From assembly GCA_951406725.2 (NCBI GenBank), contig OX597819.1, positions 98,456,001-98,520,000 on the forward strand: a stretch of 64,000 bases of DNA. Direction: 5' to 3'. Both the position numbers and the translations under genes were made by a program. This stretch comes from Octopus vulgaris. Lineage: Eukaryota. A model generated the notes under the pieces. It was not told the DNA's origin. It was given only the letters and a program-made list of their open reading frames with translations, and made no database searches. The number at the start of each line of letters is the position of its first letter. Position 1 is the stretch's first letter. Below, in pieces: positions 1-64,000 of the stretch.

Positions 1-670
1 TTTACATCCCTTCAACTATACTTGTCATAGTTGATACCTAACAACTCTCTCTCTCTCTCTCTTTCTTTCTCTGTTATTGAAGCCTTATGTTAACGTCACT
101 AGAATTATGCGTGGAAGGTAAATTGTAAATTAGATGCTATATTACATAATACAATGAGTACCATTTTGAAACCTCTTTTATCAAACTAAAGTAGATATAG
201 GCACAATCCCAGTAAATGGAAACTGAAAATAGGTAATAGATTGGGTAGGGAGGGTTAATCAGTCTTACCTTTAGTTGTCAGGGGTGATAGCTTTTGGCAA
301 ATTTTGATCTTATTCGTCCTCCTCAGCAGAGCATAGAGATTGCTAGATCAATAAAGTTAGAAAACTGGTAATCCATATAGGTGCAAGCAGGGCAATGCCA
401 AGATAAAGATGACTTGGTCAATGCTTGAATACTATTAACTCTTCAGTGTTTGGACTGGCCAAAACTGGCTGAAAATTATTCTTTATTTGTTTGAACTGGC
501 CAAACCAGCCATATCTGATTCTTCTACAAAATTGCTAAAAAAAAATAAACAGATCACATTATTGAATTCTTGTTGCTTTGAGATAAATCCTTTCCTGCCT
601 TTATTCAAGTAAAAGTATAGTAAAATTTTTGAGACTTCTTGGTTTTTTTCAGTGTTTGTTGAGAAGTGTA

Positions 671-1375
671 TCATCATCATCATCGTTTAACGTCCGTTCT
701 CCATGCTAGCATGGGTTGGACGGTTCGACCGGGGATCTGGGAAGCCAGAAGGCTGCACCAGGCTCCGGTCTTATCTGGCAATGTTTCTACAGCTGGATGC
801 CCTTCCTAACGCCAACCACTCTGTGAGTGTAGTGGGTGCTTTTTACATGCCACCTGCACTGGTGTCAGGCGAGGCTGGCATCAGCCACGGTCGGATTGGT
901 GCATTTTACGTGCCACCTGCACGGAAGCCAGTCGAGGCGGCACTGGCTTCGGCCACGATTCAGATGGTACTTTTTACGTGCCACCGACACGGAAGCCAGT
1001 CGAGGCGGCGCTGGCATTGGCCACGATTCGGATAGTGCTTTTTACGTATCTCCAGTCCAGGGGTCCTGGCATCTACCGGGTGCCAGTCATAAGATTGGTT
1101 CAATTTCGATTCCGATTTCACTTGCCCCAACAGGTCTTCGCAAGCAAAGGGGGGTTGGCATAGGTGCCTGTCGTCGGATGAGGTTCGATATCGACTTCGC
1201 TTGCCTCCACAGGTCTTTGTGTGTCCAAGGGAGGAAAGGCATGCATAAGTGGGCTGGACTCACTTGTCCTGCCTGGTCTTTTCACGCACAGCATATTTCC
1301 AAAGGTCTCGGTCACTGGTCATTTCCTCAGTGAGACCTAAAGTTCGAAGGTCGTGCTTCACCACCTTGTCCCAAG
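671..1375 (-). mobile_element. RTE-clade LINE 3' end (ORF C-terminus, tandem-repeat 3' UTR, (GAT)n tail)
   Basis: minus strand WDKVVKHDLRTLGLTEEMTSDRDLWKYAVREKTRQDK*; about 60-bp tandem units containing TTTTACGTGCCACC; (CAT)n at 671-683 on the + strand. Confidence 0.8.
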
Positions 1376-1544
1376 TTCCAGTTCACTCAGCTGTAGAAAT
1401 GAGTTGCACCATCACTGGTGCCAAGCTGTATCACAAGTGATGCTTATTTTCCATGGGTTCCCTCCACTGCTAGGGATTGGCACTTTTTCACACACCTATC
1501 TTCATCCATTCTCGCCACATGACCATATCTTAGTTTTTAATGAT

Positions 1545-2478
1545 ATGGCATCAGCAAGTAGTGATTCCAACTTCGAAGGTTTTACTCTTGATATATGCAA
1601 AATATAAACATAAACAACAGTGATTTGTCTTTGAACAAATCATATTGACATTTATGAATCTTCGTCGGATGAGGAAAATTTTGATAATGAAAGTGATGAA
1701 AATGGTATTGAAAACATTACGGCAACATGGTTGAAGATTACTACATCAACCACAATACCTGTTTTCACAGAAAAGACTAGTCCACAATACAGTCTACCTC
1801 TTGATGCTCAACTGTTGGACTATTTATTTTTACTTTTACCAAAAAGTATTTTTGAAACTTGCGGAAGAAACAAATACGCTCAACGCATAATTTCTATTCG
1901 TGGAAGACATGATCCATTATGGCAGCCAACTGATACTGTAGAAATGCAAGCTTTTTTACTATAAACATTATGTTTTGGTATCCAGCAGCTTCCTAAACTG
2001 TGGAAATACTGGAGTCCTGATATAAGGTATTGTGATCCATATCTCTCCAGCGTTATGTCCAACTATAGTTAATTCATATATTGTTTATGTAAAAGCCACA
2101 AGATACCTCCACCACCAAAGGATTATGACTATTTGAAATTTTGGGTTGACATTGCATCTCAATTACGTGAGGACTTTTCTTCTAGAAAGCACCGAACTGG
2201 GAAAGCTTGCAGACTGTGTTTGCTGCAAAAAAGAAAAACTGCAAAAAGATATCAGGTCGAGATTTCATGTGTTCGTCTTGCAAAGTGCCCTTGTGTAAAG
2301 GGTACCTTGGACAGTTTCATGATAAAAATATGGCATAACTATATTTTGTTGTTTGATAGTAATACTGTCATATATTCCTTTCATTTTATTACAAATAATA
2401 AGTAAAGGTGAGAAATTCATATTATTCTCAGTATGTTACACACCTGTATTTACCTTTGCCTCATCTGTTAAAGGGTTT
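1545..2478 (+). mobile_element. degenerate, internally deleted piggyBac transposase remnant
   Basis: acidic N-terminus (SDSNFEGF...SSDEENFD), ...NKYAQ...WQPTDTVEMQAF...YWS...YLSSVMS segment and C-terminal Cys-rich CRLC...C; stops and frameshifts; AAAGGGTT end near 2470-2477. Confidence 0.7.
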
Positions 2479-3107
2479 TTTCAATTAGATACATTCAGTT
2501 ATGTAAATGTATTCAATGACTAGCAAAAGAGTTTTGTACTTTATTTTCAATGAAAATGTTTGAATGAAATATAGAGAAAGAATAAAATCTTGTACCAATT
2601 ATACTTGTATTTTGATAAATTCAAATTAATATACATCATTTTGAAAAGTGGTAAAATAGTAGTTGATATCTGGGATAATTTTAGTATCAAACCAAAGAGG
2701 TAAGATCCATTAAGAATTTCAATTTTAGTGTTTATCCATAATGTTATTGTTTTTACACTTGTTAATTAAATTTACCTGCCCATAAAAAGTCAAATTTAAT
2801 CAGCAAGATCAGCTAAAATTACATAACTATAATTCACTGGTATATAAGCACCCACTGACAAAATTTCAAATCTGTATGTAAAAAATTAACAAAGTTAAGC
2901 AAATATTGTGGACACCCCTCTTGAACCTGAATAATTCAAAATAACGTGAACAAATAAGCATTATATTTGATAGATTAATCTGAACACCATGGGTTAATCA
3001 TAAATCTGCTTGACCAGGGCTGATCTAGAGTTAACTAATAGCAAAGTTAAATATAAATAATAGCTCTCTCTCTCCTTCAGCTGTTGTCTTGAAGAATTAA
3101 TAATGGT

Positions 3108-3315
3108 TCCAGATTTTGGTACAAGACCAGCAATTTTGGAGGTGGGGGCTAAGTCGATTACATCGACCCCAGTGCTCAATTGTTACTTATTTTATTGACT
3201 CTGAAAGGATGAGAGGCAAAGTCGACACCGGAAGAATTGAAATCAGAACATAAAGATGGACAAAATGCCACTGGGCATTTTACCTGGCACAGTAACATTT
3301 TTGTCAGCTTGCTTC
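3108..3315 (-). mobile_element. SINE family B fragment (Nin/Deu-like central domain)
   Basis: similar to 23373-23601 and 59688-59897. Confidence 0.65.
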
Positions 3316-3532
3316 TTGAGGAATTAATAGTGATAATAGTTTATTTGATACTGCCATTCAGTTAATTCTTTTGTATTTAAACCCAAATATTCTGTTTTAT
3401 GTTCAAACAGGCCAGATCTGATGATTCACACCTTCCCTACAAAGTCATTCTGAAAATAAATAATCACATCATTGAAATCTCAAAGCTACAAAATAATGCA
3501 CAATTAATTCAAACACTGAATAAATAAGCATT

Positions 3533-3877
3533 AAGGTGCATGGCTCTGTGGTTAGAAGGTCAGGGTAACAATCATGAGGCTTTGAGTTCATTTCCTGGAT
3601 GAGGCTGCATGTTGTGTTCTTGAGCAAGACACTTTATTTCACATTGCTCCAGTTCACTCAGCTGTAGAAATGAGTTGCACCATCACTGGTGCCAAGCTGT
3701 ATCGGCCTTCTTTGCTTTCCCTTGGACAACATTAATGATGTGGAGAGGGGAGACTGGTATGCATGAGTGACTGCTGGTTTTCCACAAAATAACCTTGCTT
3801 GGACATGTGCCTCGGAAGGGAACTTTAGGTGCAATCCCATGTTCATTCATAACCAAAGAGTCTTCAGCCTTTACCTT
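3533..3877 (+). mobile_element. tRNA-derived SINE family D
   Basis: A box TGGCTCTGTGG, B box GAGTTCATTTCC; homologous to 29633-29900 and 58899-59237. Confidence 0.75.
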
Positions 3878-4042
3878 TAAATTTGTCTGAGTGCCTTTGA
3901 ATGCTAAGGAATTAAAGTATTTATTGTAACTACTGGCCTTTCTTTAGAAGGAGACAATCTACTTTGGCCCTGCCCCCTCCTTCTTTAAAGTGACACAGCC
4001 TGTATTACTCATTGCAGAAGATGACCCACAGAACAGTCACTA

Positions 4043-4179
4043 TTAACCTTTTAGCATTTACATTATTCTGTCAAAAGTGATGCTTATTTTTCACATTGAT
4101 TTTTATGTAGCTTTGACATTTTAATGAGAAGACTGTTAAGTTGTAACATGATATTGTACAGTTGCTGTGAAAGGGTTAA
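4043..4179. mobile_element. piggyBac-type MITE remnant
   Basis: TTAA-CCTTTTAGC ... GAAAGGG-TTAA ends. Confidence 0.55.
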
Positions 4180-4588
4180 ATTATTTAATGTCAGGTACCA
4201 CTATCCCATCTGATTAATCTTAGTAAGCACTAACCTGTATAAGTTTTCTTTAGATAATTTCTTATCAGTTATCTAGGTCACACTTTATGTACCAATTGTT
4301 TGAACATTTCTGGCTCACTTGTGATATTCCAGTTTTACTTGATGATCATTAAACCAATTTTATATAATTAACCTTGTAGACATGATTTCAATTAAGTGTT
4401 ATTCATACCATTTTAATGTTCTCAACATACAAAGGTACCATGTGTGGTTAAGAAGCTTATTTCTTATACATGTGGTCTTGGGTTTAGTTCACTATGCAGT
4501 ACCTTGGACAAGTGCATTCTACTATAGCCCTGAGCCTACCAAAGTGTTATAAATGAATTTGGTAGAATGAAACTGTATGGACGCCTAT

Positions 4589-4647
<59 letters not shown>

Positions 4648-4649
<2 letters not shown>

Positions 4650-5110
4650 TAGCTGATGTACTCAGTAATTCCCAGGAAAGCAGGGCTTATCCCTTGCTTC
4701 TGTTCTCATAATTGTTTCGCTAATCCAGTAACAACAATGGAAAATATGTAGACCGTAATATGGTTTTTGTGCATTTACAGAGAATATTGAACTGTCTTAA
4801 ACAGAGTCTTGTTTTTGGGAATTTCCAATAAGTTATGAATACCCAAATTGTGAAGTCAGTTATGTAATAACATGAAATTAGTTACTCGATAGTAAGAATT
4901 CAAATAAAGTAGCCCTGAGAAGGGCTTTAACGCATTCTCAGATTATATAGAGTTTAGGAGGAAATACTAATAAGGTATGTATACTAAAATTGTGAAGTGT
5001 ATTAAGTAATAACAGGTTAATCAGATGTGAGATAATAACAATTGAAAGTAAATAACTCTGAAAAGGGATTTTGTGCATTCTCAGAGAATATTACCCTCAA
5101 TGGCGCTAGT
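4648..5110 (-). repeat. degenerate about 140-bp tandem repeats beginning at a CTAG Helitron-like terminus
   Basis: AAATTGTGAAGT at about 4846 and 4988; TTTTGTGCATT...AGAGAATATT at about 4765 and 5069; TACTAGC follows (TA)n. Confidence 0.4.
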
Positions 5111-5699
5111 GTTAGTATATTTGTGAATAAGTCACTAACCGAAATAAGTGGATCTATTGTTTAGGAAAATACTATTTACTTGTTTAAGGGTTGTACTGGA
5201 TAATTGTGAAGATAACTCTAACAGTTCAAATATTAAGAAATAAGCATACTCGATTTGATTCATACCCAATAATTTAGGAAAATGAATGGGTTATTTCTCT
5301 TGGCTATCTATAAGGATCCCTTCCAGGGGCCCTATTATCGATTTGGCTACTGTCCAATGACTGAAACATGTGATGTATTAACTTTTAGCAGTTGAAATAT
5401 ATGACAAACGTATTTTGACTTACCTAATTCTGCTTATATTTACGCACTGCTTAGCACTGATGCTTCGTTTTACACACACACACACTTTCTTGCCATAAAA
5501 TAATACCATTAATTTTACAGAGATTACTGTAAAGCAGATTTTCATGTCTCTTAACTCAATATTTACTACTGTAGTCTAACTATTTCTTTCTAAATCTAAT
5601 TGAACAAGGATAATTGTGGAAGTGGTGATGGAGTGGGGTGGGGGTTCATCTGTTACAGTCTGTATCCCATAGTCATACTTCACATACCATGTACATTAT

Positions 5700-6090
5700 A
5701 TTCACTGTTCATGTTTCACTATGGTACATCATCACTTGTCTTACACCTCATATAGTCCTCTATACACAGTGCCATACACCATCACACATCTTACATACAC
5801 CGTATATTGTCTTCTATACATACTACCATACAGGTCGCACATCTTACACCTTACATAATCTTCTGTATACACTACCATACATGTCACACATCTTGCAATC
5901 ACTATTTATAGTCCTCTCTGTAAATTACCATATATTATCAAACATCTTATACAATATATAGTATTCTGTATATGCTACCATACATTGTCGCACATCTTAT
6001 ACACACCTTATGTAGTCCTCTACATCCACTGTCCATGTTTCACCACTATTACACCATCACATGTCCATGCCACATATAGTGTAACACCTC
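5700..6090. repeat. degenerate about 50-bp minisatellite
   Basis: recurrent TAGTCCTCTATAC...TACCATACA...CACATCTTA, about 6-7 copies. Confidence 0.65.
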
Positions 6091-6192
6091 ACCTAGTGTT
6101 TAAAACTGTAATATATTAATAGTGAGATATATTGATTTTTGGATTTGGTTTGCAAGATTCTTTATTTGAGTTCGTGTGTTGCAGCATATTCT

Positions 6193-6473
6193 GTTGTGTC
6201 TGGGGAGAGTCATTTTCTTTTTGTGCCTTATAATGTAACACACTCACTGGTAAAATTTCCACTTATTTCTTATTTTTATTTTCTTAAAATTTTCGTTGTG
6301 TCTTGCAACCTTTTCAATGGTTTAGTATAACGGACAGAGTCAAGACTATTGAAAAGGTTGCAAGATGCAACGAAAATTTTAGGAAAATAAAAATAAGAAA
6401 TAAGTGGAAATTTTACTGGTGAGTGTGTTACATTATAAGGCACAAAAAGAAAATGACTCTCCCCAGACACAAC
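6193..6473. repeat. foldback inverted repeat (about 127-bp arms, about 26-nt loop)
   Basis: GTTGTGTCTGGGGAGAGTCATTTTC... is the reverse complement of ...GAAAATGACTCTCCCCAGACACAAC; ORFs 6139+ and 6276- translate to the same peptide. Confidence 0.92.
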
Positions 6474-6552
6474 GAGATATATTGAGTTTTGTTCCAATGG
6501 TTTCTAGAATCTTATTGTTAGTGGCCAACATCTCTTCCTGATGGTTTTTCAG

Positions 6553-6638
6553 GTTTGCTACAGACAAATGATAAAATAGCACTGAAAGAAATTGCTCGAC
6601 AACTTCACCTTGACAACACTGTTGGAGACAAAGTATTT
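6553..6638 (+). CDS. ORC4: ORC4 internal coding exon ([29 protein letters not shown])
   Basis: tttcag acceptor and gtaagt donor, 86 bp, phase 1 to 0; translation closely matches the metazoan ORC4 segment recalled as [29 protein letters not shown]. Confidence 0.95.
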
Positions 6639-7096
6639 GTAAGTGATATTTTTTTTCTTTACTTTATAGGCTTCCATCAACACTGCCAATCCCACCTCCA
6701 ACTCTGTACCACTACCACCACCATTATCACCGCTACCACCATCACTCCTCCATCCATACTATTACAACAGTAATTACGGCAAGGATTCACGCTTTTACTT
6801 ATGTTACCCTCTGATGTTCGATGTTGTGTGATGTCTTGCGTTGTGGTTGTGTGATATTGAGTTAGTATAGAAGATATGTGACTGGTTGTATGGTATCTGT
6901 ATGTTGTGTTAGTATGAATCTGTCAGTACACATGTTTGTAATTGTGTGGGGTCTGTTGGTTTAGTATGGAATTAGTATTACAGGGATTGATACTATTAGT
7001 ACCTTAGATATATTTATTGTTGCATGGTGGCTATGTTGTGCTTGAGTGTTGTTAGTATTGCAGATATATTCATTGTGAGATGTTTACATAGTTTGT

Positions 7097-7512
7097 TATT
7101 TCTTTACTGCCCACAAGGGGCTATACACAGAGGGGACAAACAACATACAAACAGATTAAGTTGATTATATTGACCCCAGTGCGTAATTGGTACTTATTTA
7201 ATCGACCCCGAAAGGATGAAAGGCAAAGTCGACCTCGGCGGAATTTGAACTCAGAACGTAGTGGGAAATGAATTACCTACTTCTTTCCTACCCACAAGGG
7301 GCTAAACACAGAGAGGACAAACAAGGACAGACAGACGGATCAAGTCGATTATATCGACCCCAGTGCGTAACTGGTACTTATTTAATCGACCCCGAAAGGA
7401 TGAAAGGCAAAGTTGACCTCGGCGGAATTTGAACTCAGAACATATCAACGGATGAAATGCCGCTAAGCATTTCGCCTGGCGTGCTAACACTTTTGCCAGC
7501 TCGCCGCCTTCC
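7097..7512 (-). mobile_element. SINE family B with duplicated 3' portion
   Basis: 7097-7262 repeats 7278-7442; contains the GCCTTTCATCCTTTCGGGGTCGAT...AAGTACCAG core (Nin/DeuSINE-like). Confidence 0.8.
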
Positions 7513-7627
7513 TTAGATGCTTACGTAGTGTTAGTATCATGTTACTTGCATTACAGATATATTTGTTGTTGTGTGATATCTATGTTACTTCCAGATTGGC
7601 AGATATATTGTTCAGCAAAGTCTAGGT

Positions 7628-7832
7628 TACTCTTTTTACTTGTTTCAGTCATTTGACTGCGGCCATGCTGGAGCACCGCCTTTAATCGAGCAACTCGACC
7701 CCGGAACTTATTCTTTTGTAAGCCCAGTACTTATTCTATCGGTCTCTTTAGCTGAACCACTAAGTGACGGTGACATAAACACACCAGCATCAGTTGTCAA
7801 GCAATGCTATGGGGACAAACACAGACACACAA

Positions 7833-7863
<31 letters not shown>

Positions 7864-8022
7864 CGGCGGGCTTCTTTCAGTTTCCGTCTACCAAATCCAC
7901 TCGCAAGGCTTTGGTCGGCCCGAGGCTGTAGTAGAAGACATTTGCCCAAGGTGCCACGCAGTGGGACTGAACCCGGAACCATGTGGTTGGTAGACAGGCT
8001 ACTTACCACACAGCCACTCCTG
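7628..8022 (-). mobile_element. tRNA-derived SINE family A (internal TA/CA microsatellite, AAAAGAGT-repeat tail)
   Basis: A box TGGCTGTGTGG, B box GGTTCAGTCCC; more than 15 homologous copies in the window. Confidence 0.9.
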
Positions 8023-8089
8023 TGTTGTTGATGTTGCTTTTGTTCTTTGCATAAGTTTTAACAATATATCTAAGTTTAACATTTTGCAG

Positions 8090-8138
8090 GGATCATTTGC
8101 TGAGAACTTACAGTTTTTATTGGAATCTTTGAAAAGTG
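8090..8138 (+). CDS. ORC4: ORC4 49-bp exon (GSFAENLQFLLESLKSG)
   Basis: ttgcag / gtaggt boundaries; matches ORC4 GSFAENLSFLLEALKKG; phase consistent with neighbouring exons. Confidence 0.95.
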
Positions 8139-8193
8139 GTAGGTTAAATTTTGTATTGACCAATTGCAAATTTTCAATATTCTGCTGCTTTGA

Positions 8194-8570
8194 TACTCTT
8201 ACTCTCTTTTTACTCTTTTACTTGTTTCAGTCATTTTGACTGCAGCCATGCTGGAGCACCGCCTTTAATTGAGCAAATCGACTCCAGGACTTATTCTTTG
8301 TTAGCCTAGTTACTTATTCTATCGGTCTCTTTTGCTGAACTGCTAAGTTACAGGGACGTAAACACACCAGGATCAGTTGTCAAGCGATGTTGGGCACACA
8401 CACACACACACACACGATGGACTTCTTTCAGTTTCCGTCTACCAAATCCACTCATAAGGCTTTGGTCGGCCCAAGGCTATAGTAGAAGACACTTGCCCAG
8501 GGTGCCACACAGTGGGACTGAACCCAGAACCATGTGGTTGGTAAGCAAGCTACTTACCACACAGCCACTT
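8194..8570 (-). mobile_element. SINE family A
   Basis: homologous to 7628-8022. Confidence 0.88.
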
Positions 8571-9298
8571 CCGGTCCGTTTATTGCTTCTCCTTATACCA
8601 ACATATTTTCATAGCTTTAGTGTTGTGTGATGAATTGACAAAGCCTGCAGAAATTTAACTAATAAATGTGTGAAGGTGCAATAAACTGACAATGTGGCCA
8701 TAATTGTTGGTTGATTTAGTCAAGGTAGTAGACAGAAGGCAGGATGTTTAATTAAGCTAGTTTAGATATAAGTATAGTTAAGTGTTATGGAGCAAAAAAA
8801 AAATTTGTTTTGAAGATCAATTATTTATTAATTTATTGAAGATGATGGCCTCACACATTTTCTACAAATGTACTCTTTAAGCTTTCCGATGCAAACCCAT
8901 CCTAGACCATGTCTGGTTTTGTAATGCAAACTTTTTTGTTTTATGGAATACTGGAAATGAACAACATAGCTTGTATGATGGTGATACTTGTTTGCGACTA
9001 TCACATGATGATGTCAGGACAAGGGTAAACATACTCACATGCATGCACACACACACACGCTCACAGACATCCACTTACATATATGCACACACTTGCATAT
9101 ACACACATGCACCATCTGCCAAATCCACTCATAAGAATTTAGTTGACTTCAGGTTATAGTAGAAAACTCTGACTCAAGGTGCTGTACGGTGGGATTGAAC
9201 CTGAAGCTACATTCTTGGGAAGAAACTTTCTTAACCATACAGAATATATAATTGCTAATATTACATATCTAACAGACATATAATTGGTTAACATTATA

Positions 9299-9664
9299 CT
9301 AGCACTGTGATCCGGCGTTGCCAGGTCATAGTGCTTGTACATGCATATACAGCTGTGTGCATGTGCACATACACGCGAGTACTGTCCAAATCTCCAACCA
9401 ATCACATACAGCTAGCTGGCATTCAATCTGCGTATCAAGTTTCGGGCATTTTGATTGGGTTTTGGATAGAATATTCACAAAAAAGTGCCTTCTATTGATT
9501 TTTTAATGGCTTTGCGGGGTGACTGGGGAAATGTAAAGATGTGCACAATCACCCTTGGACGGTTTTGAATGACCATAGAAAGTGCGAGCCCTCTAACTGA
9601 AAAATTGTGGATTTGTATAAAGGACACGCACACAGACAGACATTTTGCCATTTATATATAGAGA
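9299..9664 (-). mobile_element. non-autonomous Helitron
   Basis: minus strand begins A|TC(TCTATATATAAA) and ends CTAG|T; subterminal hairpin TGATCCGGC-GTT-GCCAGGTCA; no TSD; partial second copy at 10657-10840. Confidence 0.75.
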
Positions 9665-10106
9665 TATTCAGCAAATTGTAGTCACTAGCAAAGCCCATGG
9701 TAAGAAAATTATGAGGCCAAATCTCAGAATGTTAATCTCATCCAAACAAGAATGCCAATGTGTCTTGATATTAGGTTTGGCAAACTTATACAACCCATGT
9801 TAACTTGAAGGAGCAGTATCTTAAAGCAGTAATAATGATTTGTGAAAACGGTAGTTAATTAGAAAGCTAATGAATATGAATGAACATGGTGAGCTTGTTG
9901 AATAACTACAATTTTAATTATTCATTGAAGTTGTTTTATTAATGCATTCATGCTATTTGATATTTCTGTTATCTTGCTTCATTTACACAGTTCTGTAAAT
10001 AGGGTTAAAAAGGGTGAGCTTGTAGAGAGAAAAGTGCAAGAGACTGCTAACTGTGTTAATAACAAAGGGGTTTTATTTCTTCAAAAAATATATTATATAA
10101 TTGATG

Positions 10107-11227
10107 TGCGAGCTGGTATCAAAAAGTTCTTGGACTAGTGTTTAATAAAAAATTACTTGTTTACCTAAGTTTTAACCCCATCTCCTTCGATATAGTCACC
10201 TTGTGCGGCAATATACACCAGTTCCAGTGTTCCTGCCACTTTTGGAATCCAGCCTGGAAGTTGTTTTCTGCAAGTGAGTTGAGAACCTTCTGCGATTTAC
10301 TCTGGGTCTCAACAACAGTGTTGAAATGGCGACCTTTGTGCTGCATTTTCATCTTGGGGAAGAAATGGAAGTCTGCAGGTGCTAAGTCTGGTGAATAGGG
10401 CAGGTGCAGAAGCGAGAAACTCACAAGTAAGGAGAGCTTGGTGAGAGGGTGCATTGTTGTTGTGAAGGATCCAATTCTTCACGTACCACAGGTCCTGTTG
10501 CTTTCGCTGAATGTTCTCGTTCAGCTGCTTCAAAATGTTACAGTAGAATTATTGATTAACAGTCTGGCCCTCGGGGTGGGGGTGGTGGGAATTTTTGGTG
10601 CACAATACCACTTGAAAATTATGGCAAAGATTCACACTTTTATTTATGTTACCCTCTGATGTTGCCAGGTCATAGTGCTAGTACATGCATATACAGCTGC
10701 GTGCGTGTACAGTTACATGCGAGTACTGTCCAAATCTCCAACCAATCACATACAGCTAGCTGGCATTCAATTCGCGTATCAAGTTTCGGGAACTTTGATT
10801 GGGTTTTGGATAGAAAATTTAAAAAAAAGTCACTTCTATTGATATGTTGAAATAAACAATGAGTATGTTGTCGATTGAGCTGTGGCTCTGTTGTGCCCCT
10901 GTGCCATTTGAAACATTGCATACGATCCATTGCCTTGTGGCTGTAAGCTTGCTGAAGCATGCTTCATGTCTCTGTGGCTGACTTCCCAAGTTTAATTCAA
11001 AATTCACATTGGCTCTTTGTTCCAACTTCCTGTCTTTGACAGTAATTGCAAACTACTGCATACATGTGATCACAAAAACACAAATTTCACAATTTGCAAA
11101 GTAAACTCAGCACACTGGCTCATGCTCATGAAGGTCACTGCTAGCTTTCACTGCACACGCAACCATGTGCTGCCATCTGTTGGTGTGCTACAGAACTAGT
11201 CTGGGAACTTTTTGATACCCCCTCGTA
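10107..11227 (-). mobile_element. degenerate mariner element with both TIRs
   Basis: TIRs GGTATCAAAAAGTTC..GACTAG at both ends; transposase fragments MEQRANVNF, QCFKWH, WILHNNNAPSH, YSPDLAPADF; internal deletion with a Helitron fragment inserted. Confidence 0.88.
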
Positions 11228-11325
11228 TGTGTTTAGATAGCTATTTGACAGTAATAGCAGTGAAATTTTAGGGAATAGAGTGAGGGCTCATTAGCTGATG
11301 TGATAAGCTATTTGAGAAGTTCATA

Positions 11326-11910
11326 TACTCTCTTTTACTTGTTTCAGTCATTTGACTGTGGCCATACTGGAGCACCGCCTTTAGTCAAGCAAATCGACCC
11401 CAGGACTTATTCTTTGTAAGCCTAGTACTTATTCTATCGGATACTTTTGCTGAAGCGCTAAGTTACGGGAACGTAAACACACCAGCATCGGTTGTCAAGC
11501 GATGTTGGGGGTACAAACACAGACACACAAACATAAACACACGCATATATATATGTATATACTTTATTTAAAAGCAGCAGAAATTTAACAAAAGCTGTTA
11601 CTCAAAGTTTCGCGTTCCCATTTGTCGGACAGTTTTAACAAAATGAAATAAAGCATATTACTCTACCTCTGGTATTTGAGTACTCTTTTTTCCACCTTGT
11701 TTCACATTTATGTGTTTACTCCAGTATATACACACATATATACGACGGGCTTCTTTCAGTTTCCGTCTACAAAATCTACTCACAAGGCTTTGGTCGGCCT
11801 GAAGCTATAGTAGAAGACACATTGCCCAAGGTGCCACACAGTGGGACTGAGCCCGGAACCATGTGGTTCTTAAGCAAGCTACTTTCCACACAGCCATTCT
11901 TACGCCTATA
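11326..11910 (-). mobile_element. SINE family A carrying a nested insertion of about 165 bp (11560-11725)
   Basis: homology to family A; extra sequence inserted in the internal TA tract. Confidence 0.85.
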
Positions 11911-11916
11911 AAAATT

Positions 11917-12035
11917 TGCTTACAGCACCTAGGTTTCCCAAGCGGTCACCTATCTAAGTAGTAACTAGGCTTGACATTGCTTAACTTCAGCGATCGGACG
12001 AGAACCAGTGCTTTCAACATGATATGGCCGTAAGC
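11917..12035 (-). pseudogene. diverged full-length 5S rRNA copy (probable pseudogene)
   Basis: minus strand reads GCTTACGGCCATATCATGTTGAAAGCACTGGTTCTCGTCCGATCGCTGAAGTTAAGC...GGTGACCGCTTGGGAAACCTAGGTGCTGTAAGCA (119 nt); terminal helix intact, TTTTT just downstream; CpG-type transitions and an altered C box; solitary copy. Confidence 0.85.
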
Positions 12036-12779
12036 AAAATATGGTTAATATTTCCTTTGAACTCATAAATATAATTGCCATAAACTGAACACCCATGAAT
12101 TGACCACTTGCCTGTTGATTGAACTACAAAATCAAACTACCATAGACTGAAGTCTTGTTAAAATGTTTTGAGTTGGTAGTAGTGGTAACATGAGGTGTGA
12201 AAGAGATTTAGAGGTTGATAGTCATAGGTGAGATAATGTTATGAAATGGGGTTCTCAATTTAATGCCAGTATGGAAGAGCATAAATTATGTTAATGTGGC
12301 TGATAAAATCATGACCTTTGTGGATATGAACTAATTTGAAATTTAATAGCTTTGTTGGACCTTTTCAATGAATGGAGATGTAAATAATTAACACAAATTT
12401 AGTGAGTGATGATATATGTTCATGATATTTGTTTCAGTAATATCATTGTTGTATGTATATTGATATAGCAATGTAATTGCTCTGTATATACGTATATATA
12501 TGTGTGTGTGTCACTATTGACCTGGCTATTGGATGTTGTTATACCCTGCTTGTAACACTGCACTTCCTTGCATTGTCGTTGCTCTTTTGACTGATGCCAC
12601 CCACACCATCTGGCTTGGTGGGCAAGTCAACATTTTCCCCTAAACAGAACAGAAGCCTGACACAGGGGTACCCATTTACAGATTGGTGACCTGGAGCAAT
12701 GTGAAATAAAGTGTTTGCTCAAGAATACAATACACTTTTAAGTGGCCTCACATGGACGCTTTCATGTGGCAATGCCATG

Positions 12780-13905
12780 AGTGCTTTGCACCACCAGAAG
12801 GACCGGACTTAACATTTCTGCTGCAGAATATGTGTCTTCTTGAGTACAGCAAGGCGCCAGGCACCTTGATCCTTTGTCATCTCACCTGAAATGTTCAGTG
12901 TCCTGAGGTCGTTCTTCTGTACTTCTTCCCATATTTTCCTGGGGCTTCCACTTCCATGTATTCCATCTACTTTGAAAGATCAGCACTTTTTTATGGAGCT
13001 ATCAATATCCATCCGCATCATATGACTAAACCAGTGTACACATCTCTTGTGAAAGGTAGGAGAGTCCAGTTTGCTGGACATTGTTGTAGAGCTGAAAACG
13101 AGGCAATTTCTACTCTTCTCGTCTGGAAGCCATCTACTCGCAATACCAGAGGGTGCACACTCTCCTACCCTGATGTAATCTCCAGGGATACAGGCATCCA
13201 GCAACAGGACCTCCGTAATGCCATGATGGACCGTGAAGTCTGGCGTAGCATGGTAAATTCCATTGTCTTGATCACGGTTGAACAATGATGAATGATGATG
13301 ATGAGTGCACACAGCAACTAATTCCTTTTATGCCTAACTTCTTTCTCAAAACACTAGCACTCTGTTGAACATGTACTCTTACATTACAGATCCGGCAGAG
13401 CATACTAGCCTCATTCCTTTTTAACCTCTACATGCCCTCTGCATTCAAGGCCCATATCTCACTACCATATAGAATTGTTGCCTGTATAGATCCATCATAT
13501 ATTCTTCCTTTCACTCAGAGAAAAATTTTGTGGCTAACAGAGGTAACATCTCTGAATTTCCTCCATCGTATTCTTATTCTAGCTATCACACTCTCTGTGC
13601 ATTTTCCCCAACTACTAATTTGATCCTCTAGGTGGCAGAGGTTATCTACTACCTCTGATGAGCCGCCAGGATATTTGTGAGACTCAATTTCCCATGTCTC
13701 TAAAGTTTTTATGGATCCTGTGCATCTTCCACATATGAAAACCATCTTCTCCGATAACCTTCCTATTAATCCACTGCACTTATTGTGTGACCATAGCTTA
13801 CACTTGGTACACCATATGGAATTTCTGCCTACACTTTTTCTACAAATTGAACAGGGCTACCTACCTGAGTCGGGTTGGGTCCTGCCAATTTTCTCACTTA
13901 TTAGG
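12780..13905 (-). mobile_element. decayed RTE LINE ORF fragment
   Basis: minus-strand VVDNLCHLEDQISSWGKCTESVIARIRIRWRKFRD resembles the RTE RT C-terminal region. Confidence 0.7.
13025..13303 (+). mobile_element. 5'-truncated LINE 3' end nested in the RTE fragment
   Basis: RRVQFAGHCCRAENEAISTLLVW...MMDREVWRSMV followed by an (ATG)n tail. Confidence 0.7.
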
Positions 13906-13936
13906 GAACACACACACACACACACACATATATATT

Positions 13937-14220
13937 GAGGGCTTTGGGCCTAAGGTGTTAGGGTTAGGGTGTTGCATTGATGGATGTAAGATTGTGGTTT
14001 CAGTTCCTAGACCGGGTGGTGCATTGTGTTCTTTAGCAAAGCACTTCATCTCGCGTTGTTCTGTAATCATTTCAACACCTAACATATTGTACACCGTGCA
14101 CCTGTGCAAGCAATATTGATTTAAATGAGCTGGTGTATAACGCATACATTTGATCACTATAAACAAATCACTTGTGCAGGTCATTGAATGCTTGTACGTT
14201 GCCCTCAACAGGAGAGTCCA
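13937..14220 (+). mobile_element. diverged tRNA-derived SINE
   Basis: degenerate A/B boxes followed by a TTGTGTTCTTTAGCAAAGCACTT core shared with family D. Confidence 0.5.
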
Positions 14221-14520
14221 TGTATGCGTGTGTGTGTTTGTGTATGTGTGTGTGTATATGTGTTTGTGTATATATATATATGTATATGTGTGTGTATATA
14301 TGTAACCACTATAAGCTGTGGTTCAGAATATGTATATATCATGTATATATATTGTAATAGTGTTACAGTAATATCATTGTTGCTATATGTATTAATGATG
14401 TTACAGTAATAGAAAAGATGTCTATCCATAAAAAAAAATTGTTGTGGAAGGACTCCGACCACCCCACCAAGTGACTAAAGGTGGACTGTCTCATTATGGA
14501 CTGTGAGTGATTTGTTGTTC

Positions 14521-14755
14521 ATCATCATCATCATCATCATCATCGTTTAACGTCCGTTTTCCGCGCTAGCACGGGTTGGACGGTTTGACCGGGGTCTGGG
14601 AAGCTAGAGGCCGCTCCAGGCTCCAGTCTGATCTGGCAGAGTTTCTACGGCTGGATGCCCTTCCTAACGCCAACCACTCCGCAAGTGGAGTGGGTGCTTT
14701 TTACGTGCCACCTGCACAGGGGCCGGGGGGTCCGGCATCGGTCACGATCGGTTCG
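14521..14755 (-). mobile_element. RTE 3' UTR fragment
   Basis: (CAT)n plus CGTTTAACGTCCGTTTTCC..., homologous to 671-900. Confidence 0.8.
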
Positions 14756-15171
14756 AGCTTTTTTTTTTAGAGTTGAGTTGGGGGGGGTCTAGCTGAGAAA
14801 GGTTCCACCAGTGGAAAGAGAGGGAGAGATAGTGGGGGGGTGCAGGTAATATAGGGAAGCACCAGTGGGGAAGGTTGGGTAAGGAGGAACGATGACAAGG
14901 AAGGGTTGGTGCAGAAGAAATAAAAACGTAGGATATCACGAGACGGGGAGGGAACTGGAAGGAGATAGTTGGATTGAGGCAGTGACAGATTCTAAACAGG
15001 AGGTAACGTAAGATCAGTGGGGCAGTTAATGAGCTGCGGTGCTAGCAGCTTGTCTTGGTGGGGGGAAGGGGTAGTACATAGTGAAAGCATGTGAGAAGGA
15101 GGGGTAGGAGGGAGAGACACACGCAATGGTGGTGGGGGAGCAGGAGAGAGGAGGGCATATCCGGTGTAGAT

Positions 15172-15511
15172 GGTGAGAAGTGTTCACCGGTATTGGTGGT
15201 GAGAAGTGTTCACCGGTATTGGTGGTGGGGGTGAGAAGTGTTCACCGGTATTGGTGGTGGGGGTGAGAAGTGTTCACCGATATTGGTGGTGGGGGTGAGA
15301 AGTGTTCACCGGTATTGGTGGTGGGGGTGAGAAGTGTTCACCGGTATTGGTGGTGGGGGTGAGAAGTGTTCACCGGTATTGGTGGTGGGGGTGAGAAGTG
15401 TTCACTGGTATTGGTGGTGGGGTGAGAAGTGTTCACCGGTATTGGTGGTGGGGGTGAGAAGTGTTCACCGGTATTGGTGGTGGGGGTGAGAAGTGTTCAC
15501 TGGTATTGGTG
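15172..15511. repeat. 32-bp G-rich minisatellite, about 11 copies
   Basis: unit GTGAGAAGTGTTCACCGGTATTGGTGGTGGGG starts at 15231, 15263, 15295 and so on. Confidence 0.95.
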
Positions 15512-16360
15512 GGAGGGCGGGGGCACCGCCGAATGGCGGAAAGATGGAATTAAGGATTGAACGTTAAAGAGGGTTAAATTTCGTAGAGAGAAAGATAGAT
15601 AAGCAAGTTACTCTATGAGTACAGACGTTGGTAGCAATTCCCTGTGAGCCTTTGATATAGAGTGAGTCTCATGTACTAATAGTAGTGCGTCATGTATATA
15701 CTTCCTTCCCCACTGCTTTGTTGCATTATATACCCAAATAAAAATGGAAAAGCACATAGATCAGACACTGGAGGTGAAAGTGTCAAAGCTGTCGTACATA
15801 TTATTTATGCAGGATACCAGCACAGGCTGGGTTAGGCACAGGTGTGATTGTGTGGTAAGAAGTGGAGGTGCGTGACCTAGTGGTTAGGGTGTTGAACTCC
15901 TGATCGTAAAGTTACGGTTTTGATTCCTGGACCAAGCAATGCGCTGTGTTCTTGAGCAAAATACTTCATTTCATGTTGCTCCAAAAAAGCTTCTTGTGGG
16001 TAATAAAGAAATAAGAAGTTTGCTTCCTAGCCACATAGTTCTGTGTTCAATCCTACTCTATGGCAATTTGAGCATATATCTTCCGCTCCAAAGTGCTGTG
16101 GGTGGATTTGGCAAATGGAAACTAAAAGAAGCCTGTTGTATCTGTGTGTGTTATTGCTTCTTTGCCCTGATATCAAGTGATAGTCATAAATGAGTGTCTT
16201 TGTGGTGCAGTGTAAGAGGTGTTCCTCATTCCCAATCTTCTATGAAATCATGTCTGGCCATGGCAAAAATATTTCCTCACTTGGAAATAGGCAAGGGTTG
16301 GCAATAGGAAGGGTATCCGGCTGTAGAAAATCCACCTCAACAAAATTCTGTCAGACCTAT

Positions 16361-16589
16361 TTAACCCTTTCGTTACTGTATTTATTTTAAGATGCTCTGT
16401 GTTTCTTTCAATTATTTAAAATATAACAAAGAATTTAGTAAAATAACCTAGTTATCATTAAGCTAGTGTTAGTAATATAAATTGCGACTAAGGTTTAGTG
16501 GTATATTTTTATGCAAAACTTATGAAAACAAGACATTTGTACTACAGAGCCAGAGCCGGTTTTGGCCGGGTTGGTAACGAAAGGGTTAA
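16361..16589. mobile_element. piggyBac-type MITE (221 bp) with TTAA TSD
   Basis: perfect 12-bp TIR CCCTTTCGTTAC / GTAACGAAAGGG flanked by TTAA on both sides; nested in an older SINE. Confidence 0.9.
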
Positions 16590-16702
16590 GCATAGAAAAG
16601 TTGACATTTGAAACAATGATGATAATGACTTACCTAGTGTGTCTGTGTGAAGATCTGTGGAAACACAAAGACATACACACCTGATTAGCTTCCATACAGT
16701 TT

Positions 16703-17010
16703 CTCTATCTCTCGCCCTTTTCAAGCCTAGCCAGGCTCATGGGCCTGGTTTCCCAGTTTCTGTGGCGTATGTGTTCCCCCCAGCTGGACAGGATTCCGGG
16801 TCCATTGCAGTGTCACTCAAGAAACAGGAAGAGAGAGTAAGAGAAAGTTGGGGGCGAAAGAGTACAACAGGGGTTGCCACTCCCCCCTGCCGGAGCCTCA
16901 TGGAGCTTTAGGTGTTTTCGCTCAATAAACTCACACGCCTGGTCTGGGAATCGAAACCACAATCCTCCGACTGAGTCTGCTGCCCTAACCACTGGGCCAT
17001 TGCGCCTCCA
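16703..17010 (-). mobile_element. tRNA-derived SINE family E
   Basis: minus strand GGAGGCGCAATGGCCCAGTGGTTAGGGC...GGTTTCGATTCCC (A and B boxes); interrupts a family A remnant. Confidence 0.75.
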
Positions 17011-17256
17011 CTCCATACAGTTTCCATTGACCCTATTTCATCAAAAAGTATTGGTTGGCTTGAGGTTATAATAGAAAACATTTGCTCAAAGTGCCACACA
17101 ATGGGATTGAACCTAAACCCCATGTGGTTATGAAGTGAACTTCTTAACTACACAGTCAAATATGTGTGTTTGTGTATTTTGATGTGTGTGAAGTAAAATA
17201 ATGTTTATGTGACCCTATTTATGTTCTTGCTACTCATCTCATTTTTCCATTCTTAG

Positions 17257-17405
17257 GTGGTCAACACAGTAAACCAATTCTGTTCATTCTTGATGAATTT
17301 GATCTTTTTGCCCAGCATCGGAACCAAACCTTACTCTACAACCTCTTTGATATAGCTCAGTCTGCTCAGGCCCCAATCACTATCATTGGTGTAACTTGTC
17401 GCTTT
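17257..17405 (+). CDS. ORC4: ORC4 exon with Walker B ([49 protein letters not shown])
   Basis: tcttag / gtaagt, 149 bp; ILDEFD Walker B and the QTLLYNLFD motif are diagnostic of ORC4. Confidence 0.97.
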
Positions 17406-17496
17406 GTAAGTCATATCTACTTTACTCCTTCTGATACTTCATTTGATACTACTGCTCCTGTGTCTACTACTACTACTTTTTATAATAATAATAATG

Positions 17497-17711
17497 ATTT
17501 CAGATTTTGGTACAAGGCCAGCAAGTTCAGGGGTAGAGTAAGTCAATTAGAATTATCCCAATGCCTAACTGGTACTTATTTTAAAAATCCCTGAAAGGAT
17601 GAAAGGCAAAGCTGACCTTGGCAGAATTTGAACTCAGAATGTAAGGACGGACAAAATACCACTCAGTATTTTACCTGGCGTGCTAACGATTCTACCAACT
17701 CACTGCCTTAA
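17497..17711 (-). mobile_element. SINE family B
   Basis: homology to family B. Confidence 0.7.
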
Positions 17712-17727
17712 TAATGATAATAATAAA

Positions 17728-18120
17728 AGATGGGCTACAAAGAAGATTGGCTACAGCAAATATTCTGCTCCGTACCACAGGTTTGCTTGTCAGTTGTTTG
17801 ACCGTAACCAGTTGAGCATGTCCCTTAGTGGCTGAAGATATGTGCATCTCTGATCACGAGTAGAAGTAGTGGGGGAGCATTATAGCCATGTGTTGAGAGG
17901 AATTCTTTGGAGTTGAATAATTCACCTTTAGAAACATGAGTGTTTTGTTCAACATCCTTAAGCAACCCTTATTCAGGGACCTTTTAAACAGGATAGGCTA
18001 CTCAACCTGAAGAAAATTCTAACTGGGCCCCATCTGCCAGGCCATGTGCTGTTAATCTTGATATGAGATCACAATGTTACGCACATATGGTTGTGAGGCC
18101 TTGTGTACCCTTATCAGACC
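17728..18120 (+). mobile_element. interspersed repeat (probable LINE 3' UTR or SINE), homologous to 57122-57518
   Basis: reverse-complement similarity over about 300 bp (e.g. ACCCTTATTCAGGGACC, TCTTGATATGAGATCAC). Confidence 0.7.
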
Positions 18121-18397
18121 TAGAGCTCTGAGAAGTAAAATGATAATAATAATGATAATAATAACAATACCCTGTGAGACCTGTCTGCTATCACCGAATT
18201 AACTGGAGCAATTAAAATTGAGAGCTCTGAGAAGTAAAATAATGATGGCATTAATATACAAACATAGACACAAGGTCAGAAATGTCAAGGCAAAGGTATA
18301 ATTTATTTAATTAACCTTATTACATGAGTGGTACTTATTTTATCAACCTTGGAAAGCTGAGAGGCAAAGTCTACCACTCAGAATGTAAAGGACATAT

Positions 18398-18513
18398 TTA
18401 ACCTTTAGCATGCTGCATTTTCTCTAGAATTGTTTCCCCTATCACTGCCCTGTTACTACAGGGGAGAAAATTCATATGGTGACATGATGCACCTACAGTG
18501 TGCTAAAGGTTAA
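18398..18513. mobile_element. 108-bp piggyBac-type MITE with TTAA TSD
   Basis: TTAA-CCTTTAGCA ... TGCTAAAGG-TTAA; splits a family B SINE remnant. Confidence 0.8.
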
Positions 18514-18599
18514 ATACTGCAAGATATGTTGTTGGCCCTTACGCTGATTTGGCCACTTACCACCTCAATAGTCATTATTATCGCACCTGCAGTTAATAC

Positions 18600-18900
18600 T
18601 GAGTTGGAATTCCAACCAGTCTGCATTGGATTTGATCCAGGATGCCTGTGTGAATAGCAGCAGCATTACTTCAGATACGGGAGTATTATTCCATGTTGGC
18701 ATCACTTGAGTCTTGTAGAGTGTCAGCTGTTGTTGGGGAGTGGAATATCTTCTGCCCCTAAAGAGAAGGGCTTCTCTTTGCGATGCAGTGCTAGCTATGC
18801 TAGGATATGCTTTTGCCAGGAAATATTCCTGGTGATTGTGAGAACTTGTATATGGATCAAGCATGAGGATTTCAGCTGAGTGATGCTCATGCTTAGGAGT
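18600..18900 (-). mobile_element. old CR1-like RT C-terminal fragment
   Basis: LLFRGRRYSTPQQLTLYKTQVMPT-like peptide. Confidence 0.5.
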
Positions 18901-19405
18901 GTGATGTAGTGATGTTTTCTTGATATGAGTAGTATTTGCTCTTTGTGGGTGGGGGATGAAACGTGCTTGGAGGGAGAAGGTCGATGGCGCAGAGCATTAC
19001 CAAAGTGGTTTTAGGATACCGTTTTTGCTGTGGTGGGTAGGTTTTCTTGAGTACAGTAAGACACCAGATATCTTGGTTCTTCTGTATGTTTGTGTGTGCC
19101 TGTCCAGATGAATAGACAGATTGTCAGCAATACAAACTGTCCAATACAAATAAGTTATATATTTCATATTAAAAACTTGGTATTAGACATTGATAGTGAA
19201 AAACATCTGATAGCTTTGAGTGGTTAGTTAAAATAGTTAAGATAACAGAAAAATTACACTTTTGATAAATAATTTAAGAAAATGTAATGGCAGCGAATTT
19301 GTAGTATATTTTGGTATTGTAGTTAGCTGGCAAGCAATGCTCTTTGATCTCAGATTGGTGCTTATAATCTCTCATACCACTGTGCTATGATTTTGGTCGT
19401 TTCAG

Positions 19406-19579
19406 GATGTGATGGAACTGTTAGAAAAACGTGTTAAATCTCGTTTTTCTCATCGCCAAATCCTTTTGTTCAACAAACTCTCCTTCAAAGAATATACAGA
19501 AGTCTTTAAAAAATACCTCAAATTACCAAAAACGTTTCCTGATTCCAAGTTTGTTTCAAAGTGGAATGATTCCATTGAG
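19406..19579 (+). CDS. ORC4: ORC4 exon (DVMELLEKRVKSRFSHRQILL...KWNDSIE)
   Basis: tttcag / gtgagt, 174 bp; LEKRVKSRFSHR arginine-finger motif of ORC4. Confidence 0.97.
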
Positions 19580-20315
19580 GTGAGTCTTTTTTGGTGAAAT
19601 ATTGATTTAAAGTAGAAAGAAAATAGATTCTTGAAGTACTTTTTATAGATTATCTTTTCATTTAAACATGTTTTCGTACTTTTTTTAGTCCAAAAAGGAA
19701 CACTGAACGAATTTGTTGATATATTAGACCGATGTAGTGTATATGGAGAAAATAAGGAAAAGGAGGGATAGTATGAGAAATCCAGATCTAAGAGAGAAAG
19801 AAGTAGACAAAGTGGTTAGTCTGGGTGTCTCTTACACCTTCAGATTTACACTTGAAATCTAATTGATGTCAATCTTGTTTGCTTCATGGATTGTTCCGTA
19901 TTTCCTACAAGTGTCACAGTTGAACAGTGCAATAGAATGTGGTCTGTGTTTTGTGGGACATTAGACTGGAATATAGTGAATTCATAATATCCACATTGAT
20001 GTAGGTTAGATGTTGTTCTACTGGGGACTGACTGCAGCCTGTTTGCATACGTCCACTGATTTCTGGTTTTATGATAGAAGCTATGAAGCTGGTTCCTCAG
20101 TCTCTCCTGGTTTTCTTAATGTTGAATGAGATGACAGGCCATGCTGGGGCATCATTTTGAAGTTTTTAGTGGAACGAGTTATCAGTCATCATCACGGTTG
20201 ATTAGATGGCCCTTATCACTCTGACAGATAAACATGATGTCAATAGATGGTAAGCAGGAGTTAGCCTTTATTGTTTGAAGTATATGTCTATATAGGATCT
20301 TTATATCTTTGCTAG

Positions 20316-20402
20316 AAACTGTGTCAGGATGGTACCATTCAAGATGTTCTGAAACGTCAGTACAGCATTGATAAAGACATTCGAAGACTTCAGACATTTA
20401 TG
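20316..20402 (+). CDS. ORC4: ORC4 exon (KLCQDGTIQDVLKRQYSIDKDIRRLQTFM)
   Basis: ctttgctag / gtaagt, 87 bp, phase 0-0; aligns to ORC4 [29 protein letters not shown]. Confidence 0.88.
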
Positions 20403-20879
20403 GTAAGTTTTGTTATAATACTGCTCTTTTCTGTTCTCTCTGTAGTTCTTTATTAATGTTGTAGTAAACAGTGCATGCTCAATCACTCTCTCTCTGTCCC
20501 TCTCTCTTTCACACACACACGCTCTCTCTCGCACAATGTCCCACTTTTCCATTCTTGTATGAGTCAGATGGAATTACCAGCTCGCATTTCCAAACAAGTT
20601 AATATTTTCCCGTTGCTAAAAAGACTGGAGATGAACGACACAGGTCTGTTCACTGGTGCGTGCACGGTCGGGCCGCACAGAGCTCTGTGGCCGACCTCAC
20701 ACCCACCGGCGGATAGGGCCGGGAGTGCGAACAGATGACTGAAGTGGATGTGTGCAAGGCTCAATGTCGCCGTTGCCCTGACATACTGTGGCACGTTTTT
20801 GAGACCCGAATTCCAACTACGAGCTTTTCAAATGCAACAATTTTAATACATATATGTACATATACATCTATATATATAC

Positions 20880-20913
<34 letters not shown>

Positions 20914-20929
20914 GGAAATCATAGTTGTC

Positions 20930-21248
20930 ATCCCTGTGCCAATGGCACATAAAAAGCACCATCTAAACGTGGCCAATGCCAGCACTGCCTTGACTGGCTT
21001 CCGTGCCGGTGGCACGTAAAAAGCACCAGCCGATCGTGGTCGTTGCCAGCCTCGCTTGGCACCTGTGCCAGCGGCACGTAAAAAGCACCCACTACACTCA
21101 TGGAGCGGTTGGCGTTAGGAAGGGTATCAAGCTGTAGAAACACTGCCAGATCAGACTGGGCCTGGTGCAGCCTTCTGTCTTCCCAGAACCCGGTCGAACC
21201 GTCCAACCCATGCTAGCATGGAAAACGGACGTTAAATGATGATGATGA
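20930..21248 (+). mobile_element. RTE 3' UTR fragment
   Basis: GGCACGTAAAAAGCACC repeats, ...GGAAAACGGACGTTAAA then (TGA)n. Confidence 0.8.
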
Positions 21249-21262
21249 CATCTATAAATATA

Positions 21263-21327
<65 letters not shown>

Positions 21328-21768
21328 ATATATATATATCATCATCATCATCATCATCATCGTTAAATGATGATGATGATGATATATATATATGTACACA
21401 AAATTCTTCTAGGTGGTGCCCCAGCATGGACATAGCCTGATGACTGAAATGAGTAAAAGATAAAAGAGAAAATACTTGTAGCTTCAACATAATCCTCAAG
21501 CACTCTTATCATGTCATAGGTGTGTTCAAAGCATTCAAAGATTTACACAGCAAAGATGTAACCGACCTAACAGGTTCTTGTTCAAAGACCGATGACCAAA
21601 AGCAAAAAAAGAGATAAAAAATAGAAAGCGCCTCAGTAAAATTACTCTTTATGATTACACTGACACACAAAAGTTGCTAATCGTTCCCATAATTAATCAC
21701 TCTTTAATTCTGTATAAGAAAAATGTGATTAAAATGTTGGAAAATATCTTTTTTTTTTAAATAGGGCA

Positions 21769-22165
21769 TACTCTCTTTTACTTGTTTCAGTCATTTGACT
21801 GTGGCCATGCTGGAGCACCGCCTTTTTAGTCGAGCAAATCGACCCCAGGACTTATTCTTTGTAAGCCTAGTACTTATTCCATCGGTCTGTATTGCCGAAC
21901 CGCTAAGTTAAAGGGATGTAAACACACCAGCATTGTCAAGCGATGTTGGGGGGACAAACACAGACACAAACATATACACACACACACATACATACATACA
22001 TACATATATATATATATATACATATATACGACAGGCTTCTTTCAGTTTCCATCTGCCAAATCCACTCACAAGGCTTTGGTCGGCCCAAGGTGCCGCGCAG
22101 TGGGACTGAACCCGGAACCATGTGGTTGGTAAGCAAGCTACTTACCACACAATCACTTTTACGCA
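21769..22165 (-). mobile_element. SINE family A
   Basis: homology to family A with a small internal deletion. Confidence 0.85.
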
Positions 22166-23372
22166 TGGGTAAGAATGACATGTAAATTTGTGAAGTGTTC
22201 CATATTTTTTTTTTTCATACGTACAGACATGACTAGTGTGGTTAAGAAAGTTTCTTTGCAACCATGTGATTTCAGGTTCTGACCCACTGCGTGGCACCTT
22301 GAGCAAGTGTCTTCTGCTGAGTATTTGTTAGAAGACCTTTGCACCAGATACCATGCTGTGGTATTGAACCTGGAATCACATGGTTGAAAAACAAACTCCT
22401 AAACCAAAAATGGCTCTGCTTATATCAAGTGTGTAATATCTTTTACATTTTGCTTGTTTCAGTCATTTCTCAGTGGCCATGCTGGGGCAACACCTTGAAG
22501 AGTTGAATGAATTAACCCCAGTACTTATTTTTTGTTAAGTCTGGTACTTATTCTATCGGACTCATTTGCCAAACTGCTAAGTTACAGGGACATAAACACA
22601 CCAACACCGGTTGACAAGCACACTGAGATACACACACACACACATATATTCACACACACACACATATATATATACATATATACACATATATACACACATA
22701 TATGTATATACATATACATGCACACACACACATATATATATATACCTAATACACACACATATATATATATATGTACATACACACACACACAGTTATACAC
22801 ACATGCGCAAACACACACACATACACATGTATATTTTTTTGCAAATATATTAATGAAATATATAAATAGATATTTTAACTGATAAGGCATAGTTTTAAGA
22901 AGACTTGGCTGTTATTTGTAGTAGATCAAGCAACCATGTAGAAGCTTGCACATTGTTACTTAGCCTTGGTTGAGCAGGTCTAACATCAAAAGCAGCCCAG
23001 TTGTACCCACTACATTTTTGTTCTGTTGTTTAATGAATAGCATGCCTAGGACTGCATTCTGGAATGTCTCCTGGCCTTTTAAGGCCTTTCTAAGGCAAAA
23101 AAAATGTGACTTGGAGGAGATTTGGCTGATATTTAAATCAGGCCATGTAACTATACAAAAATTTTCCTGTGTTGGCTCACTCACCCTATCTTTAGTTATA
23201 TGAGACAGGTTTCATAAAAACACCCACCGAGGTGAAATGGAAAACATTATGTCCCAGTCTTCTCGTTTTTAAGGCAAAACAATGTGATTTCAAGGAGATT
23301 TGGCTGCTATTCAAGTCATGCCAAATGACTACATAAGAAAGCGCCCACATTAGCGATGATTAGTTATATGGT

Positions 23373-23601
23373 AAAGGCGGTGAGCTGGCAGAAACATTAG
23401 CACGCCGGCTGAAATGCATGGCCGTATTTCGTCTGCTGTTATGTTCTGAGTTCAAGTTCTGCCGAGGTCGACTTCGCCTTTCATCCTTTCGGGGTCGATA
23501 AATTAAGTACCAGTTGCGCACTGGGGTCGATGTAAACAACTTAATCTGTTTGTCCTTGTTTGTCCCCTCTGTGTTTAGCCCCTTGTGGGTAGTAAAGAAA
23601 T
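23373..23601 (+). mobile_element. SINE family B, near full length
   Basis: AAGGCGGTGAGCTGGCAGAA head, GAGTTCAAGTTC B box, Nin/Deu-like core, ...GTAGTAAAGAAATA tail. Confidence 0.85.
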
Positions 23602-23782
23602 ATATATATGGTAAAGGGAGCCAACACAGGTTTAATAAAAACATCAAGGTGAAATAGGGAGCAATGTCCCCTTGCCTTCTGTTTTTTCTAAGGTAAAAAA
23701 AATGTGATTTGAGTTTCTGTGCTGGCTCACTTACCCTATCTTTAGTTGTATGGCAATGAGAATCAATACAGGTTTAATAAAC

Positions 23783-24228
23783 CTGTCTGGCCCCGTGTCG
23801 GTGGCACGTAAAAGCACCATCCGTTCGTGTTCGTTGTCAGCCTCGGCTGGCCCCCGTGCCGGTGACACGTAAAAGCACCGTCCGTTCGTGGCCGTTTGCC
23901 AGCTCTGTCTGGCCCCGTGTCGGTGGCACGTAAAAGCACCATCCGTTCGTGTCCGTTGCCAGCATCGCCTGGCCCCGTGCCGGTGACACGTAAAAGCACC
24001 ATCCGTTCGTGGCCGTTCGCCAGCTCTGTCTGGCACCTGTGCAGGTGGCACGTAAAAAACACCCACTACACTCGCGGAGTGGTTGGCGTTAGGAAGGGCA
24101 TCCAGCCGTAGAAACACTGCCAGATCTGACTGGGCCTGACGAAGCCTTCCAGCTTCACAGACCCCAGTTGACCCGTCCAACCCATGCTAGCATGGAAAGC
24201 GGACGCTAAATGATGATGATGATGATGA
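23783..24228 (+). mobile_element. RTE 3' UTR with at least 4 tandem 60-bp units
   Basis: GGCCCCGTG(T/C)CGGTG(G/A)CACGTAAAAGCACC repeated; (GAT)n tail. Confidence 0.85.
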
Positions 24229-24254
24229 TATATATATACATAGTTATATAAGTA

Positions 24255-24322
<68 letters not shown>

Positions 24323-24345
24323 TATATACATATATACATGCATAC

Positions 24346-24850
24346 ATCATCATCATCCATCATTGTTTAATGTCTGCTTTCCATACTGGCATGGTTTGAA
24401 CGATTTGACTAAGGAATGGCGAACAACTATCTTCAGCTGGATGCCCTTCCTAATGCCTACCACTCCGTGAGTGTAGTGCGTGCTTTTACATGCCACCGGC
24501 ACGAGGGCCAGTCAGGTGGTACTGGCAATGCCCACACTCAAATGGTGTTTTTTTTACATGCCACTTGCACAGGAGCCAGTCCAGCGGCACTGGCAATGAC
24601 CTTGCTCGAATATGTTTTCACGTGCCAGTAAGATGACACTGGTGATGATCACGCTCGAATGCTGCTTTTTATGTGCCACCGGCATGGAAGCCAGTCAGCT
24701 GCTCTGGCAAAGATCATACTCGGATGGTGCTCTTAGCACTCCACTAGCACGGATGCCAGTCATCGAATTTGATATCGATTTCGATTTCACTTGCCTCAAC
24801 AAGTTTTCGTAAGCAGAGTTTAGTGCCCAATGAAGGAAAGGTACGCATAA
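24346..24850 (-). mobile_element. RTE 3' UTR, inverted relative to 23783-24228
   Basis: (CAT)n then TGTTTAATGTCTGCTTTCCATACTGGCATGG...; homologous to 671-1250. Confidence 0.78.
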
Positions 24851-24854
24851 AAAG

Positions 24855-25271
24855 AAGCAACCCAGACTAGTGAATAGAAATGACCCAGTTTTTCTCCACG
24901 ACAATGCACGTCCTCACACTCCTTAAGCTACTGTCCAAAAGTTGCAAAGCCGGAATTATGAGATTTTGCAACATTTTTCCTATTCCCCTGATATCTCTCC
25001 TACTGATCATCACTTATTTAAGCATTTTGAGCTTAACATAAGCAATAAAACATTCTTAAATAGAGAAGAGGTAATTGAAGAATTTGGACAGTTTATCACA
25101 GCAAAAGATGAATTTTTTTTATAGCTGAAATATATGACATAGAGAAATGTTGGGTAAACGTCATAAATGAACATTGATCATACTTTGATTTAAATAAATC
25201 AGTTCTCTAACACCTCAGAAATATTTTATTGTTACCTTTCAAATATGACATTTCATGTGAAACAACCTAAT
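24855..25271 (+). mobile_element. mariner transposase 3' fragment
   Basis: LVNRNDPVFLHDNARPH and YSPDISPTDHHLF motifs; ends CAACCTAATA. Confidence 0.8.
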
Positions 25272-25449
25272 ATATATGTTTGCATGTATATATATATAAT
25301 GTGTGATAATAGTTCCACTTTTAATAGTTTCACTATGTATATATTATATATATGGTGAAAGGATTAATAGTGAAACTATCAAAACTGAAACTATTATCTC
25401 ACATTACAAGAGAGATGCTATTGTTTCACTTTTGACACATAATACCGAA

Positions 25450-25635
25450 ATAGTCTAAGCGATTGCTCGAGGCTTGCATTAGGCAAGAAGTTGAAATTTT
25501 TTTGGCCCATAACTCTCCATGGACCCTAAGTAGTGTATGTGTAAAATTTGGATGAAAGCGGTTTGGTAGTTCTCGAATTTTAGTGATGCACACATACAGA
25601 CAGACACACACATTCTCAGTTTTATATATATAGAT
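25450..25635 (-). mobile_element. Helitron-like 5' terminal fragment
   Basis: minus strand A|TCTATATATATAAAACTGAGAATGTGTGTGTCTGTCTG...; same architecture as 9299-9664 and 42035-42240. Confidence 0.55.
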
Positions 25636-25638
25636 ATA

Positions 25639-26525
25639 TAGGATGCAGTGAATAAACTGTCATCTAAATTTTTCAAAATTAAAAGTAACACTGACATCTC
25701 ATTTTAACAGATATATTTACCAAAATTACATAAAAATATCTTGAAATACTAAAGAGCAAATTTATTCAATAAAATCGCCATTTGGCTTCAACCACAGACT
25801 CCAGATGACTTCAGAATCTCCTGCAACTCTTCTAGACGATTTCCTTGTTTGATGAATACTGCCATAATCCTTGCCTTCAGTTCATATTTGGTGTTACAAG
25901 GAGTTTGGTTGGTCACTTGCTCAACTGCACCCCACACATGATAATCAAAAGGGTTTCAGTTTGGGGAGTTAGGTGGCCAGATGTTAGGAGTGATGTGGTT
26001 GCAGAAATTGTCTGACAGCCATGACTGGGTTCTCCTACTTGTGTGTCATGGTGCAGAGTCCTGTTGCCAGACATAGGGTTTTCCAGCAGCCACCCTCTTC
26101 TCCCAGAACAACACCACCCCCTCCAGGCAGTTGATGTAGGCCTCTGTGTTGAGTCTGGGGCTGTGTGGGAAAATGAATGGAGGCATAACGTCGCCATCAC
26201 TAGTGATCACTCCAGACACCATGATGTTAATTGGTTGTTTGATTTTTATCACTCTTGGTACATGTCCTCAGATTGCACTGTCCTCAAATTGACACCCAAA
26301 CACTGAAATCTTTGTAGTGGAGCTTCCAGCACGAATGCCAAACAGTACAGTATGTCGTTTCCAAATTTCTGGCTGAGTGAATTGTGTCCATAGTGCTGTT
26401 TTTCTCACATACAGTGCCCAACTGACTCTACCATACTGTGTAGTCGACAAAATCAAAAACAAACAATGCGCATGCATGAAATTAAAATTATAAAATGGCA
26501 ACAATTATACCCATTGCACCCTGTA
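25639..26525 (-). mobile_element. Tc1/mariner (maT-like) element, internally deleted
   Basis: degenerate TIRs of the CAGGGTGCA...AATTGT type; peptides MVSGVITSDG...YVWQQDSAP and WPPNSPN*NPFDY. Confidence 0.82.
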
Positions 26526-27780
26526 TATATGTGTGTGATGGCCTTCTTTCAGTTTCTGCCTACCAAATACATTCACAAGGCTTTTGTTGGCCCTGGTGTC
26601 ATAGTAGAAGATACTTGCTCAAGGTGCTCTGCAGTGGGACTGAACCTAAGACCACATGGTTGGGAAGCAAGCTTTTAAACCACACACCTGCACCTCACAG
26701 ACATTTATACACTGATACATCTTACATACACTCACAGATATATTCATACATTTGCATGGCAGGACATTAAGCTGTCATCCTATCAAACCTGCTCTCTACT
26801 CATCGTTGCTTCTAACACTCTATCAATTGACTCTATGTAACAAGTTCATTCTTGTGAAACAGAAAACTATGTCTTTTTTGGGTCACCTGTATTGTAATAG
26901 CTCCTGTTGTAACACCTAACTGCTTGTCAGTTCGTATTCAACTGTTTTGTGTGTCTGTGTGCATGTTAGTGCAACTGATGAAAGAGTAAGAAAATGCCAA
27001 TATTCTGTGACACAAGCCATGTCGGTATGGAAAAGTGGATATAAAATGGTCATAATGGTGATGAGGCTATTATGAACAGAATCATAACAAAATATCCCTC
27101 ACATTAGTTATGTAAATAGACTTGTGCCCCACCTAGTGATTAGTCACAAGTACTTGTATGCCATTCCTAGATGGGGTGGTGCATTGTGCTGTCAAGCAAG
27201 GCACCTTGTTTCATAGCACTCCCCAGTCTACGCAATTGAAATTAATCTCCACCAAGTATTGTTGCACCCACTTTTCCAGGTATTCTGCTTGGTCAAAATT
27301 GTGCAGACAGCTAAGTGGATGTCTGTCTATTCACTGCAACATAGGTGGGACCTAAATCAATTAACACAAAAACATGATATATGTTACCAACTCACACTCA
27401 GTCTTGATTGATGGCCACAATAAATTTACCTACATGTGTACCTTCCTATCTACATATCTATGTATCTGTCTGTCTACCTATCTATATATTTATCTTATTA
27501 GCTTTCTATATGTCTATCTGCATATCTATTTATTTATCTCTGTTTGTATGTATGTCTTAGTAAGACACTTACCTACCTACTGCCAATCTAATTATTATTG
27601 CAATTTCTACTATCACTTCTACTACTATTCCCAGCAGTAGTATTGGTAGTAGTAGAAGTAATATTAATTGTAGTAAAATTAATTACAGTAATATTAATTG
27701 CAGTAATATTCATTATAGTGGTATTAATGACAATAAATATTAACTATACTAGCCAACACTAATTTAGTGCCATATTTCAG

Positions 27781-27889
27781 ATGGGACCAATCTGTAACCT
27801 CAGTTCCACTCAACCATTCTTGCAAGTCTCAGATTTTATTGATTCCTTCAAAAGGATGAGTACAGACAGCAAATCCTCCATATTACATG
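27781..27889 (+). CDS. ORC4: ORC4 exon (MGPICNLSSTQPFLQVSDFIDSFKRMSTDSKSSILHG)
   Basis: tttcag / gtaaga, 109 bp; matches ORC4 ...HPFMTAVDL...SMDSKANIVHG. Confidence 0.9.
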
Positions 27890-28577
27890 GTAAGACACAC
27901 CTTCGCTCTCTCTTTCTCTCTCTCTCTCTCTCCTTTTTATTGTTGTTCTATGTGTGGTTGAACTCAACATAACGGTAGATGAAATACCGCTAAGCATTTC
28001 GCCCGGCGTGCTAACGTTTCTGCCAGCTTGCTGCCTTCTGTAATGACACTTCTGTAGTGTCATTGGGGTTGATAGCTACATCAATTGTTGCTTAGCCCCA
28101 GCTTGGCTCTCTTTTGTCAGAAGTTTTCCAACCATAACCATCATGTCTTATCTTTATATATCATTCATCTAATACTACAGTAATCTAACATTATCTTAAC
28201 TATCATCTTTTTTAGTTGGTGGAGTGGTGCCTCCACCACTTTCAACATTGCCACTGCCATTGTCAGTACTTTCGCCTCTACCTCTCATTACCAGTCTGTA
28301 TCACCACCACTACCCCTTCCAATGTCTCTAGCACCTCTGCCATTGTAACCACTACCATTATCATCTTTACTATTAGGGTGGTGAGCTGACAAAATTTTTA
28401 GCAGCATTTCAAGTTCATGATCCAAGGTTGACTTTGCTCTTCATCTTCTTTGGGTTGATAAAATAAATACCAGTTAAGTACTGGGGTTGATGAAATCAAC
28501 TAACACCCTTCTCTAACATTTCAGGTCAGGTGCCTTATAGTAAAAAGGATTTATTATCATTACTATTATTTTGATCA

Positions 28578-28877
28578 TAAAAAACACCATCCGAGCATGA
28601 CCGTCTGCCAGCCTCGTCTGGCACCTGTGTCGGTGGCACATAAAAAACACCATCCGAGCGTGGCCGTCTGCCAGCCTTGTCTGGCACCTGTGTCGGTGGC
28701 ACATAAAATCACCCACTACACTCTCGAAGTGGTTGGCGTTAGGAAGGGCATCCAGCTGTAGAAACACTGCCAGATCTGACTGGCCTGGTGCAGCCTTCGG
28801 GCTTGCCAGACCCCAGTTGAACCGTCCAACCCATGCTAGCATGGAAAGCGGACGTTAAACGATGATGATGATGATGA
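28578..28877 (+). mobile_element. RTE 3' UTR fragment
   Basis: two about 62-bp units plus conserved tail and (GAT)n. Confidence 0.8.
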
Positions 28878-28953
28878 TTTTGATCGGTAAAAACTCAGCG
28901 TGAGATATTTGATAAGTATATGATCTAAGAATGTTTTACTCTTTCTAATGTAG

Positions 28954-29049
28954 GTTTGTCTATCCTTGAACTTTCTCTTGTGATTGCTATGAAACACCTG
29001 ACAGAACTTTATGACGGTGAACCTTTCAACTTTGAAATTGTCTATAATG
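28954..29049 (+). CDS. ORC4: ORC4 exon ([32 protein letters not shown])
   Basis: atgtag / gtaagt, 96 bp; GLSxLE...EPFNF motif at the start of the winged-helix domain. Confidence 0.96.
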
Positions 29050-29341
29050 GTAAGTTTGTGTTTCTGTTTCTATGAATCTTTCTGTTCTACACCTGAATTG
29101 TAGATTGGTGACAAGAAGGGCATTTGGACATAGAAATTCTCGTTGCTGCCGACAATAGTGATAATTAATCAAGAGTTCTTTTGGATGTTTAGAGTGTTCA
29201 TAAGCGTGTGTAGCAGCACTGTTCCATAGATGTGAGCAGTTATTTAATATTGGTTCTATTTTACATTTATAGATAGTGAGAGCTGAATTATTTCTTCACT
29301 GTAGTGATATTATTAGAAATATTTAAGTATAATAAAAAACT

Positions 29342-29524
29342 ATAATAATAACATTGAAAACTACCTTAGGAATTAGAACCCAGGTTCGAAATTTCCCCAA
29401 GACACCTGATGAAGGCTGGAGGGTATATCAGCCGAGATGTTGTGTTAACAACAAACAAGATGAGAACAAACATCCGTCAAATGTAAATAATGTACATAAT
29501 TCTTCATCTCTTAAATATAGAACT
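29342..29524 (+). mobile_element. 183-bp hammerhead-bearing mini-retroelement with 15-bp TSD
   Basis: GTATAATAAAAAACT at 29327-29341 and 29525-29539; internal GACAC-CTGATGA-A-GGCTG(10)CAGCC-GAGAT-GTT-GTGTT (GAAAC decayed to GAGAT). Confidence 0.7.
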
Positions 29525-29632
29525 GTATAATAAAAAACTTGTTATATATGTTTCTTACTACATCTAATTTTCCTTCCCTCTTTCTATCCTGTTTCTGAGC
29601 AAGTCCATCAAGCAATGAGCAGCTCAATCAGT

Positions 29633-29900
29633 GGACTTGTATGGCTCAGTGGTGAGAACATCAGGCTCGCAATCATGAGGTAGTGGGTTCAGTTCCTGGA
29701 CAGAGCTGTGTGTTGTGTTCTTGAGCAAGACACTTTATTTCATGTTGCTGCAGTGCACTCAATTGTAGAAATGAGTTGCGATATCACTGGTGCTAAGCTG
29801 TATCGGCCTTTCCCTTGGATAACATCAGTGGCTTGGAGAGAGGTAGCTGGTATGGAGGGTAACTTTTTAGGTGCAAGCCCATGGTCATTCATGTCTTTTA
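29633..29900 (+). mobile_element. SINE family D
   Basis: homologous to 3533-3877. Confidence 0.75.
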
Positions 29901-29960
29901 CATTCCTACACCCCTACCTACCTACCCACCCACCTACCTAATCCCACTTGCCTATATATA

Positions 29961-30120
29961 GGTGCAGGCATGACTGTGTGGTAAGAAGCTTGCTTCCCAA
30001 CCACATGGTTTCGGGGTTCAGTCCCACTGTGTGTTACTTCAGGCAAGTGCCTTCTACTATAGGCTTGGGCTGACTGAAATCATGTGAGTGGATTTGATAG
30101 ACAGAAACTGAAAGAAGCCC

Positions 30121-30167
<47 letters not shown>

Positions 30168-30378
30168 ATGTGTCTCTGTATTTGTCCCCCCATCACTTCT
30201 TGACAACTCGTGCTGGTGTGCTTACATTTCCCTTAACTTAGCGGTTTGGCATAAGAGACTGATAGAATAAGTATTAGGTGTAAAAAATAAGTCTTGGGGT
30301 TGATTTGTTTGACTAAAATCCTTCAAGGCAGTGCTCCAGCATGGCTGCAGTCAAATGGCTGAAACGAATAAAAGAATA
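29961..30378 (+). mobile_element. SINE family A
   Basis: homology to family A. Confidence 0.85.
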
Positions 30379-30479
30379 TAAATATATGTATATATGTGTG
30401 TGTGTATGTATTTCTCACCATAAATCTGTATATTTCATGTTGTAAATTTTTATATCTTTTGTCTTTATTTTTCATAAAG

Positions 30480-30544
30480 AATATTTGAGGTTTTCCCAAC
30501 AAAAATCTTCTCTGCAGATCTTTGAAAAATCTGTTGTCTTGAAA
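30480..30544 (+). CDS. ORC4: ORC4 exon (EYLRFSQQKSSLQIFEKSVVLK)
   Basis: polypyrimidine tract plus aaag acceptor, gtgagt donor, 65 bp, phase 1 to 0; matches ORC4 EFQKF...FEKPVVMK. Confidence 0.92.
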
Positions 30545-31430
30545 GTGAGTATGCTGTATTGGTACTTATATTTTATCTTATTTGTTTACTGGTCAGTTGA
30601 AATTGTTGAACCATTCACTTCTGGTGTCTGTATATTCTTTCTTGAAAGAAAACTATTAAAGAAAGGTCTGGATGCAAATTAAGAGGTTATTGCCAGAAAA
30701 ATGGTACAGGTAAATCCAAACACCAAAAGTCTATTCTTCAGTGAGACAATTGTATTGATAATAATTATAATTCCTTATATTAATACAAGGCTTGAAATTT
30801 TGGTTGCAGGTGCTGGTGCCACTTAAAAGTGCCCAGTATATTCTGCAAAGTGGTTAGCGCTAGGAAGGGCATCTAGCTGTTGAAATCATGCTAATGCAGA
30901 AAATAGAGCTTGGTGCAATTCGCTGGCTTGCCAGCTCCTGTGAAACCATCCAACCTATGCCAGCATGGCAAACTGTGGGATGAAAGGTGAAGTTGTATTT
31001 AGTGGGATTTGAACTCAGAATGTAAAGAGCTGGAGTCTAATGATTTTGCCAACTCAATAATTGTTGTAATACAACTTCTGTTTGTTAAGATGAGGTCATT
31101 ATTGAAGTAGATGTTCTTGTGGTGGATGTTCTGTTTTTTATATTATTGATCTTGTTTGGGATGGGTCAGTGTTGTTTTCAAAATGATTTGGAAAGGCATG
31201 GTATAAATGACTTTGTCAGTCACCTTGCTGCATCTGTTATATATGCTAACAACTTCATTTTGAATGTTCTGTTTGATATTGTTGGGGAGGGCTAAACCTT
31301 CATGCAGGAAAATTTGAATAAAGCAATTCTCAAAATACCTTATCTTCTGACTAACCTTACCTTAAAGTTCAGCTCTGTTTTGGCTGGAAAAATTCTTTCC
31401 TGACATACTTCTGTTGTTTTTTATTACCAG

Positions 31431-31613
31431 GCATTTGAACATTTGCAAAATGTGGAGTTGATCAAACCATTGGATGGCAGCTGCACTCGTGTACAGAAGG
31501 AGTACCGACCCATGACACTTCTTGTACATCCCATGCAACTGAAAGAAGTCTTACAGAAATTTCCATCATGTCCCATTGAAGTAAAACATTGGGCTACCAC
31601 CTCTGTTATTTAG
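31431..31613 (+). CDS. ORC4: ORC4 terminal exon (AFEHLQNVELIKP...CPIEVKHWATTSVI*)
   Basis: taccag acceptor, TAG stop at 31611-31613; matches ORC4 AFEHLQQLELIKP...CPTDVRQWATSS. Confidence 0.96.
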   Translation, partial: AFEHLQNVELIKPLDGSCTRVQKEYRPMTLLVHPMQLKEVLQKFPSCPIEVKHWATTSVI

Positions 31614-31850
31614 CCACTTATACTGGTTCGAGCCTGATGGTTGTGGCCATACAGGAGTACCACCATAAACAGACTATAAGAGACAAAACGCAGGTTGCCA
31701 CATTAGTCAGCCTGCTGTGAACCCATTTTCTATGTTGCTGAGAAAACTCACCAAACATCAGATGTTTGAAGAAGACACCTCTGTTATTTCTGTTGTTCAT
31801 TTTACAGATTATCTCACTGTTTCCATGAAAAATTCAACTCACTCAAAGAC

Positions 31851-31901
31851 AATAAAGAAAACAATTATTATTTTAATAATTTCTTGTTAAATAACAATAA
31901 A
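31851..31901 (+). promoter_or_regulatory. candidate ORC4 polyadenylation signals (AATAAA at 31851 and about 31896)
   Basis: two AATAAA hexamers 240-290 nt after the stop, followed by T/GT-rich sequence; the AT-rich background lowers specificity. Confidence 0.5.
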
Positions 31902-32069
31902 AATATTTGTATTTATTTAATTAATGTGTTCTGTTCACAAAGTAAAATAAGGGTAAAGACCCCTTCAGTCATGAATGCCTCTGAGGTACAAGCCCAAGCA
32001 AGGTTGTTTACGGAAGACCAGCAGTTGCCCATGCATACTAGCCTCTCCTCTCCACACCACCAATGTTAT

Positions 32070-34830
32070 CTTAATTTACAAGCCAAGAAAATTATGGAGA
32101 AATATAGGTTAGAGGAAAAAAAAATCCAACCATTCCAGCCTAGAATTAATTTCAAAGACCACAAGCTGAACTTCAGTACTAACCCTTCTATAAGACTTAT
32201 ATGCCCCTCGAAATCTGACTTGGGTAGGATAAGCAAACACATTATTGATAAATACATGAAAAATCTACACTTAAGAACATTACAAAAGCTAGATCTTTGG
32301 TCAAGTTCATATGAAGTAATTGACTGGTTTAACAAAATCACATCGAAGAAATAAACAAAATTCATACAACTAGATATATCCAACTACTATGCCTCCATTA
32401 TCCCAATCCTCAACAAAGCACTTATATTCGCAATGAAAAACTCTGAGCTAACTAGGGAAGAAGTTGATATAGTATTAGCTGCTAGAAAAATCAATTATTA
32501 AATTTGAGGGAAAATACTGGTTAAGAAAAGATAGGCCGGATTATGTTAGACATAACAATGGAATCGACTGACTCCACCCAGGTAACTGATGTAGTCGGAA
32601 TTTATATCTTATTCTGCCTAAACAAAGAATTTCCAAAAATAGGAGGTCTATACAGGGAAGACGCACTATCCACATTGCTTAACCCAGCGTAGAGATAGAA
32701 AAATATAGGAAAATTTCTTCAAAAACAGAGGTTTCCATTTTAATAGAGGAGGAGCACAACATAGTCCACTTCTTAGATGTTACACTAGACCGAAGTCCTG
32801 GAATATATAGATCATACCATAAACCCAATGAAAACCTTAAGCACTTTCACAAAAATAGTAATCACCCCAGGTGCATAACCCAATCCATAGTCGCAAACAT
32901 TTCAACCCGCACATCGAATCTATCAACCAACGAAGTAATCAAATTAAACGAGGATTACTATAACATAGCGCTAGAGAAGGCTGGATATAAAGAGAGATTA
33001 CTATATAACCCAAAATATAGCCATAAAACCCCCGCTATACCCCCATATGAAGGTAAAGAAACCAGTAAAGACAAAGACGCATGAGAACACAAGGCATAAC
33101 CAAACAGTGAACAGCTCTGGAGAGAAGAGAAAGGCTTCGAACGAGAATGAAATCCATACAGAAGTAAACAGCCAAAACAACAGCAGAAGCCCCTTAATAT
33201 GCCGTACATTAGAAATTAAGAAGACCATCATGCACACACACACACACACACACACAGAACACAACTGAGAGATGCAATAGTAAGCGACTCGCACACCAGA
33301 GCAGACACCACGGAAACAAGTCACGCTAGCACTAAAAATCGCACAATACCTATAAACACCAAAACTAATAATAATTCTAGGACCACATTGTAGTATACTG
33401 CTCTGTTCGTGAAACAGATAATTTCCAGCATCCCTAGACTGTTCTATACAGCGATAGAAAACCATAAAATATTTAATACACACAATGTACGCCACGCCTT
33501 CTCCACTAGCCGCAACCTGGCACAAATAATTGTGGCACATAATGCAAGTAGACTATATCACTTTCAAGGGCGATTAATTACAATACACTACACAAAGATA
33601 GGGAACGTATCAACGGAGATTCTAGTAATCCGAATCTGGATCATAAAGAAAAAATAACTAACAGAAGTGACCAAGGCACTGAGACCATAATAGTATGCAA
33701 TGGAGGAAGGGGGAATGGTAACAGAAGAACCAACAGTCAAAAGGAACCCTAACAAATTCTTTTACAGATATAGAATTAGAAGGACGAACCGCGAGAAATA
33801 ACAGCAATAAAACTTATATGCATAAAGAATTCTGAGATAATACTGAACCGAGGGAAGAGAGAATAGGAGAGACTTCTAGTAGAGTCAATAACACAGTAGA
33901 TAATAGAAATAGGGAAACAGGTCTATGCAACTGTGCTAGAGATAAAATATGCCCGTTGGACTCAAGATGTCTAATTAAGAACCTGGTCTATAGATGCAAA
34001 ATTACTTTTACATAGGGGCCAGCTCTCTTTTTTTCAAAAGGAGACAAGCCAATCATTTAAATTCTTTTAAAGGTAGGAAAAAATAATACAAGCCTAAGCA
34101 AACTAATTCGGTCAATTAGAGACAAAAACAATAGCTATTCTATTGAATAGGAATTAATTAGTACAGTTAAGCCTTATCGATTAGGGGGAAATAGATGCGA
34201 CTTATACCAAATATTTACATCAAAACACACATTAATTAATACAAAACACGAACAAGCCCCAAGATGTTTACACAAACACGGTAGGACATTCAAAAGATAT
34301 AATGATAATTCTAGATAGCCAACGTCCCAACAACAATTGAGCTTGATACAACATGGAATAACATAACCTAAACATATAAAAATATTCAATAAAAAAAACT
34401 AAACAAAAACAAATGCTACCTTATGTGTAGCGCAAATTGTGAGCAGCTCAACTTCCAAACATGAATATATAAACAAATATGAATTCTTCACCACAAGCAC
34501 TACACTTGAAATCAAAAATAAAGCACACACAACCATTAAAATGAACAAAAAAACCTTACAAAAACAATAATCTCAACCTTGTCCTATTTTATACCCAGCC
34601 CTAACTTCGGACAGCGACTGGTGTGAATTTGAGGTCACCAACACATACCGATAGATAACACCTCACCTCCCCCAGAACACCAACTAACAAAAATTTACTT
34701 CAATCAGTTCATTCCGAGGATGACCAAATGGATGGATTTTGGTGAAGCTGCACCGACAACAATGCACGGTTTCGTTTACAACCGTGAGTAGTCGCTGCAA
34801 CGAAACATGTGTAGGTCATCATAATATGCT
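32070..34830 (+). mobile_element. Penelope-like retroelement (Neptune-type), decayed RT plus GIY-YIG endonuclease
   Basis: FKDHKLNFSTNPSIRLICPSKSDLGRISK, FIQLDISNYY, GGLYRED, FLDVTLD...YHKPN...SNHP, then CNCARDKICPLDSRCLIKNLVYRC...NHLNSF; many stops and frameshifts. Confidence 0.88.
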
Positions 34831-35139
34831 ATATATTCTTTTATTCTTTTATTTGCTTCAGTCATTTTACTTTCAGGATTTTAGTTGAAGTAATCAACCC
34901 CTAAACTTATTCTTTGTAAGCCTAGTACGTATTCTATCGTTCCCTTTTACCGAACCGTTAAGTTACGAGGACGTAAACACACCCACATCGGATATCAAGT
35001 ATAGTGGGGGTGGGTGGGGGACAAACACAGATACGAAGACACATACACATAAATACATACATATTATTTTATTATTCTATTATATGCTTCAGCCCTAAGG
35101 CTTGTAGCCATGCTCGGGCCCTGCTAGTGTAATCACTTT

Positions 35140-35330
35140 TTAATTGGCCAATTCTATGTGATTGGCATTTGGCAAAGGAGGGAGTTCGACACTGCTGCCT
35201 TGATATTGGTTCATCTGGGATCTTCGATAGCAAAAAGTCAAGTTGTTTCTTGAAAACATCTACCCCCACTCCATGGAGATCCCTAAGATGTTTTGGCAAG
35301 GCGTCAAATAGCTGTATCAAAAGATTCAGT
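35140..35330 (-). mobile_element. CR1/L2-type LINE 3' fragment
   Basis: QLFDALPKHLRDLHGVGVDVFKKQLDFLLSKIPDEP. Confidence 0.7.
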
Positions 35331-35670
35331 AATTTTTCGGCTGCCAAATAAATGTTATTTTCATCAATATATTTTCTACGTTATCTCGACAACCAGCTTT
35401 AGTTATTTGAAAGCCACTGCTCTACAGCAACCAGGTTTCATTAGAAAGTGAAAATAGTTTCACACTTTCAATTTGAAACAAAATTACAAAACGTTACATT
35501 ATAAGGACCATATATGACTGGATAATTTGGTCGTTTTCCTTTTATCCCAGTGCCTGAAGCTCAAGGTGTGATTGTTGAACCTGGTCTTGAAATTACCCTC
35601 TGTAAGGCCCACGTATTTCGTCGTCGAAACCGTGTCCTTAGTGGATATAGAGTCCACGGTGCCTTCATAA

Positions 35671-35749
35671 ATGTATGTATGTATGTATGTATGTATGTAT
35701 GTATGTATGTATGTATGTATGTATGTATGTATGTATGTATGTGTATGTA

Positions 35750-35782
<33 letters not shown>

Positions 35783-35817
35783 ATGTATGTATGTATGTAT
35801 GTATGTCTCTATCTATC

Positions 35818-35879
<62 letters not shown>
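35671..35879. repeat. compound (ATGT)n/(GT)n/(ATCT)n/(TA)n microsatellite
   Basis: direct reading. Confidence 0.95.
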
Positions 35880-35881
<2 letters not shown>

Positions 35882-36293
35882 CGCAGGACTGGCTGTGTGG
35901 TAAAAAGCTTACTTCCCAACCACATGGCTCCGGATTCAGTTCCACTGCGTGACACCTTGAGCAAGTGTCTTCTACTATAGCTGCAAGCCGACCAAAAGCT
36001 TTGTAAGTGGATTTGGTAGACGGAAGCTGAAAGACGCCCGTCGTATATATATGTGCATACATCTATGTGTGTGTGCATGTGTGTCTGTCTGCATCTGTCC
36101 ACCCTCATCACCACTTGACAACTGGTGTTTGTGTATTTACGTCATTGTAACTTGGCGGTACGGCAATAGAGAGCGAGAGAATAAGTAGCAGGCTTAAACA
36201 ATAAGTACTGGGTTTGGTTCATTCTACAAAAAACTCAAAGCGGTGCCCCAGCATGGCCGTAGTCTTACAATGAAATAGGTAAAAGATAAAAGA
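35879..36293 (+). mobile_element. SINE family A
   Basis: homology to family A. Confidence 0.85.
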
Positions 36294-36323
36294 TATATAT
36301 GTATGTATAATATAAATAATATT

Positions 36324-36382
<59 letters not shown>

Positions 36383-36469
36383 AGAGTTTACGAAAAAAAC
36401 AAAAGACGAAGACAGGTGGTGTACAAAACAAACAGATTTATTAGTATAACGCTCAGGAATAGAAAAAGT

Positions 36470-36505
36470 CTTTTACGTTTCGAGCCTACGCTCTTCTACA
36501 GAAAG
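36470..36505 (-). ncRNA. hammerhead-like motif with non-canonical core (CUGUAGA) in a short repeat at about 36380-36555
   Basis: minus strand CUUU-CUGUAGA-A-GAGC-GUAG-GCUC-GAAAC-GUA-AAAG. Confidence 0.4.
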
Positions 36506-36947
36506 GGACACAGAAAAAACAAGGAGAGAAAAAATTGTGTGTAGTGGCTAACGATGGGGTAACATGAGAGGAGGTGTTTACTCAAGTACACAATACACAG
36601 CCTGTCCGAAAATCGAAACCACAACATTGCAACCCCCATAACCACTTGGCTATTCACTTTCACACTTGTAATATGATAATGTGTAAAGGCCGATGACCGT
36701 TTTCTGTGTTTTTATGAAATTTGAGAATTATAAAAATCGATACAATTTAAACGCTATGAATTCGTCTTTGTTTACTAAGTATTTTCATATTACTGAACGT
36801 AGCTCAATGTTGTTGCATCATCTTTTTCTGTATATATGCCCTATATATACGAGATATAGTATTTTTTCTACTTAGTTTCTTATAAGATTTGAGTGTGAAT
36901 CAATTCAGACAAGTTTTATGTGATCTCTATCAAATGTAACATCCTAT

Positions 36948-37000
<53 letters not shown>

Positions 37001-37112
37001 TAATCCAAACAAGAAAACACAGAAAAAAAGAGAAAAAAAGGGAAAAAACACAGCAATGCAGGACGTGGAACAATTAAAGTATTATTGACGCTCAGGAAAG
37101 AAGGGAAGGAGG

Positions 37113-37147
37113 GTTTAACGTTTCGAGCGGAGCTCTTCGTCGGAAAC
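37113..37147 (-). ncRNA. minimal hammerhead-like motif (CCGACGA core variant) in a short repeat at about 36996-37190
   Basis: minus strand GUUU-CCGACGA-A-GAGC-UCC-GCUC-GAAAC-GUU-AAAC; palindromic stem III. Confidence 0.55.
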
Positions 37148-37331
37148 AAAGAGAAGGAAAGATCCCAAGGAGGGAAGACAGAGGAGAAATTATTTGAGCT
37201 GGTGGTGCTTATAAAAAATTATATCTATTACAGGAATACTGCCAAGATATTTTTGGCAGGTGGGCCGTATTGGATATCTTTTGTTGACTAATGGGCTAAT
37301 GCAGATTTAAAAAAATGAAACCATCTACCCT

Positions 37332-38097
37332 GAATATCGAAAAGAGTAGATGTTTCTTGTCATAACATCATTTAATTACGTTGATTACTCTTTTACTCTT
37401 TTACTTGTTTCACTCATTTGACTGCGGCCATGCTGAAGCACCGCCTTTAGTCGAGGAAATCGACCCCAGGACTTATTCTTTGTAAGCCTAGTACTTATTC
37501 TATCGGTCTCTTTTGTCGAAGCGCTAAGTTACGGGGTCGTAAACACACCAGCATCGGTTGTCAAGCGATGTTGGAGGGGGTAAAAATACAGACACACAAA
37601 CACATACATGTATATATATATATACATACATACGACGGGCTTCTTTCAGTTTCCGTCTACCGAATCCACCCACAAGGCTTTGATCGGCCCGAGGCTATAG
37701 TAGAAGACACTTGCCCAAGGTGCCACGCAGTGGGACTGAACCCGGAACCATGTGGTTGGTAAGCAAGCTACTTACCACACAGCCACTCAAAATATTTGTT
37801 TTGCAAAGTCTGAACCTGTGCAAAACTTCAATAGAGAATATGAACAAATTAGAGCAGAGAAAATAAAATACTAGAATCATAAGGGAAACTAGAGAACAGA
37901 ATAACTACTAACAACTACAATTAGTGTTAAGATGGGGATTGCTCAGGAATGATGGGAAGAAACCTAAAGGGTCCACTCTTTGTCCTTGGGCTAGAAGCAA
38001 ATGCTTTGTATGAAACACCACCTTAGTGATTCAACTACTTCATCAAACGTCCTTAAAGCTGCAGAGATGAATGTTGCTCCATCCAAAGCTGAACAAA
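37332..38097 (+). repeat. local duplication copy 1 (about 365 bp plus SINE); copy 2 at 40249-40620
   Basis: colinear similarity, e.g. GTAGATGTTTCTTGTCAT, AATTAGAGCAGAGAAAATAAAATACTAGAATCATAAGG, CACTCTTTGTCCTTGGGCT. Confidence 0.9.
37387..37788 (-). mobile_element. SINE family A inserted into one copy of a local duplication
   Basis: homology to family A; the flanks are contiguous in the paralogous copy at about 40303. Confidence 0.9.
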
Positions 38098-39169
38098 GGA
38101 TCTCGCATGGCTAATAACGCAGTATTCGGTGTATAAACAAGTAATCCACGTTGAGCGGCTATAAAGATTACCTTTTGATGTTGATACTGCTTCCGTCGCT
38201 AATAATTAATTATTAATAAGCCTGTCGGCTATTTGCGGCATCAGCGTCTGAAAAGGTGCTAATATTTTGTACATTGTAGCAGCGAGGTTTGATTGGCATG
38301 CGATGTCCGGATGCCTTCCACTGATTCTCGTCTGCTATGATCTATGTTTGTGCTTTTTTGCACCAAGCGCCTATATGAGAGGTTCACTCAAGGCCAATAA
38401 CGCAGTATTCGGTATTTTAAGAAGGCATCCATGTTAAGTTGCAAATAAAGATAACGTTTTAGTATCAATATTGTTTCCGTCACTAATAATTAAAACAATT
38501 ATTATTTTAATAATTTCTTGTTAAACAATCTGACAAAATAATAAAAAAAATTTGTATTTATTGATTAATGTGCTCTGTACATGAAGTAGATGTAATTAAA
38601 ATAACGATCTGAGATAAAGATTTTATCCCATTCAAAACAGGTTAAAGATTCAAAGTTCTGCTGCCATTATGAATATGGGAAAACATCACTTTCTTAAAAA
38701 GGAGCAGTTTGCATCAAGTTTTCCGGGAGCAACAAAATCAACTTAATAAATATATTCTTTACATTAATAAATTTACTAGTTTGATCAGGATCATTGCTCT
38801 TGGCGATGAACAAAATTAAAGGATTAGAAGAGTTTAGTGACAAACATTTTTTCAAAAGAAATGTGATATGAAAATCCCCACGTTTTTTATTGAGATGTTA
38901 TTGCTATATTTTGCAACTTAAGAGCAAACTTCGTTTTTCAAAGGATTGCTATGCTTATAGTTTCAAGCTACTAACAAGTAAAAGGAATCTCAGTATCTAC
39001 TGTTGTAAATATTCTTATATTTTTGTTCGTAGTTCATTAGAAGAATATGAGAGAGGGAGAAAGAAGAGAAATAAAGGTAAACCTAGTTTCAAATTTACAT
39101 TATGTATGCTCATGGTGAACTCTTTATCAGAACAATTCGATTTATGTTTCACTTGCGAATATATCAAAT

Positions 39170-40210
39170 GCAGTACCTCTTCTTATTTGCAATAAGAACT
39201 GCAGTTGTATTATTGGCTTTCTTCAGGATTTGAAATGCGTTTAATTCTTGCAGTTTCCAGTGATTGTACACTTTCTCCTGTATACCGTTTTGAGTTATAG
39301 ATCTACTAATCCGTGACATCGCCCGATTTTCAGTTTGTTTATGTGCATTCATGTATATATAAGCTGGGTGCTGGAAGGAGAAAGTGTGTGGTATGTACCG
39401 CTTTTGAAATGACAATCCTACATATATCAAAGATTGTGGAACAATCTACAACCAGTGGCGTCACAATAGTTAGTGCTACCCAATACAGTAAGGCATGGTG
39501 CCGCGTCTCTCATGGACCTCATCTCTCTAGATCTTACGGAATTCTTTGTAGGGTAATTTTTTTGTATTAATGTTAGTTGTAAATCAACATTGCCCGGTTG
39601 ATCATCATGTATGAACATTTATCTTGCTCAAACTCCATTCCTCTATCTTGTGAGAATGTTGAAACTAGTTCTAATTGTCTCTTGATGTTGATCATATTAC
39701 CAGGTGATCAAAAAAAAAATGTATGGGTAACATTGATTTTACTTTTTTTCTGCATGTCTCAGCATGTAGCTAAAGCTGACAAGGGGTTCGCTACCAGTAC
39801 AAACAACATTACAGATTAACTACAACTCTGGAATATGCCTGTTGAAAACTTAATTCTGCTTGTAACAATAGTTGCTGCTTTAGTAGTTGTTAGTGATAAC
39901 TATGTTGATTATGTTGTGGCCAGTCTTTCAGAAACATTCACTATAGAAGCTGGTACTTTGGCGAGGTGTCGGGTTTCTCATCCATGAGTGAGGCACAGCG
40001 TCGAGCGCCTTCTTGTAGTCCACCCATATTGTTAAGGGATTACAGCAATGCTGCTTGGTTTCCTTAAAGACAGCTTTTTTGAGGAGGAGCTGTTCAGCAC
40101 AGCCCCTGACTTCTTTCTTTCTTCCTATCTGTTCATTAGTTATCACATCATTTGTTTGACAGTGGTCTCGGAGAAGCATATTCAGACAACCGAATGGAAC
40201 CATGATCATA
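39170..40210 (-). mobile_element. decayed R4/Dong-like non-LTR retrotransposon RT
   Basis: NEQIGRKKEVRGCAEQLL, WVDYKKALDAVPHSW, QLELVSTFSQDRGMEFEQDKC. Confidence 0.75.
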
Positions 40211-41049
40211 CGTGGATAATAGGTTTTAAGTTTAAAATAAGTGATACGGAATATCGAAAAGGGTAGATGTTTCTTGTCATGACATCATTTAATTACGTTG
40301 ATTAAAATATTTGTTTTGCAAAGTCTCAACCTATCCAAAACTTCAGTAGAGAATATGAACGAATTAGAGCAGAGAAAATAAAATACTAGAATCATAAGGA
40401 AATCTAGGGAACAGAATAATTACTAACAACCACAATTGGTATTACAATGGGTAGTGTTCGGGAATGATGGCAAGAAAACTGAGAGACTCACTCTTTGTCC
40501 TTGGGCTTCATAGAAGCAGATGCTTTGCATGAGACGCGACCTTAGTGATACATCAGAATCATCAAACGTCTTTAAAAGCTGCAGCGGAGGGGAAGGTTAC
40601 TCCATCCATAGCCGAACAAAATGTGACATTGAAATATAATTACTTTGTTGGTATTTTGTTGAAAGCTACATTTTCAACGTGTGGCTTTTGAGACGTTTGT
40701 CGGGCACTAGACCGCTGACAAAGATGTTTTTTGTCATTCCTAACGTTCTACCTCACTGAAACACCAGATGATGCCCTGGAGAGAATCCGACTGTTCCAGT
40801 GCCCCAGCCTCGCAGTCACCCACCGTGAATGTTTTAGATTCTGTATTGTTATAATTTATGGAGTGGAAATAACCCATAATTTTATTTATTTATTATTTTT
40901 TTTTCAGTTTAACTCTGTTTTCCAAAATCAGTTTTTATTGTTAATTTTATAAACAGATGGCGGTGCCCCAGCATGGCCACAGCTCGTGAGCTGAAACTAG
41001 ATAAAATAAAAAAATAATAAAATAAAATAAAATGTAACCATAAGCAACA

Positions 41050-41735
<686 letters not shown>

Positions 41736-41832
41736 AAAAGAAATTGCACAATGACTTTGATTTTAAATTTCATAATAATCAGATATTCAGAAATAAGCAG
41801 TGTGTGTATATGTATGTGTATGTGCGTGTGTG

Positions 41833-41911
<79 letters not shown>

Positions 41912-42034
41912 AGGGAGAAAGAGAGAGAGAAAGAAAGTGGCAAAAGGAGAGCGATAGTAAAAGACAAGTCGTGTGCCTCATCACAGGAAATCGTGAAAAG
42001 GAAAGAAAAAGAGAAAGAGTATGCTACAAGGTTA

Positions 42035-42052
42035 TCTATTATATAAAATCCG

Positions 42053-42089
<37 letters not shown>

Positions 42090-42240
42090 TTCTAGGATCT
42101 CGGGCATCCTCCATCAGATTGCGCTCAAATTTGATATGTAGATACCGACGGTATCAGGGCGTGTATAAGTCTTGAAAATTTACAAAAATCGATTCCCGGT
42201 GAGAATGCAATCGATAAAGCCGTTTTTGTCCCTATTTTCT
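42035..42240 (+). mobile_element. Helitron-like 5' fragment
   Basis: A|TCTATTATATAAAA followed by (GT)n and ...CAAATTTG...; no 3' CTAG end identified. Confidence 0.5.
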
Positions 42241-42662
42241 TCGGTCAACCCGTACATAACTGCACCTTCCATTTTTTGTTGTTTTTTTACTGCTTAAAGG
42301 CACGTTTCTTTCCTGCCAAGCTTACTGTTTAATCCATGTTTGTGTTCTCCCAGTCAACAGCCTTATCATTACTGGTACTTTAAACTCTTCGGTTGCATAT
42401 TTGTCTGAATAAAATCGTTTTTCTTTGGAATAGAAAAAAAGTCTATCTTTATGTTTCAAATTTAGGTTAAATCAGTGTTTCTCAAAGGGGAGGCCTATGG
42501 GACGGACGGACAATTTGTTTTGGGAAAATTTGGGTTAAATGTTTGACAACTCAGCACCAACCATTTTGCTCTATTTCGTATATAAACGCTTGACTGACTG
42601 TAAAGCGGTGGTGGAGTACAAACACCGATATAAAGACACATGCACGCGCGCGCACGCACACG

Positions 42663-42727
<65 letters not shown>

Positions 42728-45700
42728 TGGACTACTTTCAGTTTCCGCCTACCAAATCCACTCAAAAGGCGTTGGTCAGCCCAAAGCTATAGAAGACATT
42801 TGGCCAAGGTGCCACGCAGCAGAAGTGAACCGGGAACCCATGAAAATATTTTCTTCCTTTAAATAGCTAGTGCCAACCGAAGCAAATAATTTTGAAGAAA
42901 TATATCCTTCATCTGGGAAACATTTATAAAAGTCCATCTGGTCAGTCAGGCGCAGGCATGATTCTGAAGTTCAAAAGCTCACTTTGATTTCGGGTTTAGT
43001 CCCACTGCACGGCGCCTTTGGCAGGTGTCTTGTAGTATAGCCACGGACCGACTAATGCCTTGTGAGTGAATTTGGTAGACGGAAATTGTGTGAAAGCCTG
43101 TCATATATGTGTGTCTTTGTGTTTGGTACCTCCCCACATCGCTTGACAGCTGGAGTTGGTTTGTTTAGTGCCTCTGACTGTCACTTGCTACGACTCCGTC
43201 TGTTGTTTTAGTTTCCCTCTACCAGCGTGACCGGAGTGTGAAACACTTGGCATTTTATTGTAAGATTACACCAATTAATTTCCATGTTTGAAATACTGTG
43301 TGGTTTGTGTGAAATGTGTTTACTATTTTCTTGTGATTCTTAAATGAGATCGAATGCATGTAAGAAACTGTAAATGAAATGCTTTTGTTCTTTAGTCCTA
43401 AATCAGCTCTAGTCAAGCAGAGTTACAATCAAAGTAGTTTACCGCCATGAAGGAGCTCTCATGTTTATATTAGGGACTACAATGGAAATTGCCGTAAAAT
43501 TCTGTGCATGATATACAATTTTACTCCCGCAAAATCATGATAGATGGATAGATGCATAGATAAAGAGATAGAAAGCTAGCTAGCTAGATAGATTCATATA
43601 TATCCACGTGTTTACACCTTCATTGTTTTCTCTTCTCGATGTAGTGGTTGCTGTTATTTCGCTCCGAATCAGCTCTGATTCAAAAGACCTAATGAATGTC
43701 ATTTCAATCCTCATCAGTTTATCGTTTACTCAGACCTGACATACGACTACGTTATTTAATGTGCTTTCAGCCAGTTGAGTCTGATTTGAATTGAATTAAT
43801 CTATTATTTATTAATAATGATAATTAATAATTCTTTGTCATTTTGGAACAAGGCAAGCAATTTAGAAGAGTCGAATCGATTATACCGATCCTAGATATCG
43901 GCTGGTATTTCTTCTATCAACTTTGAAAGTATGAAGGGCAGAGTCAACATCGGCGGCATTTTAACTCAGAAGGCAAGGAACCGGCAGAAATGCTACTGCT
44001 TTATTAGATATAACTTGTAGTAAGCAGGTTATGTATAATAAAACATTGTATTAGGCTGCAAGTTTTTACCATCCTCATATATCAAGGCAAATATAACCAG
44101 CAATAAACCTTTATTATTTTCCATTATATATAAATTCACCGTTCTTTATATGCCCCTCTTTCTCACTCTTCCTCCTTTACTCTCTCGTTGCTCCCACGTG
44201 GTCATCGGCCATCTTTCTTTTCCTGACTTGAGCTTCTTTCCTTTTGATCCACCACACAGATCACACGCATTCTTGTTTTTGGCGCATGGGATCAGAACTA
44301 TAAAATTCTTTATGCTTTTTTTCTATCATTGAAGCTAAGATAAATATATTTTGCTCTTAAAATAAAAGAAGTTATTTAGATCTAAAATTTGCTGGTGGTG
44401 TTACTTACTCTTCTATAATGTTGCTACAAATTTTGATGTAAATGTTTTTTCTACTGGATTAAATCTCATTTTTTTTAATGCTAAAATGTAGCTTGGGACC
44501 ATTCAATTAATTTTGTTTCCGTCTTCATAATGCTTGTATTCAGGAAACGAGTCTCTCGGTTCCAGTTAATGACTATAAAAAACAAACGTAGAAATTGTTA
44601 GCAAGCGTATAAACATAAAGGCATATACTCTTTTCTACTCTAGGCACAATGCCCAAAATTTTGGGTGAGAAGGACAGTCGATTAGATCGATCCCAGTACG
44701 CACCTGGTGCTTAATTTATCGACCCCGAAAGAACGATAGGCAAAGTCGACCTCGGCGGAATTTCATAAAGGCATATATTGTTGGTCAATCTGTATGAGTC
44801 TTGTTATACGAAAATATTTGGACAGACGGTACCTTAGGGACAAGTGGACAACAGGTAGCTCTGAAAGCCGTATTGGGTAACCCTGGCCCAGGTCATAGAA
44901 ACAATAAGAATTATAAAATATAGCATGCACAACAGAACGAGAACAAGGATCAATATCTGTCATTGATAGATTGTTCAAAGAAACCTGGTATCGAATAAAA
45001 AGCAGCTTTTATCTGTACACTCATTGGATAAAGTAGTCTTAGTTGCATTTAGTAAGGTTAGACTTGGATTTAATTTCTTGAAGTGCTGGGAATAACGACG
45101 TGTAACTAACTTTTCATTTCTTCTCCGAAACAAAACTGTGACGTGTTAAATTCTCAGAAACATTTTATTTGTTGTAGTTTAGCTTCCTGTTTTAACGCTG
45201 TTTTTGTATATCAGAAACTGTAATTTTGCTAAGTCCTTCTTCTTTGATGGTACGGTGTCATTTGCTATTTGTACAAGGTGAAGTGACAAAGTACATGCTC
45301 CCTTATTTGGTTTATCTTTGAGTAATTTTTAGAAATGATCCTGCATTGACCATCAAGTTAAACATGCAGCATTTGTCTTGTTATAATTTGATAGTATTAA
45401 AGAAAAAAAAAAGCCTATAAAAATAGCAGAATATTAAATCCGTAAAATGTCAGAAAGTATAAGATTTATTTTAAAAAATAATTGAATATTACTTCTTCAA
45501 AAACAGAAAGTAGGTGTATAGAATGTCAAAAATTATATCAGATTATTAGGTCATATGTAAATGAGTTGATTAACAATGAACTCACCTAAATACCACTATT
45601 TGCGACAAATATATTTTTCGCTCCAATCATAGGTGACGGTTTGTGGTCTGTACAGCACTAAATATACTCTTTGTCCAAGCCTGTAATTTGCTGAAATCTC

Positions 45701-45827
45701 TTCTAAATTTCGGTAAGTTTCAAACTATTCATATTTACTTGTATATTTCTTTCGATGAAATTAACTTAAACTCTATTAATAGTTTATAGATTAAAGCAGC
45801 ATATAATTTTTTGATCTAAAATATAAG

Positions 45828-46039
45828 TTCCAAATTTTGGCACAAGGCCAGAAATTTTGGGGGACAGATTAAGTCGATTACATTGACTCCAGTGCTCAAA
45901 TGGTACTTATATTATCGACCCCGAAAGAATGAAAGGTAAAGTCGATCTCCGCAGAATTTCAACTTATAACGTAAAAACTGACGAAATGCCGCTAAGCATT
46001 TTACCCGGCGTGTTAACGATTCTGCCACTTCGCTGCCTT
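45828..46039 (-). mobile_element. SINE family B
   Basis: homology to family B. Confidence 0.75.
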
Positions 46040-47599
46040 TATTTTGGGTCTGAAATACTGAAAGGAACCAATGTGCGTGAGAGCGCATATCTTGTTATTA
46101 ATTTTGTTGTCGTTGATTTTGTTGTTATTATGTGAGATTGTGTATATATAAGATGTGTATGAGGTGTTGGAATTCAGCTCTGCTCAGCATTTGAACTTTC
46201 GAACTTGTGGTTAAAAGTGTTCTATTTATAGTCATAGCTGCATTAAAAAAAATAATAAACTCTATATTGCAAATTAGATTGTCATTGTCCATCTGCAAAG
46301 TTTCCTCAAGCGAGAGCGTGGTGGCCAGAAGATACTCGTTCTATTGGTGGGCACTTAGTTTAGTTTTCTTGGTAAATAATTTTTTTTTAGCTAAAATAAT
46401 AGAAACTGTCTAAGGTTTCACAACATTGAATGAGTTAAATATTGAGTTTGAGATGAAAGAAAAGTAATTTTTATATTTTGGCAATGGCTGGAATTTTACT
46501 AACAGAAAACGTAGTAGAATTACGAGAAATTATTCAAGTTTTTTTGGGGGATGGCTGGATATTTAACAGAAACTGAAGTGAAGTAAGCGAAACTATTAAA
46601 TCGTTTTCCATAGTCGTAACCAGCAGTAAAATATTTTGTTAGAAATTACTAATTTCAGAGAAAATTTGACTAATTCCCGAAAACTATTTTCGAATTCATT
46701 GGAATTAAATACTGAAATATATTTGGAATCTATAGAAAATGTTAAGTTTGATGGTAGTGGAAGAAAAGGTCGTACGAAGAACACCGATATGATCGAGGTG
46801 GATGGAAGTATTGTCTAAAAGGAGGAGTTATATTTCGTAGACGAAATTCTACAGCGATTAATATATTCGCGTTGGGATCTATCAGAAAGTATTAAGAATG
46901 AATACGTACGTAATTGTTTATGCAATGATGTAAAAATGGGAAGTCGGATTAAGCGTTGTTTCTTTGTCTTTCTGAAGAGGTCACAGGATGAATTAAAAAA
47001 TAATGATCGAAAAAGCCACAGAAAGAATTTTCTGATATAATTAAAAAGGGCTTTAATAAACAGTTTTTAAGGCAGTTTTTTCAGAGTGCTATTTGTTCAT
47101 GGACCGAATCATATTCTTTATAAAACGTATTTGGTATTCACTAAAAAATTGAGGATAATAACAGAACTGTGAAGCACCGTTGTCGAATAATAGAATTATT
47201 ATTAACTGTTTAGAATGACTTTATTTAAATTATTCAAGGAAGACTACACTTATTGGTCATACACCAATTTGTGTTATAGCGTAATATAAATGACAGTTTC
47301 ACATAATTCACTGTAAACACTGGTGGCAAAGATATTGAGCAACATAAATTGTTGAAGCCTTTAAAAACAGAGCTTAATATTTTATATCGTAGGTTGCTAG
47401 TTCTACTATGAATGGATGTAATTGAATACAAATATTTTGATTATTTAGATCATTACAGAACGATCAATATAAGTGTATGGAGCATAAGATTCTAGACTAT
47501 TTAAAAAACTTTATTATAGGTATACAAACAAATGCCAAACTGCTTAGATAAATGTCACTACTGTGAAACCCCTAAGAATGTCACTTTTGTTGCATTCTG

Positions 47600-48000
47600 T
47601 ATCGTATTGCATTTAGTGAATTGGTTTAGAAATGTTAATATCTTTTATCTTCTATGAATGCAACCGGAAATGTAATCAGTGTTTATTGAGTAGAGAAACT
47701 TGTATATGATTTGGCAACGCATATTAATATCGATTTGATATCAACGCTAATATTATTATTTTGCAAACACCATATAAACTTTGACAAACTTTTGTAATTG
47801 TTTCTAAATTTGCTCTTAAATGAATGAAGATGCTGGGTACAGCGATATTTGAATGAGTTCGATGACATTCCGGTATAAGATTTCAAAACACTATCAATCT
47901 TCATATTAGTCCAGTAAATAATACCTTTAGTAGTATATCGAAGTTGCAGATGGTAGTCATTCAAGTGAGTACAATTACAAGATGAGATGTAGACTATTAG
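47600..48000 (-). mobile_element. Penelope-like GIY-YIG endonuclease remnant
   Basis: CNC...KGIIY...KSYTGMSSNSFKYRCTQHLHSFK...SLSKFIW. Confidence 0.75.
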
Positions 48001-48087
48001 GCAGTTGCTGATTTAAAGAATTTAAATCTATGTAAAATTAGACAATGATTGTCCAAAATTTGGAGTGGTAGAATTCAAGACTTGCTG

Positions 48088-48127
48088 CAATAGCAACAAC
48101 AATAACAATAACAACAGCAGTAGCAGT

Positions 48128-48179
<52 letters not shown>

Positions 48180-48212
48180 GCAGCAGCAGCAGCAGCTGCT
48201 GCTGCTGCTGCT

Positions 48213-48275
<63 letters not shown>
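48088..48275. repeat. compound trinucleotide microsatellite (AAC)n(AGC)n(TGC)n(TAC)n
   Basis: direct reading. Confidence 0.95.
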
Positions 48276-48575
48276 AATTCCCCCCAACAGTAATTCTGAA
48301 GAATTCATTACACAAAATATGTATTATTATGTCGTTATCTCGTCTTTTAGTATGTAGAGAATTTCATTGACAATGTGTACTCTTAATGTAAGTTGGTTGA
48401 ATGTGACTTTAGGTAAATTTGGCTACTATTACAGTAGATTGAATTACAGTTTATGTAAGATGGTTATAAGTTACTCAGGGATGGTATGCTGGCAGTACAG
48501 AGGTAGTACAGGCAATATTTCGGTTACACACACAGACACACACAGACACACACAGACACACACACAGACACACGT

Positions 48576-48648
<73 letters not shown>

Positions 48649-48776
48649 CGCAACGGTTATCGCAAAAGGCCTGGAGGGAGGCCCAACATTCCGAGTTCTT
48701 TTTAGAAAAACTGAAGGACAGCTGCAATAAGTGTGTGAATCTAGGATGGGAATTTGTTGAATAAAATCATAACTAA

Positions 48777-49199
48777 GGCGCAGGAGTGGCTGTGTGGTAA
48801 GTAGCTTGCTAACCAACCACATGGTTCCGGGTTCAGTCCAACTGCGTGGCATCTTGGGCAAGTGTCTTCTGCTATAGCCCCGGGCCGACCAATGCCTTGT
48901 GAGTGGATTTGGTAGACGGAAACTGAAAGAAGCCTGTCGTATATATGTATATATATATAAGTGTGTGTGTATATGTTTGTGTGTCTGTGTTTGTCCCCCT
49001 AGCATTGCTTGACAACCGATGCTGGTGTGTTTACGTCCCCGTCACTTAGCGGTTCGGCAAAAGAGACCGATATAATAAGTACTGGGCTTACAAAGAATAA
49101 GTCCCGGGGTCGATTTGCTCGACTAAAGGCGGTGCTCCAGCATGGCCGCAGTCAAATGACTGAAACAAGTAAAAGAGTAAAAGAGTAAGAGTAAGAGTA
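48777..49199 (+). mobile_element. SINE family A, full length, young
   Basis: GGCGCAGGAGTGGCTGTGTGG head to AAAAGAGT-repeat tail; CpGs retained. Confidence 0.92.
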
Positions 49200-49338
49200 A
49201 CCGATCGCCCTGTGTTTTTTATCATAAGCCAGGAAATTTTCAGTATCCCTCGTATATCTATACAGATAGTGTGGTTGTGCTTGAAAATGGCATGTATATA
49301 TGTAAATATATATATAAATAAATATATATACATACATA

Positions 49339-49392
<54 letters not shown>

Positions 49393-49418
49393 TATAAATA
49401 AATATATATACATACATA

Positions 49419-49460
<42 letters not shown>

Positions 49461-49482
49461 TATAAATAAATATATATGCATA

Positions 49483-49699
49483 TACTCTTTTACTCTTTTA
49501 CTTGTTTCAGTCATTTGACTGCGGCCATGCTGGAGCACCGCCTTTAATCGAGCAACTCGACCCCGGGACTTTTGCAAGCCCAGTACTTATTCTATCGGTC
49601 TATTTTGCCGAACCGCTAAGTAACGGGGACATAAACACACTAGCATCGGTTGTCAAGCAATGCTAGGGGGACAAACACAAACACACAAACACACACACA

Positions 49700-49783
<84 letters not shown>

Positions 49784-50014
49784 AGAAGCCCGTCGTATAT
49801 ATGTATGTATGTATATATATATATATATATATACATACATATATACATATATACGACGGGCTTCTTTCAGTTTCCGTCTACCAAATCCACTCACAAGGCT
49901 TTTGTCGGCCCGAGGCTATAGTAGTAGACACTTGCCCAAGGTGCCACGCAGTGGGACTGAACCCGGAACCATGTGGTTGGTAAGCAAGCTACTTACCACA
50001 CAGCCGCTCCTGCG

Positions 50015-50016
<2 letters not shown>
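49483..50016 (-). mobile_element. SINE family A, full length, young
   Basis: inverted relative to 48777-49199. Confidence 0.92.
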
Positions 50017-50070
<54 letters not shown>

Positions 50071-50085
50071 CAAATATATATATAA

Positions 50086-50118
<33 letters not shown>

Positions 50119-50239
50119 CATGCATATATTATAATAAATTAGAGACAAAACCACTATTATGCAAATCAAACAAAGAAAGACTTAAGCCAATACATAAAAT
50201 ATAAAATAATTTATATAAATTAAAATTTAACAAATGAAT

Positions 50240-50291
50240 AACCACTACGATCGTTTCGTGTCAGCACATCTTAGACATTCTTCAGGTGGTT
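50240..50291 (-). ncRNA. hammerhead ribozyme motif, tandem copy 1
   Basis: reverse complement of 50568-50619. Confidence 0.68.
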
Positions 50292-50446
50292 TCTAAACCT
50301 TCTTAGCGAGTTATAAACTATGTTTATAACATAGTTTATAATAAATTAGAGACAAAACCACTATTATGCAAATCAAACAAAGAAAGACTTAAGCCAATAC
50401 ATAAAATATAAAATAATTTATATAAATTAAAATTTAACAAATGAAT

Positions 50447-50498
50447 AACCACTACGATCGTTTCGTGTCAGCACATCTTAGACATTCTTCAGGTGGTT
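50447..50498 (-). ncRNA. hammerhead ribozyme motif, tandem copy 2
   Basis: reverse complement of 50568-50619, 207 bp from copy 1. Confidence 0.68.
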
Positions 50499-50567
50499 TC
50501 TAAACCTTCTTAGCGAGTTATAAACTATGTTTATAACATAGTTTATAACTCGCTAAGAAGGTTTAGA

Positions 50568-50619
50568 AACCACCTGAAGAATGTCTAAGATGTGCTGACA
50601 CGAAACGATCGTAGTGGTT
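50568..50619 (+). ncRNA. minimal type I hammerhead ribozyme motif
   Basis: AACCAC-CUGAAGA-A-UGUC(11-nt loop)GACA-C-GAAAC-GAUC-GUA-GUGGUU; 6-bp stem I, palindromic stem III ACGAUCGU, GUA cleavage triplet; pair 10.1-11.1 is an A-C mismatch. Confidence 0.7.
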
Positions 50620-51698
50620 ATTCATTTGTTAAATTTTAATTTATATAAATTATTTTATATTTTATGTATTGGCTTAAGTCTTTCTTTGTTTGATTTGCAT
50701 AATAGTGGGTTTTGTCACTAATTTATTATAATATATTTTATTATAAAATTGGATTCAATCTTAAATCTGATTTTTCCTTGTAAATTTGGATTTATTCCCT
50801 AATATTTATTATTATTATACATACATATATATATATATACTAACATTAGCTTCATTATACTTATTGGATCCACGCGCTCCCAGAACATAAGCCTGCAAGT
50901 CAACTTTTATCTAGTTCACGTTTATCACTGTTCCTGTAAGATTGTATTTTATGGGGTAGAGCAAAAAAATTCAACGATTGCTTGAAATAAGGAGTAGATA
51001 GACAGCCAACAACTGATGAAGGGTCCTTTTTTGTATTAACTTGTTCTGCTTTCCATTTCACCTCCTTGTTTCCTCATTGTTTACGTATTTCATGTTATTT
51101 GCACCGTTAGTAGCGTCCTGTACCCATATATGCGTGTATATATATATATATATGACATGTAACGAAAGAGAATCTATCTTTCTGCCCACTACCTTCCTAA
51201 AGACAACTCGTGCTTATACTGTCTCTTCTCATAAGCTCGTCTTCCTAGCGTTCATAATAATTTTTCTATCGTCTGTTTTAACTGTTTTGTTCTCACTGTC
51301 CTGTTCTTGTTACCACTTTCACCCTCTGCAAAAATTGTATTTAACTTGATTTGTGGGAAGGACTGTTGCAACGAAGTCGCGTATTGTCCTTGCCTTCGTA
51401 ACGCGGAGTAGATGAAACAGGGACAACTGATGAAGGGGAATATTCTTTATGTTGCATGTCTCGTTTTTCTGCTTGCTTTTTCGTTGTTCCCCCCAAAAGT
51501 TCGTTTCTATGTTTTTGTTGTTATGTTTTCGTTTCTCATCGTATTCAACGTTTTTTTTTATGTCCTGTACCCATATATGCATGTATATATACATATATAA
51601 TTAAGTATGTACATATATGTATGTATATATGCATATATTTATATATTATTGATATTATTATATGATCGAATGCCACGCATCCTTTTCCAAGTAAGTAT

Positions 51699-52692
<994 letters not shown>

Positions 52693-53010
52693 TATAATAT
52701 ATATGTATATATATATAATTGCAGCGTGGAAGGTGTTTATAAGCCATTAAAAAACACACAAAAACCGTTAGATTCACTACAGCATTTAAATTTAACTTGT
52801 GTAAAAATATTTATGTTATTTTCAAACCGTGACCTGTTCACTGACAAAATTATATATATATATATATATACATACGCACATACGCAATATATGTTTACCT
52901 CCTAGCATGTATATTCTGCAAGCATGGTTATATGCAAGCCAGTATTCTCGGAATTTCTAAATTTGAATCAACTTACTCCATAGTTTGTATTAGGATGGTA
53001 TTTAAAATTC

Positions 53011-53104
53011 ATGCATGAATGCTTATATGTGCATGCATGAATGCTTATATGTGCATGCATGAATGCTTATATGTGCATGCATGAATGCTTATATGTGCAT
53101 GCAT
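53011..53104. repeat. 22-bp tandem repeat, 4 copies (ATGCATGAATGCTTATATGTGC)
   Basis: direct reading. Confidence 0.9.
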
Positions 53105-53332
53105 ATACCTATATACATTCATACATACACACCTATTTCTCTCTCTTTCAATAAACCCACACACAGACTTGCATATAGGCATGGCTGTGTAGTAAAGGGT
53201 TTGCTTCCCAACCACATAGTTCTGGGTTCAGTCCCACTGTGAGGCTCCTTTGAAAAGTACCTTCTACTATAGCCTTGGGTTAACGAAAGACTTGGGAGTG
53301 GATATGATAGGCGGTAACTGAAAGTAGCCGTT

Positions 53333-53390
<58 letters not shown>

Positions 53391-53393
<3 letters not shown>

Positions 53394-53812
53394 TCTTTTA
53401 CTCTTTTATTCTTTTACTTGTTTCAGTCATTTGACTGCGGCCATGCTGGAGCACCGCCTTTAGTCGAGCAACTCGACCCCGGGACTTATTCTTTTTGTAA
53501 GCTCAGTACTTATTCTATCGGTCTCTTTTTGCCGAACCGCTAAGTGACGGGGACGTAAACACACCAGCATCGGTTGTCAAGCAATGTTAGGGGAACAAAC
53601 ACAGACACACAAACACACACACATACATATATATATATATACATATATACGACAGGCTTCTTTCAGTTTCCGTCTACCAAATCCACTCACAAGGCATTGG
53701 TCGGCCCGGGGCTATAGCAGAAGACACTTGCCCAAGATGCCACGCAGTGGGACTGAACCCGGAACGATGTGGTTGGCTAGCAAGCTACTTACCACACAGC
53801 CACTCCTGCGCC
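53391..53812 (-). mobile_element. SINE family A
   Basis: homology to family A. Confidence 0.9.
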
Positions 53813-53829
53813 TATATATATATATTGAG

Positions 53830-54762
53830 ATCGGGGTTTCTTGAGGGTAATACATCCTTGCCTATGGACGACAGATGTATTTCCGAATCCTGTGTTAGGC
53901 ATGTTTGGAGCTGCGGGATAGTACCGAGTCAATTTGGAGGCTCCAAAGTGCTCATTCGTCCATGGAAACAGTTCAGCTTCCAGAATGTGGCTAATGTATC
54001 GCTGGGTGTTACTTTTAACACCCGAGGGTACAAAAACGAGGTGAGATCTTCCAGTGGCTGTCACAACTGCTCAAACCGTAAGTGACTGTAGGTTTTAACG
54101 TCGATTTACAATTCTACCCACGACGAAGCCAGATACACTCCAAAGTCGGTCATTCCGGTGGTTTACTGATTGGTCGATATCAAATTTCTTTTCGTCAGTG
54201 AACACCAAGTTGAGCAGCATGCCTACAGCAATTTGACGCAGGATAAGACGACTTCTCTCCAGTCTCAGGCCCTTATAAACTTGCGTGAGCTCATGACAGC
54301 GGATTATCTTGTTGGGGTGGGTCCTGAGATCCTCCAGTACTCAGTATATCGATGTTCGGCTTATTTTTGCTGTGGCAGCCAGTTTTCGGACAGATCGACG
54401 GCGATTTCGCCGTATCTTTTCTCTGGTACTTTTGATAAGCTGAAGAATCCGCACACTTCTTTTTCGACCACATCCAGATCAGTCAACGGTGGAACCAGTC
54501 GCTTGAAATGTCTTAACTGTTGTTCGGTTTATATTAAACTTGTTTTGCTATAGCTGTATTACTTTCGCCTCCACTGAAGAGGGTTATGCTTGTATTTCTG
54601 TCTATAGTCATTATTAAATTTATAAATCTGAATTTATTTAGTCTGAAGCAAAAAGAAGACACACTAAGCTTTTATAGTGATGTATAATTTTCATATCATA
54701 TCACATATATTAGTAGTTATTAAATCCCGAAACTTCGGTTACCTCAATTTTAGGACACCTTG

Positions 54763-54764
<2 letters not shown>
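53830..54764 (-). mobile_element. Tc1/mariner (maT-like) transposase remnant
   Basis: GRSHLVFVPSGVKSNTQRYISHILEAELFPW and an FTDEKKF-like motif near 54185-54203; TA-CAAGGTGTCC terminus. Confidence 0.7.
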
Positions 54765-54806
<42 letters not shown>

Positions 54807-54947
54807 AGCAAGAAAAGCATGAAATAGGGTGTAATAAGCAGTTCGACAACTGATGAGTGACTTATCTACTCTTGGTACTCTGTCCTGTACTTTTCTCTCG
54901 CGTGTTTACGTATTTTCACTCGTTAATGATGTCCTGTACTTAATGTG

Positions 54948-54991
<44 letters not shown>

Positions 54992-55162
54992 GATCCAGGG
55001 GTCGAGGTATAGGAAGAAAGTTAGCTTCAAGTAATCCGTAGTAAATATAAAAGACAACTTTCAGAGATCGGGGCTTCTTGGGGTCCATACATCCTTGCCT
55101 GTAGACGAAAGGATGTTTTTCTGAATCCAGTGTATATATATTATACAAATACACATGCACAC

Positions 55163-55203
<41 letters not shown>

Positions 55204-55507
55204 CACGCGCGTGTGTGTGTGCAACGTATAAAAATGAGGATTTGAATTCTGGGCACGTATCCCATTAGCACTTTGATAAAATCCAGATTTAGCGAACTAT
55301 GTCGAAAGATAGGAAACATTTAGAATCGTTTAGGATAAATAATTAATTTGTACTCCTCTCGATTAGTAAATCCAGATTTCGCTTCAATAAGATGGGAACA
55401 TTCATATCGATAGGTTTTAAAATACTTTCCAAATAAGCTCGAATTCAACTAGACTGAATGGTGCGTAAGTAAACCTAGTCAAATACTCAAAATTTTTATC
55501 TAACATA

Positions 55508-55928
55508 GGCGCAGGAGTGGCTGTGTGGTAAGTAGCTTGCCTACCAACCACATGGTTCTGGGTTCAGTCCCACTGCGTGGCACCTTGGGCAAGTGTCTTC
55601 TACTATAGCCTCGGGCCGACCAAAACCTTGTGAGTGAATTTGGTAGACGGAAACTGAAAGAAGCCTGTCGTATATATGTATATATATATATGTATGTGAG
55701 TGTATGTTTGTGTGTCTGTGTTTGTCCCCCTAGCATTGCTTGACAACCGATGCTGGTGTGTTTGCGTCCCCGTTACTTAGCGGTTCGGCAAAAGAGACCG
55801 ATAGAATAAGTGCTGGGCTTACGAAGAATAAGTCCTGGGGTCGAGTTGCTCGATTAAAGGCTGTGCTCCAGCATGGCCACAGTCAAATGTCTGAAACAAG
55901 TAAAAGAGTAAAAGAGAGAGAGAGAGTA
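55508..55928 (+). mobile_element. SINE family A
   Basis: full-length homology. Confidence 0.9.
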
Positions 55929-55976
55929 TAGGTTTTTATCTCATTTACATCACTCCAGTTGCTTAGACAGATTTAT

Positions 55977-56210
55977 ATTCTTTTACTCTTTTACTTGTTT
56001 CAGTCATTACACTGCGGCCATGCTGGTGCACCGCCTTTAGTGGAACAAATCGACCCAGGACTTATTCTTTGTAAGCCTAGTACTTATTCTATCGGCCTCT
56101 TTTGCCGAACCGCTAAGTTGCGGGGGCATAAACACACCAGCATCGGTTGTTAAGTGATAGTAGGGGAACAAACACATATATACACATACATACACACACA
56201 TACACACACG

Positions 56211-56248
<38 letters not shown>

Positions 56249-56408
56249 ACGGGCTTCTTTCAGTTTCCGTCTACCAAATCCACTCACAAGGCTTTGGCCG
56301 TCCCGAGGCTATAGTAGAAGAAACTTGCCCAAGGTGCCACGCAGTGGGACTGAACCCGGAACCATGTGGTTGGTAAAGAAGCTACTTACCACGCAGCCAC
56401 TCCTGCGC
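55977..56408 (-). mobile_element. SINE family A
   Basis: full-length homology; tail-to-tail with the previous copy. Confidence 0.9.
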
Positions 56409-56510
56409 TTTATGATTACGTTGTTTTTTTCTACTAAGGAAAACGACACAGCTGGGGTTTTACTCTTTTCATTTCTAGTGATATTGTCTTTTAATAGTCA
56501 AATAAAAATT

Positions 56511-57060
56511 AAGGCGACGAGCTCTCAGAATCGTTGCTTAACGGCATTTCGTCCTTCTTTATGTTCTGAGTTCAAATTCTGCGGAGGTCAACTTCGCCTT
56601 TCATCTTCTCAGGGTCGATAAAACAAGTACCAGTTGAGTACTGGGGTAGAATTAATTGACTTACTTCCACCCCACCCAACTTACTGGCTTTGCGGTAAAA
56701 TTTGTAATCATTATTCGACCCCTATGTTTAAGTACCAGTTGAACATTTAGGTCGATGTAATCAACTCATCTTCTGCCCCAAAATTGCTGCCCTTGTGGCA
56801 AAATTTGATACCATTTTCCGTCTACCAAATCCAGTCACATCATTCAATGGCGGAATCTTGACCTTGTTACCACTTCTGACAAAATGTTTAGTGGCATTTC
56901 TTCCGTTTTTACATTCTGAGTTCAAATTCTGCCGAGGTAGACGTTGCCTTTCATCCTTTTGCGGTCGATAAATTGAGTACCAGTCAAATACTGGGGTCGA
57001 TGTGATCGGTTGTCCCCTTCCCCACAAAAATCCAGGCCTTGTGCCTATAGTAGAAAGGAT
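56511..57060 (+). mobile_element. cluster of SINE family B copies and fragments
   Basis: GCCTTTCATC...GTCGATAAA...GTACCAG core at about 56596 and 56946. Confidence 0.7.
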
Positions 57061-57080
57061 TATTATTATCATCATCATCG

Positions 57081-57120
<40 letters not shown>

Positions 57121-57121
57121 T

Positions 57122-57518
57122 ATTATTGAGTGAAAGAGCAGTGCATGCCATCAAAGTGACACTGGGGTAAAATATACGAAGCCCAGTATACCTATCATGG
57201 CTACCCGTCTGATAAGGGTACACTAGGCACATGCATCACAACCATATCTGCGCGACATAGTGATCTCATATCAAGATAAACAGCACATGCCCTTGCAGGT
57301 GGGCCCAGTTAGAATTTTCTTCTGGTCGAGTAACCCATCCCGCTCAAAAGGTCCCTGAATAAGGGTGTTTAAGGATGTTGAACGAAACACCTATGTTTCC
57401 AAAGCTGAATTATTCAAACCCCAAAGAATCCCTCTCAACACATGGCTATGATACCCCCCCCCCACTACTTCTCTCGATCAGCGATGCACGTATCGTCTGC
57501 CACTAAGGGACATGCTCG
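57122..57518 (-). mobile_element. interspersed repeat homologous to 17728-18120, with simple-repeat tail
   Basis: reverse-complement similarity. Confidence 0.7.
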
Positions 57519-57837
57519 TTGCAGAGTCTACACTTTGTGTCTACCTCATTCTATGTGGCATTAGCTTGATAGTTCCGGGTGAGGAGACTCTAATTTTGCA
57601 CCGCTAGGATAAATCCTGCTGTACTAGATATTTTCGTAGTCTTACAGTGAATATTTCATAATAATTTTCTAGTTGCAGAAGAGCTCTTCCTTCATTTATC
57701 CATATTATATATAATCTTCCTATGTCAGATTATAAGCGGTGTATCGTATCCTTGCTTCCAACATTACTTTCTTTCCTTTCCTGTCTTGTCTTGCCAGTTC
57801 GTTTAATTTCCCCAATTGGGAATATTATAACTGAAAC

Positions 57838-58032
57838 TAAGGTGGCCACCTGGAAGAATGCTTAGCGGCATTTCATCAGTCTTAACGCTCTAAGTTCAAA
57901 TTCCGCCGAGGTCGACTTTACCGTTCATCCTTCTGGCGTCGATAAAATAAGTACCAGTTGAGCACTGGGGTCAATGAAATCGACTTACCCCCACTCTCCG
58001 AAACTACTGGTCTTGTACCAAAATTTGAAACC
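57838..58032 (+). mobile_element. SINE family B
   Basis: homology to family B. Confidence 0.75.
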
Positions 58033-58206
58033 GGAACTTATTTCTGGGACACCTAAACTGTCCAAGCGTATTAATTGATTATTTACATATAACTCTGTTT
58101 AAAATATTAATCTAATACATTTATAATATTTTTCCCCAATCGTTTCTCTAATTTGTGTGAATTCTATCTACTCTGTCTAGTATTTAGGTTCTTATGTGCA
58201 GGTATC

Positions 58207-58427
58207 TCTCTTTTACTCTTTTACTTGTTTTAGTCATTTGACTGCGGCCATGCTGGAGCACCGCCTTTAATCGAGCAACTCGACCCCGGGACTTATTATT
58301 TTGTAAGCCCAGTACTTATTCTATCGGTCTCTTTTGCCGAACCGCTAAGTAACGGGGACATAAACACACCAGCATCGGTTGTCAAGCATGCTAGGGGGAC
58401 AAACACAGACACACAAACACACACACG

Positions 58428-58463
<36 letters not shown>

Positions 58464-58623
58464 GACGGGCTTCTTTCAGTTTCCGTCTACCAAATCCACT
58501 CACAAGGCTTTGGTCGGCCCGAGGCTATAGTAGAAGACACTTGCCCAAGGTGCCACGCAGTTGGACTGAACCCGGAACGATGTGGTTGGTAAACAAGCTA
58601 CTTACCACACACCCACTCGTGCA
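58207..58623 (-). mobile_element. SINE family A
   Basis: full-length homology. Confidence 0.9.
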
Positions 58624-58898
58624 TTTGCTCAAATTTCCCTATCTCAGTTTAGTTATCTAGCATGGTGTTAATGCTAATACATTTTTTACATTTCAACGTT
58701 ATCTTGGCATAATTTTCCAAGCTGAAGCTAATGTTGTTACTATTGCTGACGAAATGCCATAACCGTTATTTCCACACACTAAAGACATGTTTTTTGAGAA
58801 TATCTCCTCTCCATTATCTCCTTCTCAATTGGTAATTAGGACATATCCTTTCAAGACAGAGATAATTTTGATGAATCAAGAATTCATGCTATATACGA

Positions 58899-59237
58899 AG
58901 GCGCACGACTCAGTGGTTAGAGCGTCGGGATCACAACCATGAGACAGTGAGTTCGATTTCCGGACTGGGATATGCGTTATGATCTTGAGCAAGACGCTTT
59001 ATTTTACGTTGCTCCAGTTCATTCAGCTGTAGAAATGAGTTGCGACGGCACTGGTACCAAGCTGTATAAGCCTTTGCCTTTCCCTTGCATAATATCGTTA
59101 GAGTGGAGAGAGGAACCTAGTATGCATGGGCGACTGCTGGTTTTCCATAAACGATGTTGCCTAGACTTGTGCTTTAGAGGGAAACTTTCTAGATGCAATC
59201 CCATGGTCATTCATAACTGAAGGAGGCCTTTACTTTT
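58899..59237 (+). mobile_element. SINE family D
   Basis: tRNA-like head GGCGCACGACTCAGTGGTTAGAGCG...GAGTTCGATTTCC. Confidence 0.8.
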
Positions 59238-59687
59238 TCTATGGTATGTGATATACCTATGTCTGTTTACGTTATTCAATTACATACCACTGGCTACTCT
59301 GACTTATTTTTCTTAGTTCATTTTTGTTAAATTATGCTATTATTTACCTAGGACATATGAATCTAAGTCTCTTGGCTATTTTAGATAAGGTTGGACAGTT
59401 GTACGGATAACATCTGTTGACCCAGAAACTCGTGTCAATAACTGTCCTCATATTTCCAAAAACTCTGTTATCTTTCCTTAATGACAATCCTTGTTTGTTG
59501 AAGGGACCAATTTTAAATCATGTCCCTCCTTTTGCAGTAGTCCGTTGTATTTAGCCAACTCATGTTGGTCAATTTTTAAGTCCTCTTTTGCCACTGTGGC
59601 TGCGGCTGCAAAGTTAACTATATCATTTTTCTTCGTGGTATCCTTTTAATTTCCTTTGGCTTTCATTACTTTTTCTTCCGAACGTTG

Positions 59688-59897
59688 CTAAACACAGAGG
59701 GGACAAACAAGGACAGACAAAGGGATTAAGTCGATTACAGCGACCGCAGTGCGTAACTGGTACTTTATTTATCGACCCCGAAAGGATGAAAGGCAAAGTC
59801 GACCTCGGTGGAATTTGAACTCAGAACGTAACGGCAGACGAAATACCGCTAAGCATTTCGTCCGGCGCGCTAACGTTTCTGCCAACTCGCCGCCTTA
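59688..59897 (-). mobile_element. SINE family B
   Basis: homology to 23373-23601. Confidence 0.85.
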
Positions 59898-60404
59898 ACA
59901 GATTATTATATAGATAATGGCTTGCACTTTCTTTACCATAAGCTGGATGAAAACGTTCATGACACACACAAATCATTCCGAGTCTATTATAAATATTCTT
60001 GTTAGAAATGTTTAACTTAGAATACATTAATTGTCAGTATATATCTATACCCATAAACAAGGAAACCGTACCGTATAGATAAGCCCTTCCTAAATATTAG
60101 ATAACAATACTAATAAATTGTATGATTCTACATTTCAGTCCTTTACATTTTTAGCTCAAATCCTGTGCAGAACACATTTCAGTTTTGTACTGGAGTAAAT
60201 TCAATCAGATATATCACGTGTTTACAATTATTTATTGTTACCCGTGTACTTAGAGACGCCAATATATATCTTGTGTCATTCATCCTAGTACAGACGTCCA
60301 TTAACCTGTAAATGGAAGGAAGGTGAAGTATTAATTGGTAATCTAACATACAGAATTTTACTCTGATTTGCTAATATTAACAAGGTATATTTACAGATAC
60401 CATC

Positions 60405-60534
60405 ATGAAGAAAACCAAACCAGAAAGAGAAACCTGGGGTAAATGGTCGGAATTTTTCTTCTCGATTGTCGGCTTAGTGGTTGGTCTATCAAATATTTGG
60501 CGTTTTCCATATCTCTGTTACATTAATGGTGGTG
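60405..60534 (+). CDS. SLC6/NSS sodium:neurotransmitter symporter family, first recognisable coding exon ([44 protein letters not shown])
   Basis: acceptor ttacag ends at 60396, ATG at 60405, donor gtaagt at 60535; RETW and [15 protein letters not shown] are the SLC6 TM1 signature; an upstream coding exon cannot be excluded. Confidence 0.93.
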
Positions 60535-61339
60535 GTAAGTAACACGTTTTCATTTATCCCAGTTTCATAAGTTACATGTGGTCTTGCTTAAAAGCTGTCA
60601 AATCACTTGATCTCAAGTTTATTCCCTTGTAAGCCCGGTTTCAGCTGACCTATGAGCAAAGGTCTTTCAGTCGTGAAAGCCTGCCATTTTTTTGTGGAGT
60701 GTGCATCCATGACCATTATTGCTCGATGCATATTCCTCTTTTAAGGCAGTAAGATGTTATTTGAGGGAGACGTGCCGGGCTTTTCAATAAGTTGAGTGAC
60801 TGCATAGAAATTCTTTAGATTTTGTCTAAATATTGATTCAGCAAAATGCGACATTTTTTTAAATGAGAGGAAATCAATTGATATTTATTAAATTTGGGTC
60901 ACTGGTTACGTAAGTTACATCCACTTATCAAGATTAGCAAAAGTCTTTTAGTTTCAGATTTATACTCTTTTGCATTTCTTCAATAAGATTATGGTACAAT
61001 AAAGAGAATTGACTGCATCATCTACTACAAGTACTGCATCAACAAACAACAGAAACATCGCACCAATAAAAAAGTAAAATGACATAATACAAGACTATTG
61101 ATGTTTCTGCCACATAAGGAGAGTGTAATGCAAGTTATTGCATCATTCGCATTTAAATCAAGAGGTGACCATTGTACCATTTTGTTGTTGTAAAATATCT
61201 CTTTTGAGATATTTTACGACATTATGCCTTAAATGCATAAATAATTCAGACAATCTTTGCTTTATTTGTGGTACTTTCATTCTTAAAACTAAAAATAATT
61301 TGCTACCATATCCGAAATTTAAAATAAATACAAGCCGTG

Positions 61340-61480
61340 CCTATCATCTCAAGGATGATCACAATATAGTTATTAAAGAAGTTGACAAAGGCAGTGCTGT
61401 AGTCAACACAGACTCAGAACAATACATAAACACTACTCGAGCTTTCCTTCAAATCAATACCTGTTATTAAAAAAATTAAC
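61340..61480 (+). mobile_element. Penelope-like RT N-terminal remnant in the SLC6 intron
   Basis: LKDDHNIVIKEVDKGSAVV...QY resembles the PLE motif IVIKPADKGxAVV. Confidence 0.6.
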
Positions 61481-62213
61481 AATTACAACCAATCCAAAAT
61501 AATGACAAAGATCACTACCCTTATCCAGCAGTGCCAAGTTTTAAAGGAAAATGGGAGGGGTTATTTAACAAGATCTGACTGAAAAACCAGCATCTTTCAC
61601 GAACACTCTATCAATGTACCGGAAACACTTTAGCCTAATTCCCTATAAATGAAGAAAATATGTTTACTAAAAAATATATACAACTGAATACCCTATAATA
61701 ACCCACCAGAAAGAGAAAACTCAATTTATTTACGAAAAACGACCAGAGACAGAAAATATAAACGAAAAGTTTAAGTAACATGCTCCTGCTAAACAATTGT
61801 ACAATGATACCTTATATCTCAAACACCAGTTGTTGACGTCCCTCCAGATAGTTTTCTGGTCAAAATCGAACCCTCAAGAAAAAGCAATTAAACATTGAGC
61901 CGACCGAGCTTGAAGCTTCTTAAAGAAATCAACCAACCGGATCGCTGGACGACAATCAAGCAAAAGCAAGTTGTAAAGTCCTTTGAAAACAACCAAACGA
62001 CGTAAGCAGAAAAATCAATCAACCAGAGTTCTGACTCTCTACTGCTCAACAAGGATTAAAAATGTTCAACAAACAAATAACGTCATCAGGAAGTCAAGCA
62101 CCTAGAATGCTGGACAAAAATATTTGACCAAAACATCGATGAAGCCGAAGAGACATGTTTAAGACGGCCAGCCTAACGGAGAAAAGTAACCAATCAGAAC
62201 TTGATCCTTTACC

Positions 62214-62924
<711 letters not shown>

Positions 62925-63677
62925 AATTGACTGGCTCTCTCCCCCCCAAATTTCGGGCCTTGTGCCTAGAGTAGAAAAGAATATTTCTGTTGATAAAGAT
63001 GCATCAGGCTAACAAAATCTTGTGATAATTCTTGTACTCCAGATAATCCGAAGTAAAGTCCCTCACCAGTCAAATCTGCAAATACACTGTTCCAAAACCC
63101 AGTTGAGATTAGAAGGAAGAGACGGAGATGTATAGAAGGTGAATACGATGTTGTTCTTTGTGTTTCTTAGGTTGTGATAACACGTGATGCACAAAAATGT
63201 TGGATAATAGATATGGTTAATGGAATAACTAGGTGTATTAAAAAAATATTAGGTTGTTGATTGACCAAAAGTGCATTGGGAGGAACTGCACAGGTATATG
63301 TGGAAACGGCCAGCATTCACCTTAATGATTGATCGTACAGTATCTTTGCAAGAAACACACACACACACACACACCGTATCCTAAATTTTTTTCAAATATG
63401 CATTTGGCTTTCTCTTATTCTCTCTGTTTCACATCATATCTTTGTGTCTCGATCACTCACTATATTATTTTCTATTATGCTTCAATCAATCTTTATCGTT
63501 TAGTCACTTTGTTCACCTTATTCACTTTATATTTCCCCCTCACTATATTCTACTCCCTTATCTTATATCCTTTGTTCACAATATTTCTCTCATATCCTAC
63601 ATGTATTCATTATCCCTCTCTTTTCTTATTTCACAATCGTTCAGATCTAATCGCGTCTCGTTATTTTCTCTAAACAG

Positions 63678-63809
63678 GAGCGTTCCTCATTCCGTTTTTT
63701 ATATTTATGATATTTGCTGCCATCCCGACATTACTGCTTGAAAATGCTGTTGCCCAATTTGCAAATTTAGGGCCAGGAAAAGTATGGGTTATGTGCCCCC
63801 TTTTTAAAG
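63678..63809 (+). CDS. SLC6 transporter exon (GAFLIPFFIFMIFAAIPTLLLENAVAQFANLGPGKVWVMCPLFKG); gene continues beyond the window
   Basis: aaacag / gtaaat, 132-bp phase 1-1 exon, as typical of SLC6 genes; GAFLIP...E...QF...W...CPLFKG motif. Confidence 0.94.
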
Positions 63810-64000
63810 GTAAATCTTCATTTTATTATATTGCTGTTACTGTTGTTATCGTTGTTATTTAGACCAAGGACCAACCTAATCGAGTAGATATATAATCAAA
63901 GACACACAAATTACACTTTTTAAGGCGACGGAATATATAATGTATCCTTTTTTTAGACATTAGTGTGCATTTTAAAGGAGACTTGACTGCAATGCCCAGC

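Follow-up and report, generated by a model that had tools for sequence, protein, structure and literature searches.

A hammerhead-bearing palindrome downstream of ORC4 in Octopus vulgaris resembles a truncated Hydra-clade Penelope-like element

Setting and repeat architecture of the locus

The window analysed here is a stretch of 64,000 nucleotides of the Octopus vulgaris genome (contig OX597819.1, positions 98,456,001 to 98,520,000). Exons of ORC4 on the forward strand (6549-31610) encode residues 94-426 and match ORC4 of Octopus sinensis and O. bimaculoides, at 93-100% over cleanly bounded exons; the 5′ exons of the gene were not found in the window. A lone 5S rRNA-like copy lies on the reverse strand of an ORC4 intron (11917-12035, 89.9 bits). 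Three decayed ORF remnants of Hydra-clade Penelope-like elements (PLEs), with RT, CxCX5C linker and GIY-YIG content, are located at 32070-34276 (+), 35502-35666 (-) and 47752-47985 (-), the first of them starting about 460 nt past the ORC4 stop. The palindrome considered below is found roughly 18.5 kb past the same stop, among SINE-like repeats and microsatellites. Directly to its left, 48776-50017 holds two inverted copies of an abundant SINE-like repeat (arms of 156-199 nt, 87-91%), and self-BLAST identified 49490-50017 as a member of a repeat family. To its right, related repeat remnants at 51009-51036 and 51423-51450 (both on the forward strand) contain half a hammerhead core, CTGATGA, with no GAAA behind it; they are absent from the Craig 2021 consensus files, and the second can be drawn by eye as a possible pseudoknot. 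Farther along, an open frame at 51830-52525 (+) resembles by eye the C-terminal end of a LINE reverse transcriptase and had no Pfam match.

The palindrome, some 600 bases with its direct copy, is set between two (TA)n tracts. The left tract (50017-50128; 50017-50133 according to TRF) terminates the SINE-like repeat and is the likely insertion target, with the right tract (50825-50840) likely forming its other half; a target-site duplication is unreadable within such flanks. Between the tracts, 213 nt at 50129-50341 recur at 50336-50548 and are identical throughout, giving a period of 207. Copy 1, the direct duplicate (50129-50335, reverse strand), matches 50336-50542 exactly. Copy 2 (50336-50531, reverse strand), likely a fragment of a PLE 3′ UTR or pLTR, is the left arm of a palindrome with its axis at 50533 and a 3-nt loop, and copy 3 (50535-50731, forward strand) is the right, inverted arm, which departs from the other two at a substitution (50717) and at an insertion of 1 nt (about 50707). 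The original prediction of a 207-bp unit present twice directly and once inverted, with palindrome arms of about 197 bp, is upheld by this exact match and by the extent of the right arm. The unit has a GC content of 26%, the tandem amounts to 2.0 units and no further copy was found in the 64-kb window.

The palindrome centre (50518-50548) has the same letters as a 31-nt hairpin at 50311-50341 (14-bp arms, 3-nt loop), so the 207-bp unit includes the hairpin of the centre; an arm of at least 14 bp appeared in 0 of 2000 shuffles. Because the hammerhead motifs described below point outward from the axis, the arms are joined 5′ to 5′, and the centre is the likely fold-back point. The word TTATAA occurs at 50129, 50336 and 50543, that is, at both ends of the duplicated segment. 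(TA)n sequence lies 10 nt to the left of copy 1 and 93 nt to the right of copy 3, and copy 3 continues not into a unit junction but into a 93-nt extra segment (50732-50824, forward strand) that reaches the next (TA)n. This segment is a candidate one-sided PLE tail, longer than the published tails of 30-40 bp, and may alternatively be host DNA. Taken together, the hairpin within the unit, the TTATAA ends and the continuation of copy 3 into the 93-nt extra indicate that copy 1 unites one arm with the centre and with 14 nt from the opposite arm, which supports a slip. Since the direct copy repeats the palindrome centre and ends in TTATAA microhomology, a slip duplication (or an assembly error) is likelier than a rolling-circle product.

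If the palindromic stub were real and the direct 207-bp copy an assembly error, there would be neither a tandem nor a transcript with two hammerheads. Such an error would account for the complete identity of copies 1 and 2 over 213 nt beside a third copy that differs at two sites, and what is duplicated is precisely an arm and the centre of a 400-bp palindrome, a structure prone to assembly failure; problems of this kind are mentioned for PLE insertions (PMC8557442). The same pattern of differences is expected by chance in 1 case in 3, so the order of events is not given by divergence, and the duplication is undated. Against an error, the window is free of N and a 708-bp (TA)n tract (62215-62922) is assembled in it without gaps, suggesting long reads; 6 nt of microhomology mark the junction, the pattern expected of biological slippage; and a natural cluster, at comparison locus L013 (see below), has two same-strand hammerheads 435 nt apart together with inverted copies. 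An assembly error is the chief alternative to the slip; we consider it unlikely. A search of sequencing runs with 50518-51130, a query that omits the tandem junction, found part of the query in 20 of the 24 runs listed and at least half of it in 3, and no RNA run containing 50518-51130 was among the matches listed.

Hammerhead motifs and their predicted folding

All three copies carry the same 52-nt motif. On the reverse strand, motif 1 (50240-50291) has its predicted cut after 50246 and motif 2 (50447-50498) after 50453, 207 nt upstream of the motif 1 cut; motif 3 (50568-50619) lies on the forward strand with a predicted cut after 50613. Each comprises stem I AACCAC/GUGGUU, CUGAAGA, a 4-bp stem II, GAA, the self-complementary stem III ACGAUCGU and a predicted cut after GUA, and so presents the CUGANGA / GAAA / NUH core with three helices in type I order. 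In the numbering scheme used for hammerhead positions, A10.1 faces C11.1 in every copy, and a closing pair of helix II, whether G10.1-C11.1 or another, is absent. The descriptor scan and the covariance model described next both agree with the earlier claim of a complete type I hammerhead per copy with a palindromic stem III and a GUA site. The A-C apposition noted at the time was found in all three motifs, and the predicted cuts after 50246 and 50453 place two minus-strand hammerhead motifs 207 nt apart. The motif may alternatively be read as having a bulged A and a lost G; the bulged-A type makes up 3 of the 16 motifs from the loci fetched for comparison and is also seen in minimal hammerheads of other clades.

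A likeness to hammerheads could arise by chance in an AT-rich duplicated stretch with no relation to PLEs, and it is consistent with this that stem II has four pairs only and that the Rfam hammerhead models, a search put forward with the original prediction, gave no match either at the gathering score or at E≤10. At E≤10 Rfam returned just palindrome-driven miRNA matches and noise, and at the gathering score a 5S rRNA only. However, a custom descriptor written to permit the A10.1-C11.1 mismatch matched three times in the window and in none of 60 block-shuffled windows, and shuffled versions of the unit produced a match in 1 of 20,000, or 0 if stem III had to be self-complementary. A covariance model (R1) built from 16 hammerheads of other loci, with the window excluded, scored each copy at 39.1 bits (E 3e-8, rough), within the range of its own members (32.5-54.9); the next site in the window reached 19.8. 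Covariation across these 16 motifs, which were chosen for fitting the structure, gave a score reached by 0 of 500 shuffles.

Scans with the motif pattern matched no viral contig, no genome contig and two metagenome contigs. In the first of these, L001, positions 203-256 (+) form a clean type I hammerhead with an identical ACGAUCGU stem III and GUA site, whose stems I and II differ from those of the octopus motif yet are paired; it scores 26.7 bits under R1, a model built from Hydra-clade loci. An unrelated hammerhead of this kind, along with the shuffled controls and the R1 score, largely refutes a chance origin, which we regard as very improbable. The L001 sequence probably represents the solo end of a PLE in a small eukaryote, and its hammerhead adjoins a leucine-rich-repeat-like frame. 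The second contig, L002, scored 12.6 bits under R1 and was treated as chance, and a likeness to the motif spotted by eye at 47565-47583 was no better than that of shuffled queries.

Kinetics, tertiary contacts and any help from protein are left out of account in the folding model used here. For a minus-strand transcript of 405 nt, it predicts that the stem III palindromes of the two copies pair together (P 0.83-0.93), whereas the dimer stem I pairs have P≤0.02 and those of stem II P≤0.07. In the free fold, the 5′ strand of the upstream stem I pairs instead with a second GUGGUU, which each unit carries 91 nt beyond the proper one. Relative to the free ensemble, the full dimer costs 8.6 kcal/mol and single monomers cost 7.6-9.1; once the inverted arm is included, the dimer cost rises to 88.9 kcal/mol. 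Thus, of the dimer geometry proposed originally, the inter-copy stem III finds support and the full double fold is disfavoured. A read-through transcript is predicted to form a long hairpin (MFE -342 kcal/mol), in line with the long dsRNA anticipated earlier. The 207-nt circle has a predicted energy of -29.5 kcal/mol, compared with -28.4 ± 3.9 for 300 shuffles (z -0.28), and is therefore not predicted to be the highly self-paired monomer typical of retrozymes; together with the disfavoured double-hammerhead fold, this argues against a retrozyme-type family.

Among mispairs at 10.1-11.1, U-U is reported as the best tolerated (PMC3088659), and A-C should therefore be weaker. The minimal hammerheads of PLEs are described as cutting poorly in vitro, even as dimers (PMC4209133). 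With A10.1-C11.1, a 4-bp stem II and a decoy partner for stem I, the octopus hammerhead is predicted to cut poorly, and the stub is probably inert.

These predictions bear on whether the locus could be a true non-LTR retrozyme, that is, a 207-nt non-autonomous family spreading through dimeric hammerhead cutting, circles and rolling-circle reverse transcription, with the inverted arm made by fold-back at the hairpin of the unit. If the assembly is correct, the length of 207 nt, the GC content of 26% and the presence of a type I hammerhead in each of 2.0 consecutive units agree with what is described for the class (170-400 nt, GC under 45-50%; PMC7229834). The motif MFE of -8.1 kcal/mol passes the -5 cut-off of a 2026 preprint in which animal retrozymes are traced to PLE pLTRs (Li et al. 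2026, 10.64898/2026.07.22.740005), folding predicts the inter-copy stem III, and some known pLTRs contain a 5′ palindrome of 18-38 bp of their own (PMC3846280). On the other hand, the array stops at two units with no more copies in 64 kb, copy 3 continues into sequence outside the unit and stem I of the dimer is hardly ever paired in the prediction; strong self-pairing is described for retrozyme circles (PMC7229834), and the preprint reports cleavage for 1 of 9 predicted dimers. That the locus is a true retrozyme is unlikely. In the preprint, two hammerhead units in succession suffice for a call of activity (10.64898/2026.07.22.740005), and the octopus locus would probably pass its screen if the mismatch were allowed, without being a working retrozyme; the preprint's main text names no mollusc, and its supplements may list further families. 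The undescribed retrozyme-type family of the original prediction is not supported by this single locus, whose anatomy fits 5′-truncated insertions of PLE 3′ ends, and the tandem, rather than a retrozyme product, looks like a duplicated left arm plus palindrome centre.

Hydra-clade remnants and relatives

Proteins of the Hydra clade are marked by RWK, DKT and CxCX5C and by no CCHH. One remnant in the window has CxCX5C at 33926, and among 15 long relatives RWK/R was found in 7, DKT/S in 11, CxCX5C in 6 and the Neptune linker CX2-5CxxC in none. Given these motifs, the remnants are better named Hydra-clade than Neptune-like, the label they had originally received, and the partner clade is likely Hydra. 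Pfam named none of the PLE pieces nor their long relatives; word-seeded protein searches with two of the pieces returned nothing, and the relatives were found by a full HMMER search with the third.

The stub itself has no ORF, as expected of a 5′-truncated copy, and 50100-50850 gave no tblastn match with 15 Hydra-type proteins. At the nucleotide level, the best local score between the unit and the remnants in the window was 32, compared with 28-40 for shuffled queries. No autonomous element ending in exactly this 3′ sequence was found in the window or the fetched loci, so the assignment to PLEs is based on anatomy and motif likeness. Insertion into (TA)n, a habit of the Hydra clade, is seen at the locus; this target is common to Naiads and others and is therefore not diagnostic alone. 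We think it probable that the stub belongs to the Hydra clade, and it is the bulged-A reading of the motif that keeps the assignment from being firmer.

Other hammerhead-like strings were noted in the window. Behind a Hydra remnant, 34780-34820 (+) reads GAA-ACATGTGT-A, sharing with the motif its 8-nt stem III and the GUA layout, and has a broken 5′ core; it is absent among the 13 R1 matches up to E 5. Weaker sites with damaged cores at 29399-29448 (+, 19.8 bits) and 36467-36508 (-, 17.2 bits) are probably decayed PLE ends of other families.

Comparison loci were obtained from the alignment of the proteins of 11 relatives, which led to 12 loci (L003-L014) in 6 assemblies; viral contigs gave no Hydra locus. 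All 12 hold animal-type Hydra-clade PLEs with (TA)n flanks and are most likely animal host DNA inside MAGs or bacterial assemblies, i.e. host contamination. A single assembly accounts for five of them (L006, L009, L011, L013, L014), and hence one host for the ORF-less stubs. Hammerhead matches were present in 11 of the 12 loci, and the base of helix II in the 16 distinct motifs was G-C in 8, U-U in 5 and a bulged A followed by G-C in 3. Across the 25 Hydra families of File S2 of PMC8557442, our own count at 10.1-11.1 gave U-U or U-C in 15, G-C in 7, G-U in 2 and A-U in 1; A-C was found in 0 of these 25 and in 0 of the 16 fetched motifs.

At L006, two ORF-less head-to-head hammerhead palindromes lie between (TA)n tracts, with one-sided extras of 67/8 nt and 65/2 nt (93/10 in the octopus). 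At L014, the element with an ORF has a 3′ UTR that matches the first palindrome at 95-97% identity, and the tail is on the longer arm of that palindrome. L006 also contains a 3-copy 220-bp tandem with no hammerhead match. At L013, the two same-strand motifs are accompanied by inverted pieces. At L010 a Hydra ORF is flanked by direct repeats, and its hammerhead (stem I ACCAC/GUGGU, CUGAAGA, U-U at 10.1-11.1) shares the ACCAC/GUGGU pairing and CUGAAGA core with the octopus motif, the 10.1-11.1 position being mismatched in both.

The sole Octopus entry in File S2 of PMC8557442 is Hydra-1_Obim, from Octopus bimaculoides. By eye, and post hoc, it has two 7-nt blocks outside the core in common with the present motif, GTTTAGA ahead of stem I and ATGTCTA where stem II begins. 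Its stem II has 7 bp, compared with 4 bp here, and the two are also unlike in stems I and III, in loop 2 and in their flanks, indicating a separate family. The exact letters of the motif are absent from the PMC8557442 supplement, and no description of the family was found in that supplement or in the papers searched on octopus hammerheads and Penelope elements, Repbase and Dfam lying outside this search.

Proposed origin and comparison with known systems

We favour, as the likely explanation, that the locus is an ORF-less stub of a PLE 3′ end, likely of the Hydra clade, whose left arm was probably duplicated by slippage between TTATAA words. We infer four steps from the observed repeats, motifs, flanks and likeness to Hydra stubs. 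An autonomous PLE protein acting in trans would have nicked (TA)n, with cDNA starting at the far end of the tail. The cDNA would then have passed through an uncut hammerhead and halted about 80 nt upstream of the cut site. Next, it may have folded back and copied itself, giving the inverted arm without a tail. Finally, at insertion or later, a strand may have slipped back 207 nt between two TTATAA words, so that the arm and the centre were repeated. The hammerhead would have been a passenger, in need of a dimer fold, cutting weakly and, with transcription of both arms, shut off by the long hairpin. Priming in trans through an uncut hammerhead fits in vitro findings on a Poseidon PLE, for which AT-rich targets and two internal start sites defining the tail were described, uncut RNA was the main template, the hammerhead was active only with protein and RNA-seq showed no RNA ends at the cut site (PMC11167929).

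A more far-reaching possibility is that of a retrozyme at birth, in which a fold-back stub and one slip at microhomology would have brought two hammerheads into register at a stroke, their stem III palindromes pairing together, so that a 207-nt circle would be released from a minus-strand transcript and could be spread by a Hydra-clade RT as a new cephalopod family. We rate this as improbable; if true, it would supply the missing step from monomer to tandem in the model of a pLTR origin. Cephalopods carry out heavy A-to-I editing and ADAR prefers A-C mismatches, so one might add that editing of A10.1 opposite C11.1 would create an I-C pair and switch the ribozyme on. An editing switch has reportedly been described in one study, with an engineered ribozyme. 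In the long hairpin, A10.1 pairs with U, so specific editing is unlikely, and we give this addition almost no credence.

As read here the locus matters little, since hammerhead-bearing PLE stubs, inverted and in tandem, are common and already published. Its contribution is an Octopus hammerhead family and a correction of the likely partner clade to Hydra. What makes it useful is the tandem unit, which takes in the fold-back centre and has microhomology at its ends. If the tandem is real, it neatly illustrates how one pLTR stub can turn into the kind of dimer scored as active in retrozyme screens, and it offers a small natural substrate on which to study dimer cleavage with an A10.1-C11.1 mismatch.

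All structural features but the duplicated fold-back centre are already in print or present in the fetched loci. A head-to-head inverted 5′-truncated copy with a palindromic junction, as seen here, is characteristic of EN+ Penelope-like insertions, and such copies with a one-sided tail have been documented (PMC3846280; PMC8557442). Partial tandems accompanied by an inverted 5′-truncated copy and a one-sided tail of 30-40 bp are also reported (PMC8557442).

The likeness is greatest to Hydra-clade PLEs, which have canonical hammerheads and insert into (TA)n (Craig et al. 2021, PMC8557442). Shared features are a type I hammerhead 100-250 nt from the 3′ end, a self-complementary stem III starting with AC, a frequent mismatch at 10.1-11.1, the (TA)n target and an inverted 5′-truncated copy. 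The octopus locus differs in lacking an ORF, in having A-C rather than U-U, U-C or A-U, and in its extra direct copy that holds the fold-back centre.

In the system published in 2013 (PMC3846280), a pair of direct pLTRs and an inverted one, of about 200 bp, are likewise arranged head to head, with a palindrome at the 5′ junction and a one-sided extension. There, however, the direct pLTRs are separated by an ORF or captured gene, whereas the direct octopus units abut, and target duplications of 8-10 bp are found, whereas none is legible in (TA)n at the octopus locus.

The PLE hammerheads of Cervera and De la Pena (2014, PMC4209133), for which motif pairs 100-700 bp apart on opposite strands are reported, share the palindromic helix III suited to dimer folding; those described have a conserved G10.1-C11.1 and a helix II of 7-8 bp, in contrast to A-C and 4 bp here. 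Finally, metazoan non-LTR retrozymes as described (Cervera and De la Pena 2020, PMC7229834; 10.64898/2026.07.22.740005) resemble the locus in being short, low-GC tandems with a type I hammerhead per copy, in their PLE pLTR origin and in a dimer-type stem III. The octopus locus, known from its sequence, differs from them in comprising two units and an inverted arm in place of an array.
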